Assembly: GCA_034423135.1 (NCBI GenBank)
Contig: DAOUJC010000004.1
Location: 65,738-129,737 of the forward strand
Direction: 5' to 3'
Origin: Dehalococcoidia bacterium
GTDB lineage: Bacteria > Chloroflexota > Dehalococcoidia > Lucifugimonadales > UBA2985
DNA: 64,000 nucleotides
In this document: positions 1 to 64,000 of the stretch, in pieces
How the letters are laid out: each line of letters opens with the position of its first letter
Position numbering within the stretch: the first letter of the stretch is position 1
The notes under the pieces: generated by a model
What the model was told of the DNA's origin: nothing
Databases searched by the model: none
The model's input: the letters and a program-made list of their open reading frames with translations, nothing else
Program-made: the position numbers and the translations under genes

Positions 1-2330
1 ATCGCAGTGTCCAGGACCGCATCATATACGACCTTGCAGGCGTCCGCGAGCGCTACGGCGGCCTGGAGCCTGTCCAGCAGCCGCATGTGAAGGCGCTGCA
101 GGGCGACTCGTCGGACAACATCCGCGGCGTGCCGGGCGTCGGCGTCAAGACCGCCGTCAAACTGATCGTGGACTACGGCAGCATCGACGGCCTCTACGAG
201 AACCTGGAGAGCGTCACGCCGCCGCGCATCCGCGCGCTGCTCGAGGAGCACGAGAACGACGCGCGGGAGGGCTTGGCGCTCACGACCATAATCGACCGCG
301 TGCCCATCGCGCTGGACACGGAGGCAGCCCGATTCTGGCGGTATGACCGTGAGCGCGTGGTGGAGCTTCTGCGGGAGCTGGAGTTCGCCAGCATAGTCTC
401 GCGGGTGCCCAGCCTCGGCGACGAGGGCGGCGCTGCGCCGGGTGCGGCTTCACAGTCCATGCAGGCCGCGCTCATTCCTGAGAGCGAGGCGCCTGATGGC
501 GACTATCGCACAGTGGACAGCATGGAGGCTCTGCAGGCGATGGTGTCCGAGCTGCGGGCCGCGGGCAGCTTCGCATTCGACGTTGAGACTACGAGCCGCG
601 ACCCGATGGCGTCGCATCTCGTTGGGCTGTCGTTCTCATGCGAGGGCGGCGTGGCGTACTACGTGCCGGTCGGGCACGACGAGGGCGCGCAGCTGCCGCT
701 CGATGAGGTTTTGTCGGTCCTGAGGCCGCTGCTGGAGGATGAGGCCGTGGGTAAGACGGCCCACAACGCCAATTACGACATGACCGTGCTGGCGAACTAC
801 GGCGTCAACGTCCGCGGCGTGGACTTCGACACGATGGTGGCCGCCCACCTCCTCGGCGAGAAGGTGCTGGGCCTCAAGAACCTGGCGTTCACTAGGCTGA
901 ACGTGGAGATGACGAACATCGACGCGCTCATAGGCACGGGCCGCAAGCAGAAGACGATGGCGCAGGTGCCGGTCGAGGACGCGGCGGCATACGCTGCCGC
1001 AGACGCCGACATGACGCAGCGGCTGAAGGACCTGTTCGGCCCGCCGCTCATGAGCGAGGACAAGCTGGCGTCCGTCTTCGCCGGCATGGAGATGCCGCTT
1101 GTGCCCGTGCTGGTGAAGATGCAGCGCAACGGCGTCGCGCTTGACGTCGAGCGGCTCAAGCGGATGGCCGACGCGCTGGGCGAGCGGCTGTACCAGGTCG
1201 AGGATGAGATACTGGGCGCGGTCGGCCACCGGTTTTCGCTGAACTCCACGCAGCAGCTTGCTGACGTGCTGTTCAACGAGCTGCGACTGCCCAGGTCAAA
1301 GCGCACGAAGACCGGCTACTCCACAGACGCGTCCGTGCTGGAGGGCTTGAGGGTGATGATCAAGGAGGGCCAGGCCGCCGACGCCGACCCGAGGGCGCCC
1401 GAGGTGCTGGACGGCATCCTGGAGTATCGCGAGCTGTCCAAGCTCAAGTCTACGTACGTTGACTCGCTGCCGCTTCTGGTCAACCCGTGGACAGGGCGCG
1501 TACACACCAGCTACAACCAGACCGGCTCTGCGACGGGCCGCGTGTCCAGCAACGACCCGAACCTCCAGAACATACCGGTGCGCACGGAGCTTGGCCGGGA
1601 GGTGCGCCGCGCGTTCGTGGCGGAGGGCGCGCCGGAGTGGACGCTGCTGGCCGCGGACTACTCGCAGATCGAGCTGCGTGTGCTGGCCCACGTGTCCGGC
1701 GACCGCGGGCTGGTGGAGGCGTTCCTTCGCGACGAGGATATCCACTCGGCGACGGCGTCGCAGGTGTACGGCGTGGCGCTGGACGCGGTGACGCCGGACA
1801 TGAGGCGCATCGCCAAGGTGATGAACTTCGGGGTCATCTACGGGCTGAGCGCTTACGGCATCTCGCAGCAGACGGACCTGGCGCCGGACGAGGGCGCGAG
1901 GTTCATCGAGAGCTACTTCTCCCGCTACCCGGGCATCCGCGACTACCTGGACGAGACGAGGGCGCAGGCTCGGAGGCTCGGCTACCTGGAGACGCTGAGC
2001 GGGCGCCGTCGCTACATCCCGGAGGTGAACTCGCCCAACTTCCACATGAGGCAGGCTGCGGAGCGGATGGCGGTGAACATGCCGATTCAGGGCACGGCTG
2101 CGGACGTGATCAAGCTGGCGATGGTGAGCATAGACCGGCGCATGGAGGAAGAGGGGCTGCGCTCGCGCATGATACTCCAGGTCCACGATGAGCTCATCTT
2201 CGAGGTGGCGATGGACGAGATCGAGGCGGTGACTTCGCTGGTGTCGGAGCTGATGCCGGCGGCGCTGGAGCTGGTGGTGCCGCTGAAGGTGGACCTCAAG
2301 AGCGGGCCTACGTGGGGGGATTTGGAGTAG
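1..2330 (+). CDS. polA: DNA polymerase I, 5' end upstream of window
   Basis: Frame 3 is open from position 3 (RSVQDRIIYDLAGVRERYGGLEPVQQPHVKALQGDSSDNIRGVPGVGVKTA, the H3TH part of the 5'-3' exonuclease domain). A 3'-5' exo-like region follows. Pol A motifs are present: DYSQIELRVLAH, RRIAKVMNFGVIYG, QVHDELIFE. Confidence 0.95.
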   Translation, partial: RSVQDRIIYDLAGVRERYGGLEPVQQPHVKALQGDSSDNIRGVPGVGVKTAVKLIVDYGSIDGLYENLESVTPPRIRALLEEHENDAREGLALTTIIDRVPIALDTEAARFWRYDRERVVELLRELEFASIVSRVPSLGDEGGAAPGAASQSMQAALIPESEAPDGDYRTVDSMEALQAMVSELRAAGSFAFDVETTSRDPMASHLVGLSFSCEGGVAYYVPVGHDEGAQLPLDEVLSVLRPLLEDEAVGKTAHNANYDMTVLANYGVNVRGVDFDTMVAAHLLGEKVLGLKNLAFTRLNVEMTNIDALIGTGRKQKTMAQVPVEDAAAYAAADADMTQRLKDLFGPPLMSEDKLASVFAGMEMPLVPVLVKMQRNGVALDVERLKRMADALGERLYQVEDEILGAVGHRFSLNSTQQLADVLFNELRLPRSKRTKTGYSTDASVLEGLRVMIKEGQAADADPRAPEVLDGILEYRELSKLKSTYVDSLPLLVNPWTGRVHTSYNQTGSATGRVSSNDPNLQNIPVRTELGREVRRAFVAEGAPEWTLLAADYSQIELRVLAHVSGDRGLVEAFLRDEDIHSATASQVYGVALDAVTPDMRRIAKVMNFGVIYGLSAYGISQQTDLAPDEGARFIESYFSRYPGIRDYLDETRAQARRLGYLETLSGRRRYIPEVNSPNFHMRQAAERMAVNMPIQGTAADVIKLAMVSIDRRMEEEGLRSRMILQVHDELIFEVAMDEIEAVTSLVSELMPAALELVVPLKVDLKSGPTWGDLE

Positions 2331-2356
2331 GGGGAGTCTGAAAGGAGATAACGCGG

Positions 2357-2797
2357 ATGAACGCAACGGGCAAGTTTGTTTGGCTTGGGCTGGGTATCTT
2401 CTTGGGGATTGGCATCGCGGCCGCCATCGGCGTAATGGTCGTCGACTTGCTCATCCCCTGGGAAGACATTTGCCCTATCCTCGGTCCTGCTCAAAGATTG
2501 GCAGAAATTGGAACGGGCCTGATAGCTGAACTTCAGTCTTGGCTAGCGAAGGCGGAGAGTCTCCTACAGACGGGATCGTCGAATGAGGCGAGTGAAGAGG
2601 CAAGATCCGGGCTAGGCGGTATTCTGGATAGGGCGGGGGAGATTGCAGGCGATGTGCGTGATAGCGCTGTCGATATTGTGACCGCTCCGTTGCGGGCACT
2701 AATTGACCTAGGGCAAGAGGTGCTCAGAGCAGTACAAGAGGCGGTTGACGCGGCGCGTAATGTCATAGCGACCATAGAAGAGGCACGCTGTGAGTAG
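2357..2797 (+). CDS. hypothetical membrane-anchored protein
   Basis: 146-aa ORF with one N-terminal hydrophobic helix (FVWLGLGIFLGIGIAAAIGVMVV) and a helical Ala/Glu-rich C-terminus. A GGAG lies upstream of the ATG. Local G+C is lower than the flanks. I recognise no family. Confidence 0.45.
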   Translation: MNATGKFVWLGLGIFLGIGIAAAIGVMVVDLLIPWEDICPILGPAQRLAEIGTGLIAELQSWLAKAESLLQTGSSNEASEEARSGLGGILDRAGEIAGDVRDSAVDIVTAPLRALIDLGQEVLRAVQEAVDAARNVIATIEEARCE

Positions 2798-2833
2798 TGT
2801 CAAGCTCCCTGACTAGCCGCTGCGGCAGGGCTA

Positions 2834-2873
2834 TTGCAAGAGGCGGGCGCAATGTGCTATCATATTGATAGCA
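2834..2873 (+). promoter_or_regulatory. candidate promoter plus palindromic operator of vapBC-1
   Basis: TTGCAA (2834-2839), an 18-nt spacer, then TATCAT (2858-2863). A perfect inverted repeat TGCTATCA-TAT-TGATAGCA (2855-2873) overlaps the -10 and lies 19 nt upstream of the antitoxin ATG. Confidence 0.4.
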
Positions 2874-2891
2874 GAGGGTCAAGGAGGCGAA

Positions 2892-3155
2892 ATGGGGACT
2901 CTCAATGTTCGGCGTCTTGATGATGACGTGCTCAGGCGGCTGAAGCTTCGCGCCGCTGAGAACAACCGCTCCCTGGAGGGCGAGGCCAGACACATCCTTG
3001 AGCAGGCAGTCCTGACTGCGCCGGGTTTGTCCGACCGGAGAAGATCGTTCATCGAACTGGCAGCCCGCCTGAGAAAGGAAACCGAAGGCACCTACCAGAC
3101 CCCCGGCGCGCTGCTCATTAGAGAGGCTCGCGACAGCGATTACCAGCTTTCGTGA
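2892..3155 (+). CDS. vapB: ribbon-helix-helix antitoxin (VapB/FitA-like)
   Basis: AAGGAGG (2881-2887) precedes the ATG at 2892. The sequence MGTLNVRRLDDDVLRRLKLRAAENNRSLEGEARHIL is typical of Arc/MetJ-type antitoxins. There is a 4-nt overlap with the downstream PIN gene. Confidence 0.75.
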   Translation: MGTLNVRRLDDDVLRRLKLRAAENNRSLEGEARHILEQAVLTAPGLSDRRRSFIELAARLRKETEGTYQTPGALLIREARDSDYQLS

Positions 3156-3589
3156 TGCGGTTGGTAGTTGACGCAAGCGTGGCCGTCAAGTGGCTGGTCG
3201 CGGAGGAAGACTCTGAGCTGGCTCTTCGCGTTCTGCACAGCGACCATGAGTTGCTCGCGCCGCGGCTCATGGCCTCTGAGGTGAGCGGCGCTCTGACGCG
3301 CAAGGTCCGCAGGGGGCAGTTGGAGCGCAGCCAAGCCGCGGAGATTGCTGCCTCCATCCCGGAGATGGTTGACGCGTGGGCCGCTGACGATGGCATCGTT
3401 CCCGACGCCGTCCGCTTGTCTCTGGCTCTGGACCTGCCCATTTACGACTGCGTCTACCTGGCGCTGGCGCTCAATGAGGGAGGCATCATGGTCACGGCCG
3501 ATGTCCGTTTCGTGAACGCCGTCGCTCGTACAGAGCACCGAGAAGACGTGCTCTCCCTGGAAGCGTTTGAGGGGCTTGTGCTGGAGTGA
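3152..3589 (+). CDS. vapC: PIN-domain toxin (VapC family)
   Basis: LVVDASVAVKWL carries the first acidic residue, and later acidic positions are present (DCVYLALA, VTADVRF). The size (145 aa) and coupling to an RHH gene fit the family. Confidence 0.85.
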   Translation: MMRLVVDASVAVKWLVAEEDSELALRVLHSDHELLAPRLMASEVSGALTRKVRRGQLERSQAAEIAASIPEMVDAWAADDGIVPDAVRLSLALDLPIYDCVYLALALNEGGIMVTADVRFVNAVARTEHREDVLSLEAFEGLVLE

Positions 3590-3685
3590 CGTTGCGGCAC
3601 GCCTACAGGGGCATTCGTTGAGTGTGCCAGTTGTTGCAGGATTGACGCGCCTGTGCCTTGCTTCACCTGTCGGTAGGCGCCTGAC

Positions 3686-4438
3686 GTGAACGCCCCTGGA
3701 GACGACCTGCGCCGCGCCTTCCTGGCCGGGCTGCGGCAGGTGGCTACTGCCTTCTTCATCCTGGCCGTGCCTGTATTTCTGCTGACCACCAACGTACGCC
3801 TGGCCTTCGACAGCCTGGCGCTCTATCGCTACGGCTTCGAGCAGTACGACGTGACCACCACCACGGGCCTCAGCATGGATCAGCTCATGGACGTGGCAAC
3901 CGAGGTCCGCGACTACTTCAACTCCCCGGACGAGCTGCTGGACGTGCAGGTGACGCTGGCCGGAGAGGTGCGGCCCCTCTTCAACGAGCGCGAGATACTC
4001 CACATGCGGGACGTGAAGGGGCTTGTGCGGGCCGTGCACGCGGTGCAGGCGCTTTCCGGCGCGTACCTGCTTGGCTATGCGGGAGTTGTGATGGGGTTCG
4101 GGCGATGGAGCGGCGCGCGTGCGGTTGCGCGACGGCTGGCGATGGGGTGCTTATCCGCCGTGCTGCTGCTCGCCGTGGGTGGACTGTCGACGCTGGTGGG
4201 CTTCGACCAGCTATTCTACAGGTTTCACGTCATCAGCTTTGCCAGCGGCACGTGGACGTTTGACCCGCGGTACAACTACCTGACAAGGCTGTTCACGGAG
4301 GGGTTCTTCATGCAGGCCGCGCTGATTGTGGCAGCCGCGGTGATAATCGAGGCGATCGTGCTGGCGGCCGCGTCACTGGTCGCGATGAGGTGGCTTTCGA
4401 GGCGTGAGTCAGCTGCGACCGGGGAGTCTCGGCGCTAG
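3686..4438 (+). CDS. integral membrane protein, DUF1461/TIGR01906-like
   Basis: GTG start. N-terminal TM segment, an extracytoplasmic region with YRYGFEQYDV and EREILHMRDVKGL, then three C-terminal TM helices. The family assignment is from memory of that architecture. Confidence 0.55.
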   Translation: MNAPGDDLRRAFLAGLRQVATAFFILAVPVFLLTTNVRLAFDSLALYRYGFEQYDVTTTTGLSMDQLMDVATEVRDYFNSPDELLDVQVTLAGEVRPLFNEREILHMRDVKGLVRAVHAVQALSGAYLLGYAGVVMGFGRWSGARAVARRLAMGCLSAVLLLAVGGLSTLVGFDQLFYRFHVISFASGTWTFDPRYNYLTRLFTEGFFMQAALIVAAAVIIEAIVLAAASLVAMRWLSRRESAATGESRR

Positions 4439-4439
4439 G

Positions 4440-4688
4440 CTAGCAGACGAAGCTACCGACGTCGCCGCAGCCGCAGGCGTCGTGGCCGTCATCGCAGCCG
4501 CCGCTGGTCACGCCAACCGGCATCAACTCGCCTCCCGGCGCCTTCGTGATCGCCGCGAACATCGAGAGCACCCTGGTCGAGGGGATGCCGCATTCCGGGC
4601 AGTCCGCAGGCTCGTCGAATGCGTCCATGGGGCGCATGCGCTCGAAGAGGATCTGGCAGGGGGGGCAGGAGTACTCGTAAATCGGCAT
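4440..4688 (-). CDS. FmdB-family zinc-ribbon protein
   Basis: MPIYEYSCPPCQ...CPECG is the CxxC-x(n)-CxxC ribbon. A Gly/Cys/Asp-rich tail follows. Confidence 0.8.
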   Translation of the reverse strand: MPIYEYSCPPCQILFERMRPMDAFDEPADCPECGIPSTRVLSMFAAITKAPGGELMPVGVTSGGCDDGHDACGCGDVGSFVC

Positions 4689-4765
4689 CGTGCTACCTCG
4701 CTTGTTGGCTTCCCCGATTCTACCGAACTGTGCCGTGCGCGGTCAAGGCGTCTTCAGCTGCTCCA

Positions 4766-4840
4766 GTTCACCATGAGCGGGCGCGCCACAGATTGCGAAA
4801 GCCCGCTCATATGGTTCGACGGGCTCACCATGAGCGGGTC
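4766..4840. repeat. interspersed hairpin repeat, family 1 (core GGTTCGACRGGCTCACC between CCCGCTCA and TGAGCGGG)
   Basis: ATGAGCGGG (4773-4781), CCCGCTCAT (4802-4810) and ATGAGCGGG (4829-4837) form two consecutive stem-loops. The second loop contains GGTTCGACGGGCTCACC. Confidence 0.8.
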
Positions 4841-4882
4841 GGGGTGTGCCGAGCCGCCTGGAGCAGCGCGCTCGCTGCTCCC

Positions 4883-5449
4883 TCAGCGTCTCCGTCGTGC
4901 CGGCCGGCGCGCCGATCCACCGGCAGTCGTACGCCTGATGTACCACGCCGCGGAAATCAGGATGGGCAGCGCGGCGATGACCACCGCCACAACTCCCCAG
5001 TTGACGCTGCCGGAGCTCACCTGCACGGGGAACTCGACAACAGTCGAATCCTCGCCCTGGGAAATGTCCACCGCGAAGCTCCACTCGCCATCCTGAGGTA
5101 GCCTGATGTTCAGGTCGTACCAGTTGAGGGCTGCGGTTGTAGGCTCAGCGTTGACCGGCCCCACGGACAGCGAGTCCGGAGCGGGGCCGGTTGCCCGCGC
5201 CCACACGGATGCGTCGTTGACCGGAATCAAGTTGTCCGCCGACTCCACCACCACTGACATGTGCAGGTTGCCCACTCGTGGCGTCGGCGGCGAAACCCTG
5301 ATCTGCACGCGGTAGGGTCCCTGCGTCGTGTCGAGGATGGACACGGTCTGGCCGTTGGCGCTGGCCGGCGATACAGGCGCGACGAGCCACGCGGCCATCA
5401 CGGGCAGTGCGACGAGGAGCGCGAATGCGGCCTTTCTCAAGGGTTGCAA
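4883..5449 (-). CDS. secreted FixH/YtkA-like protein with C-terminal membrane anchor
   Basis: Signal peptide (ALLVALPVMAAWLVAPVSPASA), a beta-rich middle region, a C-terminal TM helix and an Arg-rich tail. It lies downstream of the copA-YHS genes on the same strand. The fold assignment is tentative. Confidence 0.45.
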   Translation of the reverse strand: MQPLRKAAFALLVALPVMAAWLVAPVSPASANGQTVSILDTTQGPYRVQIRVSPPTPRVGNLHMSVVVESADNLIPVNDASVWARATGPAPDSLSVGPVNAEPTTAALNWYDLNIRLPQDGEWSFAVDISQGEDSTVVEFPVQVSSGSVNWGVVAVVIAALPILISAAWYIRRTTAGGSARRPARRRR

Positions 5450-5607
5450 AGAGGCACCTGAGGGGACGTGGATCGCAGCTTGAGTTGCACGCGCAGTCGC
5501 GTATCGTCCGGGCTGGGCGAGGATGGAGCTAGGGGTTGCGTCATGCTGCGCATTTTACATGGGCGCGGCGCGTCGCCGCAAGGCCGCCGGCGGCGCAGCG
5601 GAGCGCG

Positions 5608-5811
5608 CTACATCTCGATGCGCTTTTCGCCGGACAGGTACGCCTCCGGCTCCCGCGAGAAGGCGACTCGGCAGCCCGGCGCGCAGAAGTAGTAGGTCTG
5701 CCCATCGTGGTCGTGCGTGCCACCGCGGGGAGACTTCATGTCCACCTCCATGCTGCACACCGGGTCGATTGCTGAGTCGCCGCGACCTCTGACCAGTAGA
5801 GGTATCCTCAT
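5608..5811 (-). CDS. YHS/TRASH-domain metal-binding protein
   Basis: DPVCSMEVD...[15 protein letters not shown]. The ATG overlaps the copA stop by 4 nt. Confidence 0.8.
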
Positions 5812-8327
5812 GACGAGACCTCCGGACTTCGATTTCGTGTTCCCCTGTAACGCTGCAGCCTGAGGGAGTTGCTCACCACGCTGAACGAACTGAGGGCCAT
5901 GGCCGCCGCGGCCATCATGGGGTTGAGGAAGCCGTGCTCGCCCAGGAGCGGCTGAAGCGCCGCCGGCACGTCGCCGGTGAAGAAGGGGTAGAGCACTCCC
6001 GCCGCCAGCGGAATCAGCGCCGTGTTGTAGAAGAAGGCCCAGAACAGGTTCTGGCGAATCACTCGCATGGTTGCCCTGCTGAGGTCCAGAGCGCCGGCGA
6101 TGCCGTGCAGGTCGTCCCGCACCAGGGTGATGTCCGCGGCCTCCATTGCCACGTCCGCGCCTGCGCCTATGGCGATACCCACGTTGGCCTGAGCCAGCGC
6201 GGGGGCGTCGTTGATCCCGTCGCCCACCATTGCCACGGTTGCGTCTGCTTCCTGCAGCTCGCGAATAGCGCTCGCCTTGCCGCCCGGAAGGACGTCGGCC
6301 ACCACCCGCTCAATGCCCACGTCCGCGGCGATAGCCTCCGCCGTACGTCGGTTGTCGCCCGTCAGCATGACCACGTCGAGGCCCATGCCGCGCAGCGTGC
6401 GGACGACCTCGGCGGCCTCCGGCCTCGGCGAGTCCGCGACGGCAATGACGCCGATGGCCCGCCCGTCGAGTGCGACGAACACCGGCGTCCTGCCCATAGC
6501 GGATAGGCGTGCTTCCTCCGGCTCAAGGCCGTTCAGGTCGCAGTCCAGCTCACGCATGAGCGCCAGGTTGCCAAGCGCGACCGACTCGCCGCCCACTGTG
6601 GCTCGGATACCGCGACCGGGGATGGCCTGGAAGTCTCGGACCTCTTCGAGGGCGAGGCCGCGCTTTTCTGCCGCGGCCAGGATCGCGTCGCGCAGCGGGT
6701 GCTCGGAGCCGCGCTCCGCGGACGCCGCAAGTGTCAGCAGTCGATCCTCGGACACGCCGGAGACCGCGACCTCAGTGACCCTGGGCCTGCCCAGCGTGAG
6801 CGTTCCGGTCTTGTCGAGCACCACGGTGTCCACGCGGTGGGCCGTTTCCAGCGATTCGGCGCTGCGTATGAGTATGCCACGCTCGGCGCCCTTGCCCGTA
6901 CCCGCCATGATGGCCGTGGGCGTGGCGAGACCCAGCGCACAGGGGCAGGCGATGACCAGCACAGCGACCATGTTGAGAAGCGCGTAGATGTGCGCGGGCG
7001 ATGGCCCGGCCAGAAGCCACACGAGGAACGTGGCCAGCGCAATGCCGATCACCACCTGCACGAACCAGCCGGAGACCACGTCCGCGAGACGCTGGATCGG
7101 CGCCTTGGATCCCTGCGCGTCCTGCACCATGCGGATGATGCCGGCCAGCGCCGTTGCCGCGCCGACCCTGGTTGCGCGCAGTTGGAAGCTGCCCGTGCCG
7201 TTCAGCGTGGCGCCATACACGGGCGAGTCGACCGTCTTCTCGACAGGGACACTCTCGCCTGTGAGCATGGACTCGTCCACGGAGGATGCGCCCTGCACCA
7301 CGACGCCGTCGACGGGAAGCCTCTCGCCAGGTCTAACCACCACCACGTCGCCGGGGACCACGTCTTCCACTGGTACGCTCGCCTCTGCGCCATCGCGCAG
7401 TATGGTGGCATGCCTGGGCTGAAGGCCCATCAGCTTGCGTATCGCCTCGGAGGTGCGGCCCTTCGCACGGGCCTCCAGGTAGCGCCCGAACAGGATGAGC
7501 GCGATTATGATTGCCGCCGTATCGAAGTAGACCTTGGCGTCCGCCTGCTCCACGCTGAGCGCGTCCGGGAAGAGCGTGGCCGCCGCGCTGAACGCGTAAG
7601 CTACGCTGGTGCCCACTGCGATGAGGGTGTTCATGTTGGCGGTGCGGTGCTTCAGGCCGCCCCATGCGCCGTGGTAGAACTGCCAGCCCGCCCACAGCTG
7701 CACAGGTGTGGCCAGCGCCCACAGCGTGTACCAGTTCTGCAGGAATGACGGCACCCACGGGAACAGCTCGCGGAAGCTGCCGAGGAAGATGACAAGGCCA
7801 AGGGTGGACGCCACGAGCGTCCGTCGCCGCAGCCCGGCGATTTCGCGGGTGCGGGCCAGCCGTTCCGCGTCGTGGCTCGACTCGTCGCCAGCCACGCCCT
7901 CCACGGAGTAGCCTGCGTCGCTCACGGCATAGCGCATGTCAGGCAGCGCGGCCAAGCCCGGCAGGTACTCAACTTTGGCCTGCTCGGAAGCCAGGTTGAC
8001 GTTCGCTGAAAGGACGCCCTCCACGTCGCGCAGGGCGTGCTCAACGTGTACCACGCAGGCCGCGCATGTCATGCCGCCCACGTTGAGCGTGATGATCGCA
8101 AGGCCGGTGCGGTATCCGGAGTCGTCCACGGCGCCAATCAGGTCATTGAGCGATGCTTGGCCGCCGTCGAACTCGACCGTGGCTTCCTCCGAGGCAAGGT
8201 TCACGTTGGCCGATACCACGCCTGCGACATCCTTGAGTGCCCCCTCGACGTGGGAGACGCAGGCGGCGCAGGTCATGCCCTCAACGGGTAGGACTACCCT
8301 GCGCAGTTCAGATGTCTTGGCTGTCAT
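5808..8327 (-). CDS. copA: copper-translocating P1B-type ATPase
   Basis: Two N-terminal GMTCAACV heavy-metal-binding motifs, a CPC motif ([12 protein letters not shown]), DKTGT and GDGINDAP. I prefer the ATG at 8327, which has GGGAG upstream. The alternative start at 8363 would overlap thiI. Confidence 0.95.
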
Positions 8328-8352
8328 GTCATAGACTCCCGGCGCGCTCGCG

Positions 8353-9618
8353 TTACGTACCATTATCCGACTTCGCGCCGATGCTGTCCACGCCGCGCCC
8401 GGCGGCCACAGCGGCAGGCCAGGGCGATGCGCCGGACGCCGTGACTATCCGCATCTCTGCTTGCTCCACAGCCCTCGCGACCAGCGCTGGCACGTCAAGC
8501 GCCGATTCCAGCCGCTCGATTTCGGCAGCGTTGGTGCGCGTGGCAGGGTGGCGCGGCGTGAACAGGGAGCAGCAGTCCTCGTCCGGCAGAATCGAGATGT
8601 GGAAGGTGCCGATTCGCCGCGCCTCGTCGATGATCTCCTGCTTGTCCGTGCCAATGAGCGGGCTGAGAATGGGAAGCGTCGCTGCGCTGCGCACCGTGGC
8701 GAGGTTCTCAAGTGTCTGCGACCCAACCTGGCCGAGGCTCTCGCCGGTCACTAGCGCCGCAACTCCGTGCTCCATCGCAATCCTCTCCGCGATGCGGGTC
8801 ATGAACCTCCGGTACACTACCACGCGGTAGGGCGGAGGCACGGACAGGATGATCTCACGCTGCACGTCCGCAAACGGCACCAGGAACAGCGTGGAGCGGA
8901 ACTGGTGCCGGCTGAGAAGCTCCGCAAGCTCCAACGCCTTCTCCCTGGAGGAGCCGTCGACGAGGGGGAAGCTGTGGAAGTGCACGAACATCACCTGGCA
9001 GCCCCGCTTCATCATGCGCCAGGCCGCCACCGGGGAGTCGATGCCGCCGGACATGAGCGCGGCGACGCGGCCGCCGGAGCCGACGGGCAGGCCGCCCGGC
9101 CCCGGCATCTCGCGCAGGTACACCAGCGTCTCCCGCGGCGTGACCTCCACGAAGATGGTGACGTCCGGCTCGCGCAGGCTCACGCGCGCACCAGTCAGTC
9201 GCTCGACGAAGCCGCCCAGCCTGCTGTTGATCTCCAGCGACGTGAGGGGAAATGCCTTGTCCGACCGCTTGGCCGTGATACGGAAGGTGTCAAAGTCCAG
9301 CCCGTCTACCTCGCTCAGCAGCGCCGCCTCAATGGCCTCCAGCGAACGGGAGACCTTGCGGCATCGGTAGAACTTGACCACTCCGAAGACTCGGCCGATT
9401 CGCTCGGCGACCTCCGGCCAGGCCGAGTCCGGCACCGGCGAGACCTCTACGCCGAGGTGCTTGCGCTCCACGCGCTGGACGGACGTGCCTCGGAGGGCCA
9501 GCCTGAGGTTGCGCTCCAGCCGCTGGAAGAAGTGCGGGCGGTTCTTGCCCTTCAGGGCGATCTCGTGGACCCTGACCATCACGGAGTCCGGCGGGCGTTG
9601 TGTGTCGAGAGTGGTCAT
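8353..9618 (-). CDS. thiI: tRNA 4-thiouridine(8) synthase
   Basis: N-terminal ferredoxin-like/THUMP region and PP-loop [11 protein letters not shown]. The 421-aa length is typical of ThiI without a rhodanese domain. Confidence 0.88.
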
Positions 9619-9699
9619 GTGACGGTTGATGCGGACTGAAGGGCCATGTCCCCGCTACACGGAGGGCCTTGATTGATTCCAGTTGCGGGCGCTCATTCT

Positions 9700-9800
9700 G
9701 CATCACCCCTGCGCAAGCAGGGGGCCAGGGACACCGATATCAGACGAGATGGATTCCCGCTCCCCGCTTTCGCGGGGACAAGCTTCGCGGGAATGACGAG
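9700..9800. repeat. structured interspersed repeat, family 2
   Basis: CCCCTGC-GCAA-GCAGGGG (9707-9724) is a perfect 7-bp stem with a GNRA loop. At 9753-9794, ATTCCCGC...GCGGGAAT encloses TCCCCGC-TTTC-GCGGGGA. Spurious translations give ...RFRGDKLRGNDE / PAFAGTSFAGMT, the signatures I associate with a widespread small-repeat class. Confidence 0.65.
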
Positions 9801-9869
9801 AGGTGTACTTCTATTGGCAATATGCCGCAGTTACGCGAGGGTTGCCCCAATTGGGTGAAAAGGCCTGAG

Positions 9870-10772
9870 CTATGCCCCCGCGGCCACCGGCAGGTCGACC
9901 GTGTACGCCTCCATCATGGCACGGAGCTGCTGCGCCGTACGCTCGTCCGGCGGCGTGAGCGGCAGCCTTGGTGAGCCCACGTCGAACCCTGCTTCGCACA
10001 GTCCGAACTTCACCGGTATGGGGTTGGACACGATGAACAGCCCCTTGAAGATGGGGGTGAGCCTGAGGTGCTCCGCCGCGGCCTCCGCCGTCTTTCCCTC
10101 CACCGTCGCGTCCATCATGCACTTGATCTGGCGGCCCACCAGATGCGACGCCACGCTCACCACGCCGAATCCGCCCATCGCCATGATGCCGAACGTGTCG
10201 CTGTCGTTGCCGCTCCAGACGCGGAAGCCGTCCGGTGCGCCGGCCAGGATGCGCGCGATCTGGTCGAAGTCGCCGCTGGCCTCCTTGACGCCTGCGATGT
10301 TGTCGATCTCCGCCAGGCGCAGCGTAGTCTCCCACGAGAGGCTCGTTATCGTGCGGCTGGGCACGTTGTAGAGGATGCAAGGAAGGCTTGTGCTCTCAGC
10401 TATTGCTCGAAAGTGGAGGTACAGGCCCTCCTGGGTTGGCTTGTTGTAGTAGGGCACCACCAGCAGCGCGGCGTCCGCGCCCGCCTTTTCCGCCTCGCGG
10501 GTGAGCTCGATGCTCTCGGCGGTGCTGTAGTTGCCGGTTCCTGCCACGACGGCGCCGCGGTCGCCGAGCTCCGACTTGACCTCGCGGAACAGGCGGAGCT
10601 TCTCTTCAGTGGTTAGTGTGGGCGATTCTCCGGTGGTACCGGATACCACCAGCCCGTCGCTTCCCGAGTCCAGCAGGGCGGAGGCCAGCCTCCTGGCCTG
10701 GGCGAAGTCCACGTCGCCCTGCGCGTCGAAGGGTGTCACCATTGCCGTGATGAGCCTGCCGACGTTGACCAT
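9870..10772 (-). CDS. dapA: 4-hydroxy-tetrahydrodipicolinate synthase
   Basis: MVNVGRLITAMVTPF..., GTTGES, and an active-site Lys region (IAGVKEASGD). The ATG at 10772 follows GGAGG and sits 6 nt after the asd stop. The longer ORF to 10883 overlaps asd. Confidence 0.94.
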   Translation of the reverse strand: MVNVGRLITAMVTPFDAQGDVDFAQARRLASALLDSGSDGLVVSGTTGESPTLTTEEKLRLFREVKSELGDRGAVVAGTGNYSTAESIELTREAEKAGADAALLVVPYYNKPTQEGLYLHFRAIAESTSLPCILYNVPSRTITSLSWETTLRLAEIDNIAGVKEASGDFDQIARILAGAPDGFRVWSGNDSDTFGIMAMGGFGVVSVASHLVGRQIKCMMDATVEGKTAEAAAEHLRLTPIFKGLFIVSNPIPVKFGLCEAGFDVGSPRLPLTPPDERTAQQLRAMMEAYTVDLPVAAGA

Positions 10773-10777
10773 GATAC

Positions 10778-11809
10778 CTACCTCCTGACGGATGGGGATA
10801 AGGCCTCTTCCTTCACCACCACTTCGGCTATCTGTACGGCGTTCAGAGCGGCGCCCTTCCGCAGGTTGTCGGCCACGATCCACATGGCCAAGCCGCTGGG
10901 ATGGGACACGTCCTCCCTGATGCGGCCGACGAAGACGTCGTCGGTGCCCTCCGCGTAGAGGGGCAGCGGGTAGCGCTGCGAGCTTGGGTCGTCCTGCACG
11001 GCGACGCCGGGCGCGCCGGCCAGTATCTCGCGTGCCTCGCCTGCGGACATGGGGCGGCTAAGCTCCACGTTGACGGACTCGCCGTGGCTCACGTACACCG
11101 GAACGCGCACGCAGGTGGCGCACACCGGCATGTCCTGCTCGTGCATGATCTTGCGCGTCTCCTGGACCATCTTCCACTCCTCGGTGGTGTAGTCGTTGTC
11201 CAGGAAGCTCTCGACGAACGGCAGTGCGTTGAAGGCGATGGGGTGCGGGTATGCCTGCGGTGCAACCTCGCCGTCGCCCTTCACCGCGTGGTCGATCTGC
11301 CCGCGCAGCTCGTCGACGGCGGCGCTGCCTGTGCCCGACACGGCCTGATACGTGGAGACGATGATGCGCTGAATGGAGTTCACCCTGTGTATCGGGTTGA
11401 GCGCAACCACCATCTGAATGGTGGAGCAGTTGGGGTTTGCGATGATGCCGCGGTGCTCCTGCACGTCTTCCGGGTTGACCTCAGGCACAACCAACGGGAC
11501 CTGCGGGTCCATGCGGAAGGCGGAGCTGTTGTCGATGACGACTGCGCCGGCGCGGGCGGCCGCGGGGGAGAAGCGGCGGCTGATGTCGCCGCCGGCGGAG
11601 AACAGCGCAATGTCGATGCCCTCGAAAGAGTCCTCGGTGGTCTCCTCCACCTCAAGCTCTTGACCCATGAACGTGAGACGCTTACCGGCGGAGCGGTCAG
11701 AAGCGAACAGCTTCAGGGAGTCGATTGGGAATGCCCTCTGCTCAAGCACCCGCAGGAACTCGCCTCCAACCAGTCCGGTAGCGCCGACAATTGCAACACG
11801 AAAGCCCAT
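10778..11809 (-). CDS. asd: aspartate-semialdehyde dehydrogenase
   Basis: VAIVGATGLVGGEF Rossmann motif and active-site NPNCSTI. 343 aa. Confidence 0.95.
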   Translation of the reverse strand: MGFRVAIVGATGLVGGEFLRVLEQRAFPIDSLKLFASDRSAGKRLTFMGQELEVEETTEDSFEGIDIALFSAGGDISRRFSPAAARAGAVVIDNSSAFRMDPQVPLVVPEVNPEDVQEHRGIIANPNCSTIQMVVALNPIHRVNSIQRIIVSTYQAVSGTGSAAVDELRGQIDHAVKGDGEVAPQAYPHPIAFNALPFVESFLDNDYTTEEWKMVQETRKIMHEQDMPVCATCVRVPVYVSHGESVNVELSRPMSAGEAREILAGAPGVAVQDDPSSQRYPLPLYAEGTDDVFVGRIREDVSHPSGLAMWIVADNLRKGAALNAVQIAEVVVKEEALSPSVRR

Positions 11810-12145
11810 GTCTCCACCTGAGATGAAAGATTAGCATCCCCAATACTATACGCACTGAGGCGGAATGACAAGAGCGAAGCTCCACCATTCAGTCCTGCGT
11901 AAGCACGGAATGGATGATGGGATGACCGCGCATACGAGCGTTCGTCCACTCATTTCCTGAGACAGCCTCACCTACATTGGGTACAGTGCAAGCCAGGAGT
12001 GAGTAGGAGGGAGCCGCGTACCTCGGCTTGAAGCCGCTGCCATGAAAGCACTACAATCGTGCGGGCGTACACGTCCCACTAAGGATTCCTGCTCTGCGGC
12101 AAGTATTTCTCCCCGCAACAGTGAGATCAAGGGCTAAAGGAGCTC

Positions 12146-13183
12146 ATGCAACTCCGCAAACTGCGCAGAGGGCTGATCGAAGCATATCGAGGATCGGACG
12201 TGGCAGGTCGCGCACAACGCTTCGATGGATGGATCGACAGAGCGTCCGCGGGCGATGCCTCTGCGACGGGATATGACCACGCCGAGACCGTCACGGAATA
12301 CTACGACCTCTGCGGCGAGTTTATGGTGTTTGGCTGGAGTGAGTCCCTGCACTTCGCGCCGCTATCGCCGAAGGAGAGCCTGGAAGAGTCCCAGGTCCGC
12401 CATCAGCGACTGATGATCTCCAAGCTGAAGCTATGCGAAGGCATGTCGGTAGTCGACATCGGTTGCGGGATCGGCGGGCCGATGCGCCGCGTCGTCCGCG
12501 AGGCAGGCGTCAGGGTCGCCGGGGTCAACAGCAGCAGGATTCAGCTTGCCAGGGCCAGGTCGCTGAACGCTGAGGCGGGGCTTGACCACATGGTCGATTA
12601 CTTCGCGGGCAGCTTCATGGACATGAGCGCTTTTGTGGACGATACGTTTGACCGGGGATACGCTATCGAGTCAACCTGCCATGCGCCGGACAAGGAGGGT
12701 GCGTTCGCCGAGATATACCGCGTGCTGAAGCCCGGTGCTCTCCTCTGGGGGCAGGAGATGTGTTTGACGGACAGGTTCGATCCCGACGACGATCGGCACC
12801 TCGCGATCAAGCGTGAGCTGATGCACGGCATCGCGCTGAAGGACATCGCGACAACTCACGAGGTGGACCGGACGCTCGAACGGGTGGGATTCGAGGTCAT
12901 AGAGGGGATGGACCGGGCCGTTGGGAAGGACGATTCGATCACGCCGTGGTATCAGCCTATGGAGACCCTCAACAGAACACTAGGCAACGCCGTGTTCAGG
13001 AATTCACTGGGCCGTAGGGTGTTGATCTGGGGAACCAAGTTGGCTGAGGGTGTGGGCGTGTTCCCGAAGGGCTCGGCGGAGGTTGTCAAGCTGCTGCATC
13101 GGACGGCAAACGCCTATGTGGCGGGAGGCAAGACGGGAATCTTCACGCCATTGTACTGCTTCCTGGCTCGCAAGCCCCTTTAG
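12146..13183 (+). CDS. sterol C-24 methyltransferase family (ERG6/SMT-like) SAM-dependent methyltransferase
   Basis: AAAGGAG precedes the ATG. The protein is collinear with yeast ERG6 as I recall it. YYDLCGEFMVFGWSESLHF aligns with YYNVVTDFYEYGWGSSFHF. VVDIGCGIGGPMR aligns with VLDVGCGVGGPAR. YAIESTCHAPDKEGAFAEIYRVLKPG aligns with [26 protein letters not shown]. The C-terminus AGGKTGIFTPLYCFLARKP aligns with AGGKSKLFTPMMLFVARKP. Confidence 0.85.
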   Translation: MQLRKLRRGLIEAYRGSDVAGRAQRFDGWIDRASAGDASATGYDHAETVTEYYDLCGEFMVFGWSESLHFAPLSPKESLEESQVRHQRLMISKLKLCEGMSVVDIGCGIGGPMRRVVREAGVRVAGVNSSRIQLARARSLNAEAGLDHMVDYFAGSFMDMSAFVDDTFDRGYAIESTCHAPDKEGAFAEIYRVLKPGALLWGQEMCLTDRFDPDDDRHLAIKRELMHGIALKDIATTHEVDRTLERVGFEVIEGMDRAVGKDDSITPWYQPMETLNRTLGNAVFRNSLGRRVLIWGTKLAEGVGVFPKGSAEVVKLLHRTANAYVAGGKTGIFTPLYCFLARKPL

Positions 13184-13204
13184 GCGTCTCCCCGGGCGCG
13201 CCTG

Positions 13205-13350
13205 GATCGCGTCTTTCGTCGCAATGACGGCTAGGGTGTGGTGGTGTCATTTCGAGCGAGGCGAAGCCGAGCCGAGAAATCCAGGACCTGCGGCAGTTCA
13301 TGCCACTCTACTGGCGTGAAACCGCGAAATGCTCCGCTCGAAACGACAGT
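13205..13350. repeat. structured interspersed repeat, family 3
   Basis: GTCATTTCGAGCG (13246-13258) pairs with CGCTCGAAACGAC (13335-13347), 12 of 13 complementary. TCGTCGCAATGAC lies upstream. Spurious translations read HFERGEAEPRN / FVAMTA, another signature of small repeats. Confidence 0.55.
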
Positions 13351-13359
13351 GAAGGCCGC

Positions 13360-14166
13360 TTACAGCCCCATGAGCTTGTCCAGGCCCACGGTCAGCCCCT
13401 GTGTCTTCACGACCTCCCGAATGGCCAGCGTGACGCCCGGCATGTAGCACTCGCGGTTGATGGTGTCGTGGCGGAGGCTGAGGGTCTGCCCCTGCGTGCC
13501 CAGCAGCACCTCGTGGTGGGCCATCCTGCCGGGCATTCGCATGCTGTGGACGGATACGCCGTCCACGTCGCCGCCGCGCGTGCCCTCCACCGGCTCCCTC
13601 TCGGGCGCGGGCCTCGTGAACGGGCCCTCGCGGCCCTCGTGCAGGTTGCGCGCCAGCGCGATCGCCGTGCCGGACGGCGAGTCGATCTTGGCCTCGTGAT
13701 GGGCCTCCACGATGTCCACGTAGTCGAAGTAGCGTCCCAGCCCCTTGACCAGGTGCATGAGCAGCACGGCTCCGATGGCAAAGTTGGGCGCGAGAAACGC
13801 TCCGATGCCGTGCTCGCGGGCGAGGGTGTCCAGCTCGCGTACAGAGTCCTCGTTGTGGCCGGTGGTTCCGACGACCAGGTTGACGCCGTGCGCGGCCGCC
13901 ACCCGGCAGGCCGCCAGCGATGCCTCGGCGTTGGTGAAATCCACCATGACCTGCGGCCTGTGGGCGTCCACTATGGCGGCCAAGTCCGGCGAAACGGGAA
14001 TGCTGCCGGAGCCGTCCGGCAGCGGCATGTACTCCTCGCCGGCGGCCCGGTCAACGCCGGCAACCGGCTCAAGGTCCGGCTCGCGGCACACGGCGGCCAG
14101 TACCTCCCTGCCCATCTTTCCCATCACACCGTGTACAAGGACACTTATCGGCGCCATCTCCCGCAC
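13360..14166 (-). CDS. dapB: 4-hydroxy-tetrahydrodipicolinate reductase
   Basis: VLVHGVMGKMGREV NAD(P)-binding motif and EAHHEAKIDSPSGTA catalytic motif. Confidence 0.95.
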   Translation of the reverse strand: MREMAPISVLVHGVMGKMGREVLAAVCREPDLEPVAGVDRAAGEEYMPLPDGSGSIPVSPDLAAIVDAHRPQVMVDFTNAEASLAACRVAAAHGVNLVVGTTGHNEDSVRELDTLAREHGIGAFLAPNFAIGAVLLMHLVKGLGRYFDYVDIVEAHHEAKIDSPSGTAIALARNLHEGREGPFTRPAPEREPVEGTRGGDVDGVSVHSMRMPGRMAHHEVLLGTQGQTLSLRHDTINRECYMPGVTLAIREVVKTQGLTVGLDKLMGL

Positions 14167-14190
14167 CTCACCTATGGGGTGGTCGCCGTC

Positions 14191-16482
14191 CTAGCGGGAC
14201 GGCCTGAACGGAGGCCGCCTGCCTCCCTGCGAGTTGTTGTTCGGTCCTGAGCTGTTCCGCGGCCCGCGGTCGCGGGGCCTGCCCGGCCTGTCGTTGTCGC
14301 GGCGCGGCCTGTCGAACCGGGGCCTGGAGTCTGCGACGCGGGCGGGCGGGCGGTCGTCGGCGCCTCCATCCGAGAGGAGGGCGCGGCGGGACAGGTTGAT
14401 GCGACCCATCGAGTCGATCTCCCTGACCATGACGGTGATCTCGTCACCGATGTTGACAACGTCCTCTACGGACTCCACGCGCTCGGTCGAGAGCTCGCTG
14501 ATGTGCACCAGACCGTCCTTGCCGGGCAGTATCTCCACGAACGCGCCGAAGTTCATAAGGCGCACCACCTTGCCGGTGTAGATGCCGCCGACCTCGGCCT
14601 CCTTGGTCAGAAGCTGGATGCGTTCCACAGCCCTGTCGGCTGCCTCCTGGCTCGTGGAGCCGATGGTCACGGTGCCGTCGTTGTCAACGTTTATGGTGGT
14701 CTTCGTCTCCTCAATGATGGAGCGGATGGTCTTGCCGCCGGGGCCGATTACTGCGCCGATCTTCTCGACGGGTATCGAGAGCCTGATCATTCGAGGCGCG
14801 TACGGGCTCAGGTCCTCACGAGGGGCGGCCAAAGTCTCGCTGATGCGCTCCAGCACGAACATGCGCGCCTCGCGCGCTTGGCTGAGCGCCTCCTCCATGA
14901 TGCCGTAGGTGATCCCCTTCACCTTGATGTCCATCTGGAGGGCGGTGATTCCCTGTGCGGTGCCGGCTACCTTGAAGTCCATGTCGCCGAGGGCGTCCTC
15001 AACGCCCTGTATGTCGGTGAGGATGACGTATCCGCCATCCTCCATCATCACGAGGCCCATAGCCACGCCGGCGACGGGCGCTCGGAGTGGCACGCCGGCG
15101 TCCATCAGTGCCAGGGTGCTGCCGCAGACGCTTGCCATGGAGGTGCTGCCGTTGGAGCCCAGAGACTCGGACACCAGGCGGATGGTGTAGGGGAACTCCT
15201 CCTCGCTCGGCACGACGGGAACCAGCGCGCGCTCCGCTAGAGCGCCGTGGCCTATCTCTCGGCGGCCGGGGCCTCCCACCCGCCGGACCTCGCCGACGGA
15301 GTAGGGGGGGAAGTTGTAGTGGTGCATGTATCGCTTGGAGTCCTCGGGGTTGATGGTGTCCAGCTTCTGGTTCTCAGACATGGAGCCGAGGGTGGCAATT
15401 GTGAGGACCTGCGTCTGGCCGCGGGTGAAGAGGCCGGTGCCGTGAGTCCGCGGCAGGATGGAGGTCTCGCAGGTGATGGGGCGAATCTGCTTGGGCGCTC
15501 GACCGTCAGGCCGAAGGCCGCGCTGGACGATTCCCGAGCGCACCTCTCGCTTGAGCAGCGCGTCGAATGCAGAGCGCACGACCTGCGATGAGTGGTCGTC
15601 CGCGAGCTCAGTTGCGATTTCGCGGCTCAGCTCGTCAAGGGCGCCGTCGCGCTCGCCCTTCTCCCTGCCGGAGAAGATTGTGGAGTGCAGGCGGCCGTCC
15701 ACCATGGAAGCCACCTTCTCGACCAGGTCGGTGCCTGCGATGGGGTCAAGGTTCGGCGTCATCTTGGGCTTGGCGGCGTCGTCCATCAGCTCCCGCTGGA
15801 AGCCGATGATGGTCTGGTTCGTCTCCTGTCCCAGCTTGACCGCGCTGATGATGACGTCCTCAGGCACCTCGTTGGCGCCTGCCTCCACCATTGCGATGGC
15901 TTCGCCGGTGCCGGCCACTACCAGGTCCAGCTTGCTCTCTTCCAGCTGTGCGAACGTGGGGTTGACGACCAGCTCGCCGTCTATGTAGCCGAGCCTTGTG
16001 GCGGCAACTGGCCCATCGAACGGGATCTCGGACAGGCAGAGGGCTGAGGATGCGCCGATGATGCCCAGGACGTCGGGGTCATTCTCCTGGTCTGCGGACA
16101 GAACCGTGACGATGACCTGGATCTCGTTGTGGAAGCCCTTCGGGAAGAGGGGGCGCAGAGGTCGGTCGGTGAGGCGTGCCGCGAGGGTTGCGACCTCCGT
16201 CGGTCGGCCCTCCCTTCGGAAGAAGCTGCCGGGAATCTTGCCCGCGGCGTACAGGCGCTCTTCGTAGTCGATGGTCAGGGGCAGGAAGTCCACGCCTTCC
16301 CTGGGGTTTGGCGCGGCGCAGGCCGTGACCAGCAGGATGGTGTCACCATATCGGACTGTCACGGAGCCGCCAGCCTGGTTGGCCAGCTTGCCGGTCTCGA
16401 TGGTGAGCATGCGACCGGCGATCTCTCCGCTAGCTGTGTGAATCAAGGTATTCTTATCCTCCTCATATTTTGTGAGCAACAT
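14191..16482 (-). CDS. pnp: polyribonucleotide nucleotidyltransferase (PNPase)
   Basis: Two RNase PH domains, a KH domain and an S1 domain (GGIYTGKVVRLMNFGAFVEI). A roughly 60-aa Arg/Pro/Gly-rich C-terminal tail follows. Confidence 0.97.
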   Translation of the reverse strand: MLLTKYEEDKNTLIHTASGEIAGRMLTIETGKLANQAGGSVTVRYGDTILLVTACAAPNPREGVDFLPLTIDYEERLYAAGKIPGSFFRREGRPTEVATLAARLTDRPLRPLFPKGFHNEIQVIVTVLSADQENDPDVLGIIGASSALCLSEIPFDGPVAATRLGYIDGELVVNPTFAQLEESKLDLVVAGTGEAIAMVEAGANEVPEDVIISAVKLGQETNQTIIGFQRELMDDAAKPKMTPNLDPIAGTDLVEKVASMVDGRLHSTIFSGREKGERDGALDELSREIATELADDHSSQVVRSAFDALLKREVRSGIVQRGLRPDGRAPKQIRPITCETSILPRTHGTGLFTRGQTQVLTIATLGSMSENQKLDTINPEDSKRYMHHYNFPPYSVGEVRRVGGPGRREIGHGALAERALVPVVPSEEEFPYTIRLVSESLGSNGSTSMASVCGSTLALMDAGVPLRAPVAGVAMGLVMMEDGGYVILTDIQGVEDALGDMDFKVAGTAQGITALQMDIKVKGITYGIMEEALSQAREARMFVLERISETLAAPREDLSPYAPRMIRLSIPVEKIGAVIGPGGKTIRSIIEETKTTINVDNDGTVTIGSTSQEAADRAVERIQLLTKEAEVGGIYTGKVVRLMNFGAFVEILPGKDGLVHISELSTERVESVEDVVNIGDEITVMVREIDSMGRINLSRRALLSDGGADDRPPARVADSRPRFDRPRRDNDRPGRPRDRGPRNSSGPNNNSQGGRRPPFRPSR

Positions 16483-16520
16483 GGGGAGAACAAAGAAAGA
16501 GCGCCCTTTGAGCGGGCGCT
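16483..16520 (-). terminator. rpsO-pnp intergenic hairpin (terminator/attenuator)
   Basis: On the minus strand, AGCGCCC-GCTCAAA-GGGCGCT (16500-16520) starts at the rpsO stop codon and is followed by CTTTCTTTGTTCT. Confidence 0.5.
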
Positions 16521-16785
16521 ATCTGCGAATGCCAAGGCTGGAGGTAATCTCCAGGTAGCGGGCGCTGTCTTCCTTCAAGAGGTAACGTAGGAGGCGTCGG
16601 CGCTTGCCTACCAACTTGAGCAGCCCGCGGAGACAATGGTAGTCTTTGCGATGCACCCTCAGGTGGTTGCTCAGGTGGTTGATCCTCTGCGTCAGGATGG
16701 CAATCTGCACACCTGTGGAGCCGGTGTCACCTTCCCTGTTCTGGTACTCCCTGATGAGGTCCTGCTTGGTCTCTGTCCCCAGCAT
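16519..16785 (-). CDS. rpsO: 30S ribosomal protein S15
   Basis: 88 aa. [51 protein letters not shown]. Confidence 0.97.
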
Positions 16786-16823
16786 CTACGACTCTGACCT
16801 TTCTCTATTCTCTACTCAGCGGG

Positions 16824-16852
16824 ATTATATCACAGGTTACGCTGGCAGTAAA
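16824..16852 (-). promoter_or_regulatory. sigma-70-type promoter of rpsO
   Basis: The minus strand reads TTTACT (16852-16847), a 17-nt spacer, then TATAAT (16829-16824), about 40 nt upstream of the rpsO ATG. Confidence 0.55.
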
Positions 16853-17075
16853 TTGGAGTTGGTGAATTGGCCGCGCAGCGTGAAGGGGCTGAGAAAGCCG
16901 CTGCCGAGAATTCCAGGCGCTTCGAACTCAGATACGGCATGGACGGATGAGGCGGAAGACCTGATGGAGCGCCCGGCCCGGCGCTGCCAGCTTGCCGGAG
17001 CGGCTGGCCACGCCCGACACACTGGCGAACGGCTCTCTTGTACTTCGCGGCCTACGGTGGTTGGAAGCAGGGCGG

Positions 17076-17414
17076 CTATCGCATTGCGCGTTCAGCGGTG
17101 AAACAGTCGCTGCAGTACACGGGCCTGCCCAGCCTGGGCTGGAATGGCACTTCCGCGTCGCGGCCGCAGGTGGCGCATACTATGGCGTGCATCACGCGGG
17201 GCGCGCCTTCTTCGCTAGTTCGTGACCTACGGCGAGCCGCGCGGCACTGGGGGCAGCGGCTGGGCTCGTTGAGAAGTCCTCGCTTCTGGTAAAAGTCCTG
17301 TTCGCCCTCGGTGAACAGGAACTCGACTCCACACTCTCTGCAAACCAGACTCTTATCACTCAAACCGACGGGTCCTCCTCGGAGAATTCTGGGCCGCTTG
17401 ATCGACCGGTACAT
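17076..17414 (-). CDS. double zinc-ribbon protein (CxxC-x17-CxxC type)
   Basis: CRECGVEFLFTEGEQDFYQKRGLLNEPSRCPQC and CATCGRDAEVPFQPRLGRPVYCSDC. The start is uncertain (17414 or 17462). Confidence 0.6.
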   Translation of the reverse strand: MYRSIKRPRILRGGPVGLSDKSLVCRECGVEFLFTEGEQDFYQKRGLLNEPSRCPQCRAARRRSRTSEEGAPRVMHAIVCATCGRDAEVPFQPRLGRPVYCSDCFTAERAMR

Positions 17415-17631
17415 CGATGCCCAGAACCCCGGAGAAGGACCTTCCGAGCCGCGTCGTAGCATTCCATGTGATATAGAATGCGGTGTTAGTGGGCGAGTCT
17501 ATCATCGAAAACCGTGCGCGTCAAGAGCGCCAAGCGGGGATTGTTGACGCTCAGGGAGCCTGCAACGGCGTTTGGCGGCCGAATGGGTGCGTCGGATTGC
17601 CAATTCACCCCAGATGTGGGACAATGCGTGT

Positions 17632-18516
17632 ATGAGAATTGGCGCGTTCCAGCTAATCGACCCCATCCCCGAGTTCAAGGATCTCCACGCCATCGCCTTG
17701 CTTCATCCTTGGGTGGACGCTGGCAGCGTGGGCACCATGGCCCTGGAGCGGCTGGAGAACCACTTCGGCGCGCAGGAGCTCGGAAAGCTCCACAGGCCCG
17801 GAAGCTTCTTCGACTTTACGCGATATCGACCAACGTCGAAGTTCGTGGAGGGCGAGCGAGTCATCGTGGTACCCAACACCAACGTCTACTACGCGCTGCA
17901 GGATGAGGGCCCCGACTTCCTGTTCATACATCTCATGGAACCTCACGCCTTCGCGGAGAGGTACGTCAAGTCCGTGGTGGAGCTGCTCAAGGCGCTGGAC
18001 GTGAAGAGGTACTGCCGCATCAGCGGCATGTACAACGCCGTTCCTCACACCCGACGCTTGCGAATCACTGGCTCTCCGGAGCTGGAGAAGATGCCGCAGA
18101 TGGCCGGGCTCATCACCCCGCGCCGGGCTACCGGGGGCTACCAGGGCCCAACGAGCATCATGAACTCGCTGACGGACGAGCTGGAGAAGCTGGGCACGGA
18201 AATGATCAACTTCATGGTGCACCTTCCCCACTACCTGAGCCTGGATGAGGATTACCAGGGAACGGCCAGGCTGATGGAGGTGCTGTGCGCGCTCTACGAC
18301 CTGCCGTCCGATCTTGTGGAGGCGGATCTGGGGGTGAGCCAGTACCAGGACGTGGGCAACCGCGTTGAGAAGAACCTCCAGGTGAAGGCTCTCGTGTCGA
18401 AGCTGGAGGAGTACTACGACGACCAGCAGGAGGAGCCGGAGCAGGAGGAGGAGTCTCCTCCGCTGGCGCCCGGCGTGGAAAACTTCCTCCGCGAGATGGG
18501 CATCCGCCTGGACTAG
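17632..18516 (+). CDS. PAC2 (proteasome assembly chaperone 2-like) family protein
   Basis: HAIALLHPWVDAGSVGTMALERLENHF and FFDFTRYRPTSKF match the PAC2 W-DAG and D-x-RP pattern. The C-terminal tail is acidic. I chose the ATG at 17632 over the longer ORF from 17572. Confidence 0.7.
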   Translation: MRIGAFQLIDPIPEFKDLHAIALLHPWVDAGSVGTMALERLENHFGAQELGKLHRPGSFFDFTRYRPTSKFVEGERVIVVPNTNVYYALQDEGPDFLFIHLMEPHAFAERYVKSVVELLKALDVKRYCRISGMYNAVPHTRRLRITGSPELEKMPQMAGLITPRRATGGYQGPTSIMNSLTDELEKLGTEMINFMVHLPHYLSLDEDYQGTARLMEVLCALYDLPSDLVEADLGVSQYQDVGNRVEKNLQVKALVSKLEEYYDDQQEEPEQEEESPPLAPGVENFLREMGIRLD

Positions 18517-18646
18517 GCGCAGCTTCCCGCAATCCGCAGTTCGGAATAGTCAGCAGAGTTCCTCCAGGCGGTCGGGGATCGCGGCTTCAACGTAAGCCTG
18601 ACAAGACACTGCTTCCGGGCTGTCTCCTGCTATACCAGCATACGTC

Positions 18647-19327
18647 ATGAACTCCACACCTCTAGACGGTCTCAGCGGCGACTACCTCTGGCGCAGGGAG
18701 GAATCCGAGGGTAGCTCCTACCCGAACAACCTACGTCTGAGGGTGCATCGCGCCATCAGCTGGATCCAGCGCGCGGAGATGGCCGCAATCGACGGCGACC
18801 CGGACGTTGCCTTCACCTGCTACTGGATCGCGTTCAACGCCGCATACGCCGAAGATACGGCCTACGCAGCCGAGGTTACGGCTCGGGACCTGTTCAGAAA
18901 CTACATCGACAGGATCCTGAGGCTCGATGATGAAGGTGTGATTTATAGCGCCGTATGGAATCGATTCTCGGAACTGGTCAACGACCTGCTGAGCAACAGG
19001 TACGTGTACGAGCCGTTCTGGAAGCACCAGAACGGTGTATCGGGGTTCGATGACTGGGAAGAGCGCCTTCGATACGGCATGCAGTCGATAAACCAGGCTC
19101 GCGCCGGACAGAAGACCGATGCGCTGCTGGCTACATTGTTCGACCGCCTGTACGTGCTGAGGAATCAGATCCTGCACGGCGGCGCAACCTGGAACAGCAG
19201 CGTCAACCGCAAGCAGGTGGATGACGGCGCTGCGATAATGGCGTTCATGATTCCGGCCTTCGTCAGTGTCATGATGGACCACCCGGACGAGCCGTGGGGC
19301 GCCAACCACTATCCCGTTGTGGAGTAG
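18647..19327 (+). CDS. all-helical protein with a HEPN-type R-N-x3-H motif (putative RNase effector)
   Basis: 226-aa ORF. LRNQILHG gives R172/H177 (nt 19160-19177) in the C-terminal third, as expected for the Rx4-6H HEPN signature. The rest looks helical. I recognise no specific subfamily. Confidence 0.6.
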   Translation: MNSTPLDGLSGDYLWRREESEGSSYPNNLRLRVHRAISWIQRAEMAAIDGDPDVAFTCYWIAFNAAYAEDTAYAAEVTARDLFRNYIDRILRLDDEGVIYSAVWNRFSELVNDLLSNRYVYEPFWKHQNGVSGFDDWEERLRYGMQSINQARAGQKTDALLATLFDRLYVLRNQILHGGATWNSSVNRKQVDDGAAIMAFMIPAFVSVMMDHPDEPWGANHYPVVE

Positions 19328-19435
19328 TGAGCCACTGAACTGCGCTGTGGGGAGCACTCAGTAGGCTCCTGGGAAGCACCAACTGGGACCCTATGACCAC
19401 ATGGAGTCTATTGTGAACCGGATGGAGGCATCGAG

Positions 19436-20125
19436 ATGATCATCGTGATTTCATGCGCCGGAAGCAAGGCCGCGAGCGCAGGCAGGATGCGGACGCCGGA
19501 CGGCAGGCCGGTCGAGATCGTGGCGCACCCGCAGCTGATGCAGGAGTCACGGATCGACCCCAACCTCGTCTACGTTTCACCGGACGATCAGTCCGGCTTC
19601 GGCGTGACCTGGCGGGAGAAGCTGGCAAGTTACAACGAAGCGTACAGGCGCACAGGCGGCAACCCCCACGAACTGCTGCCCGCCTTCCGGCTGTACAAGA
19701 ACCGGGTCTATCGTGATCTGGTCGAGAAGTTCGAGCCGGAGAGCGTGTTCATCCTCGCGGCCGGATGGGGGCTCATCCGGTCCGACTACCTCACACCGCA
19801 ATACGACATCACCTTCTCCAGCATGGCGCCGCCCGCGGAAAGGCGGGACTACGCTAGTGACGACGGCTTCAGTGACTACAATGCTCTGGCAGACGTCGAA
19901 GGCCCATTGAACGGCCCTGTTGTCTGCGTTGCCAGCCAAGCCTACCTCCCGTTGTTCCACAAACTGACCGAATCACTCGACTGCGAGAAGCTGGCGTTCT
20001 TCGTCACTAATGTTCCCCCTGATCTTCCCGGGTGCAAGCCAGTGAGATACGACGTCAAGGGAATGGCAAACAACTGGCAGTACAGATGCGCCCGCGACCT
20101 CATTGACGGCAAGCTGGAAGTGTAG
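19436..20125 (+). CDS. DUF6884 / YaaA(DUF328)-like protein
   Basis: 229 aa. The N-terminal strand MIIVISCAGSK plus LPAFRLYKNRVYRDL and VFILAAGWGLIRSDYLTPQYDITFS follow the pattern I recall for DUF6884 (xxCxxxK ... LY ... ILSAkhGL ... PYD.T). YaaA has a related ISPAK ... LSGLYGVLRP ... PY pattern. Confidence 0.5.
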   Translation: MIIVISCAGSKAASAGRMRTPDGRPVEIVAHPQLMQESRIDPNLVYVSPDDQSGFGVTWREKLASYNEAYRRTGGNPHELLPAFRLYKNRVYRDLVEKFEPESVFILAAGWGLIRSDYLTPQYDITFSSMAPPAERRDYASDDGFSDYNALADVEGPLNGPVVCVASQAYLPLFHKLTESLDCEKLAFFVTNVPPDLPGCKPVRYDVKGMANNWQYRCARDLIDGKLEV

Positions 20126-20422
20126 ATGCCTCTGATTTGCCCGCTCCGTTCGGTGCTACGCTCAAGAGTCTTCCGCTGAGCCAGGGCCGCGCTACTTCCC
20201 ACTCCTAATTCTCGTTCAGAAACACGTGGGACCATTAAGGAGGAAATGGAGGGGCCATCCTGGAGGTGAGCTAAAGCAAGAGGAGGCCCCTCATGCGGGT
20301 AGTTGGGCTACCCAAGGTATTGCATCAAGCCGGCCTCGGCGAGAACCACTGCGGAGTCGCTCAGCGACGAAGCGAGAGTGACATAGGGCGCACTGAGCCT
20401 GTGCGGGAGGTTCAAGTGCTGG

Positions 20423-20516
20423 GATAGTGGCGTTCATTATTCCGGCCTTCGTCGGCGTAATGATGAGCCACCCGGATCAGCCTTGGGGCGTCAACCACTT
20501 TCCTGTTGTGGAGTAG
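20423..20516 (+). pseudogene. remnant 3' end of a paralog of the HEPN-motif gene
   Basis: 94 nt align without gaps to 19234-19327, with 81 of 94 identical by hand. In frame it reads IVAFIIPAFVGVMMSHPDQPWGVNHFPVVE-stop, versus IMAFMIPAFVSVMMDHPDEPWGANHYPVVE-stop. Homology fades upstream of about 20415 and there is no upstream ORF. Confidence 0.8.
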
Positions 20517-20584
20517 GGCAGGCGGGCTTGTATGAGAAGAGCGCAACGGGAGTGTGCCTGCTGTAGTAACCTCTGGTGAAGTGA

Positions 20585-21277
20585 CTATCTTCTCTTGTGT
20601 ACTCTGTACAAAGCGCAGTCCATGAACGCGTAAATGCCGGATCGCGGGCTGGGTAACTCTACTTTTGTCCAGCCCTTGGTTCGGATTGCTTCAAGATTGC
20701 GTTCATCTGCGAGGGCTTTCATGGCCCTTTCCACCTCTCTTGTTCCTGTAGCCTCGTAGTCTTTCCTGGTTGGCCACTGTACTTTGAATTCTCTCTTGAT
20801 GGCCTTCTCGTTTTCGTTTACCGAGTTAGGCTCTCGAACGATCATATCCCCGCTCCTGTCTACTGGATAGCACCCGATTGGTGTGATCAGGCAATAGGCT
20901 ATGACTGCCCCGGCATCAAGCACGGCTTTGAGCGAGTCCATATCCTTGGGTAGATGCTCCTTCTTGCGTGTCTTGTTGTTGATCCCGTCTTGATTGGTGA
21001 ACGGAGTCTTGACTTCAACAGCAAAGACAATCTCAGTGTCCCTCAGTGCCACTATGTCGCGCCTAAAGCTTCCCTGGCGGTGTTGCCGTCTTAGTTGGAG
21101 ATCTGCACCGTTCCACCTCTGCTCGCCCAAGAGACGACAGAATTCATCTTCTACGGTGCGCTCATGCTGTCCATTTGGCTGCTCAGCAATCTTGCCAAGA
21201 GGGTGTGAAGTTCCGATCCAGGTGACCAGACCATCGAATGCCTCGCCAACTTGCCTGTCTATTTCTGCCAACCTCAT
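20585..21277 (-). CDS. PD-(D/E)xK-like nuclease-fold protein
   Basis: GGGAGG lies 10 nt upstream of the ATG at 21277. HERTVEDEF, then RRDIVAL, 7 residues, then IVFAVEVK (nt 21008-21058) fits an E...D...ExK restriction-endonuclease-like core. Local G+C is about 50 percent. Confidence 0.5.
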   Translation of the reverse strand: MRLAEIDRQVGEAFDGLVTWIGTSHPLGKIAEQPNGQHERTVEDEFCRLLGEQRWNGADLQLRRQHRQGSFRRDIVALRDTEIVFAVEVKTPFTNQDGINNKTRKKEHLPKDMDSLKAVLDAGAVIAYCLITPIGCYPVDRSGDMIVREPNSVNENEKAIKREFKVQWPTRKDYEATGTREVERAMKALADERNLEAIRTKGWTKVELPSPRSGIYAFMDCALYRVHKRR

Positions 21278-21448
21278 CGAAATTTCGCCTCCCACTAAGT
21301 CTTCCCATAAACAAAGTAGATTGCATGATAACATCTCTAAGGCGCGTTCAATCCCACACCTGTGTGCTTTGCGCCATGTATCGATCTATGATACACTTTG
21401 CGCGAGTGAGCGCCACGTGGAGGATTCCAACTTGCTCAGGGATTACAA

Positions 21449-21685
21449 ATGCCGACTGTGGTCATTGACGGACAGTTCCGTTTTGTCGTCAACACCAAAG
21501 AGAACAGCTTCGAGCCTCCTCACGTACACGTCTGGGTTGGCGGTGAGGATGTGTGCCGCATCGAGTTGAACGGAGGGACCTATATGGACGATCCTCCACC
21601 CGGCAACTTCAGGGACATTATGCGGGTGTACGCAAGGTATGCAGAGGACATCAGAAGCACGTGGGACGCAATTCACGGAGGTTAG
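21449..21685 (+). CDS. DUF4160-domain protein (toxin-like partner of DUF2442)
   Basis: 78 aa. FRFVVNTKENSFEPPHVHVWVGGEDVCRIEL matches the DUF4160 E-PPH-H pattern. Confidence 0.8.
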   Translation: MPTVVIDGQFRFVVNTKENSFEPPHVHVWVGGEDVCRIELNGGTYMDDPPPGNFRDIMRVYARYAEDIRSTWDAIHGG

Positions 21686-21690
21686 CCGGT

Positions 21691-22203
21691 GTGAACGCCG
21701 TTTTGGTAAAGAACGCCAACAGGATGATGATGGTAGCCGGTCTGTGGGGCGATGGAATTGAGGTTAGCTTCGCAGACGGGTGCAGGGGACTGATACCCTT
21801 TGCCGTGCTGCCCGAGGTCGAGGGGGGAGCGAGCTTGTCTTCCATCGAGCTACCAAACCCGTATGAGATGATCCTGGAGACTGCCGGGGGAGATCGTATA
21901 GAGGTGCCCTGGGACTTCGCACGCCACTACTGCGACGAGTCCTATCGGCCAATGGTAGAGGCGATGGCTATGCAAGGTCGGCAGACACTCGGTCAGCGCA
22001 TCCGCCGGCTCAGGAAGGCGGCGGGCTTTACCCAGGAAACCCTAGCCCGCGCGGCGGACGTTGGTAGAGTTACCCTGGTACGGCTCGAAAACGGGGAGCA
22101 GACGCCCAGGTACAGCACACTGAGCGCAATTGCAGGGGCACTTGGCAGGAACGTCCAAGAGCTTCTGGTGGACTCGGAGTTGCTCCCTAGCTCCGCGCCT
22201 TGA
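21691..22203 (+). CDS. DUF2442 domain fused to an XRE-type helix-turn-helix
   Basis: The GTG at 21691 is 9 nt after GGAGG and 5 nt after the DUF4160 stop. GIEVSFADGCRGLIPFAVLP is DUF2442-like. LGQRIRRLRKAAGFTQETLARAADVGRVTLVRLENGEQTPRYSTLSAIAGAL is a classic HTH_XRE. Confidence 0.75.
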   Translation: MNAVLVKNANRMMMVAGLWGDGIEVSFADGCRGLIPFAVLPEVEGGASLSSIELPNPYEMILETAGGDRIEVPWDFARHYCDESYRPMVEAMAMQGRQTLGQRIRRLRKAAGFTQETLARAADVGRVTLVRLENGEQTPRYSTLSAIAGALGRNVQELLVDSELLPSSAP

Positions 22204-22235
22204 CGCACGTTGCCGCATGTGCTAGTGTTCCCGCT

Positions 22236-22500
22236 AACGGCGAAGACGGAGACGAGTAGGGAGGCCTCCCTCGTTCAGCGAGCCTGGTACGGTGCAAGCA
22301 GGCATGAAGGGCCCTCCCGAATATCCCTCCTGAGCCGCCCGCCGAACGCCCCAGAGGGGCTTGTAGACCGGGCCGGGGTCGCTCCCGTTAGAAGAGGCGC
22401 GGGCGTGTTGGCGCCTAGTCATCAGAGTGCTCCGCTTGTCGGGGAATAAGGGTGGTACCGCGGGTCTTTGTGTCCCGTCCCTTTGGGGGCGGGATTTTTG
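22236..22500 (+). ncRNA. T-box leader (tRNA-sensing riboswitch) upstream of cimA
   Basis: Stem I elements are AGACGAGUA (22249-22257), a distal CAGCGAGCCUGGUACGGUGCAAGC, and the 3' side of the specifier loop GAAUAUCC (22319-22326). The canonical T-box sequence AAUAAGGGUGGUACCGCGGG is at 22446-22465. A terminator hairpin and U-run follow. Confidence 0.8.
22472..22498 (+). terminator. T-box terminator hairpin
   Basis: GTCCCGTCCC-TTTG-GGGGCGGGAT followed by TTTTTG, 20 nt upstream of the cimA ATG. Its 5' arm can alternatively pair into the antiterminator with the T-box sequence. Confidence 0.7.
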
Positions 22501-22518
22501 CGTTAAACGGGGGAAGGC

Positions 22519-24105
22519 ATGGAGATACAGCTTTATGACACAACGTTGAGGGACGGCGCTCAGCAGGAGGGGATTTCACTCTCCGCTGAGGACAAGGTCA
22601 AGATTACCCAGAGGCTGGATGAACTGGGAGTCCACTACGTGGAGGGCGGCTGGCCGGGCTCCAACCCCAAGGACGCTGAGTACTTTCGGCGAGTGAAGGG
22701 CCTGTCGCTCTGTAACGCGCAGGTCGCGGCCTTCGGTAGCACGCGTAGAGCGGGTGTCCGCGTGGAGGACGACGGCAACGTGCAGGCGCTCATGGCGGCC
22801 GAAACGCCGGTCGTCACGCTGGTGGGCAAGAGCTCCGACCTCCATGTACACAAGGTGCTGGAGACCACGCTGGAGGAGAACCTCGCCATGATCGCCGATA
22901 CCGTGGCCTACTTCAAGCGCCACGGCCGCACCGTCTTCTACGATGCCGAGCACTTCTTCGACGGGTACAAGGCGAACGCCGATTACGCGCTCCAGACGCT
23001 CTGCGCCGCCGCCGATGCCGGCGCCGACTGCCTGGTGCTGTGCGACACTAACGGCGGACTCCTCACCGGGGAACTCACGGAGATTGTGGCCCGCGTTCGC
23101 AGCGAGCTCCCAACGCCACTGGGCATCCACTGCCACAACGACGCCGACGTGGCCGTTGCCAACTCGCTCGCCGCGATCATGGCGGGCGTGGTACAGGTGC
23201 AGGGCACCATCAACGGCTACGGCGAACGCTGTGGCAATGCCAACCTGCTTTCCGTCATCGCCAATCTCAAAGTGAAAATGGGCATCGACTGCGTCACCGA
23301 CGAACAGCTGGCTGGCCTGGCGGAGACCTCGCACTACGTCAGCGAGATCGTCAACATTCCGCCCAACGGGCAGCAGCCCTACGTTGGAGCGAGTGCATTC
23401 AGCCACAAGGGAGGCCTGCACGCGGCGGCGGTCGCCAAGATAGAGGAGAGCTACCAGCACATCTCACCGGAGCGCGTCGGTAACGCGAATCGCGTGGTGA
23501 TCTCGGAGCTGTCAGGCCGCGGAAACATCCAGATGCGCCTGCGCGAGCTTGGCCTCGCTGAGCGCGTTAGCCGCGACCAGGTGGGAGCTCTCCTGGAGCG
23601 CCTGAAGGAGCAGGAGAGCAAGGGGTTCCAGTACGAGGGCGCGGAGGCCTCATTCGAGCTGATGGTGAGGCGCAGCCTAGAGGGGTACCAGCCTCCCTTC
23701 GATCTTCTGGAGTTGATGGTGCTGGTGGAGGACCGCCGCGGCGGCTTGCAGAACGGCCACGAGGAGATGATGTCCGAGGCGGTGGTCAAGGTGAAGGTGG
23801 GGTCGCAGATGTTGCACACGGCCGCGGAGGGCAACGGCCCGGTGAACGCGATGGACAACGCCCTGCGAAAGGCGCTGCTGGAGTTCTACCCGTCGCTGGA
23901 CGCCGTGCGGCTGATCGACTACAAGGTGCGCGTGGTAGACCAGGGCCAGGACACTCGGGCAGTCGTGCGTGTGCTCATCGAGTCGACGGACGGGCGAGGT
24001 CAGTGGCAGACAGTCGGCTCATCCGGCAACATCATCGAGGCCAGTTGGACGGCTCTGGCGGACAGCCTGGAATACTTCCTGCTGCACCACAACGGGGAGT
24101 CCTGA
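22519..24105 (+). CDS. cimA: (R)-citramalate synthase (LeuA/CimA family)
   Basis: LYDTTLRDGAQQEG, HCHNDADVAVANSLAA, and a C-terminal LeuA-dimer-type regulatory domain. The 528-aa length and N-terminus resemble the CimA clade more than LeuA. Confidence 0.85.
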   Translation: MEIQLYDTTLRDGAQQEGISLSAEDKVKITQRLDELGVHYVEGGWPGSNPKDAEYFRRVKGLSLCNAQVAAFGSTRRAGVRVEDDGNVQALMAAETPVVTLVGKSSDLHVHKVLETTLEENLAMIADTVAYFKRHGRTVFYDAEHFFDGYKANADYALQTLCAAADAGADCLVLCDTNGGLLTGELTEIVARVRSELPTPLGIHCHNDADVAVANSLAAIMAGVVQVQGTINGYGERCGNANLLSVIANLKVKMGIDCVTDEQLAGLAETSHYVSEIVNIPPNGQQPYVGASAFSHKGGLHAAAVAKIEESYQHISPERVGNANRVVISELSGRGNIQMRLRELGLAERVSRDQVGALLERLKEQESKGFQYEGAEASFELMVRRSLEGYQPPFDLLELMVLVEDRRGGLQNGHEEMMSEAVVKVKVGSQMLHTAAEGNGPVNAMDNALRKALLEFYPSLDAVRLIDYKVRVVDQGQDTRAVVRVLIESTDGRGQWQTVGSSGNIIEASWTALADSLEYFLLHHNGES

Positions 24106-24119
24106 CCAGCGCGGACGAC

Positions 24120-25052
24120 CTACCACCAGGCCGTCTCGTCCGGGTCCAGCTTTCGGGCCTCCATCTCGTCCAGCCACGGGCCGGCCGAAAGGTACTTCCA
24201 GCCGCCATCGGCGAAGATGACCACGATGTTGCCTTCGTCCATTCGCTGCGCGACCCTCTGCGCGCAGCTCAGCACGGCCCCTGAGGACACCCCCGCGAAT
24301 ATACCCTCATTCTCGAGGACAAGGCGGGCCCATCGGAAGGCCTCCTCCGTGTCGACGAGGAACCTGCCGCTCAGCATGTCGAGGTCAAGAAGCGGCGGCA
24401 CGTAGCCCTCCTGCAGGTTTCGCAGGCCCTGCAGCTGCTCTCCCATCCTGGACTCCACGCCGACGATACGCGTGGCGGGGTTCCGCTCCCGCAGCCTGCG
24501 CCCAACGCCCATGAGCGTGCCGCCCGTGCCAATGCCGGACACAAATGCGTCTACGCGGGGAAGCGCATCGAGGATCTCCGGCCCTGTGGTGTCGTAGTGG
24601 GCCTGCAGGTTTGCGGAGCTCTCGAATTGCCGGGTGTTGAACAGCCCCTCTTCCCGGCTCAGGCGCTCCGCCATTTCGATTGCGCCCTTCATGCCGGCCA
24701 TCGGCTCGCTCCACACCACCTCGGCGCCAAACGTGGCCAGCAGCTCCGCCATGCCGGGCGTGGTCCTGCGGAGCATCACCACCTTCAGGCCGTAGCCGCG
24801 CTGCTTGGCGATCAGGGCCAGCGCCAGGGCGGTGTTTCCAGTGCTGGCCTCCACCAGGGTACTGCCGGGAGCCAGTGCGCCGCGCTTCTCGGCATCGCTC
24901 ACCAGGTAGAGGGCCACGCGGTCCTTGATGCTGCCGGTGGGGTTGTGACCCTCCAGCTTTGCGAAGATTCGCACGCCCGGCTTGGGGCTCATGCGGGTGA
25001 GCTCGACGAGCGGGGTGTTTCCAACGTAGTCCAGGATGGTCTTAGACTGCAT
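24120..25052 (-). CDS. PLP-dependent cysteine synthase family protein (CysK/CysM-like)
   Basis: GSIKDR (PLP lysine), STGNTA, GIGTGGTL. The start is taken at MQSKTILDYVGNTPLVEL (ATG 25052). The longer ORF to 25196 would cover the rpsP promoter. Confidence 0.85.
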   Translation of the reverse strand: MQSKTILDYVGNTPLVELTRMSPKPGVRIFAKLEGHNPTGSIKDRVALYLVSDAEKRGALAPGSTLVEASTGNTALALALIAKQRGYGLKVVMLRRTTPGMAELLATFGAEVVWSEPMAGMKGAIEMAERLSREEGLFNTRQFESSANLQAHYDTTGPEILDALPRVDAFVSGIGTGGTLMGVGRRLRERNPATRIVGVESRMGEQLQGLRNLQEGYVPPLLDLDMLSGRFLVDTEEAFRWARLVLENEGIFAGVSSGAVLSCAQRVAQRMDEGNIVVIFADGGWKYLSAGPWLDEMEARKLDPDETAWW

Positions 25053-25175
25053 GATCACTGCGTCTGGCGAAGATGGCGAACGGTGAGATGATACCCGATG
25101 TGCGGGCACATCGGAACCCCGCAGCGCCGGTCGAGCGTCGCTAACGTTTAGGGATGGAGGCTCGCTTTGGGAATG

Positions 25176-25205
25176 TTGACAATTGAGACTGCCCACAACT
25201 AGAAT
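25176..25205 (+). promoter_or_regulatory. sigma-70-type promoter of the rpsP operon
   Basis: TTGACA (25176-25181), an 18-nt spacer, then TAGAAT (25200-25205), about 50 nt upstream of rpsP. Confidence 0.55.
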
Positions 25206-25255
25206 ATTTGAATTCGCAGGAGATGCCCGTAAGCTAATCTCACAAAGTAGGCCAG

Positions 25256-25513
25256 ATGCTCAGAATTCGATTACGCAGGATAGGCGCCAAGAAGAAGCCA
25301 AGCTATCGCATAGTCGTAGCGGACTCGCGATCGCCGCGTGACGGCATGGTCGTAGACCAGGTGGGCCACTACGATCCACTCACAAACCCGCCCACCGTAA
25401 CACTGGACGAAGAGAAGGTGACCAAGTGGCTCAGGTCGGGGGCACAGCCCTCAGCCCCTGTGGAGGGAATGCTGAAGAGGTCGGGAGTACTTGAAAGGCT
25501 GAAGTCGGAATGA
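25256..25513 (+). CDS. rpsP: 30S ribosomal protein S16
   Basis: MLRIRLRRIGAKKKPSYRIVVADSRSPRDG. Confidence 0.97.
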   Translation: MLRIRLRRIGAKKKPSYRIVVADSRSPRDGMVVDQVGHYDPLTNPPTVTLDEEKVTKWLRSGAQPSAPVEGMLKRSGVLERLKSE

Positions 25514-25740
25514 AAGAGCTGATCGAGTACATCGCAAAGTCGCTTGCCTCGAATCCTGACGAGGTGAAGGTCACCGAGGAGTCGAACGAGGAAGGCCAGG
25601 TTCTCCTGAAGCTGGAGGTGGCGGAGGAGGATAAGGGCAAGATCATCGGCAGGCAGGGCAGGGTTGCCGAGGCCATGCGGGTGCTGCTCCGGGTGCGTGC
25701 GGTCAAGGAGGACACGCGGGCCAGCCTCGAGATAGTCTAG
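25510..25740 (+). CDS. KH-domain RNA-binding protein (YlqC family)
   Basis: 76 aa with GKIIGRQGRVAEAMR. It has a 4-nt overlap with rpsP and the conserved position between rpsP and rimM. Confidence 0.9.
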   Translation: MKELIEYIAKSLASNPDEVKVTEESNEEGQVLLKLEVAEEDKGKIIGRQGRVAEAMRVLLRVRAVKEDTRASLEIV

Positions 25741-25757
25741 CCTACGGGTTCACCCTC

Positions 25758-26327
25758 TTGTTTGACTCATCCGGCAAGCAGGCCGGCACTCGCTACACGG
25801 GCGTGACCGGTGCACCGGGAAGCCCAACCAGCAGCCAACCCCAAACGGCCATCGTCGGCGTTGTCGTCGGGTCGTGGGGCAACAGGGGCGAGGTCCGGGT
25901 CCAACCGCACACTGACAACCCGCGCCGGTTTACCAAGGGCGACCGCCTCATGGCAGCCGGCCGAGCCCTGCTCTCCGAGGGCCGGAGGCTGCACAAGGGC
26001 ATGCCTCTCGTGAAGTTCCAGGGCATCGATTCGCGCGAAGACGCCGAGCTGCTCACGGGCGTGGAGCTTGAGGTGCCCGTCGAGCAGGTGCCTCCCCTGC
26101 CGGACGGCACCTACTACCACTTCCAGATCCTGGACATGGAGGTGTGGACGTCAGGGGGGGAGCTTCTGGGCATCGTGGAGGACATACTGAGCACCGGCAG
26201 CAATGACGTGTACGTGGTTCGCACCGGCGACGGAGAGGTTCTGGTGCCGGCCATCGAAGATGTGGTGCTTCAGGTGGACGTGGATGGGGGACGGCTCAAG
26301 GTTGATCTGCCTGACGGGCTTCGGTGA
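25758..26327 (+). CDS. rimM: 16S rRNA processing protein RimM
   Basis: GVVVGSWGNRGEVRVQPHTDNP, and a PRC-barrel part YHFQILDMEVWT...NDVYVV. The TTG start is uncertain. Confidence 0.85.
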   Translation: MFDSSGKQAGTRYTGVTGAPGSPTSSQPQTAIVGVVVGSWGNRGEVRVQPHTDNPRRFTKGDRLMAAGRALLSEGRRLHKGMPLVKFQGIDSREDAELLTGVELEVPVEQVPPLPDGTYYHFQILDMEVWTSGGELLGIVEDILSTGSNDVYVVRTGDGEVLVPAIEDVVLQVDVDGGRLKVDLPDGLR

Positions 26328-26409
26328 CACCGCTCTAATCTTCACTCGTACATCCCACTCAGATGTTCAGACAGCTCCAGGGAGCCTCCTGATTTTGGCA
26401 GGCAAGGTA

Positions 26410-26640
26410 ATCATCCCGCTCATGGTGAGCCTGTCGAACCACATGAGTGGGATGATTAGGGACTTAGTTGCCCCCGCTCAATTCCTTCGACATGCTCAGG
26501 ATGAGCGGGAACGAAGAGCCAATCACCAATCTGCCCACTCCCATATCAAGATGCCCGCTTGGATATCCTGATAGCCGAAAGACCCTGCACCGGTCCATAG
26601 CCGTTTTGACCTCGCTCAGGCCCAATGGTAGAATTCGGTT
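26410..26640. repeat. cluster of family-1 hairpin repeats plus conserved tail
   Basis: ATCATCCCGCTCA-TGGTGAGCCTGTCGAACCACA-TGAGTGGGATGAT (26410-26456). CCCGCTCA...TGAGCGGG (26473-26509). Tail ATAGCCGAAAGACCCT (26571-26586). Confidence 0.8.
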
Positions 26641-26675
26641 AGGCGAACCCTGAAGCTCTACCGAGGTGTGGTGAT

Positions 26676-27428
26676 ATGTCCGGTCACTCCAAATGGTCCA
26701 CAATCAAGCATCAGAAGGGGGTTACGGACGCTCGTCGAGGGCAGCTGTTCACCAAGCTGGCCCGCGAGATTACCGTAGCAGCCCGACAAGGCGGCGGCGA
26801 CGCAGACTCCAACTTCCGCCTGCGGCTGGCCGTCCAGAAGGCCCGCGAGAACAACATGCCGCAGGATAACGTTGACCGCGCTATCAAGCGCGGCGCCGGA
26901 GGAGGCGAGGGCGGCGGCGACCTGGAGGAGGCGCTGTACGAGGGGTACGGCCCCGGCGGTGTCGCCATCATGCTCCAGGCGCTCACGGACAACCGCAAGC
27001 GCACCGTATCGGACGTGCGATCCTCCTTCACGCGCGCCGGCGGCAGCCTTGGCGAGGCAGGCTGCGTGTCGTGGAACTTTGACTCGCGCGGCGTGGTCAC
27101 CGCAGAGGTGGACCCGGACATGGGCGAGGAGATCGCCCTGGCGGCCATCGACGCCGGCGCCGAGGACTTCAACCTGGACGGCTCCTTCCTTGAGGTGTAC
27201 ACCGGCTTCGAGAACCTGGAGGCGCTCCGCAGCTCCATGGAGGAGCAGGGCGTGAACGTTACCTCCGCCGAGCTGTCCATGGTACCCCGCAACACCGTAG
27301 CGCTGGACGCTCGCGCGGCCGACCAGACCTTGCGTTTGCTGGACATCCTGGAGGAGCTGGACGACGTCCAGAAGGTCTATTCGAACGCAGACTTCCCGGA
27401 CGAAGCGCTGGAGAAGTACGGGAGCTGA
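26676..27428 (+). CDS. YebC/PmpR-family DNA-binding regulator
   Basis: MSGHSKWSTIKHQKG... and full-length family similarity (250 aa). Confidence 0.95.
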   Translation: MSGHSKWSTIKHQKGVTDARRGQLFTKLAREITVAARQGGGDADSNFRLRLAVQKARENNMPQDNVDRAIKRGAGGGEGGGDLEEALYEGYGPGGVAIMLQALTDNRKRTVSDVRSSFTRAGGSLGEAGCVSWNFDSRGVVTAEVDPDMGEEIALAAIDAGAEDFNLDGSFLEVYTGFENLEALRSSMEEQGVNVTSAELSMVPRNTVALDARAADQTLRLLDILEELDDVQKVYSNADFPDEALEKYGS

Positions 27429-27455
27429 GCTAACGCGAGCCTGCGTGCTGGAGGG

Positions 27456-28322
27456 GTGGGTATTCCCACTCACCAGCCGCGAATACGCTTGCTGCCGTGC
27501 TTGATTGCCGTCGTGAACCACTTCGACTCGTGGGCTGACATCTACGACTGGGTGTTCGCCTGGAAGCGCGACGACGTCCAGTTCTACGTGGAGCAGGCCC
27601 GACTGTCGGGCGGCCCTGTCCTTGAGCTTGGCAGCGGCACCGGCAGGGTTGCCATTCCCATCGCTCAGGCGGGCATCGAAATTGTCGGGCTGGAGAGCTC
27701 TACAGCGATGCTGCGAGAGGCACGGCGCAAGACGGGCGACGCCCGGGAGGCGTCCGGCGGCGTTCCCGAGTGGGTTGAGGGCGACATGAGGGACTTCTCC
27801 CTAGGCAGGCAGTTTGTGCTGGTCATCATCCCATTTCGCGGCTTCCTCTCGATGCTCAGCGTCGAGGAGCAGCTGGACTGCCTGCGGTGCATTCGCGGCC
27901 ACTTGGCGCCCGGCGGCAGGCTAATCTTCGACGTGTTCGTGCCGGACCTGGACATGCTCACCGATGACGGCTCTACTCCCTTCCACTTCGAGGACGTGCC
28001 GCACCCCGAGCTTGACCGGCGCCTGGTCATCTGGCATCAGAACCGCTTTGACAACCACAACCAGATCAACAACGCCCGAACTATCATCGAAGAGGTGGAT
28101 TCCGGCGGCGAGGTGGTGCGCCGCCTCTACCGCGAGTTCCAGATCAGGTACGTGCACAGGTTCGAGGCGCAGCACCTGCTGGAGCTGGCTGGCTTCCGCG
28201 TGGAGGCGCTGTACAGCGACTTCGAGCTCGGGCCGTTCGATGAGCACAGCACGGACATGGTGTGGGTGGCTTCGCCAGACGAGGCCGACAGGCCGAGTCA
28301 TTCTGTCACTCAGAACAGCTAA
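27456..28322 (+). CDS. class I SAM-dependent methyltransferase
   Basis: FDSWADIYDWVF and motif I VLELGSGTGRVAIPIA, motif II VLVIIPF. The start codon is uncertain. Confidence 0.8.
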   Translation: MGIPTHQPRIRLLPCLIAVVNHFDSWADIYDWVFAWKRDDVQFYVEQARLSGGPVLELGSGTGRVAIPIAQAGIEIVGLESSTAMLREARRKTGDAREASGGVPEWVEGDMRDFSLGRQFVLVIIPFRGFLSMLSVEEQLDCLRCIRGHLAPGGRLIFDVFVPDLDMLTDDGSTPFHFEDVPHPELDRRLVIWHQNRFDNHNQINNARTIIEEVDSGGEVVRRLYREFQIRYVHRFEAQHLLELAGFRVEALYSDFELGPFDEHSTDMVWVASPDEADRPSHSVTQNS

Positions 28323-28366
28323 TGCTGAGTCTGGCGGTGAAGTAGGTGGTTTGGCTCTAGGACCTT

Positions 28367-28503
28367 CATTCCCGCTCATTTCCTGCGACAGGCTCAGGAT
28401 GAGCGGATGATTTGCCCGCTCGCCAACCCGCTCAAATGGTTCGACAGGCTCACCACGAGCGGGTTGATCGGTCTGTTGGCTATGACCGAAAGGCCCTCTC
28501 CGG
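28367..28503. repeat. family-1 hairpin repeats plus conserved tail
   Basis: CATTCCCGCTCA...TGAGCGGATGA (28367-28410). CCCGCTCAAATGGTTCGACAGGCTCACCACGAGCGGG (28426-28462). Tail CTATGACCGAAAGGCCCT (28480-28497). Confidence 0.8.
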
Positions 28504-28586
28504 CGGCTCGATAGGGTAGGAGAGACACACGGCAGTCTGCTAGAATATCTGTAAGGCTCCTTCGCAACGTTTCTGAGTGAGGCATC

Positions 28587-30629
<2,043 letters not shown>

Positions 30630-30743
30630 AGCGGTCAGTAAAGCGCGATTGCTTCCTCAGGCCGAGACAGCCTGGAGCGCCGATTCCGGCAATGGCTTTG
30701 CCAAACAAAAAGTAGTACAATCCACGAATCTATTTCGGCCTCA

Positions 30744-31700
30744 GTGGATGGCTTGGAGAGTCCGATCGTCTCAAGTCTTGGAGAGGGGGAGACCCGGCAG
30801 GACATGGAGATGGACCGAACCTCGTATTTGCAGACCAACGGTCTGATAAGGCTGGCCGCTGCTGTGGTTGGCGTTTCACTCGTCGCGGCAACCGGCGTGC
30901 TTGTGGTGGAGGCCCGTGGCCTTACCAAGCCACTGATGCAGCTTCCGGCCGTATTTCTGACGCTGGGCATGGGGGCGCTGGCTCTCTATGCCAGCTCGTT
31001 TGCGGTGATGGGCCGCCGCACGATTGCCCTGGTGTTCTGGGGGGCGTGCCTGGTGGTGCTCCTCACACTGCCCGTGCTGCAGGTGCTCCCCATTGAGTAC
31101 GACACTCCAACCCTGCTGGACGTGAAGGACCTTGCGCCTCCGCTCTGGCAGTACACCGTTGCCATCCCGTTGCTGCTGTTCCTGATTCTGGAGACGGCCA
31201 TTCCTTCCTTCAGGCCAAACCACACCTCCAACCTGTTCCTGCTGGTTGGCCTGACATCGGCGGTGGCGTTCCTGTTCTTCACCACTGCGCTGATTGGCGA
31301 CGTAGTCAACAACTCTATCCTCATTTTCATTCCCGACCGCCTCTTCTACACGGTGGCTGCTCCCACCGGCATCAGCAGCCTCATCGTGCTGGGCGTGGTG
31401 CTGGCCCGCAAGGGACTGGTGGCCGTGGCGATAGTGCTCCTGCTTGGGACGGGCCTGGGCCTCGAGTGGATGTCCACATGGTCCTACACCGGCCCGCACT
31501 TCCTGGACGAGGTCGAGAGAATTCCGTTCGCACGTTATCCGCTGCTGCCGATGGTGGCAGGCACCATCCCCGGCGCTCTGGCCGCAGCCGCCGCAGTGAT
31601 GGCCGCTTGGGAGGTCTACGGCCGGAGCGGCGCGTCGCCGGATGAAGAGGACGAACCGGACGTCGAGCAGGGTGCGCCCATCGCGCTGGAGCAGGCATGA
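30744..31700 (+). CDS. polytopic membrane protein, first gene of the DUF58/transglutaminase/MoxR cluster
   Basis: At least 8 hydrophobic helices. The stop overlaps the DUF58 start by 4 nt. The start is uncertain (an internal MEMDRTS is also possible). Confidence 0.6.
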   Translation: MDGLESPIVSSLGEGETRQDMEMDRTSYLQTNGLIRLAAAVVGVSLVAATGVLVVEARGLTKPLMQLPAVFLTLGMGALALYASSFAVMGRRTIALVFWGACLVVLLTLPVLQVLPIEYDTPTLLDVKDLAPPLWQYTVAIPLLLFLILETAIPSFRPNHTSNLFLLVGLTSAVAFLFFTTALIGDVVNNSILIFIPDRLFYTVAAPTGISSLIVLGVVLARKGLVAVAIVLLLGTGLGLEWMSTWSYTGPHFLDEVERIPFARYPLLPMVAGTIPGALAAAAAVMAAWEVYGRSGASPDEEDEPDVEQGAPIALEQA

Positions 31701-32938
31701 AGCGCCTATACGCCATTTCGCTGGTCATGATCGTGACGCTGCTCATGGCGCTCGGCTCAGGCGTGCCTGTGTACTACCGCGTGTTCTATCTCACGGCGCT
31801 CGTGCTTGTCTTCTCACTAGGGTGGGCGCAGCTCAGTGTATGGCGCCTGGGAATCGGAGTGGACCGGACTTTCGGCAAGCTGCGTGTGGGCGAGAGGATG
31901 GAGAGCCGGATAGCGGTGCGTAGCAGGAGCCCGCTGCCGAAGTTCGGTCTGGAGGTGAGGGAGCTGTCGGAGATGCCAGGGCACAATACCGCCGCCGTGT
32001 TCAACCTGCCTCCCTTCGGCGAGGCGATGGTGACGCTCAGCGTGCCTCTGGTGAAGCGCGGCGTCTACAGGATCGGGCCGCCGACCCTGGCTGGAGGTGA
32101 CCCATTCGGCATATTCAACATGCGACTCAGGCGACTCGGGACCGAGCCGCTTGCCGTGATGCCGTACGTGGTGGACATTCCGCCGTTCTCGATAGCGCAG
32201 GGTGACACGAGCGGCGAGGGGTCGCTGCTCAGGAGCACGCCGGAGGCCACGGCTTCGGCCTCAACGATCAGGGAGTACCGGTTCGAAGACAGCGCGCGGT
32301 ACATACACTGGCCCGCTACTGCACGGAGAGGCCGGCTGATGCTGAAGCAGTTCGACGGCGGGATGGAGGACGTACTCTGGATTCTGCTTGACCTGCAGGC
32401 GGGCACTACGGTCGGAGACGAGCTTGAGAACACGGAGGAGTTCGCGGTGACGGCTGCCGCCTCCATCGCCAAGAGCTACTCAGAGGTGGGATGGGCGGTC
32501 GGGCTGCTGGCCCAAGGAGACAAACAGTACCTGCTGGCCCCGCAGGAGGGCGCGCCGGCCTATGAGCGCATAAGCATGGCCCTGACGGAGGCGCGAGCGG
32601 TGGGCGCTTACCCCATCAGTGAGATGCTGAGCTACTGGCAGACCCACGTCCCGTCGCCGGCCGTGTCGCTCGTGGTGGTTTCCGCGTCGATGGAGCCGGG
32701 CTGGGGCGTTGCGCTGGAGTCGGTGGTGCGGCAGGGAGTCACGGCGTCCGCAGTCGTCGTAGACCCCACGTCGTTCGGCGGCAGAGACGACCCAAGGCTG
32801 CTGTTGAGCCGCCTACAGAGGCGTGGAGTGCCGACCTATCTGCTGAGGCAGGGTGAAGACATTTCGCAGGCGCTTCAGAAGCGCTGGCACCCGGGAAGCC
32901 AGCCGCGAGTGGAAGAGGCAGTGGGGGTAACGGCATGA
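31697..32938 (+). CDS. DUF58-domain protein
   Basis: Two N-terminal TM helices. IREYRFEDSARYIHWPATARRGRLMLKQFD is the DUF58 hallmark. Confidence 0.85.
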   Translation: MKRLYAISLVMIVTLLMALGSGVPVYYRVFYLTALVLVFSLGWAQLSVWRLGIGVDRTFGKLRVGERMESRIAVRSRSPLPKFGLEVRELSEMPGHNTAAVFNLPPFGEAMVTLSVPLVKRGVYRIGPPTLAGGDPFGIFNMRLRRLGTEPLAVMPYVVDIPPFSIAQGDTSGEGSLLRSTPEATASASTIREYRFEDSARYIHWPATARRGRLMLKQFDGGMEDVLWILLDLQAGTTVGDELENTEEFAVTAAASIAKSYSEVGWAVGLLAQGDKQYLLAPQEGAPAYERISMALTEARAVGAYPISEMLSYWQTHVPSPAVSLVVVSASMEPGWGVALESVVRQGVTASAVVVDPTSFGGRDDPRLLLSRLQRRGVPTYLLRQGEDISQALQKRWHPGSQPRVEEAVGVTA

Positions 32939-35511
32939 GCGCAGTGCAGCAGGCCGGAGCCGCTTACTTCCCGCCTCAGTATCGTATGCGGGGGCTCCAG
33001 AGTGTGTTCAACATCACATTCTGGTTGCAGGTGGCACTTCTGGCGTCGGCTGCCTGGTCGGTTCAGTCCGCCGGCTGGGTTGACTCGCCGCCACTGGCAG
33101 TGATCGCGTTCCTGGGGACGCTGACGGCGTTCCTCATGGCGGACCTGAAGGGCCGAGCGTCGGTACACCACGCCTCGGCTACACTTGCCGGTGTGCTGAT
33201 TGCATACCTCGGCGGCGTCTTCCTCACCGAGGCCGACCAGTGGTACCTGAGGTTCGGTGAGCTCAATGCCAGGCTGGGTGAGTGGCTGGCCGCCATTTTC
33301 GGCAGGGACGCTGCTGCGGACAGCCTGCCGCTTTCTATAACCATGATCGCAATGGTCTGGATGATCTCCTACTTCACCTCGTGGATGCTCTTCAAGCGGC
33401 GAAACGTGTGGGCCGTGCTGCTGCCGGTCGGCACGGGCGTTGTGATCAACCTGACCTACCTGCCTGAGCGGTTCTACGTGCACTTGTTCATATACATGTT
33501 CTTTGGACTGCTCATGCTTGTTCACGTGAACAGCCTGAATGCGGGCGCACTGTTCCGCACGCGGGGCACCCCGTATCCCGCATCGCTGCACCGGCTGGTG
33601 CTGGCGCTCGGCCTGCTGCTCAGCGCAGCCATACTTGGCATTACGGCAGCCTTCCCGCTCTCGAACGAGCCGTCCGCGCCGCTTGAGCGGGTGTTCGACC
33701 CGGTCGACAGGATGGTGCGCTCTCTCCAGGACGAGTTCTACAGGGTCTTCGCCGCGGTTCCCGGTCACGAGCCGACCTCCGTGCGGTTCTTTGGAACTGT
33801 TCTGCCTCTGCAACGCGCGGTGCCGATCACTGAGGACGAGATCCTGTTCTCCAGCGCGCGCTATCCGCTCTACTGGCCCGCAATCGCGTACGACGGATAT
33901 ACGGGCAAGGCGTGGAAGGTGGAGGAGACTACGCCCAAGCTGGCGGTATCGGTTTCGCAGGAGCTCTCGGACGAGGAGGAGGAGGGTCTGGCGGGCACGA
34001 TTTACAGGGTGGATCTGAGCGTTGAGTCGCCGTACCTCATGTTGCCGGGCAACGTGCTGGACATCAAGCCCAATGCAAACGAGTTCATGCCCGCGTTCGA
34101 GTCCCACTCACTGGACATCGTGGACCTGGAGCAGAACCAGGAAATGCCGTCTGACATGCAGGAGCTGGCGGCCACGCTGAAGGCGTCAGCGGCGGGCACG
34201 GGCAACCCGAGTGTGAGGGCTGTGCCGTTCAACATTGAGGTGACGGGAGTCGTCAAGGAGCTGGAAAACGGCAACCGGAGGACGATGGCGGTCGAGGGTG
34301 AAGAGGTGGTCGACTACTACGCGGACCTCCGGCGCGCGTTCTCGGAGGAGGGGGACACCGTGGGCTTGGAGGTGTCTCGTGCAGCGCAGGAGGACTCAGT
34401 GGCCTACGTGGAGCCTCAGGTGAGGTTGGAGAAGGGCAGCCAGTACACCGTAACCGCCGAGTTCATCTACGCCAGCGAAGAGGACCTGCGCACTGCGAAC
34501 GTGGTGTACCCCGCCGGCATACTGGAGCGGTTTCTCGGCCTGCCTACTTCGCTGCCCGAACGCGTGTCGGTGCTGGCATCCGAACTAACGGCCAATGCGG
34601 ACAACACCTACGACAAGGCGGTCGCCATCGAGACATACCTCAGGGAGGAGATGGCGTACACCACCGAGCAGCCGGAGATTCCCCACGACGCTGATGTGGT
34701 CGACTACTTCCTCTTCGAATCCAATGAGGGGTTCAGTGACTTCTTCGCCTCCTCTATGGCTGTTATGCTCAGGTCGCAGGGCATACCGTCGAGAATGGTG
34801 CTGGGATTCGGCCCTGGTGAGCCTGATCCTGAGAGAGAGGGCTTTGTCATCCTCGACAAGGACAGCCACTCATGGCCGGAGGTCTACTTCGGCGAACTGG
34901 GGTGGGTGCCATTCGAGCCGACCCCCATCTATCCCGTCCGCACTCGCGGCCGTCCTGAAAGCCCGTTCGGGATTGGCGGCCTGAGCGGCGACCTGATTGA
35001 GGGCCAGCTGGAGGAAATCCTGGGCGAGCCTCAGATGGACCCTGACTCCCTGGACACTCTGGAGCTGGACCCCGGAGGGCCGCTCCCGGGAGGCGATGGA
35101 GCCCCGCCCCTCCCGCTACGCTACTTTGGCACACCCCTTGGGTTGGGTGGCGGCCTCTTCCTCGGGTTCATGGTCGTAGGGGTGGTGCTGATGCGCTTGG
35201 TGTGGATGATGCAGTACGGAAGGCTGCCGACCGGGCAGACTGCGTACGAGAGAATGTACCGCCTCTCGGCATTCCTGGGCTTCCGTGCGAGACCGTCCCA
35301 GACGCCGGCGGAGTTCACCAGCGGACTGGGCGAGCTGCTGCCGGAAGTGCGGGAAGAGGTCGAGATGGTCTCTCGGAGCTTCGTGAGGGAGAGGTACGGC
35401 GGAGTACGCCCGACCGCGCTGGAGCAGATGAGACTGCTCTGGGCGTGGCGCCGGATCAAGAGGTCGCTCTCCGCCCGGCAGATGCGGGAGGGGGAAGCCG
35501 TGCCCGGCTAG
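32935..35511 (+). CDS. transglutaminase-like membrane protein (TgpA-like) with a Ser/His/Glu variant triad
   Basis: N-terminal multi-TM region. Core EGFSDFFASSMAVMLRSQGIPSRMVLGF and DSHSWPEVYFGELGWVPFEPT. There is a C-terminal TM. Ser601 (AGT 34735-34737) sits where the nucleophile Cys is expected, and Glu661 sits where Asp is expected. Confidence 0.85.
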   Translation: MSAVQQAGAAYFPPQYRMRGLQSVFNITFWLQVALLASAAWSVQSAGWVDSPPLAVIAFLGTLTAFLMADLKGRASVHHASATLAGVLIAYLGGVFLTEADQWYLRFGELNARLGEWLAAIFGRDAAADSLPLSITMIAMVWMISYFTSWMLFKRRNVWAVLLPVGTGVVINLTYLPERFYVHLFIYMFFGLLMLVHVNSLNAGALFRTRGTPYPASLHRLVLALGLLLSAAILGITAAFPLSNEPSAPLERVFDPVDRMVRSLQDEFYRVFAAVPGHEPTSVRFFGTVLPLQRAVPITEDEILFSSARYPLYWPAIAYDGYTGKAWKVEETTPKLAVSVSQELSDEEEEGLAGTIYRVDLSVESPYLMLPGNVLDIKPNANEFMPAFESHSLDIVDLEQNQEMPSDMQELAATLKASAAGTGNPSVRAVPFNIEVTGVVKELENGNRRTMAVEGEEVVDYYADLRRAFSEEGDTVGLEVSRAAQEDSVAYVEPQVRLEKGSQYTVTAEFIYASEEDLRTANVVYPAGILERFLGLPTSLPERVSVLASELTANADNTYDKAVAIETYLREEMAYTTEQPEIPHDADVVDYFLFESNEGFSDFFASSMAVMLRSQGIPSRMVLGFGPGEPDPEREGFVILDKDSHSWPEVYFGELGWVPFEPTPIYPVRTRGRPESPFGIGGLSGDLIEGQLEEILGEPQMDPDSLDTLELDPGGPLPGGDGAPPLPLRYFGTPLGLGGGLFLGFMVVGVVLMRLVWMMQYGRLPTGQTAYERMYRLSAFLGFRARPSQTPAEFTSGLGELLPEVREEVEMVSRSFVRERYGGVRPTALEQMRLLWAWRRIKRSLSARQMREGEAVPG

Positions 35512-35602
35512 CGCGGTACGCGCCGGAGCACGGGGTGACACAACTCGCAAACTTCATGGTACACTTGTGGGCATCCTAATGACATTGGGCTGAGAGGAAC
35601 GC

Positions 35603-36556
35603 TTGAATCAACTATCCGAGGCTTCACAAACTGCGCTAAAGCTGCTGGAGAACATCAAGGGTGTAATCGTTGGCAAGGAGCAGGCCATCGAGATGAGCCT
35701 GGTAGCCCTGATTGCGCAGGGTCACCTGCTCATTGAGGACGTTCCCGGTCTTGGGAAGACCACACTGGCGAAGGCTGTGGCCGTTTCCACGGGTTGCAGC
35801 TTCAAGCGAATCCAGTTTGTGCCTGACCTGCTTCCCAGCGACATCACAGGCGTAAACATCTACAACCAGAAGACCAGCGAGTTCGAGTTCCGTCGGGGGC
35901 CCCTGATGACCCAGGTGGTGCTGGCCGACGAGATAAATCGGGCGCCGTCCAAGACCCAGGCTGCGCTTCTGGAGTCAATGGAGGAGCATCGCGTCTCCGT
36001 TGACGGCGTGACCTACGACCTGGACCGGCCGTTCTTCATCATCGCTACGCTGAACCCCGTGGAATACCACGGCATCTTCCCTCTGCCGGAGGCGGAGCTG
36101 GACAGATTCACGGTTCGAGTCACTTTGGGATACGCCAGCTTTCAGCAGGAGGTTGAGATCATTGGGCGGCAGGAGCGGGACGACCCTATCGAGAGTCTGG
36201 AAGCCGTAACCTCGCCCGAAGACCTGATCCAGATCCAGGAGGAAACCAAGGCCATCTACGTCGATCCGCTGGTGCGCCAGTACATCGTATCGCTGACCCA
36301 GGCGTCGAGGCAGCACCAGGACGTTGTGCTGGGCGCATCGCACAGAGGGTCACTCGCGCTGTTCAGGACTTCGCAGGCGCTTTCGCTCATTCGCGGCCGC
36401 GACTTCGTGACGCCGGACGACGTGAAGGAGCTGGCTGTGCCGGTACTCGGGCACCGACTCATCCTGACGCCGGAGGCCAGGGCAAGGGGAATCGACGGCG
36501 CGAAGGCCGTCACCTCCATAGTCGACAACCTGACCGTCCCGGGCGCGCACGTATGA
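35603..36556 (+). CDS. MoxR-family AAA+ ATPase
   Basis: Walker A VPGLGKTTLAK, Walker B VLADEINRAPSKTQAALLE. TTG start. Confidence 0.92.
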   Translation: MNQLSEASQTALKLLENIKGVIVGKEQAIEMSLVALIAQGHLLIEDVPGLGKTTLAKAVAVSTGCSFKRIQFVPDLLPSDITGVNIYNQKTSEFEFRRGPLMTQVVLADEINRAPSKTQAALLESMEEHRVSVDGVTYDLDRPFFIIATLNPVEYHGIFPLPEAELDRFTVRVTLGYASFQQEVEIIGRQERDDPIESLEAVTSPEDLIQIQEETKAIYVDPLVRQYIVSLTQASRQHQDVVLGASHRGSLALFRTSQALSLIRGRDFVTPDDVKELAVPVLGHRLILTPEARARGIDGAKAVTSIVDNLTVPGAHV

Positions 36557-36650
36557 TGCATTTTTCGGCATGTTGAGCAGGCTGATCGCGCGGAATGCTG
36601 CCCTATGCCGAGAAATGTAAGGAATTGATGGCGTAAACGGGTTGGATTCG

Positions 36651-36659
36651 TGATATAAT
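36651..36659 (+). promoter_or_regulatory. extended -10 element (TGaTATAAT)
   Basis: TG at 36651-36652 and TATAAT at 36654-36659, about 48 nt upstream of the permease start. No clear -35 is present. Confidence 0.35.
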
Positions 36660-36706
36660 CGTTCGACATACCCAAGAGGGTAACCTTCAAGAACACTGGA
36701 GGGGAA

Positions 36707-37660
36707 GTGCTACAGTACACACTTCGGAGACTATGGCTGGGGACCATTACGGCAGTGCTTGTGTCGATAATGGTCTTCGTAATCATGCGGATAGCCCCCG
36801 GTGACGTGGTGGACGTGATCCTGGGAGGAGAGGACGCCTTCTACTCCGAGGAGACTGCCGACCTTCTGCGTGAACAGCTTGGACTGAACGCGCCCCTGCC
36901 TGTCCAGTACTTCACGTGGATGAGGGACTTCGTGACGCTCCAGTGGGGCGAGTCCCTGGTGGACAGCAAGCCCATCTGGGGCCAGATTCGCCAGAAGATG
37001 CCTCTGACAATCGAGCTCTCAATCCTCACGCTGGTCATTTCGGTGGTTCTGGGGATTCCCGCCGGGATATTCATGGCCCTAAAGCAGGACACCACAACGG
37101 ACTACGTAATCCGCATAGGATCGCTGCTTGGGCTCTCAATCCCCAACTTCTGGATTGCGACTATGATCATCCTGTGGGGCGTCCTCTACTTTGACTGGAG
37201 CCCGCGCCTCGAATACGTCTCGATCTGGGTGAATCCGATAGACAACCTGTGGATGTTCTTCTGGCCGGCGTTCGCGCTGGGCACGTCGTCCATGGCCACC
37301 AAGGCCAGGATGATGCGCTCCACCATGCTGGAGGTGCTCCGCCAGGACTACATCAGGACGGCGCACGCCAAGGGCCTGCGGTACTACATCGTGGTATACC
37401 GCCATGCCATGAAGAACGCCATGCTGCCCGTGGTCACCATCATCGGCATCCAGATCGCCGGCATCCTGGGCGGTTCCGTGATCCTGGAGACCATCTTCCT
37501 GCTGCCCGGCATGGGGCAGTACCTGGTCTACAGCCTGAGCCGGTGGGACTACCCGGTGGTGCAGACGCTGGTGCTGTTCTTTGCAGCCTGGATCATCTTC
37601 ACCAACCTGCTTGTGGACCTCACCTACGGCTGGCTGGACCCCCGCATCCGGTTCGACTAG
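36707..37660 (+). CDS. ABC transporter permease, DppB/OppB type
   Basis: N-terminus LQYTLRRLWLGTITAVLVSIMVFVIMRIAPGD and the EAA-loop region (RTAHAKGL) are typical of peptide/nickel ABC permeases. Confidence 0.9.
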   Translation: MLQYTLRRLWLGTITAVLVSIMVFVIMRIAPGDVVDVILGGEDAFYSEETADLLREQLGLNAPLPVQYFTWMRDFVTLQWGESLVDSKPIWGQIRQKMPLTIELSILTLVISVVLGIPAGIFMALKQDTTTDYVIRIGSLLGLSIPNFWIATMIILWGVLYFDWSPRLEYVSIWVNPIDNLWMFFWPAFALGTSSMATKARMMRSTMLEVLRQDYIRTAHAKGLRYYIVVYRHAMKNAMLPVVTIIGIQIAGILGGSVILETIFLLPGMGQYLVYSLSRWDYPVVQTLVLFFAAWIIFTNLLVDLTYGWLDPRIRFD

Positions 37661-37749
37661 GCCGCACAATCTCGCAGACGCAGAGGCGCCGCTCCTGACA
37701 TTCGGGAGCGGCGCCTCTTGTTTTGGCACGCGCAGGCCGCAACCGGCGG

Positions 37750-38523
37750 CTAGATGCCCATGATGTGGTATCCGGCGTCCACCGGGATGACGGTGCCAGT
37801 GATACCGCTGGAGAGGTCGCTGCACAGGAACAGTGCGGCCTTGGCCACCTCGTGATGGGTGATGTTGCGCTTCAGCGGCGCCCTTTCTGCGTGGATGCGC
37901 CGCATGTCCGGAAAGCCGTGGATGCCACGGGAGGCCAGAGTCTCCAGCGGCCCGGCAGAAACGGCGTTGACTCTCACGTCTGCTGCGCCGAACTCCTGCG
38001 AAAGCTGCCTGACCTCGTTCTCGAGCGCGGCTTTGGCGGTGCCCATGATGTTGTAGCCGGGGAAGACCCGCTCCGATGCCTGAAACGTCATCGCCACCAC
38101 GCTGCCTCCGTTGGGCATGAGGGCGGCAGAGTGGCGCACCAGCGGTATCAGCGAATACGCGCTGATGTCCAGCGACAGCAGGAAGCTGTCCCGGGTCGTC
38201 TTGGAGAACTCGCCGCGCAGGTCGTCGCGGTTGGCGAAGGCGATGCTGTGCACCATGAAGTCCAGCCCGCCCAGCTCGCGCTTCATCAGGTCGAATGCTG
38301 CGTCTATGGAGTCGTCCTTGGAGACGTCGCACTCCAGCAGCAGCGTGTCCTGCATCGGCTCGGTTAAGCGCGCGACGCGGTCGCGGAACCGCTCATTCTG
38401 GACTGCAATGGCCAGGCGCGCGCCGGCCTCGTGTAGTATGCCGGCAATGGGCCAGGCGATGCTGTGCTCGTTGGCGACGCCGAATACCACGCCTCTCTTG
38501 CCGCTCAGGTCAATTGGGTACAT
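37750..38523 (-). CDS. fabI: enoyl-[acyl-carrier-protein] reductase (NADH)
   Basis: GVANEHSIAWPIA, catalytic YNIMGTAKAALE, 257 aa. Confidence 0.93.
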   Translation of the reverse strand: MYPIDLSGKRGVVFGVANEHSIAWPIAGILHEAGARLAIAVQNERFRDRVARLTEPMQDTLLLECDVSKDDSIDAAFDLMKRELGGLDFMVHSIAFANRDDLRGEFSKTTRDSFLLSLDISAYSLIPLVRHSAALMPNGGSVVAMTFQASERVFPGYNIMGTAKAALENEVRQLSQEFGAADVRVNAVSAGPLETLASRGIHGFPDMRRIHAERAPLKRNITHHEVAKAALFLCSDLSSGITGTVIPVDAGYHIMGI

Positions 38524-38706
38524 GGTCTCACCATCCTCCGATTGCTCAATGGTCCGGGCCGGGTACCTCAGGATACCAGATTCGACTGCGGTTGGAAAAC
38601 GCCGCCCGCGTCACCTAGCCGACGTGGTCGCCTGTCGCCGTGCGAGCGGCCGGAAGCGCCTCCACTTGCTGTTCAGCCGCTCGGCCATCGTGTACCATAG
38701 TGGCTC

Positions 38707-39189
38707 ATGGAGCTCTCGCACATCCTGCTTACGTTCGCCGCCGCCATGGCGCCGGTAGGCGAGCTGCGATTGGCCATTCCCCTCGCGCTCCTCACCTATG
38801 ACCTGAAGTGGTACGTGGCTCTGCCCGTGGCCGCTGCCGGGAACATGGTCCCGGTGCTCATACTAGTTCCGGGCCTGAAGCGCATCGCGGCAATCCTGCT
38901 GAGCTTCCCGAACCCCGCGGGCCGGCTGCTGCTCTGGCAGCAGGAGCGCGTCAGGCGTGTCCAGGGCCCGCGCTTCGAGAAGTACGGATCGCTTGCGTTG
39001 ATCATCCTGGTGGCAATCCCGCTGCCGATGACGGGCGCGTGGACCGGATCGCTGGCCTCGTGGGTGTTCGGGATACCGCCGCGCCGTGCGATACCTCTGA
39101 TAGCGGTCGGGGTTGCGATTGCCGGCGCAGTGGTCACTGCGGTGGCGTTGAGCGGTATCGGGCTGGGTCGGATCATCCTGGTGGAGTAG
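38707..39189 (+). CDS. small multidrug-export-like membrane protein (COG2426-like)
   Basis: 160 aa, 4 TM helices, N-terminal APVGELRLAIPLAL motif. The family call is from memory. Confidence 0.55.
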   Translation: MELSHILLTFAAAMAPVGELRLAIPLALLTYDLKWYVALPVAAAGNMVPVLILVPGLKRIAAILLSFPNPAGRLLLWQQERVRRVQGPRFEKYGSLALIILVAIPLPMTGAWTGSLASWVFGIPPRRAIPLIAVGVAIAGAVVTAVALSGIGLGRIILVE

Positions 39190-39257
39190 GTGTATTTCGG
39201 CTGTGGTACTTCGGGTAGCGCAGAGCAAGTATTCTCGATGCCTGTTGGCGTTGCCGA

Positions 39258-39306
39258 CCCTTGCCCGCTCATGGTGAGCCTGTCGAACCACTTGAGCGGG
39301 CAAGGG
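39258..39306. repeat. family-1 hairpin repeat
   Basis: CCCTTGCCCGCTCA-TGGTGAGCCTGTCGAACCACT-TGAGCGGGCAAGGG, a perfect 14-bp stem. Confidence 0.85.
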
Positions 39307-39415
39307 AGCAGAGTCTCCCGCTAATGCTGTTGCGCTCCGTAGTAGAGGCTTTGGCGCTCGCCAAGTGTACATGTAGCACGGCGAGTGCTATCATTGAGGC
39401 AGGATTCATGTTCGA

Positions 39416-39919
39416 TTGGAGGGTTCATTGAACCTGGGCTTCTTCAACAAGGTTCGAAGGAATCACGCTCTGGAGCACGCCACGATTACCCTGGCCCACT
39501 CCGGCATGGGCGAGAGCGGCATACTCGGTGGGAACTCCATGCAGTGGGGCTTCCTAGTGTATGGCGACGTGCCTACGGACGTGCTGTCCAACGCCGCGGA
39601 TGAGGCGCTGAGGCGCCTGAAGTCCGGCGAGTCCGAGCTGGCCGTGTCGCCGTACTGCGGAACGAACCTGGTTGTGGCCGCGGCGCTGGCCGCCGTCGGA
39701 TGTGCGATCGCGGTGGGGAAGAGGCGGCGGTGGAGCAGCATCCCGCGGCTGATGTCGGTCTCGATGATGGCCCTTCTGGCAGCGAAGTACGTAGGCCCTC
39801 AGGTGCAGAGATACGTGACAACCAGCGGCGAGGTGGACGGGCTGACCATACGAGACGTCGATCGCATAGGCGCCGGCGGGCTGACGGTGCACCGCGTGCG
39901 CACCAACCAGGACGGCTAG
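39416..39919 (+). CDS. conserved hypothetical membrane protein (DUF6391-like)
   Basis: RRNHALEHATITL and SPYCGTNLVVAAALAAVG motifs plus two hydrophobic segments. The family name is from memory. Confidence 0.5.
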   Translation: MEGSLNLGFFNKVRRNHALEHATITLAHSGMGESGILGGNSMQWGFLVYGDVPTDVLSNAADEALRRLKSGESELAVSPYCGTNLVVAAALAAVGCAIAVGKRRRWSSIPRLMSVSMMALLAAKYVGPQVQRYVTTSGEVDGLTIRDVDRIGAGGLTVHRVRTNQDG

Positions 39920-39990
39920 GCGCGGGTGAGCCGTCCTGGCGCAGGCCAGACGGCGCCGTCCGCGATCGCTAGAGATGACCGATTGCCAGT

Positions 39991-40066
39991 GCCCCAGTAG
40001 CTCAGAGGATAGAGCGGCTGCCTTCTAAGCAGCGGGTCGCGGGTTCGAATCCTGCCTGGGGTACCA
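39991..40066 (+). tRNA. tRNA-Arg (anticodon TCT)
   Basis: Hand-folded cloverleaf. Acceptor GCCCCAG/CTGGGGT, D arm GCTC/GAGC, anticodon stem GCTGC/GCAGC with loop CTTCTAA, T arm GCGGG-TTCGAAT-CCTGC, and encoded CCA. Confidence 0.92.
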
Positions 40067-40315
40067 ACACTGACAACAGTGCCAACAATAGTACGAGACA
40101 ATACTACTTGCCTTTGCATTGCTGGCGAGGCCATAGTTGGACATATGAGAACCCGAGAGGCTTCAGCTCCGGCAGGGGTATGACGCCTAAGCGGGGCTCT
40201 CAGGAAGCTCTCGAGATCTCCAACAGCCCGCTACTATCGGAGTTCAAGGTGTGCACTTCTTGCTGATTGCCAACAGTGGATGGCCTGACTGCTCGCTAAG
40301 TGACTGGCTCGGGGC

Positions 40316-40624
40316 TTACATCCCGTCGACAATTATGGTGTTGGCGATGCAACACTTTGAGCGTATCTCCGCAAGCCTCTGGTATTCCGGCGAGTTCACC
40401 AGAGTCCGAACCTTCTCGTAGCTTTCAAATTCTATGACAACTACGCGGTTGGGCTTTCGGTTGCCCGCAACGACTTCGGTGGCCCCGCCCCGCGCCAGGT
40501 ATCTGCCGTTATTGGCTTGGACGAGCTCCAGCATTCCCCTGGCGAATTCATCGAACATAGCCTGGTCGGTAACTTCCTGGTCGGCGATAAGATATCCTGC
40601 CACTTCAAGACCTCTCTTCTTCAT
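40316..40624 (-). CDS. DUF1330-domain protein
   Basis: 102 aa. RYLARGGATEVVAGNRKPNRVVVIEFESYEKVRTLVNSPEYQ matches the DUF1330 pattern. Local G+C is low. Confidence 0.75.
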   Translation of the reverse strand: MKKRGLEVAGYLIADQEVTDQAMFDEFARGMLELVQANNGRYLARGGATEVVAGNRKPNRVVVIEFESYEKVRTLVNSPEYQRLAEIRSKCCIANTIIVDGM

Positions 40625-40686
40625 TTCTCGGACCGTTGGCGCGTACTGTGGACAGGTCGGCGCCTAAAGACCGGCGCGACTGCCGT

Positions 40687-42468
40687 CTAATCATCTATCT
40701 GTACCGTAATGATGTCAATCCCGTGATACTTCCTGTGGCGCACTGAAGACGCGTAGTGGCGCAGGAGGCGGAAGGAGACTTCACTCACGTCCGGTGTCTC
40801 GGCCTGCTCACTCATGAATGAGATTCGATCTTCAATGTTCTCCTCCGAAAACACCGCCAGAAACTCCATCTCAACCGTACCGGCCGAGGGACGCGCGTTG
40901 ACGACGAGGCGGGGAGGCTTTTCTACGTCGTAGTCATCGCGCAGCTGCAGCATACAGGACAAGGTCTCCTCTCCCGCGGAGCACAGACGCACAATAGAAG
41001 CCTGGCTCCATCCCAGCCTGGAGCCGAGCCCGCTAAGGAACTCCTCTATAGCTGGCACGGCCGACCCGTCCAACTCGGTCTCCAATCGCCTCCGTCGGGA
41101 ACCGGTTAACTGGAGGATCATAGACATCAGGATTGCCGCCAGAATGCTCACAACGACGCTGTTTCCGAAAGCCACCCCCCAGGGGCTGCCCAAGGAGTCT
41201 GCGAGAATGTTCTGAGTTTGCAAGCCAACCCCTATTGAGAGCGAAAGCCCAACGATGAGTGCCTTTTGCTGGCTGAAGCCGTCTTGCAGGACAGTGCGAA
41301 TTCCCTCCACGAAGAGCAGCCCCATCACTATCATCAGGATTGATCCGGTCACCGGTCGCGGGATTGTCAAGAGAATGGCCACTAACTTGGGCAGCAGAGC
41401 CAGCCCAATCAGCATGGCGCCAATGGCAAACCCTGCTCGTCGCGCCGCCACCCCCGTGAAGCTGATCAGCGACATGGTCGTCGGCAGGTAGATGATTGTG
41501 GGAATCGTGCCCGCGATGCCGGACAGCAGTATTGCGACACCGCTCACGTTGAGGGTTCCCTGCACGCTGCGAAAGTCCGCGGCGCGCGGCCTGCGCCAGG
41601 AAACCTGTTGAATCGCAGCCCCCTCATTGCTGACTCTTATGCCGACTACTACGCTCACGATCAGGAACGCCAGAAGAAGCGCCATGAATTCCTGGTCCAG
41701 GATGGGGCTAAGGCCGGGCCACGCAGAGAACTCAGGGAGACCAAACCACGGGGCGTCGAGAGCGGGCTGGATGTCGAACACTCCAAGGGGCACGGCGGCA
41801 ATGCAGCCCGCCAGGATAGTTATGGGGATTGCCAGCAGCCTCAAGAGGCCGGAAGCGCGCAGCATTAGAATTGTCGCCACGGCCAGTGTGGCCGCTCCCA
41901 CCACCGGCCCCGCCATTGGGGATGTGTCCGCGGGCACGTTCCCGAGTCTGCCGATGGCTATGGGCATGGCTGCTGCCGCTATCACCATGAAAGCTACGCC
42001 CGACACGACCGGCGTGATGATCCGTCGCAGCTGGGCCAACCAGAGTGCCAGGGCGAATTGGACCAGGGAGGCAACGACTATAAGGCTCGACATTACCGCC
42101 AGCCCGCCCTCCGTGACGGCCAACAAGCAGACCGCCATGAATGGGACTCCAGGGCCCATAAGCAGCAAGTACCCCGGTCCCAGGCGGCCGAGCTTGGTGG
42201 CTTGGTGAGCCGTGACGGCGCCGCCAATCACCAGGGACGCGAAGACTGCCCACGACAGGTAGCCTTCGCTGCCGCCGGCCGCCACGGCGAATATTGTCAC
42301 GATGGTGACCGTGTTTGACAAGGCGAGTAAGCCGCCTTGCGCTGCCACGCCCAGAGTTACAAGTGGAGGACACTTGTCGTCTGGCTCGTATTGTATGTGC
42401 TCGTTGACGCGCACCCGTCGGTTCCAAGATTCAGGTTGCCGTCCAGGATAGCCGAAAAAACTCCTCAA
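40687..42468 (-). CDS. NCS2/xanthine-uracil-permease-like transporter with extra C-terminal cytoplasmic domain
   Basis: About 12 TM helices over roughly the first 440 aa, then a soluble domain of about 150 aa (AGEETLSCMLQ...LVVNARPSAGTVEMEFLAV) that looks like an RsbW/SpoIIAB-type fold. The subfamily is uncertain. Confidence 0.7.
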   Translation of the reverse strand: MRSFFGYPGRQPESWNRRVRVNEHIQYEPDDKCPPLVTLGVAAQGGLLALSNTVTIVTIFAVAAGGSEGYLSWAVFASLVIGGAVTAHQATKLGRLGPGYLLLMGPGVPFMAVCLLAVTEGGLAVMSSLIVVASLVQFALALWLAQLRRIITPVVSGVAFMVIAAAAMPIAIGRLGNVPADTSPMAGPVVGAATLAVATILMLRASGLLRLLAIPITILAGCIAAVPLGVFDIQPALDAPWFGLPEFSAWPGLSPILDQEFMALLLAFLIVSVVVGIRVSNEGAAIQQVSWRRPRAADFRSVQGTLNVSGVAILLSGIAGTIPTIIYLPTTMSLISFTGVAARRAGFAIGAMLIGLALLPKLVAILLTIPRPVTGSILMIVMGLLFVEGIRTVLQDGFSQQKALIVGLSLSIGVGLQTQNILADSLGSPWGVAFGNSVVVSILAAILMSMILQLTGSRRRRLETELDGSAVPAIEEFLSGLGSRLGWSQASIVRLCSAGEETLSCMLQLRDDYDVEKPPRLVVNARPSAGTVEMEFLAVFSEENIEDRISFMSEQAETPDVSEVSFRLLRHYASSVRHRKYHGIDIITVQIDD

Positions 42469-42646
42469 GTATTGTACAAGAAACTCGTCAAGGAGGTTCT
42501 ACAATCGAAGTTGGCGTTCGGGTACCGCGCTCCGGCGTCACGCCACGCGGCCAACCCCCTGTAAATTCACGCAAATTTGTGGCACAATAATTGGGCAGGA
42601 ACCGGCTTGAGGCAGGCATGAGAGCGGGCCCAGCCGGCGGCAGTGC

Positions 42647-42723
42647 AGGAGTGTAGCTCAGTTGGCTAGAGCAGCGGTCTCCAAAACCGCAGGTCGGGGG
42701 TTCGAGTCCTCCCACTCCTGCCA
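42647..42723 (+). tRNA. tRNA-Trp (anticodon CCA)
   Basis: Acceptor AGGAGTG/CACTCCT, anticodon stem GCGGT/ACCGC with loop CTCCAAA, T loop TTCGAGT, encoded CCA. Confidence 0.92.
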
Positions 42724-42742
42724 AACCCCAAGCGGGCGGTAT

Positions 42743-42829
42743 GCCGAGGTGGTGGAATTGGTAGACACGCGGTCTTGAGGGGGCCGTGGGTGCAAACCCG
42801 TAGGAGTTCAAATCTCCTCCTCGGCACCA
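42743..42829 (+). tRNA. tRNA-Leu (anticodon GAG)
   Basis: Acceptor GCCGAGG/CCTCGGC, anticodon loop TTGAGGG, a 15-nt variable arm, T arm AGGAG-TTCAAAT-CTCCT, encoded CCA. Confidence 0.92.
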
Positions 42830-42851
42830 AAAACGTGGTAGAATAGTGCGA

Positions 42852-42927
42852 GGCGACGTAGCCAAGTGGTTAAGGCGGAGCTCTGCAAAAGCTCTATTCG
42901 GCGGTTCGAATCCGCCCGTCGCCTCCA
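42852..42927 (+). tRNA. tRNA-Cys (anticodon GCA)
   Basis: Acceptor GGCGACG/CGTCGCC, anticodon stem GAGCT/AGCTC with loop CTGCAAA, T arm GGCGG-TTCGAAT-CCGCC, encoded CCA. Confidence 0.92.
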
Positions 42928-42994
42928 ACTACCCCAGCGTCGAGCAGACGGCATCCGCCACAGCCTCCGCTCCTCGTACGTGACCCTCCACTCT

Positions 42995-43078
42995 GCCCAG
43001 GTGGCGAAAGGGTAGACGCGGCGGACTTAAAATCCGCTCCCCGTTTAGGGGGTGTGGGTTCGAATCCCTCCCTGGGCA
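42995..43078 (+). tRNA. tRNA-Leu (anticodon TAA)
   Basis: Acceptor GCCCAGG/CCTGGGC, anticodon stem GCGGA/TCCGC with loop CTTAAAA, a long variable arm, T loop TTCGAAT. There is one U-U mismatch in my T-stem fold. CCA is not encoded. Confidence 0.85.
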
Positions 43079-43088
43079 CAAGATAGCG

Positions 43089-43856
43089 ATGCCCCCATTT
43101 CCATCAAACCCCAGAGCGTCCGTTGTGCTCCGCGGCCACACCCTGATGCTGCTGGTGGCTGCCCTGGGAGCGCCCGGCCGCCGCGTAGCCTACGGCGCAG
43201 CAGTGCGCCGCGCCGCGCAGATGATGGGCAGGGACACACCCACCAGGGCGGACGTCTCGGCCTTCTCGCGGTCAGTGCGCAGGCTGTGCGCAATGGGCCT
43301 TGTGGACATGGAGGTCCGACTGCGGCGGGTGCGCACCATCGCCACACGGCGCGGCCATCGCCTCTCCACGCGGCGGTCGAGGCGGGCAGGCCGCAGCGCT
43401 CGCGGGAGGCTGCGCCCAATCGATCCCGCTGCCTGGGCTGCGCTCAGCGATGAGGCCAAGGAGGAGCGGCTGGGCGAATATGCCACGGCGGCGTATCGCG
43501 CGATGGTCTCCAACGCCACGCTATTCCTGTCGCTCGGGCTGACAGAGTCCGAGACTGCCAGGGCGCTCGGGCGCACCGTCCCGCCGTCGGTTGCCTCTGC
43601 GCTCGGCGTGGCCGCGGCAAGGGACCGGCGGTCGTTGGTGTCGGTAAGCATGGCGGTGGCCGGCGAGTCCGACGAGGCGCAGGCATTGCAGATGTTCGCA
43701 TCCGAGGAGTACCCGCCGTCGTGGGCGTTCGGGATGCCGCGGCGGGGCAGGCAGCAGCTGGAGGCTGCGCTCGCGGTGGCGGAGGTGGTCCGCCTGGCCC
43801 GTGACGGGGGCATCAATGCACTGGCAGAGCTCAAGCGCTTTCGCGCACGCGCATAG
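43089..43856 (+). CDS. hypothetical Arg-rich protein
   Basis: 255-aa ORF starting 11 nt after tRNA-Leu. Third-codon G+C is high, consistent with coding. I recognise no family. An RRxxRR-rich middle segment is present. Confidence 0.4.
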   Translation: MPPFPSNPRASVVLRGHTLMLLVAALGAPGRRVAYGAAVRRAAQMMGRDTPTRADVSAFSRSVRRLCAMGLVDMEVRLRRVRTIATRRGHRLSTRRSRRAGRSARGRLRPIDPAAWAALSDEAKEERLGEYATAAYRAMVSNATLFLSLGLTESETARALGRTVPPSVASALGVAAARDRRSLVSVSMAVAGESDEAQALQMFASEEYPPSWAFGMPRRGRQQLEAALAVAEVVRLARDGGINALAELKRFRARA

Positions 43857-43911
43857 GCATGTATTCGCTTACCAATGCTATGGCGACTTGAAGTCGCAAA
43901 TGCAGGAGAGT

Positions 43912-44184
43912 ATGGATCACACGGCGACCGACTGGATAGTTGAAGAGTGGTTGTGCAGGTACGTGGCCCACTGCATGCCCATAGGCGGCCCTCAGCAGCT
44001 TGTTGCTGCCCCTTTGTCTATGGTGGTGGACACGCTGGAGGAGGCGTACCGGCGCGCGGGTGAGGCGATGGAGTCCGCCAGGGAGCTGTTCGAAGAGCGG
44101 CTGATGTGGATCGAAATCGAGACGCTGGATCGCGCGGGGCAGTGGAACGCCGTGCGCCGCTACTACCCGCACAGCTTCCGGTAG
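43912..44184 (+). CDS. hypothetical protein
   Basis: ORF reading MDHTATDWIVEEWLCRYVAHCMP.... The start is ambiguous (43900 or 43912). I recognise no family. Confidence 0.35.
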   Translation: MDHTATDWIVEEWLCRYVAHCMPIGGPQQLVAAPLSMVVDTLEEAYRRAGEAMESARELFEERLMWIEIETLDRAGQWNAVRRYYPHSFR

Positions 44185-44259
44185 GAACCGGCCTGGCCTT
44201 GTTCCTCCGCCCGCATACCTTTACACTATTGGCAAGCAAGCATCAAGAAAGGAGTCTCC

Positions 44260-45069
44260 GTGACCACATTCCGCGAAAAACTGACCGCCACCGCAACGAA
44301 GAACGAGTCGTTGGTGTGCGTGGGGCTGGACCCTGACCCGGCGCTCATGCCCATCGAGGACGTGGCGGAGTTCAACGCGGCAATCGTGGAGGCCACGGCG
44401 GACCTGGTGTGCTGCTACAAGCCCAACATCGCCTTCTATGAGGCGCTGGGCATTCCCGGCCTGGAGGCGCTCGGGCGCACGCTGGAGTGCATTCCGCCGG
44501 ACATCCCCGTAATCTGCGACGCCAAGCGCGGCGACATCGGCTCCACGGCGGCAGCCTATGCCAGAGCCCTGTTCGAGCGGTGGGGCTTTGATGCGGCGAC
44601 GGTCAACCCATACCTGGGCAGCGACTCCGTGGAGCCATTCCTGGAGTACGCCGACCGCGGGATTCTGATTCTCTGCCACACTTCCGGCCCCGGCTCCGTC
44701 GACTTCCAGGACTTGACCGTCGAAAGCAACGGGTCAAAGCGTCCGCTGTTTGAGGAGGTGGCGCTGAAGGCCAGCGAGTGGAACGTCCGCGGGAACGCCG
44801 GACTGGTGCTGGGCGCGACGTATCCGCAGCAGATGGAGACGGCGCGGCGCCTGTGCCCCGACATGGTCATACTGGCGCCGGGCATAGGCGCGCAGGGGGG
44901 AGACCTGGAAGCCACGGTGAGCGCCGGCGTCGACGCAGACGGCGGCGGGCTTATCGTGAACTCCTCGCGGGGCATCCTGTACGCCTCGCGCAGCCGCGAC
45001 GACTTCGCCGACGCGGCGCGCCGTGCAGCGGACGAGCTTCGACGCGCCATCAACGCCGCGAGGGGGTGA
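44260..45069 (+). CDS. pyrF: orotidine 5'-phosphate decarboxylase (type 2)
   Basis: [20 protein letters not shown], and the 269-aa length typical of the long PyrF type. Confidence 0.92.
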
Positions 45070-45076
45070 GCCGTCG

Positions 45077-45265
45077 ATGGTGATGGAGTGGAAGGTGGGC
45101 GACGTGGTCACACTTCGCAAGGTGCACCCGTGCGGGGGCTACCGTTGGGAGGTGTACCGCGTGGGGGCGGACATAGGCATTCGCTGCACAACGTGCGGAC
45201 GCAGGATCATGCTGGAGCGCCGCGCGCTGGAGAAGCGGCTATCCCGGTCTGGCGCTGTTCGTTAG
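45077..45265 (+). CDS. DUF951-domain protein
   Basis: [40 protein letters not shown] is the DUF951 pattern. The ATG at 45077 lies just after the pyrF stop. Confidence 0.75.
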
Positions 45266-45325
45266 GATAGGGCCGGGTGAGCAGTCAGGCCTCATTCCCT
45301 GGAGTGTGAGAGGCGCAGGCAAGCT

Positions 45326-45420
45326 GCCCGCTCAAGTGGTTCGACAGGCTCACCCCCGCATCAAGTGCGGGGCAGGCTATGAGCGGGAAGATTGGCCCAC
45401 AGTGTATAACCGAAAAATCC
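45326..45420. repeat. family-1 hairpin repeat plus conserved tail
   Basis: CCCGCTCAAGTGGTTCGACAGGCTCACC, a nested CCCCGCA-TCAAG-TGCGGGG, then ATGAGCGGG (45327-45387). Tail TATAACCGAAAAATCCT (45404-45420). Confidence 0.8.
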
Positions 45421-45468
45421 TGGCGAAAGAGCGGCCGCGCTTGTGCGCGCGGGGAAGTGAACATATAA

Positions 45469-46200
45469 TTGCATGAAGCCCGGCCGTCCGGGTGCGCAGC
45501 TTTCAGCACTACGCAAAGGCGATTCTTGAGCAGATCTTCTACTATTGCCATAGACGGGCCGGTGGCCGCGGGCAAGTCCGCAGTGGGCACGCTCCTGGCC
45601 GCCCGCCTTGGCTACCGATTCATTGACACAGGTGTTATGTACCGTGCCGTCACCTGGGCGGCTCTAAAGGATGGGTTGGATCCAGAGGACGAAGCGAGTG
45701 TGACTGCGCTTGCAGAAGCATCGAGCATTGAGGTTTCGGGCGACGACGGGACCGGCGCGTCCCGCATCAGCGTAAACGGCCACGACGTTACGGGCCTGCT
45801 TCGCACCAAGGAGATCGAACAGGGCGTGTCGCTCATCTCCAGATTCACCGGCGTACGCGCAGCTATGGTGGCGCGCCAGAGGGCGCTTGCAGAGGAGGGC
45901 ATGCTCATCATGGCCGGCAGGGACATCGGCACGGTGGTGCTGCCGGACGCCGACCTCAAGATATTCCTCACGGCCTCCCCGGAGGAGCGCGCTCGACGCC
46001 GTCACCAGGAGATGCATGACGCGGGACAGACCGTGGAGCTTGAGCAGGTACTGGCCGAGCTGGTGCAGCGCGACAAGCTGGACACGGAGCGCGCAAACTC
46101 GCCGCTGCGGCCGGCTGAGGGCGCCTACGTGCTGAACACCGAAAGCATAGGCATCGAGCAGGTGGTGGAGCGCATCATAGGACTGGCGGGAGACGACTGA
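45469..46200 (+). CDS. cmk: cytidylate kinase
   Basis: IAIDGPVAAGKSAVG P-loop and typical Cmk length. The true start may be downstream (for example the TTG at 45526). Confidence 0.9.
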   Translation: MHEARPSGCAAFSTTQRRFLSRSSTIAIDGPVAAGKSAVGTLLAARLGYRFIDTGVMYRAVTWAALKDGLDPEDEASVTALAEASSIEVSGDDGTGASRISVNGHDVTGLLRTKEIEQGVSLISRFTGVRAAMVARQRALAEEGMLIMAGRDIGTVVLPDADLKIFLTASPEERARRRHQEMHDAGQTVELEQVLAELVQRDKLDTERANSPLRPAEGAYVLNTESIGIEQVVERIIGLAGDD

Positions 46201-46877
46201 TGGGAGCGGTCTACAGCATCTCCAACACGCTCATGCGGGGTGCCCTGAGGATCTTCGGCGACTGGAAGGTGGAGGGCCGGGAGAATGTGCCGCCCATGGG
46301 GCCTCTCATCGTTGTGTCCAACCACCAGAGCAACATGGACCCGCCAATACTGGCTGCCAGCATTCCCAGGAAGATAACCTTCATGGCGAAGCGAGGCCTC
46401 TTTCGGTATCCGGTTGCGTCGCATTTCTTCAAGGCCTACGGCGCATTCCCGCTCAACGAAAGCGGCAACGACCTGAGCGCCATCCAGCGCAGCGTGCGAC
46501 TTCTGGACAAGGACGCCGCACTGGGCATCTTCCCGGAAGGAACACGCAGCCCGGGAGCCATGCGCAGGGCCATACCCGGCATCGCCTTGATAGCCCTCAG
46601 ATCCAGGGCGCCCATCCTGCCCGTGGGGATTGTGGGCACGGAGGTCATCGGGCCGCCGTGGCAGGTCGCGGTGCCCAAGGGCGAGTTCACCATCAATATC
46701 GGCCAGCCGTTCACGATCCCTCACATGGAGGGGAAGATCGTACGAGGGCAGCTGGAGGCCGTAACGACGATGATAATGGAGCGAGTGGCGGCACTGCTGC
46801 CGGAGAGCTACCGAGGGGCGTATTCGCTGGTGAACAGCGGAGTTGCGTCGACGGCGCCGAGCGGCGGGAGCAACTGA
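46200..46877 (+). CDS. plsC: 1-acyl-sn-glycerol-3-phosphate acyltransferase
   Basis: NHQSNMDP (HX4D) and FPEGTRS motifs. Confidence 0.88.
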   Translation: MGAVYSISNTLMRGALRIFGDWKVEGRENVPPMGPLIVVSNHQSNMDPPILAASIPRKITFMAKRGLFRYPVASHFFKAYGAFPLNESGNDLSAIQRSVRLLDKDAALGIFPEGTRSPGAMRRAIPGIALIALRSRAPILPVGIVGTEVIGPPWQVAVPKGEFTINIGQPFTIPHMEGKIVRGQLEAVTTMIMERVAALLPESYRGAYSLVNSGVASTAPSGGSN

Positions 46878-46891
46878 AGGGGTACCTGTCC

Positions 46892-48733
<1,842 letters not shown>

Positions 48734-48821
48734 GACACGCCCCGCAAGCGGGCTTCGTAACCTGCCCGGCACACGCTGCCGCTCGATAGATCACTCGTTG
48801 CCCGGAAAGGAGAGCGCTTCC

Positions 48822-49964
48822 ATGCGGGTCCTCTTCACGGGGCAGACCGGCATCGACAAGAAGGCCCAGCTACAGGCCCTGAGCGAGTTTTGCGCCCAGA
48901 AGGGCCGGAGCATCCAGGCGATCTTCAACATCGGCGACATCATGTACGCCGAGAGCCGCCGGTCAGGCCTCCGCCTTGCCGAGGGCAAGATCCTCGACTT
49001 GCCGCTCGCGCAGCTTGGCGCTCTGCGCCGGTCGGCGTTCAACGTGGTGCGCAACGAGGTCGCGGACAAGACGAACGTGCTGGTGAACTCCCACGCGGTG
49101 TTTCGGTGGAACAACCGCCTGTTCCGGGCCTTCGAGTTGCCGGAGGTGAGGGACCTGGCGCCGGACGCCATCGTCACTCTCATCGACGACGTGGAGGCCG
49201 TCAAGCTGAGACTCGACCGGTTCAAGGAGTCGGGCGACCTGCCGCCGGATACTCGCTACAGCCTCAAGGACCTGTTGGTCTGGCGGGAGGAGGAGATGCT
49301 GGCGTCCGAGATTCTTGCCTCATTTCTGGAGACACCCCACTACGTGCTGGGCGTCTCGCTCGAGGATGAGGTATCGACTATGCCGCTGGACGTGATGTAC
49401 AGCATGATGTTCGAGCCGTGGAAGAAGACCACGTACGTCAGCTATCCCATCAGCGGTGCGCGTTCCAGGCCGGACGTCTGGGAGAAGGTTGTCGAGTATC
49501 GCAGGCTGGCCAGAAAGTACCTCACGGCCTTCGACCCGCTGATGATTGACGAGAAGCGGCTGGTTGAGCTCGCGCATCGGACCGCTGACGGCACGGACGA
49601 GGTGGAGTGCACGGCGCTGGGGCAGACGGTTAGGCTGAGCCGCCGGGAGATCGAGGCCATCGCTTATGACATCGACGGGCAGATAGTGGCCCGGGACTAC
49701 AAGCTGATAGACCAGTCCGAGATGATCGTGGCCTACTTCCCCGTGGACGCGTCCGGTGAGCCGCTGATCGCAGGCGGCGTGCAGTCCGAGATCGAGTACG
49801 CTGCCGCATCCACCAAGAAGGTGGTCATACTTTGGGAGGCCTCCCGCGATCCAACGCCCTTCATCGGCCAGAGGGGCGACGTTATCGTGAGAAGCATGGA
49901 GGAGCTGGAGGAGCACCTGCGGTCGATAAGTGAGCAGCCGGGCCAAAGAGAGATGCAACTGTAA
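48822..49964 (+). CDS. fusion protein: archaeal-adenylate-kinase-like domain with degenerate P-loop plus nucleoside 2-deoxyribosyltransferase-like domain
   Basis: AAGGAGA precedes the ATG at 48822. The N-terminal half has MRVLFTGQTGIDKK, VNSHAVFRWNNRLFRAFELPEV..DAIVTLIDD and LLVWREEEMLASE. The C-terminal half has TYVSYPISGAR and MIVAYFPVDASGEPLIAGGVQSEIEYAAASTKKVVILW. Both domain calls are by eye. Confidence 0.55.
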   Translation: MRVLFTGQTGIDKKAQLQALSEFCAQKGRSIQAIFNIGDIMYAESRRSGLRLAEGKILDLPLAQLGALRRSAFNVVRNEVADKTNVLVNSHAVFRWNNRLFRAFELPEVRDLAPDAIVTLIDDVEAVKLRLDRFKESGDLPPDTRYSLKDLLVWREEEMLASEILASFLETPHYVLGVSLEDEVSTMPLDVMYSMMFEPWKKTTYVSYPISGARSRPDVWEKVVEYRRLARKYLTAFDPLMIDEKRLVELAHRTADGTDEVECTALGQTVRLSRREIEAIAYDIDGQIVARDYKLIDQSEMIVAYFPVDASGEPLIAGGVQSEIEYAAASTKKVVILWEASRDPTPFIGQRGDVIVRSMEELEEHLRSISEQPGQREMQL

Positions 49965-50047
49965 CCGTCCTGCTTGGCCCGCATTGACGGCGGGCTGGTA
50001 CAATGGTGATGGTCGGTCCCATAGCGCATTGAGATGAGGCGATTGCC

Positions 50048-51853
50048 ATGACGGCTGTGCAGGACGTAAAGAGCCGGGCGGACATCGTGGAGGTGGTCTC
50101 GGAGCACGTGACGCTCCAGAAGGCGGGGCGCAACTTCAAGGCCAACTGCCCGTTCCACGCGGAGAGGACGCCGTCCTTCATCGTGTTCCCGGAGCGGCAG
50201 TCGTGGCGCTGCTTTGGCGCGTGCGCGACCGGCGGCGACGTCATCACCTTCGTGATGAAGGCCGAGAACCAGGACTTCGCGCAAGCGCTTGCCTCACTGG
50301 CGCAGCGCACCGGCGTACAGCTGCCGTCGCGGGAGGCGAGAAGCCGCCACGATGCGCTGTACCGGCTCAACGATGAGGCCTACGACTACTTCCGCGTAGT
50401 GCTTGGGTCGCAGGAGGGAGCGCAGGCGCGGGAGTACCTGCGCCGGAGGGGCATCGACAACGAAACGGCTGAGCGGTTCGGGCTTGGCCTGAGCCCCGGC
50501 GGCCGCGAGGCGCTTCTGCGCCACCTGCTCGGCAAAGGCCACTCGGAGGAGGAGGCCGTGGCTGTGGGCCTGGCGACACGCTCCGGGGCCGGCGGCGTGA
50601 TGGACCTGTTCCACAGGCGGCTGATGTTCCCGATCCTGGACTCTTCAGGCCGTGTGGCCGGTTTCGGCGGGAGGGCGCTGGACGACGGAACACCCAAGTA
50701 CCTCAACACGCCGCGTACACCGGTGTTCGACAAGGGGGGCATCCTCTACGGCCTTTCTATGGCGCGAGAGAGCATCGGCAGCTCCGGCAGAGCGGTAATC
50801 GTCGAGGGATACATGGACGTGATAGCCGCGCACCAGCACGGCTACACCAACGTGGTGGCCTCCATGGGCACGGCGCTGACTGAGCAGCAGGTGGGCCTGC
50901 TCAGGAACGTGACCGCCAACATCGTGCAGGCGCTTGATCCCGACAACGCAGGCAGGGAGGCTACGCTCCGCAGCCTGGAGTCGTCGTGGCGCGCGCTGCA
51001 GATCGACTACCTGCGGGCCGGAGGCCGCAGCGGGATTGTTTTTAGCCAGCGCCATCTGAGCGCGTCGCTGAGGGTTGCGCCGTTGCCGACCGGCCGCGAC
51101 CCGGACGAGCTCATACGCTCGGACGCACCCGAATGGGAGAGGCTCGTCGCGGAGGCGCAGCCCCTGATGGACTTCCTCATGGACGCGCTCCCGCCGCGGT
51201 TCGACATGGGCACCGACGACGGCAGAAGGCAGCTCCTGGACGCGCTTGCGCCGTTCATCAGGAGCGAGAGCAACCCATTCACGTTTCGGCGGTACCTCCG
51301 CCGCCTCTCGGAGACCGTCGGGCTGAGCGAGACGGAGCTGGAGCGGTACGTGTGGCGTGCGCAGCGGCGCCCGGACGGCAGGACGGCGAGGCGTGCTGCG
51401 TCGGCTGGATCGGCAGGCGCACCCCCGCCGGTCAGCCTGGAGGAACACTGCCTCTCGCTGTTGCTCAGGCACCCCGAGCTGAGGGAGAGGGGAGTCGACA
51501 TTTCGCCCGACTACTTCGAGCAGTCGGAGAACAGGGACGTCTTCACAAGATGGCTTGCCTGTGATACAATAGAGGAGATTGGTGGGAGTGTGCCCGTTGA
51601 CCTCGCCGATCATCTGCGGGCCCTCCTGAACTCCGAGGCGCCTCCCCTGAACATCAAGGAGCGGGAGAGGAGTCTCCAAGCGGTGGTCAACCGCCTGAAG
51701 GAGCGGTACTTCAAGGTACAGGAGCTTGCCCTGTTGGAGGCGTTGGAGGACGCGGACTGGAAGGACATCGCCGGGCTTGAGCAGTCCCAGGACAGGGCAC
51801 GGGAAATCAACCAGCAGCTGAAGGAGCTGTACTCCGGCACGGACTCCGGATAG
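50048..51853 (+). CDS. dnaG: DNA primase
   Basis: Zinc finger [11 protein letters not shown]...CFGCATGGD, and [17 protein letters not shown]. Confidence 0.95.
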
Positions 51854-51869
51854 CGCACGAGATGGAGAT

Positions 51870-53426
51870 ATGGTAAGAGATAGAAGCAACGAGATGGATG
51901 TGACACCGGAAGAGGAAGAGTCCAACTCCGACAATATGATGACGACGGTGGGCTCCATCAGGGAGGACCCCAAGGAGCTCGGCATCAACATCACCCCGGC
52001 CCCGGGCGACGGCGATGGCGACGCCAACGGCCACGCGCTTCCAACCTCCCTCGCCAAGGTCGAGTTGGAGGAGCTGAGCGAAGAGGCCGAGGCGGAAGCG
52101 GAGGGCGAGGTCGAGGTGGAGGTTGAGCCGGACCTCGCCAACCTGGACATGATCGACGATCCGGTCCGCATGTATCTTCGCGAGATCGGACGCGTCCACC
52201 TGCTGACCGCGAGCGACGAGCGCAGCCTCGCGCGGCGCATGGAGTGCGGCATCCAGGTGAAGGCGCTGGAGAAGGACGTCAGCGTCCAGGGCGGCTGGGA
52301 GCCCAAGGCCTACGAGGTGGTGCACCTGCTGCTCAGCCGGCTGGCGCACGCTTCCTTCCTGGCGGACGCGCTGGGCGATAAGCTGGATATTCCGGGTGGC
52401 GTGAGCCTGTGGCACCTGCGCTCCGACCCGACGATGCTCGGCGCCATCGACAGCGAGATAAACCCGGACATGGTCGCGGAGCTGGCCATGAAGCTGGAGT
52501 GCCCGGCGGAGGAAGTGCGCAACGGTCTGCTCCAGCTGTCAGTAAACAGCCGGATTGTGCCGCCCGAGGCTCTGGAGGCGGTGGGCGCGGCCATGCCGCT
52601 CGCCCAGCTGCCCAGCATTCTGAGCGATCAGGACCTCATCCGTGACCTGCGGGTGAGCGAGTCGGCCATGAGGTCCTACCTGAACTCGGTTGTGGAGGAG
52701 GGCCACAAGGCGCAGCGACACCTCGCCGAGGCCAACCTTCGCCTGGTGGTCAGCGTGGCCAAGAAGTACATCGGACGGGGCATGTCCCTGCTGGACCTGG
52801 TGCAGGAGGGGAACATCGGCCTCATCCGCGCCGTCGAGAAGTTCGACTATCGCAAGGGGTACAAGTTCAGCACGTACGCCACGTGGTGGATTCGCCAGGC
52901 GATAACTAGGGCCATCGCCGACCAGGCCCGCACCATTCGCATCCCCGTCCACATGGTGGAGACCATCAACAAGCTCATGCGGACCAGCCGCCGGCTGGTG
53001 CAGGAGTTCGGGCGCGAGCCGACCAGCGAGGAGATCGGGCTGGACATGGACGTGACCCCGGAGAAGGTACGCGAGATTCTCAAGATTTCGCAGGAGCCGG
53101 TGTCGCTGGAGACGCCCATAGGCGAGGAAGAGGACAACCACCTGGGCGACTTCATCGAGGACCGCGGCGCCATTGCGCCCGCGGACGCCGCATCCTACCA
53201 GCTGCTCAAGGAGCTTGTGGAGGACGTGCTGGACACGCTCAACCTCCGCGAGCGGCGAGTGCTCCAGCTCCGGTTTGGGCTGGAGGACGGGCGCAGCCGC
53301 ACGCTGGAGGAGGTGGGCCGGGAGTTCGGCGTGACGCGCGAGCGCATACGCCAGATCGAGGCCAAGGCCCTGCGAAAGCTCCGCCATCCTTCTCGCTCCC
53401 GGAAGCTCAAGGATTTTTTGGAGTAG
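51870..53426 (+). CDS. rpoD: RNA polymerase primary sigma factor
   Basis: Acidic N-terminal region. Region 2 [32 protein letters not shown]. Region 4.2 [30 protein letters not shown]. Confidence 0.96.
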
Positions 53427-53536
53427 GGCGAAGGGGGGACGATTGTCCTTAACTTGAGTGACATTCCCACGTCCATAGGGGTTGCGGAAGGTAGAGGGCA
53501 TCGCAAGAGATATCGGGTTCCAAAGAGATCGTCAGC

Positions 53537-55909
53537 ATGCGAAGTCTCCTCAAGCCGGTTGTCGGAATCGGGTTGTTGTGCGTCTTGGCGTCGATGCTGC
53601 TGTCGGCATGTGATTCCCCGTCTGAGCCTGCTAAGTCAACGCCCGGGGCCTCCTCAACTCCCACGCACGAGCCGGTCCCATCTCCGACACCACAGCCGAC
53701 TCCCACACTGCGTCAGGTTCCCACGCCTGAGCCGGTTGCGACGCCGACTCTCGCACCGGAGCCTCCGTCCACACAGCAGGCGACGCCGAGGCTATACTCC
53801 ACTCCCCAGCCACTTCCTACGCCAACGCTGACACCAGAGCCGACTTCCACGCCGCCGCCACTTCCTACGCCAACGCCGTGGGTCTGGCCGACAATTGCGC
53901 CCACGCCTACTCAGATTCCTGGAGGTTCCGCTTCAATAAGCGCGTTGCCTTGGATTGCGAATGGAGTCATCCCAGAGGAAGAGTACGCTGCCGACGCCCT
54001 GAGGACCATATCCGCCATCGACCGGGAAGTGGCTGCTCTTCTCATGGGCTTCCCTTGGGTCGTGACAGGCGAATTGAGCGAGCCTGCACGGGGGTCCATC
54101 ACCCTCGTTCGCGACATTATGGAAGATCACCCGGACTTGGCGAACGAGGTGCTTGCCTTCGGGTGGGTGCGCGACAACATCACGGAGGCAGAGAGCAGAG
54201 CCATGACCTCCATTCGAGACATAGCAAATAATGACTTGGAATTAGCCTGGCATGTTATCAGATCACCGTTCTTGGAGACCCCATTTTTGCAGAGGGACCA
54301 ATATGCCTTAGAGAGCCTATGGCACTGGTCCCTCTCCGGCCTGCCCGAGGGAATAGTATTCTCAGGCGGCGGAGTGGACATTGACGCAGATACGCGTGTG
54401 GAATCTCCGGATGACGACTACTACTCGGAGGGTTCGGCTCTGCTGGCCCAACTCGCTTCCCAATCTTGGTTTAATGACGGCATTGATGACCTTGATGCGG
54501 CTCTCTTGCATGCGCTAAAGTACGAGACAGGTGGGATGAAGCAATCCCTTGTTGAGACTGCCCACGTGTCATCGACAACACTTCACCTTCCGTTTTCGGG
54601 CACGGTGGGACTTGCTGTTGTGAGGCACACTCCGTTCCCGCCGGACGACTACACGCTCGCAGCGATGGAAAAAGGCCTGCGAGTTATGGAAGACTTCATG
54701 GGTGTGCGGTTGCCCGTGGATGACGTCATACTACTCGTTGTTGAGCCCGGAAATCTGGGCGTAAAGGGAACACACATCCAGTGGTGCGGCGGTAGGAACA
54801 ACGTAGACCCGTGCTATTTGTCGGCAATCATCATGGTTGAGAACCCCGGTTTTGGCCCTCCGCTCAATACAATCTATCATGAACTGGCCCATCATTATCT
54901 CGTGAACGGATCCAGATGGCTGCGAGAGGGCGTGGCAAATTTCCTGGAAGCTTACGTCCTGGCCCAAACTGGAGGACCACAGTTGGATGAGAGGCTAGCG
55001 TACTTGGAGTCCAGAGAGGGATGTCTTGACAACATCTGGCAGCACGTCAATCCCTACCGAGGAGGGCAATGCGACTATAGGCTGGGCGAGAAGTTCATGC
55101 TTGGCATGCATGCGGCCCTGGGAACGGAGGCTGTATCGGCGGCCCTGAGGGATCTGTATGCTCAATCTTTCCTCTTGGAAAATCCCAACCACGACAGCAT
55201 ATACCATGCCTTCTTGTCCAATGCGCCTTCCGATAAAGAAGAGGCTTTCAAGGCCGCCTATCGTCGCTACCACGGCGGTCCTATCCGTCTACCCGGCCCC
55301 GACTCTCCAGAATATGCCCCATTGATGGCGCTGTATCATGCTGCCGACGGGGACAATTGGCTGAACAATACAAACTGGGGCAGCGATGCACCCCTGGGAG
55401 CATGGCACGGGGTTTATACCAACGCCAAGGGACAGGTCACGGGTCTAAATCTCTCCAAGAATGGTCTCACAGGTCACATACCGCCTGAGCTAGCTGACCT
55501 GCCGGACCTGATAGGATTGCTTCTTCGAGAGAACGCGCTTACCGGTGAGATCCCTTCCGAACTTGGTAAGCTGACCAATCTAGACCAATTGGTTCTCTCT
55601 CGGAACCAACTGCACGGAGAGATTCCTGCGGAACTAGGTAACCTCACTAGACTCAGGGAACTAGGCTTGAGTTGGAACCAGTTGACCGGCGGGATCCCTG
55701 CCGCGCTCGGTAAACTCACATCTCTCAGGTCGCTCACGCTTCAAGGAAGCAACCGGCTTACCGGAGACATACCCCCGGAACTCGGCAATCTCACAAACCT
55801 AGAGGTTCTGTGGCTTGGGGGAAGCCGGTTCACCGGTTGCATTCCTAACGAGTTGCCGGAGATATGGGTTAGAGCGACAAGGCTGGAGCGATGCGCGCCG
55901 GCAAGCTAG
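53537..55909 (+). CDS. lipoprotein with PT-rich linker, HExxH metallopeptidase-like domain and C-terminal plant-type leucine-rich repeats
   Basis: Lipobox LLSAC (Cys25). A Pro/Thr-rich linker occupies roughly aa 30-125. YHELAHH is at nt 54878-54892, followed by WLREGVANFLE. From aa 637 (nt 55445) there are six repeats of 24-25 aa, LxLxxNxLTGxIPxELGxLxxL, preceded by an LRR N-cap-like NWLNNTNWGSDAPLGAWHGV. Confidence 0.8.
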   Translation: MRSLLKPVVGIGLLCVLASMLLSACDSPSEPAKSTPGASSTPTHEPVPSPTPQPTPTLRQVPTPEPVATPTLAPEPPSTQQATPRLYSTPQPLPTPTLTPEPTSTPPPLPTPTPWVWPTIAPTPTQIPGGSASISALPWIANGVIPEEEYAADALRTISAIDREVAALLMGFPWVVTGELSEPARGSITLVRDIMEDHPDLANEVLAFGWVRDNITEAESRAMTSIRDIANNDLELAWHVIRSPFLETPFLQRDQYALESLWHWSLSGLPEGIVFSGGGVDIDADTRVESPDDDYYSEGSALLAQLASQSWFNDGIDDLDAALLHALKYETGGMKQSLVETAHVSSTTLHLPFSGTVGLAVVRHTPFPPDDYTLAAMEKGLRVMEDFMGVRLPVDDVILLVVEPGNLGVKGTHIQWCGGRNNVDPCYLSAIIMVENPGFGPPLNTIYHELAHHYLVNGSRWLREGVANFLEAYVLAQTGGPQLDERLAYLESREGCLDNIWQHVNPYRGGQCDYRLGEKFMLGMHAALGTEAVSAALRDLYAQSFLLENPNHDSIYHAFLSNAPSDKEEAFKAAYRRYHGGPIRLPGPDSPEYAPLMALYHAADGDNWLNNTNWGSDAPLGAWHGVYTNAKGQVTGLNLSKNGLTGHIPPELADLPDLIGLLLRENALTGEIPSELGKLTNLDQLVLSRNQLHGEIPAELGNLTRLRELGLSWNQLTGGIPAALGKLTSLRSLTLQGSNRLTGDIPPELGNLTNLEVLWLGGSRFTGCIPNELPEIWVRATRLERCAPAS

Positions 55910-55972
55910 GCAACTCGTGACGCCGTGGCGTCCAGATTCCCCGCCCCTGCGCCATGCACGCGGCCCCACCCC

Positions 55973-57244
55973 TCACCCCACCACGGACGTGAAGGTGCGC
56001 AGGAACTCCTCGTCCGACATGCCGGCGGCTGCGGCAAGACTGCTCAGCATCTCCTCATCCTCCAGGTCCTGCTGCTCCAGCCTGATCATGTACTCCCGCG
56101 CCGTCGCATAGTACGGCGAGTTCACGTCAACCAGGCGGACGCGCGTCCTGCCGGTGTCCGGGTCGCGCAGCTCGTGCATGGGCAGCGGGGTCAGGTCGCC
56201 GTTCTGAATGCAGATGAGCGCGCCCCGCGCCAGCTCCTCGCGCGGCTCCTCCGCGAGTATGCGCACGGCGCCCCAGCCAAGCGTGCGGGTGTAGTCGATG
56301 TCAAATGGCACAGGCGCGGCGGAGCGCAGCCCGTAGCCGATGGTTGAGTCTACCAGCTGTAGCGTCTCGCCGCGTTCGGCGAACCTGCGCTGCACCGAGT
56401 GGCGCAGGATCATGGCAAGCGGAATCTCCGCGAGGCGTATGTGGCCGTATGGGTCGCGGGTCACCTGTACGCCGGGCACCTGAGCCAACTCCTCCGGGTC
56501 AAGCCGGCTGCCTATGCCTTCCGCGACTACCAGCAGGCCGTGCTCCTGGCCCATGGCCCTGCGCTTGAGGATTGCTCCCTCCATTACCTTGCACACCTGG
56601 TCCAGCGAGAGGCTGGGCGTGGAAAACTCCTCCGGGATGATGGTGGCGGTGGCGCCGGCGGACTTGCCTATGCCTAGGGCCAGATGGCCGGCCGTGCGGC
56701 CCATCACCACAACCATGTACCACCGGTTGGTGGTGCGCGAGTCCTCCATCATGTTCAGCACGATCTCCGTGCCGACCTGCCGCGCCGTCTCGAAGCCGAA
56801 CGTGGGCATGCCGCCGGGCAACGGCAGGTCGTTGTCGATGGTCTTGGGGACGTGGACGACGCGAAGCGAGTCGTGGGAGACGCGCGCAACCTCGGAGGCG
56901 CCGAACGCAGTGTCGTCGCCGCCGATGGTGACCAGCCGTGTGACGCCCAGCTGCGCGAGAGTCCGGCCCACGCGCTCCAGGAGCTCCTCGCTGCGCGTGG
57001 GGTTGGAGCGGGACGTGCGCAGGACGCTGCCTCCCTGGAAGTGGATGCGCGACACGTCGGGGATCGTCAGCGGTTGCACGTGGTCGGTCCGGCCCTCGAT
57101 AAGGTGATGGAAGCCGTCGACGATGCCCAGCACTTCGAAGCCGGAGTTGATGGCCTCGATGGTGACAGAGCTGATGACGCTGTTGATTCCAGGCGCGGGG
57201 CCGCCGCCCACCAGGATACCGAGCTTCTCGCCGTTCGACGTCAT
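55973..57244 (-). CDS. pfp: pyrophosphate-dependent 6-phosphofructokinase
   Basis: GGGPAPGINSVI, IGGDDTAFGA (the Asp typical of PPi-type enzymes), PKTIDNDL and MGR motifs. Confidence 0.88.
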   Translation of the reverse strand: MTSNGEKLGILVGGGPAPGINSVISSVTIEAINSGFEVLGIVDGFHHLIEGRTDHVQPLTIPDVSRIHFQGGSVLRTSRSNPTRSEELLERVGRTLAQLGVTRLVTIGGDDTAFGASEVARVSHDSLRVVHVPKTIDNDLPLPGGMPTFGFETARQVGTEIVLNMMEDSRTTNRWYMVVVMGRTAGHLALGIGKSAGATATIIPEEFSTPSLSLDQVCKVMEGAILKRRAMGQEHGLLVVAEGIGSRLDPEELAQVPGVQVTRDPYGHIRLAEIPLAMILRHSVQRRFAERGETLQLVDSTIGYGLRSAAPVPFDIDYTRTLGWGAVRILAEEPREELARGALICIQNGDLTPLPMHELRDPDTGRTRVRLVDVNSPYYATAREYMIRLEQQDLEDEEMLSSLAAAAGMSDEEFLRTFTSVVG

Positions 57245-57279
57245 GGAACCCTCCTTGGAGTGTTGGTAATGCGGGGGGC

Positions 57280-58608
57280 CTACGGGGGTGAGTTGGCCAG
57301 GGTGAGGTAGGCGGCGCTCATCGCGGGAGCGTATGCGACGACGGCCGTCTCAGCCTTGACGTTGACCTGCCGCGCACCGGCGGTGCCTCTCAGCTGCTCG
57401 ATGCCGTCGATGTACATTGCGGTGCGCGTGCGCCCGCAGCCCAGATTGCCGCCGCCCGACAGGAACGGGTGTGGCCCCTCGACGCTGATGTCGCCCTTGA
57501 CGAAGTCCTTGGCCTCGCCCTCCTTCACGCCGTGCCACTCGAACGCCTCCAGCGCCAGCGGCATGAACGGCGAGAAGCCGTCGTACGGGTTGAAGATGTC
57601 CACTTCATCCGCGTGCAGGCCGGAGCCTTCGTAGACCATGGAGGCGATGGTGCGCTTGCCCTGCATCCACTCGTCCAGGGTCAAGTAGCTGCTCCTGGCG
57701 ACGTTGCCGCGGCCCTGGTTGTGGTTCAGCACGTAGACCGGCTTGTGGCGCATGTCCTTTGCGCGCTCCGCGGTGGTGAGCACGAATGCGCCCGCGGCGT
57801 TCACCGGCCTGTCGTAGTCCCAGATGCGTGCCGGCCACGCGATTGGCCTGGAGGCGAGGTAGTCCTCCAGGTTGAGGCCGGACGCGCCGTTGGTGGCGTA
57901 GAAGCCCCAGGAGGTCATCATGCCGTTGCGGTGCTCCGTGAGGATTAGCGGCGCCATCAGGTCCTCCCAGGTGGTGCCGTAACGGGCGCAGTACTGCTGA
58001 ATGGCGATCGTGCCGTCGATCTGGAGGGAAAGCGTGTTTGCGCCCCACGGGAACGTCCACTGGTTGGGGCCCTGCGCGTAGTCGGCGGCGTTGTCGCCGC
58101 CGCGGCGGTAGCGGCCCTCCAGGTTGTTGGCGGTGTAGATGTAGAGTGCGATTTCGCACTTGCCTTCCGCGACGGCCTGTGCGGCGAAGCCCAGGCCCTC
58201 GCCGATGTCCGGCAGCTGCTCCGGCGCGTACGTCACGCCGGTCAACTCAGGCATGTTGTTGAGCATCCACTTGCCGGTGACGACCGTCAGGCCGTCCTCC
58301 GAGTCGTAGGGAGGCGGGAAGTATGGGCGGTAGGGGCCCCAGCTGGCGGAGCTGCCGCCGTTGGCGCCCGCCATGTTGTTGGGGCACTGGAGCAGCCCGT
58401 CAACCTCTTCCGGCTTCACGCCCGCGTCCTCCAGCGCGCGCTGCGCCGCCAGGATGCAGAATGCGCCCAGCGTCCTGTCCATCGAAACGCCGTCCCATCG
58501 CCGATCCACCGGGGACATGCCCCAGCCCGTGATGGCAACCTTGCCCTGGTGCGGCCAGAGGCCAAGCCCAGGCCTGTCTCTTCTCCAACCGGTCTCTGCT
58601 GTGGTCAT
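57280..58608 (-). CDS. thiolase-like (SCP-x/Ltp-type) protein
   Basis: GGAGG precedes the ATG at 58608. The C-terminal pattern FLSGGGNLGCGRTRTAMYIDGIEQLRGTAGARQV resembles SCP2-type thiolases. I see no obvious nucleophile Cys in the expected context. The ORF extension to 58911 overlaps the DUF35 gene. Confidence 0.75.
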   Translation of the reverse strand: MTTAETGWRRDRPGLGLWPHQGKVAITGWGMSPVDRRWDGVSMDRTLGAFCILAAQRALEDAGVKPEEVDGLLQCPNNMAGANGGSSASWGPYRPYFPPPYDSEDGLTVVTGKWMLNNMPELTGVTYAPEQLPDIGEGLGFAAQAVAEGKCEIALYIYTANNLEGRYRRGGDNAADYAQGPNQWTFPWGANTLSLQIDGTIAIQQYCARYGTTWEDLMAPLILTEHRNGMMTSWGFYATNGASGLNLEDYLASRPIAWPARIWDYDRPVNAAGAFVLTTAERAKDMRHKPVYVLNHNQGRGNVARSSYLTLDEWMQGKRTIASMVYEGSGLHADEVDIFNPYDGFSPFMPLALEAFEWHGVKEGEAKDFVKGDISVEGPHPFLSGGGNLGCGRTRTAMYIDGIEQLRGTAGARQVNVKAETAVVAYAPAMSAAYLTLANSPP

Positions 58609-58658
58609 AGTTTTGTCCTCCGTACTGAATGAAGTTGGCGGTTCGAGGGCCGTCCGGC

Positions 58659-59066
58659 CTACTCGACCAGCTTCCACTCGTGGATTAGCTGCCCGGGGGC
58701 CACCTCTTCGAAGGTGACCTCTACGGCGGCTCCGATGGGCACCTGCCTCACCGGAACGCCCGGCAGGTTGGAAAAGAAGTTGATGCGCGGGTCCTCGTCC
58801 AGTTCGATGAAGGCCAGGTTGAAAGGCTGGTCCTCCACGCGCCGAGCCAGGTGGATGTCCATCATCACCACGTAGGTGGAGATGCGACCTCGGCCGCTGG
58901 TCTCCTTCCAACCCATGTTCTCGGAGTCGCAGTCCTGGCAGCGCGGCTTGGGTGGGTATTGCAGCGTGGGGCAGTCGTTGCAGCTCTGGACCATCAGCTT
59001 TCGCTCGTTGATGGCATCCCAGAACGGCTTGCTCACGTCGTCCGGAACCGGTATCAGCTTTGGCAT
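58659..59066 (-). CDS. DUF35 zinc-ribbon/OB-fold protein
   Basis: CNDCPTLQYPPKPRCQDC ribbon followed by an OB-fold region. It is the classic partner of SCP-x-type thiolases. Confidence 0.85.
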   Translation of the reverse strand: MPKLIPVPDDVSKPFWDAINERKLMVQSCNDCPTLQYPPKPRCQDCDSENMGWKETSGRGRISTYVVMMDIHLARRVEDQPFNLAFIELDEDPRINFFSNLPGVPVRQVPIGAAVEVTFEEVAPGQLIHEWKLVE

Positions 59067-59134
59067 GCCCAGTCTCCTTTCATGTGCAGCGGCGCATGGG
59101 TCGCGCTGGCTGGTTGGTACGCCGATCGCGGCTG

Positions 59135-61597
59135 CTATCGGGCTATCGGGTTGGCCTCCTCCCAGTTGACGATGCCCCGCTCCCGGTAGTCGTCGATCTC
59201 CTGCTGGCTGTAGCCAATCTCGGCCATGACGTCCGGGGTGTGCTGGCCGGGGTAGGGCGCCGACCGGTAGCTGCCGGCCATCTCGGAGAAGTGGACGATG
59301 CCGCCGTTGCGCAGGTACCTGCCGAAGCGTGGGCTCTCGTCCTCGACCTCCACCGCCAGCCCGAGCTCCTGGGCGTGCGGGTCGTCCATGAAGAACTCTT
59401 CATCCTCGCTGTAGCTCACGCGGACGCACGCCACGTCCTGCGCGGTGAGCAGCTCCTCCCACTCGGCGGCCGTGCGCGTGGCGAAGACCGCGGCCAGCTG
59501 CTCGATGAGCTCCTCGTCGTGCGACCTGCGGGCCGCCGGTGCGAAACGCGGGTCGCCGATCAGGTCCGCACGCCCGATGGCGTTGCAGAGCGCCTGCCAC
59601 TCATCCTCGAAGGGGCAGGCTAGGAACACCCAGCCGTCGCTGGCCTCGTAGATCCTATACAGGGCGTGGAGGCCGTAGCAGTCCGCGTCCGGCACCGCGT
59701 AGGGCGGCCGTCCATTGTAGTCGTATGCCTCGTCGTGGTTGGCCCAGGCGTTGGCGCACATCATCGTCACCTGGATCGACTGGCCCTGGCCGGTGCGATC
59801 TCTGTCCCACAGCCCCAGCATGATAGCGGTCGCGACTCCCTGGGAGGAGTTGGGGTCTGGGTTGCCCTCGTTGGCGCGCATCATGCGGCGGGACATGTCC
59901 TTGATCTCGTCCATGGACATGGGCTGGTAGGTGGGATACGGCATGCCCCTTCCGGCCTGCCGCAGTGCGCCACCGAAGAGCGCGCCTGGTATGGGGTGCG
60001 CGCCGGGCCGCCGGCTGTGCGGGCCGGTTGCGCCGTATGCGCCGACGTAGACGTGCACCAGCCGCGGGTTGATCTGCCGGCAGGTCTCGTAGTCGATGCC
60101 GAGGCGGTCCGGGACGCCCGGCCGGAAGTTGTGCAGCAGCACGTCTGCGCGAGCCACCAGCTTGTGCACCAGCTCGCGGCCCTCCTCCGTCTGGAGGTCG
60201 ACGCGAATGCACTCCTTGCCGGAGTAGGTGCGGATGTTGTTGAGGTTCACCGCTCCGACGCCGGGCATGCCGCGTCCGGGAACGGCGTCCACCTTGATGA
60301 CGCGTGCGCCCAGGTCGGCGATCATGACGGCGCCGTACGGCCCCGCAATCACGGTCGAGAAGTCCAGCACGGTCACGTCCTCAAGCGGGCGCCTGGGCAT
60401 GGGGTGGCTGCCGTTGGAGCTTGCGCCCGCCACGAGCGCGGGCTCGCGTCCGGCCAGCTCAGCGAGCACCTCTTCAGTGTGCTGTCCCAGGTCAGGCGCA
60501 GGGCCGCCGACCTCGCCGGGGTTGTTCTTCAGGTCTGCCAGCACGCCGACCACCTTCATGGGACCGACGCGCGGGTCGTCAATCTCGACGACGTGGCGGT
60601 TGTGCACGAACTGCGCATGGTTCATAGCCTCGACGGTGTGGAGGAACGGTTCGCCGGCGATGTCGCCGTCTTCGACGTAGATCTCCATCCACTCGTCCAG
60701 GGTCTTCTCCTGCATGCGCTCCAGGATCAGCTCCCGCAGCGCCTCCTGGTTCTCTGGCGTGAGGGCGGAAGTGTTCTTGAACCTGTCGTCCTCCAGCACC
60801 CAGCCGAGGCCGATGGCGCGCAGGTGGGCGTGCAGCAGCCGCGGGCTGAACTGGATGTTTGCGTGCTGCAGCCAGCGGCCGTCGCCGGTGCGCACGGGGA
60901 TGTAGCCGAGGTTGGGCAGCGTGCGCGGGCCGGGCAGCGTGTTGGGGAACTTCTCCGGGTCGATGCGAAGGAAGTAGGTGGACAGCTGCCGCCCGCCGTA
61001 GTAGGGGATCATGCCCTGCAGGACGCTGGTATCGACTCGCTGGCCGCGTCCGGCTTTGTGCCTGGCTCGCAGCGAGGCGAGAATGCCCCGCACTGCGCCC
61101 TGGCTGGCGGCCCAGGTGCCGGTCTGCACCGCAACGTATGCAGGCCCTTCTCGATGGAGCTGGCCGGCGAAGTTGTGCATGCGACCGCTCCGCGCGGCGA
61201 TCACGCCTTCGTAGCCCTTCACGTTGCTGAGCGGCCCGGTGGGGCCGAAGCCCGTGATGGAGCAGTAGATGAGCCGGGGATTGATGGCGGAGAGGGTCTC
61301 GTAGTCGACGCCGAGGCGCTCCGCCTCACCCGGCCTGTACGACTCCACGAGCACGTCGGCTTGGGCGGCCAGCGTCTGCGCCTTCTCGCGGTCGGCGGCG
61401 TCCTCCAGGTCCAGGACGATGCCGCGCTTGCCTCGATTCCACGCCAGCCAGGTGGGTTGCGAGCGGTAAGGGTTGCCGGTGGGCGGCTCCACGACGATTA
61501 CGTCGGCGCCAAAGTCGGCCAAGACCGCCGTGGTGAGCGTTCCCGGCATTCCGCAGCTGAAGTCCAACACAGTCAGTCCGCTACAAGGTCCAGGCAT
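59135..61597 (-). CDS. tandem-duplicated family III (CaiB/BaiF) CoA-transferase
   Basis: 820 aa with two full modules, each opening with the family signature: LTVLDFSCGMPGTLTTAVLADFGADVIVVEPP and VTVLDFSTVIAGPYGAVMIADLGARVIKVDAV. Confidence 0.88.
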   Translation of the reverse strand: MPGPCSGLTVLDFSCGMPGTLTTAVLADFGADVIVVEPPTGNPYRSQPTWLAWNRGKRGIVLDLEDAADREKAQTLAAQADVLVESYRPGEAERLGVDYETLSAINPRLIYCSITGFGPTGPLSNVKGYEGVIAARSGRMHNFAGQLHREGPAYVAVQTGTWAASQGAVRGILASLRARHKAGRGQRVDTSVLQGMIPYYGGRQLSTYFLRIDPEKFPNTLPGPRTLPNLGYIPVRTGDGRWLQHANIQFSPRLLHAHLRAIGLGWVLEDDRFKNTSALTPENQEALRELILERMQEKTLDEWMEIYVEDGDIAGEPFLHTVEAMNHAQFVHNRHVVEIDDPRVGPMKVVGVLADLKNNPGEVGGPAPDLGQHTEEVLAELAGREPALVAGASSNGSHPMPRRPLEDVTVLDFSTVIAGPYGAVMIADLGARVIKVDAVPGRGMPGVGAVNLNNIRTYSGKECIRVDLQTEEGRELVHKLVARADVLLHNFRPGVPDRLGIDYETCRQINPRLVHVYVGAYGATGPHSRRPGAHPIPGALFGGALRQAGRGMPYPTYQPMSMDEIKDMSRRMMRANEGNPDPNSSQGVATAIMLGLWDRDRTGQGQSIQVTMMCANAWANHDEAYDYNGRPPYAVPDADCYGLHALYRIYEASDGWVFLACPFEDEWQALCNAIGRADLIGDPRFAPAARRSHDEELIEQLAAVFATRTAAEWEELLTAQDVACVRVSYSEDEEFFMDDPHAQELGLAVEVEDESPRFGRYLRNGGIVHFSEMAGSYRSAPYPGQHTPDVMAEIGYSQQEIDDYRERGIVNWEEANPIAR

Positions 61598-61872
61598 CGC
61601 ATCCTCCTCTCCCGCGTGCGCTTGTGCGCCGCGATCCGGTGGTTACACCGGCGTCGATCTGCTATGTGGCTTCGTATGTTCTGGCTGTTGGAGTTGCTCC
61701 TAGGTTGCCGGCTTGTACCCCGATACAGCCGGCTTACGCGCTCTTGTACGGGGCAGACTTGAGATTGTTGAGCGCATTATGCCACTGACCATCACCCAAT
61801 TCAAGCAGACGCCCGGATTCAAGCACATTCCTGCTTAGGCTCGCCTTGTCACTTTTCCGTATTTGCGCTATT

Positions 61873-61896
61873 CTCAACATTGGGAACCATGTTGAG
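61873..61896 (+). promoter_or_regulatory. palindromic candidate operator of vapBC-2
   Basis: CTCAACAT-TGGGAACC-ATGTTGAG has perfect 8-bp arms and ends at the GAGGAGGG ribosome-binding site of the antitoxin gene. Confidence 0.4.
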
Positions 61897-61908
61897 GAGG
61901 GTACAACG

Positions 61909-62211
61909 ATGCAGGCCAAGAAGAAGAGACTCACACTGGACCTCGACCCTCCGGTGCAGCGGCGCCTGAAGGCGGTAGCCGCGCTCAAGGGCGTAAGCAT
62001 GAGACACTATTGCCTGGCCGCCATAGACAGGGAGCTGGCCAAGGACGAGGCAAACGGAATTGGTGGAGTCTTGTCAGAGAAGCCGGACCATGAGCTATTT
62101 GCGGAACTCCGGCAGGATGTATTTGGAGGCAAGCCTCTTCCTGGTGATTCCGTCGACCTGATTCGAGAGGCCCGTGAGATCAGGGCTGCCCAAACCGAGG
62201 GGCAGGCGTGA
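61909..62211 (+). CDS. vapB: ribbon-helix-helix antitoxin
   Basis: MQAKKKRLTLDLDPPVQRRLKAVAALKGVSMRHYCLAAI. It has a 4-nt overlap with the PIN gene. Confidence 0.7.
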   Translation: MQAKKKRLTLDLDPPVQRRLKAVAALKGVSMRHYCLAAIDRELAKDEANGIGGVLSEKPDHELFAELRQDVFGGKPLPGDSVDLIREAREIRAAQTEGQA

Positions 62212-62651
62212 ACGGGTCTGTCGTCGTAGACGCGAGCGTAGCAGTCAAGTGGCTCGTCGAAGAGGTAGACTCTGACAGAGCCCACGCCGTTCTCCAGGAC
62301 TGGGATGCTCGTGGCATTACCCGCATAGCCCCCTACCTCTTGCCCTTCGAGGTAGCCAACGCTCTCCACCGGCGCGTGCTGCGCGGCGAGCTGAACGTTG
62401 GCGATAGCACACGCTTGATCGCACGGCTGCTGGAGTCTCGCCTTGAACTGCATCAGCCGCTGCACCTCTACGGCAGGGCATTGGAGTTGGCGAGCCGGCT
62501 CAGGCAGGGCGCGGCCTACGACGCGCACTACCTGGCTCTGGCGGAGACGCTCGGCTGCGAGCTGTGGACCGCCGACGCGCAGTTCTACCGGGCGGCGAGT
62601 CCCGTCACAGGCAGTGTACGTTGGATAGGGGAGACCGCGGCCCGGGGTTAG
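62208..62651 (+). CDS. vapC: PIN-domain toxin (VapC family), paralog of 3152-3589
   Basis: VVVDASVAVKWLVEEVDSD is nearly identical to the N-terminus of the first VapC (LVVDASVAVKWLVAEEDSE). WTADAQF supplies the C-terminal acidic site. Confidence 0.85.
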   Translation: MNGSVVVDASVAVKWLVEEVDSDRAHAVLQDWDARGITRIAPYLLPFEVANALHRRVLRGELNVGDSTRLIARLLESRLELHQPLHLYGRALELASRLRQGAAYDAHYLALAETLGCELWTADAQFYRAASPVTGSVRWIGETAARG

Positions 62652-62664
62652 CCGTCAGACGGGC

Positions 62665-63243
62665 ATGGGGGCAAGCGCGAACATGACAGTAAGAGAAGCC
62701 ACCCCGGCTGACGCCGGTTCGATTGCAAGGGTTCACATCGATTCATGGCGGACCACGTATGCGGGCATCGTGCCGGCAGAGTACCTGGCCGGATTCTCGT
62801 ACCAGAGAAGAGAGTTGAGGTGGTACGAGACTCTAACGGCGGACCAGGACGCCACCAGCATGTTCGTAGCAGAAGCGAGCATCTTCGTGGCAGAAGAAGG
62901 TGGCAACGTCGTAGGCTTCGCGACCGGAGGACCTGAGCGAGACGGCGATATGACCTACCGGGGCGAGCTATACGCCATATACCTCCTTGAAGAGCACCAG
63001 AACAGGGGCCTGGGTCGCCAGCTTGTATCGGCTGTGACTCGGAGACTGCTGGCTGACGGATTCAGCTCAATGCTGGTGTGGGTGCTGGAGGACAACCAAG
63101 GCGCGCGCCGGTTCTATGAGTTGCTGGGAGGTGAACAGGTCGGCCGGAAGACCGTCACAATTGGAGGCCGTGACCTCGTGGAGGTGTCCTACGGTTGGAA
63201 GGACATTGCCGGGCTGGCCGTTGGGGCGCAGCCCGACCATTGA
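62665..63243 (+). CDS. GNAT-family N-acetyltransferase
   Basis: Acetyl-CoA-binding segment EEHQNRGLGRQLVSAV. 192 aa. Confidence 0.88.
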   Translation: MGASANMTVREATPADAGSIARVHIDSWRTTYAGIVPAEYLAGFSYQRRELRWYETLTADQDATSMFVAEASIFVAEEGGNVVGFATGGPERDGDMTYRGELYAIYLLEEHQNRGLGRQLVSAVTRRLLADGFSSMLVWVLEDNQGARRFYELLGGEQVGRKTVTIGGRDLVEVSYGWKDIAGLAVGAQPDH

Positions 63244-63306
63244 GGCCAATCGCATAGATGAATCGGTTTCAGGGACGGTAGTCGAGAGCCCAGCAAGACC
63301 TGGCGG

Positions 63307-64000
<694 letters not shown>

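What the first reader, a model, noticed from the sequence alone, without database searches (positions are those of the whole stretch)
12146..13183. Full-length ERG6/SMT-type sterol C-24 methyltransferase homolog in a bacterial lysine-biosynthesis neighbourhood
The 345-aa protein is collinear with eukaryotic sterol 24-C-methyltransferases from the YEYGWG-type region (here FGWSESLHF) through the SAM motif. The similarity continues through the YAIE(A/S)TCHAP block to the diagnostic C-terminal AGGK..(I/L)FTP...(F/L)(V/L)ARKP end. Sterol methylation is rare in bacteria and bears on the interpretation of sterane biomarkers. No oxidosqualene cyclase, squalene monooxygenase or demethylase gene is visible anywhere in the window. 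The gene is wedged between asd-dapA and dapB, flanked by a 336-nt spacer and a repeat element, with slightly lower G+C than its neighbours. The substrate could be exogenous or host sterol, or a non-sterol lipid.
Basis: partly seen in the sequence, partly recalled or inferred. Interest (0 to 1): 0.65.

Follow-up and report, generated by a model that had tools for sequence, protein, structure and literature searches.

The report
Relocated sponge-symbiont sterol-methyltransferase-like gene
This is a real, intact ERG6/SMT-family methyltransferase gene, but it belongs to a divergent bacterial branch that normally sits in a sponge-symbiont lipid-tailoring and export gene module, has been moved out of that module in this genome, and sits in a bacterium that can make squalene but no sterols, so it does not by itself show bacterial sterol synthesis.

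Summary
The 345-aa ORF at 12146-13183 (+) is real and carries Methyltransf_11 plus Sterol_MT_C domains. It falls inside the SMT radiation but in a separate, fully supported bacterial clade. That clade keeps all SAM-binding and C-terminal SMT residues but has a rewritten sterol-binding Region I (Y81M, F89L, T78G/S/N) and Y223Q. The window protein therefore fails 3 of the 25 residues invariant in every experimentally active SMT.

In 58 of 80 named relatives the gene sits beside an MMPL transporter that, where annotated, carries a sterol-sensing domain. A GPP34-P450 fusion and a KshA-like Rieske oxygenase are usually there too. This genome keeps those three genes on another contig, with the SMT slot closed to 11 bp. 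The SMT lies in a 1,480-bp segment inserted between asd and dapB, under purifying selection (dN/dS 0.17).

The genome has HpnCDE (squalene synthesis) but no cyclase and no squalene epoxidase. Of 35 carriers surveyed in the phylum, only one has an OSC-type cyclase. In Nitrospirales-type sponge symbionts, however, the same clade lies inside OSC-containing sterol clusters.

Best reading: a non-canonical SMT acting on host- or community-derived sterol-type lipid. Endogenous squalene is the main rival.

The parts
12146..13183 (+). SMT-family SAM-dependent C-methyltransferase, derived 'M81/L89/Q223' bacterial clade (345 aa)
   Evidence: ORF; Pfam Sterol_MT_C 58.5 bits and Methyltransf_11; clade with SH-aLRT 100; signature residues; dN/dS 0.17 against G005
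11881..13360 (.). 1,480-bp inserted segment carrying the gene; it replaces 126 bp (G002/G003) or 23 bp (G004) between asd and dapB
   Evidence: Homology to the empty-site genomes stops at 11880 and resumes at 13361; only G000 and G005 share the insertion; lower G+C
12028..12057 (+). Promoter-like site TTGAAG-18-TACAAT, inside the 133 nt upstream of the ATG that is conserved with the G001 copy
   Evidence: Consensus scan; the G001 nucleotide match starts at window 12013. This is a consensus match only, not shown to function.
12137..12142 (+). Shine-Dalgarno-like AAGGAG, 3 nt before the ATG
   Evidence: Read directly from the sequence
13245..13292 (.). Copy of a short multi-copy intergenic repeat at the 3' side of the inserted segment
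   Evidence: Dozens of matches at 81-93% identity across G001-G005; sequence read
10778..11809 (-). asd (aspartate-semialdehyde dehydrogenase), left flank of the insertion site
   Evidence: NCBIfam NF011456 502.5 bits, cutoff 223
13360..14166 (-). dapB (4-hydroxy-tetrahydrodipicolinate reductase), right flank of the insertion site
   Evidence: NCBIfam TIGR00036 205.3 bits, cutoff 122

Best explanation
The gene encodes a SAM-dependent olefin C-methyltransferase of the sterol methyltransferase (ERG6/SMT) family, from a distinct bacterial subfamily found in sponge symbionts. In most carriers this subfamily is one gene of a laterally spread module with an MMPL/RND transporter (with a sterol-sensing domain where annotated), a GPP34-cytochrome P450 fusion and a KshA-like Rieske oxygenase. 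In this Dehalococcoidia genome the other three genes remain together on another contig. The methyltransferase was moved, on a 1.48-kb segment that looks as if it carries its own promoter, into the asd-dapB spacer, where it has stayed under purifying selection. By homology (inferred), the enzyme transfers a methyl group from SAM onto an isolated C=C of a lipid, as SMTs do at the delta-24 side-chain bond, forming a carbocation that is resolved by deprotonation. The SAM site, H90, E195 and the C-terminal domain are kept. The pocket residues that contact the sterol side chain in published models (81, 249), together with 89 and 223, are replaced clade-wide, so the substrate or the position methylated should differ from classical C-24 methylation of desmosterol or 24-methylenecholesterol. 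Because the genome has no cyclase and no squalene epoxidase, the most likely substrate is a sterol-type lipid taken from the sponge host or community, possibly after oxidation by the module's P450 and Rieske enzymes, with the MMPL protein moving the lipid. Shown here: family membership, clade signature, module linkage, relocation, absence of sterol synthesis, purifying selection. Inferred: chemistry, substrate, host origin of the substrate.
For: Family: Sterol_MT_C 58.5 bits, inside the SMT radiation with eukaryotic SMTs. Clade: SH-aLRT 100 on a 0.7 stem. M81/L89/Q223 in 128 of 137 fetched orthologs, with 6 of the other 9 truncated at those sites, and Y81M 118/119, F89L 119/119, Y223Q 119/119 among database orthologs, while the SAM-site and C-terminal residues are kept. 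Module: MMPL within 10 kb in 58/80, GPP34-P450 in 56/80 and Rieske/KshA_C in 50/80 named genomes, with Pfam confirmation. Phyletic link: 9/9 SMT carriers have the MMPL gene (a fragment in G028) against 3/32 non-carriers. Own genome: Rieske, MMPL and P450 at C6:19913-25615, with 11 bp where the SMT sits elsewhere. Relocation. Selection: dN/dS 0.14-0.23. Sterol link: the same clade (72-73% identical, same signature) lies 4-9 kb from OSC-type cyclases in L150/L152 (Nitrospirales) and L157/L158. L158 reads ERG24 - P450 - squalene epoxidase/OSC fusion - canonical SMT - this clade - GPP34-P450. No hpn or SHC gene was found within 10 kb in any of the 137 loci. Sponge niche: the metagenome hits whose accession series Brown et al. 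list come from demosponge metagenomes (LXNJ, LXNI, JGIcombinedJ30088, Ga0209021). The GPP34-P450 fusion is reported only from sponge symbionts (PMC11706023). No de novo sterol.
Against: No assay exists for this clade. The preprint's rule (F89 and T78 invariant in all functional SMTs) means members were either never tested or were inactive on desmosterol and 24-methylenecholesterol. By synteny, the assayed 'A. aerophoba 10000835 2 of 2' gene corresponds to this clade. Sterol uptake by Dehalococcoidia is undocumented. All 9 carriers examined have HpnCDE and 20 of 35 have an SHC, so a non-sterol triterpenoid substrate is available in the cell. The partner enzymes score far below every equivalog cutoff (SdmA 28.7 bits against 600; HpnN 105.6 against 751.85; BstA 34 against 1400), so their 'steroid' flavour is only family-level.
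Confidence: 0.5

Rival explanations
1. It is a triterpene methyltransferase that acts on the cell's own squalene, or another acyclic or hopanoid-type isoprenoid, in the way the SMT-like TMT-1/2/3 enzymes of Botryococcus braunii methylate squalene and botryococcene. The product would then be oxidised by the P450 and Rieske enzymes and exported by the MMPL protein.
For: The own genome encodes HpnC (337.9 bits, cutoff 250.45), HpnD (282.4, cutoff 278.6) and HpnE (417.2, cutoff 283.05) next to a polyprenyl synthase, but no cyclase, so squalene is made with no known downstream use. The distribution is nested: 9 SMT carriers within 12 MMPL carriers within 26 HpnD carriers among 41 relatives. Twenty of 35 carriers have an SHC and only one has an OSC. 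[quoted passage not shown]
Against: HpnCDE also occurs in 17 non-carriers, so squalene has another role. No hpn or SHC gene lies within 10 kb of the SMT in any of 137 loci, whereas OSC sterol clusters do in 4. Fifteen of 35 carriers lack any cyclase, which rules out hopanoids as the common substrate. A full-text search for 'methylated squalene' with 'bacteria' returned only Botryococcus-related papers and one isoprenoid-engineering review, none reporting a bacterial methylsqualene. No sequence-level link to the TMTs could be tested, because the primary paper is not held and no TMT appeared among the named representatives.
Confidence: 0.25
2. It is a classical ERG6-type sterol C-24 methyltransferase that converts delta-24 sterols such as zymosterol or desmosterol into 24-methyl sterols.
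For: Sterol_MT_C and Methyltransf_11 are present. It is 37% identical to ERG6 over about 300 residues. H90, E195, the SAM motif, G217, W286 and the C-terminal residues are conserved. Canonical bacterial SMTs are proven active (PMC10070321).
Against: The protein fails T78, G86 and F89 of the 25 residues invariant in all functional SMTs. Clade-wide, Y81M, F89L and Y223Q replace pocket aromatics. By the preprint's own statement, no functional SMT tested has these residues. Several genomes carry this clade together with a separate, fully canonical SMT paralog (G001, G004, G023, L125, L131, L134, L138, L158), which argues for different jobs. The genome has no OSC or squalene epoxidase.
Confidence: 0.12
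3. It is a decaying or functionally irrelevant passenger: a gene fragment of the module that was displaced and is on its way to loss.
For: The gene is patchy within the genus (4 of 9 genomes) and absent from G002, G003 and G008, which keep the MMPL gene. Module decay is visible elsewhere: MMPL is split in G002, has an in-frame TGA in G035 and is a fragment in G028, and G030 holds an 88-aa SMT remnant.
Against: The ORF is intact and all catalytic and SAM residues are kept. dN/dS is 0.17 between the two genomes that share the insertion and 0.14-0.23 against more distant copies. A promoter-like site and a Shine-Dalgarno sequence are present. Identity stays at 70-77% across classes and phyla.
Confidence: 0.05

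Closest known systems
Bacterial sterol methyltransferases of sponge-symbiont and environmental metagenomes (Brown, Olagunju, Giner & Welander 2023, PMC10070321; Brown & Welander 2025 preprint 10.64898/2025.12.19.695621)
   Same: Same protein family and domain pair (Methyltransf_11 + Sterol_MT_C) and the same habitat (hits in the LXNJ, LXNI, JGIcombinedJ30088 and Ga0209021 sponge metagenomes that they used). In Nitrospirales-type contigs this clade sits beside their kind of ERG24-CYP51-SE/OSC-SMT cluster.
   Different: Separate clade at about 35-37% identity to ERG6, against about 41-44% for the canonical bacterial type. It lacks T78 and F89 (and, in the window protein, G86) of their 25 'functional' residues. 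It is usually linked to MMPL/GPP34-P450/Rieske rather than to OSC. Here it sits in a genome with no sterol synthesis. No activity has been shown.
Yeast ERG6 / plant SMT1-SMT2 (sterol 24-C-methyltransferase, EC 2.1.1.41)
   Same: Collinear over about 300 residues. The SAM motif DxGxGxxGP, H90, E195, G217, W286 and the C-terminal G333/L341/G352/F357/P359 are conserved. The presumed olefin-methylation chemistry is the same.
   Different: Region I reads FMVFGWSESLHF instead of FYEYGWGSSFHF; Y223 is Q and D249 is I. It is bacterial, with no N-terminal extension and no sterol pathway in the genome.
Botryococcus braunii triterpene methyltransferases TMT-1/2/3 (Niehaus et al. 2012, as summarised in PMC3533583)
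   Same: SMT-family proteins with variant sterol-binding domains that act on a non-sterol triterpene. This is a precedent for a change of substrate within the family, and squalene is available in this genome.
   Different: Eukaryotic algal enzymes. The bacterial clade comes with an oxygenase and transporter module.
GPP34_L (GPP34 + cytochrome P450 fusion) of sponge symbionts (Ferreira et al. 2025, PMC11706023)
   Same: The module partner found next to this SMT clade in 56 of 80 genomes, and present in this genome on C6, has exactly this architecture.
   Different: That paper proposes a role in evading phagocytosis and never mentions sterols or methyltransferases. The gene linkage seen here suggests lipid chemistry instead.
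Cyclopropane fatty acid / mycolic acid methyltransferases (Pfam CMAS)
   Same: Mechanistic relatives: SAM-dependent methyl addition to an isolated lipid C=C through a carbocation. The CMAS profile hits at 59 bits.
   Different: They have no Sterol_MT_C domain. NCBIfam CFA and mycolic models score far below their cutoffs. The tree places the protein within the SMTs.

Membership tests
Sterol methyltransferase family (Pfam architecture) | Methyltransf_11-type SAM domain followed by the Sterol_MT_C domain | tested here: met
   PF08241 60.4 bits and PF08498 58.5 bits (cutoff 21.7), residues 103-200 and 286-344
Sterol methyltransferase family (phylogeny) | Groups with eukaryotic and bacterial SMTs rather than other class I methyltransferases | tested here: met
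   Lies inside the SMT radiation, which includes rice SMT1-like, Cladosporium Erg6, Rhodomonas and Mesostigma SMTs. It forms its own clade with SH-aLRT 100. Only one outgroup was used and the backbone is unresolved.
Functional C-24 sterol methyltransferases (Brown & Welander 2025 criterion) | All 25 residues invariant among assayed functional SMTs (Y74, T78, 84GWGxxFHF91, 125DxGxGxxGP133, G147, Q154, D189, E195, G217, G268, W286, G333, L341, G352, F357, P359) | tested here: not met
   22 of 25 are present. T78 is G, G86 is S and F89 is L in the window protein. F89L is found in 119/119 orthologs and non-T78 in 117/119.
Functional C-24 sterol methyltransferases | Aromatic Region I and IV pocket residues Y/F81 and Y223 | tested here: not met
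   M81 (118/119) and Q223 (119/119); M81/L89/Q223 in 128 of 137 further orthologs, 6 of the rest truncated there
Functional C-24 sterol methyltransferases | SAM-dependent methylation of delta-24(25) or delta-24(28) sterols in vitro | not testable with these tools
   Needs an enzyme assay. From the preprint's statement, no tested functional SMT has L89.
De novo bacterial sterol biosynthesis pathway | Oxidosqualene cyclase and squalene epoxidase in the same genome | tested here: not met
   PF13243 and PF08491 are absent from G000. No cyclase occurs in any of the 25 genomes of the family. Only 1 of 35 carriers in the phylum has a DCTAE-type cyclase.
Sponge-symbiont MMPL / SMT / GPP34-P450 / Rieske module | Partner genes present in the same genome | tested here: met
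   tblastn hits at C6:19913-20989 (Rieske, 58% identity), C6:21078-23540 (MMPL, 65%) and C6:23552-25564 (GPP34-P450, 63%)
Sponge-symbiont MMPL / SMT / GPP34-P450 / Rieske module | SMT physically adjacent to the partners | tested here: not met
   Here the SMT is on contig C4, between asd and dapB. The slot on C6 is 11 bp. Adjacency holds in 58/80 (MMPL) and 56/80 (P450) relatives.
Triterpene (squalene) methyltransferases, TMT-like | SMT-like protein with a variant sterol-binding domain, plus an available acyclic triterpene substrate | tested here: inconclusive
   Variant Region I and HpnCDE over their cutoffs are compatible. However, no sequence relation to the TMTs could be tested and there is no hpn linkage in 137 loci.

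The most novel reading that the evidence does not exclude
A sponge-symbiont bacterium that cannot make sterols uses a specialised, non-canonical SMT together with a GPP34-anchored P450, a KshA-like Rieske oxygenase and an SSD transporter to take up and re-tailor host sterols, or to make methylated squalene derivatives. Symbionts without any sterol pathway would then contribute to the unusual alkylated sterols of demosponges that are used as the oldest animal biomarkers. The GPP34-P450 'symbiosis factor' would be a lipid-tailoring enzyme rather than a phagocytosis modulator.
Probability: 0.25. Interest if true: 0.8.

Novelty: new variant of a known kind. Interest (0 to 1): 0.5.

Why it matters
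Side-chain-alkylated steranes are read as eukaryote and sponge biomarkers, and counts of 'SMT genes' in metagenomes are being used to argue for bacterial sources. This gene shows that a large share of bacterial 'SMT' hits in sponge microbiomes (relatives in 477 species-level genomes) belong to a separate clade. That clade has an altered substrate pocket, occurs mostly in genomes with no sterol pathway, and has probably never been shown active on standard sterols. Counting these genes as C-24 sterol methylases would overstate bacterial sterol alkylation. If they do act on host sterols, they would open a route by which non-sterol-producing symbionts shape sponge sterol profiles. The linkage also gives a testable biochemical context for the sponge-specific GPP34-P450 fusion.

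Tried and rejected
2. Niehaus et al. 2012 (PMC3318757) is not held. Naming ten representatives with a variant Region I found fungal, amoebal and unnamed sequences but no Botryococcus TMT, so the TMT comparison stays at the level of a literature precedent.
3. The assayed contig JGIcombinedJ30088_10000835 was not returned by the metagenome scan; only _10057988 was. Its correspondence to this clade therefore rests on synteny with L158 and on the 35% identity to ERG6, not on sequence.
4. Rfam at a permissive E-value found nothing in the inserted segment, so there is no riboswitch or known RNA element.
5. The idea of recent acquisition from a eukaryote was rejected: the clade is bacterial only and sits apart from the eukaryotic clades.
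6. Any functional link to lysine biosynthesis was rejected: asd and dapB are directly adjacent in six same-genus genomes.
7. NCBIfam gave no family over its cutoff for the SMT or for the module partners.
8. A first dN/dS run used wrongly oriented loci and was redone.
9. Structure prediction was not run, because the tool returns no coordinates for pocket analysis and, according to the 2025 preprint, no experimental SMT structure has been reported.
Full report
OBSERVATION

The ORF at 12146..13183 (+) is real, 345 aa, and starts with ATG. Pfam finds a class I SAM methyltransferase domain (Methyltransf_11, 2.8e-16), the CMAS profile (5.8e-16) and Sterol_MT_C (7.2e-16; 58.5 bits against a cutoff of 21.7). 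No NCBIfam model reaches its cutoff. The closest solved structures are generic small-molecule methyltransferases such as MitM (5e-21). The neighbours are asd, dapA, dapB and PNPase, all over their equivalog cutoffs. G+C falls to 0.56-0.62 across the segment, against 0.65-0.70 on either side.

THE GENE IS ON AN INSERTED SEGMENT

In the same-genus genomes G002, G003, G004 and G006-G008, asd and dapB are separated by only 23-126 bp. Only G000 and G005 have DNA between them. Homology to the empty sites stops at window 11880 and resumes at 13361, so a 1,480-bp segment was inserted.

The segment carries a promoter-like site (TTGAAG-18-TACAAT, 12028-12057) inside the 133 nt upstream of the ATG that is also conserved with the G001 copy. 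It also carries AAGGAG 3 nt before the ATG, the gene itself, and a copy of a short repeat that is multi-copy in the genus. Rfam finds nothing in it.

G001 and G004 hold their copies at other, unrelated places. The lysine-pathway setting is thus only a landing site.

The gene is under purifying selection. dN/dS is 0.17 between the two genomes that share the insertion and 0.14-0.23 against more distant copies (one search had an orientation error and is superseded).

WHICH KIND OF SMT IT IS

The protein has 2,051 word-index hits, and the top 120 are 72-100% identical. It has 243 clusters at E <= 1e-30 in the 50%-identity library. In a tree of 104 SMT-family sequences plus one outgroup, the window protein and its orthologs form a clade with SH-aLRT 100 on a stem of 0.7. 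That clade lies inside a radiation containing rice cycloartenol-C24-MT-like, Cladosporium Erg6, Rhodomonas and Mesostigma SMTs.

Brown & Welander (preprint 10.64898/2025.12.19.695621) list 25 residues invariant in every SMT that was active in their assays.

- **Kept:** the window protein has 22 of the 25, including the whole SAM motif, H90, E195, G217, G268, W286 and the five C-terminal residues.
- **Changed in the window protein:** T78 is G, G86 is S and F89 is L.
- **Changed clade-wide, among 119 orthologs:** Y81M (118), F89L (119), non-T78 (117), E82V (97), Y223Q (119), D249I (119).
- **Further orthologs:** the M81/L89/Q223 signature recurs in 128 of 137 orthologs from named genomes and metagenomes; 6 of the other 9 are truncated at those sites.

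According to the preprint's models, residues 81 and 249 lie within 5 A of the docked sterol side chain. Since F89 and T78 are invariant in all their functional enzymes, no member of this clade can be among those enzymes.

A second, fully canonical SMT paralog, with all 25 residues and 40-45% identical to the window protein, coexists with this clade in G001, G004, G023 and other genomes. It falls in a clade with a protein named 'sterol methyltransferase [Candidatus Poriferisocius sp.]' and many Acidimicrobiia MAG proteins. G000 has no such paralog.

THE MODULE

In G013, G023 and G037 the ortholog lies directly after an ~826-aa MMPL transporter with a sterol-sensing domain (MMPL 1.4e-43, Sterol-sensing 6.9e-13, Patched 1.4e-8). 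The G035 locus holds the same MMPL and P450 neighbours around the SMT. Next to it come a GPP34+P450 fusion and a Rieske+KshA_C oxygenase. Often there is also an FAD amine-oxidase-like protein and an LppX-like lipoprotein with an MFS transporter.

The partners' nearest solved or curated relatives are only distant:

- The P450's best PDB hits are taxadiene 5-hydroxylase and CYP51.
- The Rieske protein's best PDB hit is KshA.
- The MMPL protein matches the HAE3 and HpnN-like models.
- All NCBIfam scores fall well below their cutoffs.

Across 80 named species-level genomes, within 10 kb of the SMT:

- MMPL in 58
- GPP34-P450 in 56
- Rieske oxygenase in 50
- the FAD protein in 38

The carriers are labelled Dehalococcoidia/Chloroflexota, Acidimicrobiia, Alphaproteobacteria, Nitrospirales and Dadabacteria.

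Among 41 relatives, all 9 SMT carriers have the MMPL gene (a fragment in G028), against 3 of 32 non-carriers.

The window's own genome has the Rieske, MMPL and GPP34-P450 genes at C6:19913-25615. The MMPL and P450 genes are convergent and essentially abut at the exact place where the SMT sits in G013, G023 and G037. The window's SMT is therefore a displaced member of this module.

THE NICHE

The 57 hits in the JGI metagenome collection fall into a few accession series. Brown et al.'s Supplementary Table 4 assigns LXNJ01 to Petrosia ficiformis, LXNI01 to Sarcotragus foetidus, and JGIcombinedJ30088 and Ga0209021 to Aplysina aerophoba. I could not source the remaining prefixes (MKWU01 and the other Ga0209... 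series).

Some carrier MAG names (APA_, SB066x_) match sponge MAG sets that Ferreira et al. tie to A. aerophoba and Ircinia ramosa. I could not source the RHO_ and COS_ prefixes from held text. G004, from the window's own genus, is 'RHO1_bin_9'.

Ferreira et al. 2025 (PMC11706023) report the GPP34+P450 fusion only from sponge symbionts, and their paper never mentions sterols. Kelly et al. 2022 (PMC9531527) had already noted enrichment of SMT1/ERG6-annotated genes in Ircinia MAGs.

WHAT SUBSTRATE

The genome has no cyclase domain and no squalene epoxidase, and none of the 25 genomes of its family has a cyclase. It does encode HpnC, HpnD and HpnE, all over their equivalog cutoffs, next to a polyprenyl synthase at C17:3136-7428. 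So it should make squalene but neither hopanoids nor sterols.

I classified the cyclases by their catalytic motifs, using established knowledge that DxDD marks squalene-hopene cyclases and DCTAE marks oxidosqualene cyclases. Of the 35 carriers surveyed (9 in the order, 26 elsewhere in the phylum):

- 20 have a DxDD-type cyclase
- 1 (G388) has a DCTAE-type cyclase as well
- 15 have no cyclase

This argues against endogenous sterol as the usual substrate and keeps squalene or another triterpenoid in play. There is a precedent: the Botryococcus SMT-like enzymes with variant sterol-binding domains methylate squalene or botryococcene (PMC3533583).

Physical linkage points the other way. No hpn or SHC gene lies within 10 kb of the SMT in any of the 137 loci. 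In contrast, four loci place the same clade (72-73% identical, same signature) 4-9 kb from an OSC-type cyclase: L150 and L152 (Nitrospirales), and L157 and L158.

L158 (Ga0209021_1000731) reads ERG24 - P450 - squalene epoxidase/OSC fusion (1,220 aa) - canonical SMT - this clade - GPP34-P450. That is the gene order of the A. aerophoba cluster in Brown et al.'s Supplementary Data 1, where genes 14, 13, 12 and 11 are followed by gene 9. There the two SMTs are 42.4% and 35.2% identical to ERG6. Those values match what I measured: 41% for the paralog type and 35-37% for the window type.

Gene 9 is their assayed '2 of 2' enzyme. The held text does not say whether it was active. If it carries L89, it cannot be among their functional set.

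VERDICT

The finding is a genuine SMT-family gene, but it is neither an ERG6-type enzyme nor evidence for bacterial sterol synthesis. It is a relocated member of a laterally spread sponge-symbiont lipid-tailoring and export module, and it has a remodelled substrate pocket.

I put the options as follows:

- About 0.5: it methylates a host- or community-derived sterol-type lipid, probably not the standard assay substrates.
- About 0.25: it acts on endogenous squalene or another non-sterol triterpenoid.
- About 0.12: it carries out classical C-24 methylation.
- About 0.05: it is a decaying passenger.

Earlier notes from this scan describe the same module in other genomes. I treated them as leads and re-derived the linkage independently.

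What is specific to this window:

- the displacement of the SMT from the module
- the residue-level failure of the 'functional SMT' test
- the pairing of HpnCDE with no cyclase
- the survey showing OSC in only 1 of 35 carriers

CAVEATS

- The genomes are MAGs (96% complete here), so an absence in a single genome is not proof; the family-wide absence is stronger.
- The tree backbone is unresolved and there is a single outgroup.
- ERG6 was recalled from memory, though checked at 31 positions.
- The promoter and Shine-Dalgarno calls are consensus matches only.
- No biochemical data exist for this clade.

Noticed in passing
own genome, contig C17:3136-7428 (outside the window): A polyprenyl synthase followed by HpnC, HpnD and HpnE, all over their NCBIfam cutoffs, in a genome and a whole family (25 genomes) with no squalene-hopene or oxidosqualene cyclase. 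Squalene appears to be made with no known downstream enzyme.
   Followed up: partly
L032:15924-16949 (-) (G023) and L036:8967-9992 (+) (G001): The canonical SMT paralogs carry all 25 'functional' residues plus G249. The G023 copy also has F81 and F83, the combination Brown & Welander associate with 24-isopropyl sterol production. Yet these genomes have no cyclase. In G023 the paralog sits beside LppX-like, MFS and FAD amine-oxidase genes.
   Followed up: partly
window 13245-13292 (and about 13205-13350): A short repeat at the 3' side of the inserted segment recurs dozens of times at 81-93% identity in genomes of the same genus, sometimes in tandem clusters (for example G002:C1:475817-477079). 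It looks like a REP/MITE-like element.
   Followed up: partly
G002:C1:1510183-1512650; G035:C1:2041125-2043596; G028:C1:1801435-1802148; G030:C1:1389570-1389833: Signs of module decay in relatives. MMPL is split into two frames in G002, has an in-frame TGA in G035 and is reduced to a 238-aa fragment next to the SMT in G028. G030 holds an 88-aa SMT remnant.
   Followed up: no
L158:2438-6100 (+) (Ga0209021_1000731): A single 1,220-aa ORF fuses squalene epoxidase (SE, FAD_binding_3) with both cyclase domains. This agrees with Brown et al. listing one gene ID for both ERG1 and ERG7. ATP-citrate lyase and aconitase genes lie downstream, which from my own knowledge of the reductive TCA cycle suggests a Nitrospirota-like host.
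   Followed up: partly
L036:10725-12425 (+) and L036:14928-15982 (G001): Near the G001 paralog lies a 566-aa leucine-rich-repeat protein, a eukaryote-like protein type, and three tandem copies of a small ORF starting MDARLRGHGGDGLPFD.
   Followed up: no
L048/L049:11140-12821 (Dadabacteria MAG, GCA_009837925.1): In the Dadabacteria version of the module, the SMT is followed by a FA_hydroxylase-family gene and a 3-beta-HSD/epimerase gene. From my own knowledge these are the families of eukaryotic ERG25 and ERG26. There is no GPP34-P450 within 10 kb.
   Followed up: no
G388:C4:453941-454927 (L072): This is the only Chloroflexota carrier in the sample with an OSC-type (VSDCTAE) cyclase. It lies in a 1,277-aa open frame and so may also be a fusion. 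The genome additionally has an SHC.
   Followed up: no

Follow-up and report, generated by a model that had tools for sequence, protein, structure and literature searches.

The described system closest to the DUF6884 side of the locus analysed here is PDC-M57, itself a PADLOC candidate system, in which a DUF6884-like protein (M57A) is combined with a GIY-YIG_3-like protein (M57B). A CxxxK motif has been defined for DUF6884 (PMC11701544), and the DUF6884 member YfjM and YaaA have been tied in the literature to DNA damage or oxidative stress; the related comparisons are with YaaA (DUF328, PDB 5caj) and DpdC. On the HEPN side, where the signature is an Rx4–6H motif whose arginine is followed by a polar residue (PMC3710099), the nearest described proteins are ApeA and the Apea-like and RiboL-PSP HEPN families, together with HEPN-MNT and other HEPN toxin–antitoxin pairs. 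A further comparison is with the combination of a WYL-WCX (BrxR/CapW-like) regulator and TM0106, WYL regulators being known to accompany defence islands (PMC9122601). No relevant literature was found on PDC-M57, on YfjM together with GIY-YIG or on TM0106.

The window, a 64-kb stretch of Dehalococcoidia DNA, carries two genes, A and B, on the same strand and 108 nt apart (Table 1). The initial annotation proposed that they form an undescribed two-gene conflict module, consisting of a HEPN-motif protein and a DUF6884/YaaA-like protein. Both are real genes, and their reading frames, motifs and spacing lie exactly where that annotation placed them. Pairwise dN/dS within the clade is 0.10–0.27 for A and 0.21–0.51 for B, compared with 0.03–0.10 for the neighbouring PAC2 gene, and the ATG of B is preceded by GGAGG at a distance of 8 nt. 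A promoter and terminator scan returned nothing above the shuffled expectation, with no terminator predicted between A and B. GC content is about 0.61 over the two genes and 0.55 at 20–22 kb versus 0.65 in the flanks.

Table 1. Coordinates of the two genes, their motifs and the surrounding features in the 64-kb window
Feature	Coordinates	Strand	Description and basis
PAC2-family gene	17572..18516	+	Conserved gene at the left edge of the variable slot; Pfam PAC2, 3.6e-31
Gene A	18647..19327	+	Predicted all-helical 226-aa protein of a large HEPN-like family; ORF, homologues, AF2
R172-N-Q-I-L-H177	19160..19177	+	Candidate HEPN Rx4H catalytic motif; gene A residues 172–177
Gene B	19436..20125	+	229-aa DUF6884/YaaA-like protein without a nuclease partner ('solo' clade)
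Gene B CxxxK motif, C7-A-G-S-K11	19454..19468	+	DUF6884 motif; aa 7–11
Gene B LSAxxG motif, as L-A-A-G-W-G	19754..19771	+	Ser to Ala; aa 107–112
A' relic: 3' end of an older copy of gene A	20418..20516	+	aa 195–226 plus stop, preceded by in-frame stops; tblastn
Gene C	20585..21334	-	249-aa ORF, possibly a PD-(D/E)xK-type nuclease; context only
DUF4160 gene	21449-21685	+	Pfam; L017 gene calls
HTH_3 gene	about 21691-22203	+	Pfam; L017 gene calls
T-box leader of HMGL-like (CimA/LeuA-type) gene	22234..22485	+	Rfam RF00230

The surroundings of the pair agree in part with their first description as a nuclease gene and a DUF4160/DUF2442 pair. The minus-strand ORF, gene C, is present and carries a weak YraN/PD-(D/E)xK-type signal (YraN matches at E 0.07–0.1, with nothing from Pfam, PADLOC or the PDB sequences), such that its nuclease identity is putative; it is found in the window and in one near-identical copy (L017; loci are denoted by L numbers) only. 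The DUF4160 gene is also present (25.3 bits, cutoff 23), but the DUF2442 assignment of the protein beside it, matched here as HTH_3, could not be confirmed in the window protein, a faint match (E 0.031) being seen in its L007 homologue alone. By synteny, the DUF4160 and HTH_3 pair also adjoins A in L011. In the scan of the window, the T-box leader, at 95.5 bits (E 1e-20), exceeded the gathering score of 93.

At E ≤ 1e-3, the family of gene A comprises 1,670 representative clusters; at 90% identity it counts 2,898 clusters. Its members are mostly 215–245 aa in length and share the motif R-N-Q-x-x-H-G-G. Among 56 homologues of 31–48% identity, R172 and G178 never vary, and conservation is at least 90% at N173, Q174 and H177. 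In some source records homologues are named 'HEPN domain-containing protein', and UniRef calls one of them 'Apea-like HEPN'. The AF2 model (pLDDT 93.5) is all-helical, as had been claimed, with a helix (residues 157–176) ending in the motif, a loop (177–187) and a final helix (188–211); this placement of the motif, at a helix end and before the loop to the next helix, is the HEPN position described in PMC3710099. The signature is thus as originally read, and its helix–loop–helix setting matches. RiboL-PSP-HEPN (PF18735) gave sub-threshold matches in 16 of the 56 homologues (best 3.6e-5), and Apea in one. Searching the family profile against the PDB returned ApeA (9hxl) only, at E 0.19, where the R-N-x-x-x-H-G-G residues align with the Thr1ApeA HEPN site, and in an hhalign comparison with a single Swt1-HEPN protein the motif alone was aligned.

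The structural check of the HEPN fold is divided: the motif and helix topology agree with it, but Foldseek gives no match, and curated HEPN profiles match homologues below threshold only. The window protein matched no Pfam (E ≤ 1), NCBIfam or PADLOC model. Foldseek with the A model found no HEPN entry in the PDB (best E 0.49, TM < 0.25) or in BFVD, what was returned from both being ABC-transporter and BAR-domain helices, which we regard as noise; this lack of a Foldseek match of any kind weakens the HEPN assignment without removing it. Searching PDB chains by sequence with A, B and C yielded no meaningful match, and PHROGs nothing useful for A or B. A is likely to be a HEPN-type RNase, an assignment that draws on the motif, the topology, the sub-threshold profile matches and the source names together. 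It resembles ApeA in the aligned site and in apparently being able to act as a single gene, but at 226 aa it lacks the ∼300-aa N-terminal ApeA domain, and Foldseek detects no similarity to ApeA. With HEPN-MNT and other HEPN toxin–antitoxin pairs it shares a small HEPN-type protein with an intact candidate catalytic motif; however, no nucleotidyltransferase, RHH or antitoxin-like gene lies beside A, either in the window, where a Pfam scan of the neighbours gives PAC2 upstream and DUF6884 downstream, in accordance with the initial annotation, or at the solitary Dehalococcoidia loci L117–L119.

Gene B, for which 27 homologue clusters were found, is a sub-threshold DUF6884 protein with a modelled YaaA-like fold, in keeping with its first reading. 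It scores 23.3 bits against DUF6884 (PF21818), below the cutoff of 30, and most homologues carry precomputed PF21818 matches flagged as weak or faint. The AF2 model (pLDDT 92.4) adopts the alpha/beta 'cantaloupe' fold of YaaA, and its sole Foldseek match below 1e-3 is Escherichia coli YaaA (5caj_A; E 7.8e-5, probability 1.00, TM 0.47). C7 and K11 are at least 90% conserved across the family, as is the serine of the LSAxxG-type motif, which is alanine in the window, L001 and L017–L019 and serine in L002, L004 and L005; B also carries TPQYDITF. The likeness to DUF6884, YaaA and DpdC extends to the CxxxK motif, an altered LSAxxG-type motif, the predicted fold and a weak match to the PADLOC DpdC profile (7e-4), but B falls below the Pfam gathering score, the window subclade has replaced the serine, and Dpd genes are absent nearby. 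No member of the B family was found on IMG/VR viral contigs.

Outside the lineage of the window, B relatives are found with other partners, nearly always a GIY_YIG_3 gene in the case of distant relatives. Such a gene (PF26468, assigned from precomputed matches and the PADLOC M57B match) lies directly upstream of B relatives in L007, L014, L015, L016, L018, L102 and L103, with a 4-nt overlap in several loci, and in L100 the pair is broken by an insertion sequence. The upstream GIY proteins match PDC-M57B over nearly their full length (E 1.6e-78 and 1.5e-86), and B and its relatives match PDC-M57A weakly (2e-5 to 1e-5; for B itself E 2.2e-5, 22.8 bits). The family of B is therefore already one half of a catalogued candidate system, which counts against the proposed uncatalogued module, and the other half is missing from the window. 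The match of B to PDC-M57A covers only residues 94–140, that is, 47 residues of a 229-aa protein aligned to a 138-position M57A model. The distant B loci (L014, L016, L100–L103, L113 and L116) contain no A, and the surroundings of B relatives include HEPN_Swt1, NucS_C, DUF499, DUF1156 and transposases. On Roseomonas plasmids (L116), a B relative directly follows a 319-aa PD-(D/E)xK-like protein, with a TM0106 helicase farther upstream.

Gene A, in turn, keeps different company. Where no less than 1.3 kb of upstream sequence is available (54 A loci), a WYL family member is present at 33 (directly upstream on the same strand at 22) and a TM0106-type RecB-like nuclease-helicase at 30, and PGAP-annotated plasmid A loci have the same surroundings. 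The usual neighbours of A outside Dehalococcoidia are thus a WYL-WCX regulator and a TM0106 nuclease-helicase, and in other phyla the family also occurs with McrBC and toxin–antitoxin genes and on conjugative plasmids. The trio is not a PADLOC v2 system: the TM0106 helicase gives only partial MkoA/MkoC matches, and the A-family member of one locus of this type, L084, has no PADLOC match. The window is unlike these dominant surroundings, as tblastn and HMM searches of all 64 kb found no GIY, WYL or helicase family member.

These partners bear directly on the claim that A and B form a conserved module. No B relative and no GIY family member occurs at any of 80 metagenomic A loci, 42 of which extend 1 kb or more to either side, and B is absent from all seven A-bearing viral contigs and from eight further Dehalococcoidia A loci within the ±5–6 kb read. 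None of the three plasmid regions read has the pair, two containing an A relative without B and one a B relative without A. A occurs without B in L006, L008–L010, L011 and L012, and it stands alone amid housekeeping genes in L117, L118 and L119, the three of the eight loci that have gene calls, being kept in place in this setting in two genomes. Co-occurrence in unrelated genomes hence gave no linkage, and the proposal of a conserved, uncatalogued HEPN and DUF6884 module is not borne out. Only in a single Dehalococcoidia lineage do the two adjoin, and there they occupy the slot that directly follows PAC2. Since outside this lineage each gene has different partners, A and B probably just adjoin each other and do not constitute a new two-gene defence system; each is a new member of a known, uncharacterised kind.

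The slot itself suggests how the two came to lie side by side. The PAC2 gene is kept beside it in L001–L005, L007, L011 and L015, the HMGL-like gene forms its right border in the window, L001, L002, L007, L011 and L015, and six or more differing gene contents are found directly downstream of PAC2. Downstream of B, the A' relic retains 75% identity over 32 aa (tblastn, E 1e-12) and has counterparts in L018 and L015; compared with 'older' alleles such as those of L007 and L011, it matches the resident A clade best, which does not bear on its origin. Identity between the window and L018 is 97% as far as the stop codon of B, immediately beyond which the two are unrelated, and the PAC2–A–B block passes between strains, or sweeps through them, as a single unit. 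Downstream of B in L115 lie an insertion sequence and phage capsid genes. The turnover of cassettes noted at the outset is thus confirmed by the relic, the homology break and the differing slot contents, and the first two of these indicate that A and B came to adjoin each other through the gain and replacement of cassettes at a hotspot. Our preferred reading, to which we assign a probability of roughly 60%, is that the two genes represent accessory cassettes, each independent of the other, in a shared recombination hotspot directly downstream of PAC2.

An alternative that seems to us unlikely is a clade-specific swap of effector, in which B exchanged its GIY-YIG DNase for the HEPN RNase A, and would either sense foreign or damaged DNA and license A or restrain A like an antitoxin, with RNA-level abortive infection as the outcome. 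Such a swap is conceivable, given that B relatives already pair with two unrelated nuclease types, GIY-YIG and PD-(D/E)xK-like. It is also consistent with the observation that every known GIY-less member of the B clade adjoins A, in five genomes in the order A–B, about 110 nt apart, and in the order B–A in L004/L114, where the 1-nt gap (the B–A junction of L114) looks operonic, and with the purifying selection on B (dN/dS 0.21–0.51) although its nuclease partner is missing, the near-identity of the A–B block between strains that differ downstream, and the terminator-free interval between the genes. However, the evidence for this linkage is confined to one lineage and one locus and is therefore inseparable from shared ancestry. 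Moreover, A also lies beside complete GIY–B pairs (L007 and L018), and in L011 it occupies this slot by itself; in other members of the class it is solitary, it has no B at any of the metagenomic loci, and the window B has lost the conserved motif serine. That a DUF6884 DNA sensor, which would ordinarily drive a GIY-YIG DNase in the manner of PDC-M57, has been re-paired with a stand-alone HEPN RNase into a DNA-sensing, RNA-cleaving two-gene immune module, of a type not seen elsewhere, is rather unlikely.

Equally doubtful is the possibility that neither gene has a role in conflict, A being a housekeeping RNA-processing or RNA-binding HEPN-like protein and B a DNA-lesion-binding or repair protein of the YaaA/YfjM type. 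The housekeeping settings of A in L117–L119, the lack of an antitoxin-like partner and of a Foldseek confirmation for A, the PADLOC results (none for A, weak only for B) and the stress-related literature on YfjM and YaaA are in line with this. It is difficult to reconcile, however, with the company of the A family elsewhere, namely WYL regulators, nuclease-helicases, McrBC, toxin–antitoxin genes and conjugative plasmids, with the pairing of B relatives with a PADLOC candidate nuclease in surroundings that include HEPN_Swt1, NucS_C, DUF499, DUF1156 and transposases, or with the faster evolution of A and B than of the flanking PAC2 gene in a highly variable slot. It is very improbable that the convergent gene C, with its D...E-x-K-like motif and weak YraN-type matches, is the partner of B after the manner of the DUF6884 and PD-(D/E)xK nuclease pair of the Roseomonas plasmids, where the nuclease-like protein directly precedes B, as the best local alignment of C with that protein falls on the PD-(D/E)xK-like motifs but is insignificant (E 24), C lies on the opposite strand with the A' relic between it and B, and C is absent from the other solo-B genomes (L001–L005 and L018).

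Under the reading of two independent cassettes, gene A would be a self-contained, single-domain HEPN-type protein that does not require an adjacent partner. By analogy with characterised HEPN RNases, R172, N173 and H177 would form a metal-independent endoribonuclease site in an A dimer. The WYL-WCX and TM0106 surroundings of A in other phyla suggest that its expression there may be triggered by a DNA-damage or infection signal. Gene B may be a YaaA-fold DNA-binding protein in which, following the literature, the CxxxK/LSAxxG pocket would take up a flipped base. Its nearest outgroup relatives appear to be the downstream, translationally coupled half of the GIY-YIG_3 and DUF6884 pair (PDC-M57), and the window clade would have lost the nuclease and kept the orphan under purifying selection, with the motif serine changed to alanine in the window subclade. 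Their adjacency would then be a product of cassette gain and replacement at the hotspot and not an obligate partnership, in a slot whose far side, in the window and most syntenic relatives, is a putatively T-box-controlled cimA-like gene.

As a module, A and B would have represented a new architecture of defence system, and an exchange of effectors would imply DNase-to-RNase swapping within one sensor family; the evidence instead splits the pair into two separate, ordinary pieces. Gene A draws attention to a very large and experimentally untouched family of minimal HEPN-like proteins, for which Pfam, NCBIfam and PADLOC have no model of their own. Gene B indicates that selection can maintain the DUF6884 half of the candidate system PDC-M57 after the nuclease is gone. 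The locus as a whole offers a clear case from nature of one cassette replacing another at a chromosomal hotspot, in a lineage that is uncultured and streamlined.

Genes A, encoding the HEPN-motif protein, and B, encoding its DUF6884/YaaA-like neighbour, were found where the initial annotation had placed them, with the claimed 108-nt spacing and a HEPN-type motif in A (see table). The window derives from a Dehalococcoidia (Chloroflexota) genome whose closest public match is the MAG contig DAOUKJ010000057, with a gene A protein 97% identical. Homologues of A fall into 1,670 representative clusters (E ≤ 1e-3) and 2,898 clusters at 90% identity, those of B into 27 clusters, and within the clade dN/dS is 0.10–0.27 for A, 0.21–0.51 for B and 0.03–0.10 for the adjoining PAC2 gene. 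A and B are real genes. They are arranged in the order PNPase, S15, a zinc-ribbon gene, PAC2, A, B, C (minus strand), DUF4160, an HTH_3 protein, a T-box leader, at which the variable slot of the window ends on the right, and a cimA/leuA-like gene.

The A protein of the window has no model match in Pfam, PADLOC, NCBIfam or PHROGs. Alignment of 56 homologues (31–48% identity) reveals that R35, W39, W60, R172 and G178 are invariant and that N173, Q174, H177, N187 and R188 are nearly so, with the consensus RLYxLRNQLxHGGATW..VNR. The motif is of the Rx4H type with a polar residue immediately after the arginine, the main hallmark of HEPN RNases at the sequence level (Anantharaman et al. 2013, PMC3710099); in the all-helical AlphaFold model (pLDDT 93.5) it occupies the end of helix 157–176 and leads into the loop that precedes the final long helix (188–211), exactly the position described for HEPN proteins (PMC3710099). 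Sub-threshold matches to the Pfam families HEPN_RiboL-PSP (16/56) and HEPN_Apea (1/56) occur among these homologues, the family profile matches PDB sequences just once, at the HEPN site of Thr1ApeA, a defence protein (9hxl, E 0.19), and some A homologues carry the names "HEPN domain-containing protein" or "Apea-like HEPN domain-containing protein" in source databases. However, Foldseek searches of the model against PDB and BFVD returned no structural neighbours. The HEPN assignment thus stands on motif, helix placement, weak profile matches and names, but failed at the level of fold, and we retain it with moderate-to-good confidence. Some family members, P0001 (492 aa), P0004 and P0015, match the query over two or three A-like stretches, and in one protein, P0111 (534 aa), glyoxalase-type domains follow the A domain.

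Purpose-built HMMs for the A, B and GIY (GIY_YIG_3) families were used to scan 80 metagenomic A-homologue loci (42–55% identity); a B or GIY relative was found at none of them (0/80), 42 having at least 1 kb on both flanks of A. Clustering of neighbours instead revealed two recurrent partners: a ∼327-aa HTH-WYL-WCX regulator, mostly directly upstream on the same strand, and a ∼1,100-aa protein, mostly divergent from the regulator, that combines a PD-(D/E)xK-like region, RNase_H_2 and an SF1 helicase (AAA_11/AAA_12) and is TIGR03491, "TM0106 family RecB-like putative nuclease", by NCBIfam. Where at least 1.3 kb was available upstream (n = 54), the regulator was present at 33 loci (directly upstream at 22) and the helicase at 30. 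The WYL regulator and the TM0106 nuclease-helicase are the true partners of this minimal HEPN family. The trio occurs in other phyla and also on PGAP-annotated plasmids; it is not among PADLOC v2 systems, no mention of it was found in the literature searched, and it could represent a defence module not yet described. In other Dehalococcoidia (∼60% identity) A stands by itself between housekeeping genes, such as RadC and GPP34 or Ldh_2 and a histidine phosphatase, and no B accompanies it in L006 and L008–L012, one of which (L012) has A as a tandem duplicate. Seven viral-classified contigs (IMG/VR, L104–L110) encode A-family proteins, with a WYL gene and/or helicase fragment adjoining A in three; the contigs could be misclassified islands or islands carried by prophages.

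Gene B scores 23.3 bits against DUF6884, under the gathering score of 30, and the majority of its homologues have precomputed PF21818 matches. DUF6884 is defined by CxxxK and LSAxxG motifs and is related to the DNA-binding protein YaaA; a base-flipping pocket has been proposed for it, and its member YfjM binds DNA lesions (PMC11701544). B has the CxxxK motif, the counterpart of LSAxxG being LAAGWG, and its model (pLDDT 92.4) matches E. coli YaaA (5caj, E 7.8e-5, probability 1.0) with no second structure below 1e-3; the family proposed for it in the initial annotation was correct. The highly conserved motif serine is replaced by alanine only in the window, L001 and L017–L019, and is kept in L002, L004, L005 and all distant relatives; the alanine variant of the window has a dN/dS of ∼0.26 against L001. 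In L003, a complete MAG chromosome, a frameshift near codon 40 splits B; the gene is a pseudogene there unless the shift is an indel error from long-read sequencing.

Among B relatives that are distant enough and whose context is usable, all have a GIY_YIG_3 (PF26468) gene upstream, except for a partial gene (L101) and Roseomonas plasmids. The GIY end adjoins or overlaps the B start (4-nt overlap in L016, L102 and L103) at L014, L015, L016, L102 and L103, and also at L007 and L018 within the same hotspot. The GIY proteins match PADLOC PDC-M57B over nearly the full model (E 1.6e-78 and 1.5e-86) and B-family proteins match PDC-M57A weakly, so a candidate system that is already in the catalogue includes B's family as its sensor-like half. 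GIY_YIG_3 and DUF6884 form a tightly coupled pair in several phyla, with examples from Chloroflexota, Gammaproteobacteria and other metagenomic contigs. Whereas these relatives have both halves, B of the window lacks the M57B partner, and there is no GIY gene anywhere in the 64 kb. The pair of L016 neighbours HEPN_Swt1, NucS_C and RAMA genes; that of L100, split by an insertion sequence, neighbours DUF499, SMC/Metallophos and UvrD-PDDEXK genes. On the Roseomonas plasmids B comes after a TM0106 nuclease-helicase and the 319-aa protein with a PD-(D/E)xK-like motif; in L113 the helicase is truncated by an IS6 element. The same helicase family thus accompanies both A and B families in different genomes.

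The slot downstream of PAC2 is clearly rewritten by recombination, bearing out the cassette turnover suspected near A and B: its contents vary, relics (A') of about 32–40 codons of the A 3' end persist in the window, L018 and L015, and the window is 97% identical to L018, whose A protein is identical, from 17003 to the B stop codon at 20126; homology stops abruptly there, with further matches confined to the relics (82%). The PAC2-A-B block behaves as a single exchangeable segment. An insertion sequence (HTH_28/HTH_32 and rve_3) and a phage major-capsid-like gene lie downstream of A-B in L115, indicating that mobile elements use this site.

Coordinates of features, and gene orders of the slot (CimA, cimA/leuA-like gene, unlisted where beyond the sequence read or where the right flank is non-syntenic, L004/L114)
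Locus	Position	Strand	Feature
Window	18647-19327	+	Gene A, 226 aa
Window	19160-19177		R-N-Q-I-L-H of A, residues 172-177
Window	19436-20125	+	Gene B, 229 aa; CAGSK aa 7-11; also carries TPQYDITF
Window	19754-19771		LAAGWG of B, aa 107-112
Window	20418-20516	+	A', 3' end of second, older A copy, in-frame stops before it
Window	20585-21334	-	Gene C, 249 aa
Window	22234-22485	+	T-box leader, Rfam RF00230, 95.5 bits, E 1e-20, immediately 5' of HMGL-like gene
Window	22519-24105		HMGL-like cimA/leuA-type gene
L018	3554-3652		A' relic
L015	5132-5245		A' relic
L003	6789-7471		Split B gene
L012	5234-6612		A-family tandem duplicate
L115	9810-12836		Insertion sequence and capsid-like gene
L014	5305-6675		GIY_YIG_3 + DUF6884
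L016	5273-6654		GIY_YIG_3 + DUF6884
L102	673-2042		GIY_YIG_3 + DUF6884
L103	1385-2673		GIY_YIG_3 + DUF6884
L084	3529-8612		Trio: TM0106 helicase divergent from WYL-WCX, then A-family gene
L047, L053, L075			Trio
L111 (Haematobacter plasmid pOT1-5)	1157-6660		Trio
L116 (Roseomonas sp. FDAARGOS_362 plasmid)	3572-8672		Overlapping operon: TM0106 nuclease-helicase, 319-aa hypothetical with PD-(D/E)xK-like motif, B-family DUF6884; HNH endonuclease gene convergent
Window, L017			PAC2-A-B-A'-C-DUF4160-HTH-CimA
L018			PAC2-A-B-A'-GIY-B2..., contig end inside B2
L001, L002			PAC2-A-B-CimA
L003, L005			PAC2-A-B-...; CimA absent from 6 kb read
L115			PAC2-A-B-insertion sequence-phage capsid genes
L004/L114			PAC2-B-A, 1-nt gap, unrelated genes after
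L007			PAC2-A-GIY-B-HTH-CimA
L015			PAC2-A'-GIY(split)-B-HTH-CimA
L011			PAC2-A-DUF4160-HTH-CimA

A and B had been proposed to form a conserved, uncatalogued HEPN-DUF6884 module. The absence of B from all the metagenomic A loci scanned and the linkage of B relatives to GIY (PDC-M57) leave this unsupported; A and B are each a new representative of a known, experimentally uncharacterised kind. A partnership of A and B specific to one clade would fit the observations that every GIY-less B gene adjoins A, in both orders, that a single nucleotide separates B from A in L114, that B is retained under selection and that nucleases are interchangeable in its family. However, this support comes wholly from a single lineage and a single locus, and A coexists with intact GIY-B pairs or stands alone in the same slot, making such a partnership rather unlikely. 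A housekeeping, non-conflict role is unlikely. Gene C shows a D...E-V-K pattern (RRDIVAL...VFAVEVK) of the kind usual in PD-(D/E)xK nucleases, but matches YraN models only at E∼0.07; it coincides with the GC minimum of the locus (0.55) and, apart from the window, was found in L017 alone, a near-identical copy. Pairing of B with C is highly improbable.

By analogy with characterised HEPN enzymes (PMC3710099), A would dimerise to create a composite R/N/H site for metal-independent RNA cleavage. It may be self-sufficient, because it is so often solitary; ApeA illustrates that a HEPN protein can serve as a ligand-gated single-gene defence (bioRxiv 10.64898/2026.01.26.701840). In other phyla A is probably controlled by the WYL regulator, a class that accompanies defence islands (PMC9122601). 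B would hold DNA in a basic cleft and flip a base into the CxxxK/LSAxxG pocket (PMC11701544), an activity that its relatives would couple to GIY-YIG cleavage; in the window B would work on its own, and the serine-to-alanine change may mean that it does so without catalysis. The most useful by-products of this analysis are the WYL/TM0106 partnership of the minimal HEPN family and the coupling of GIY_YIG_3 to DUF6884 across several phyla.
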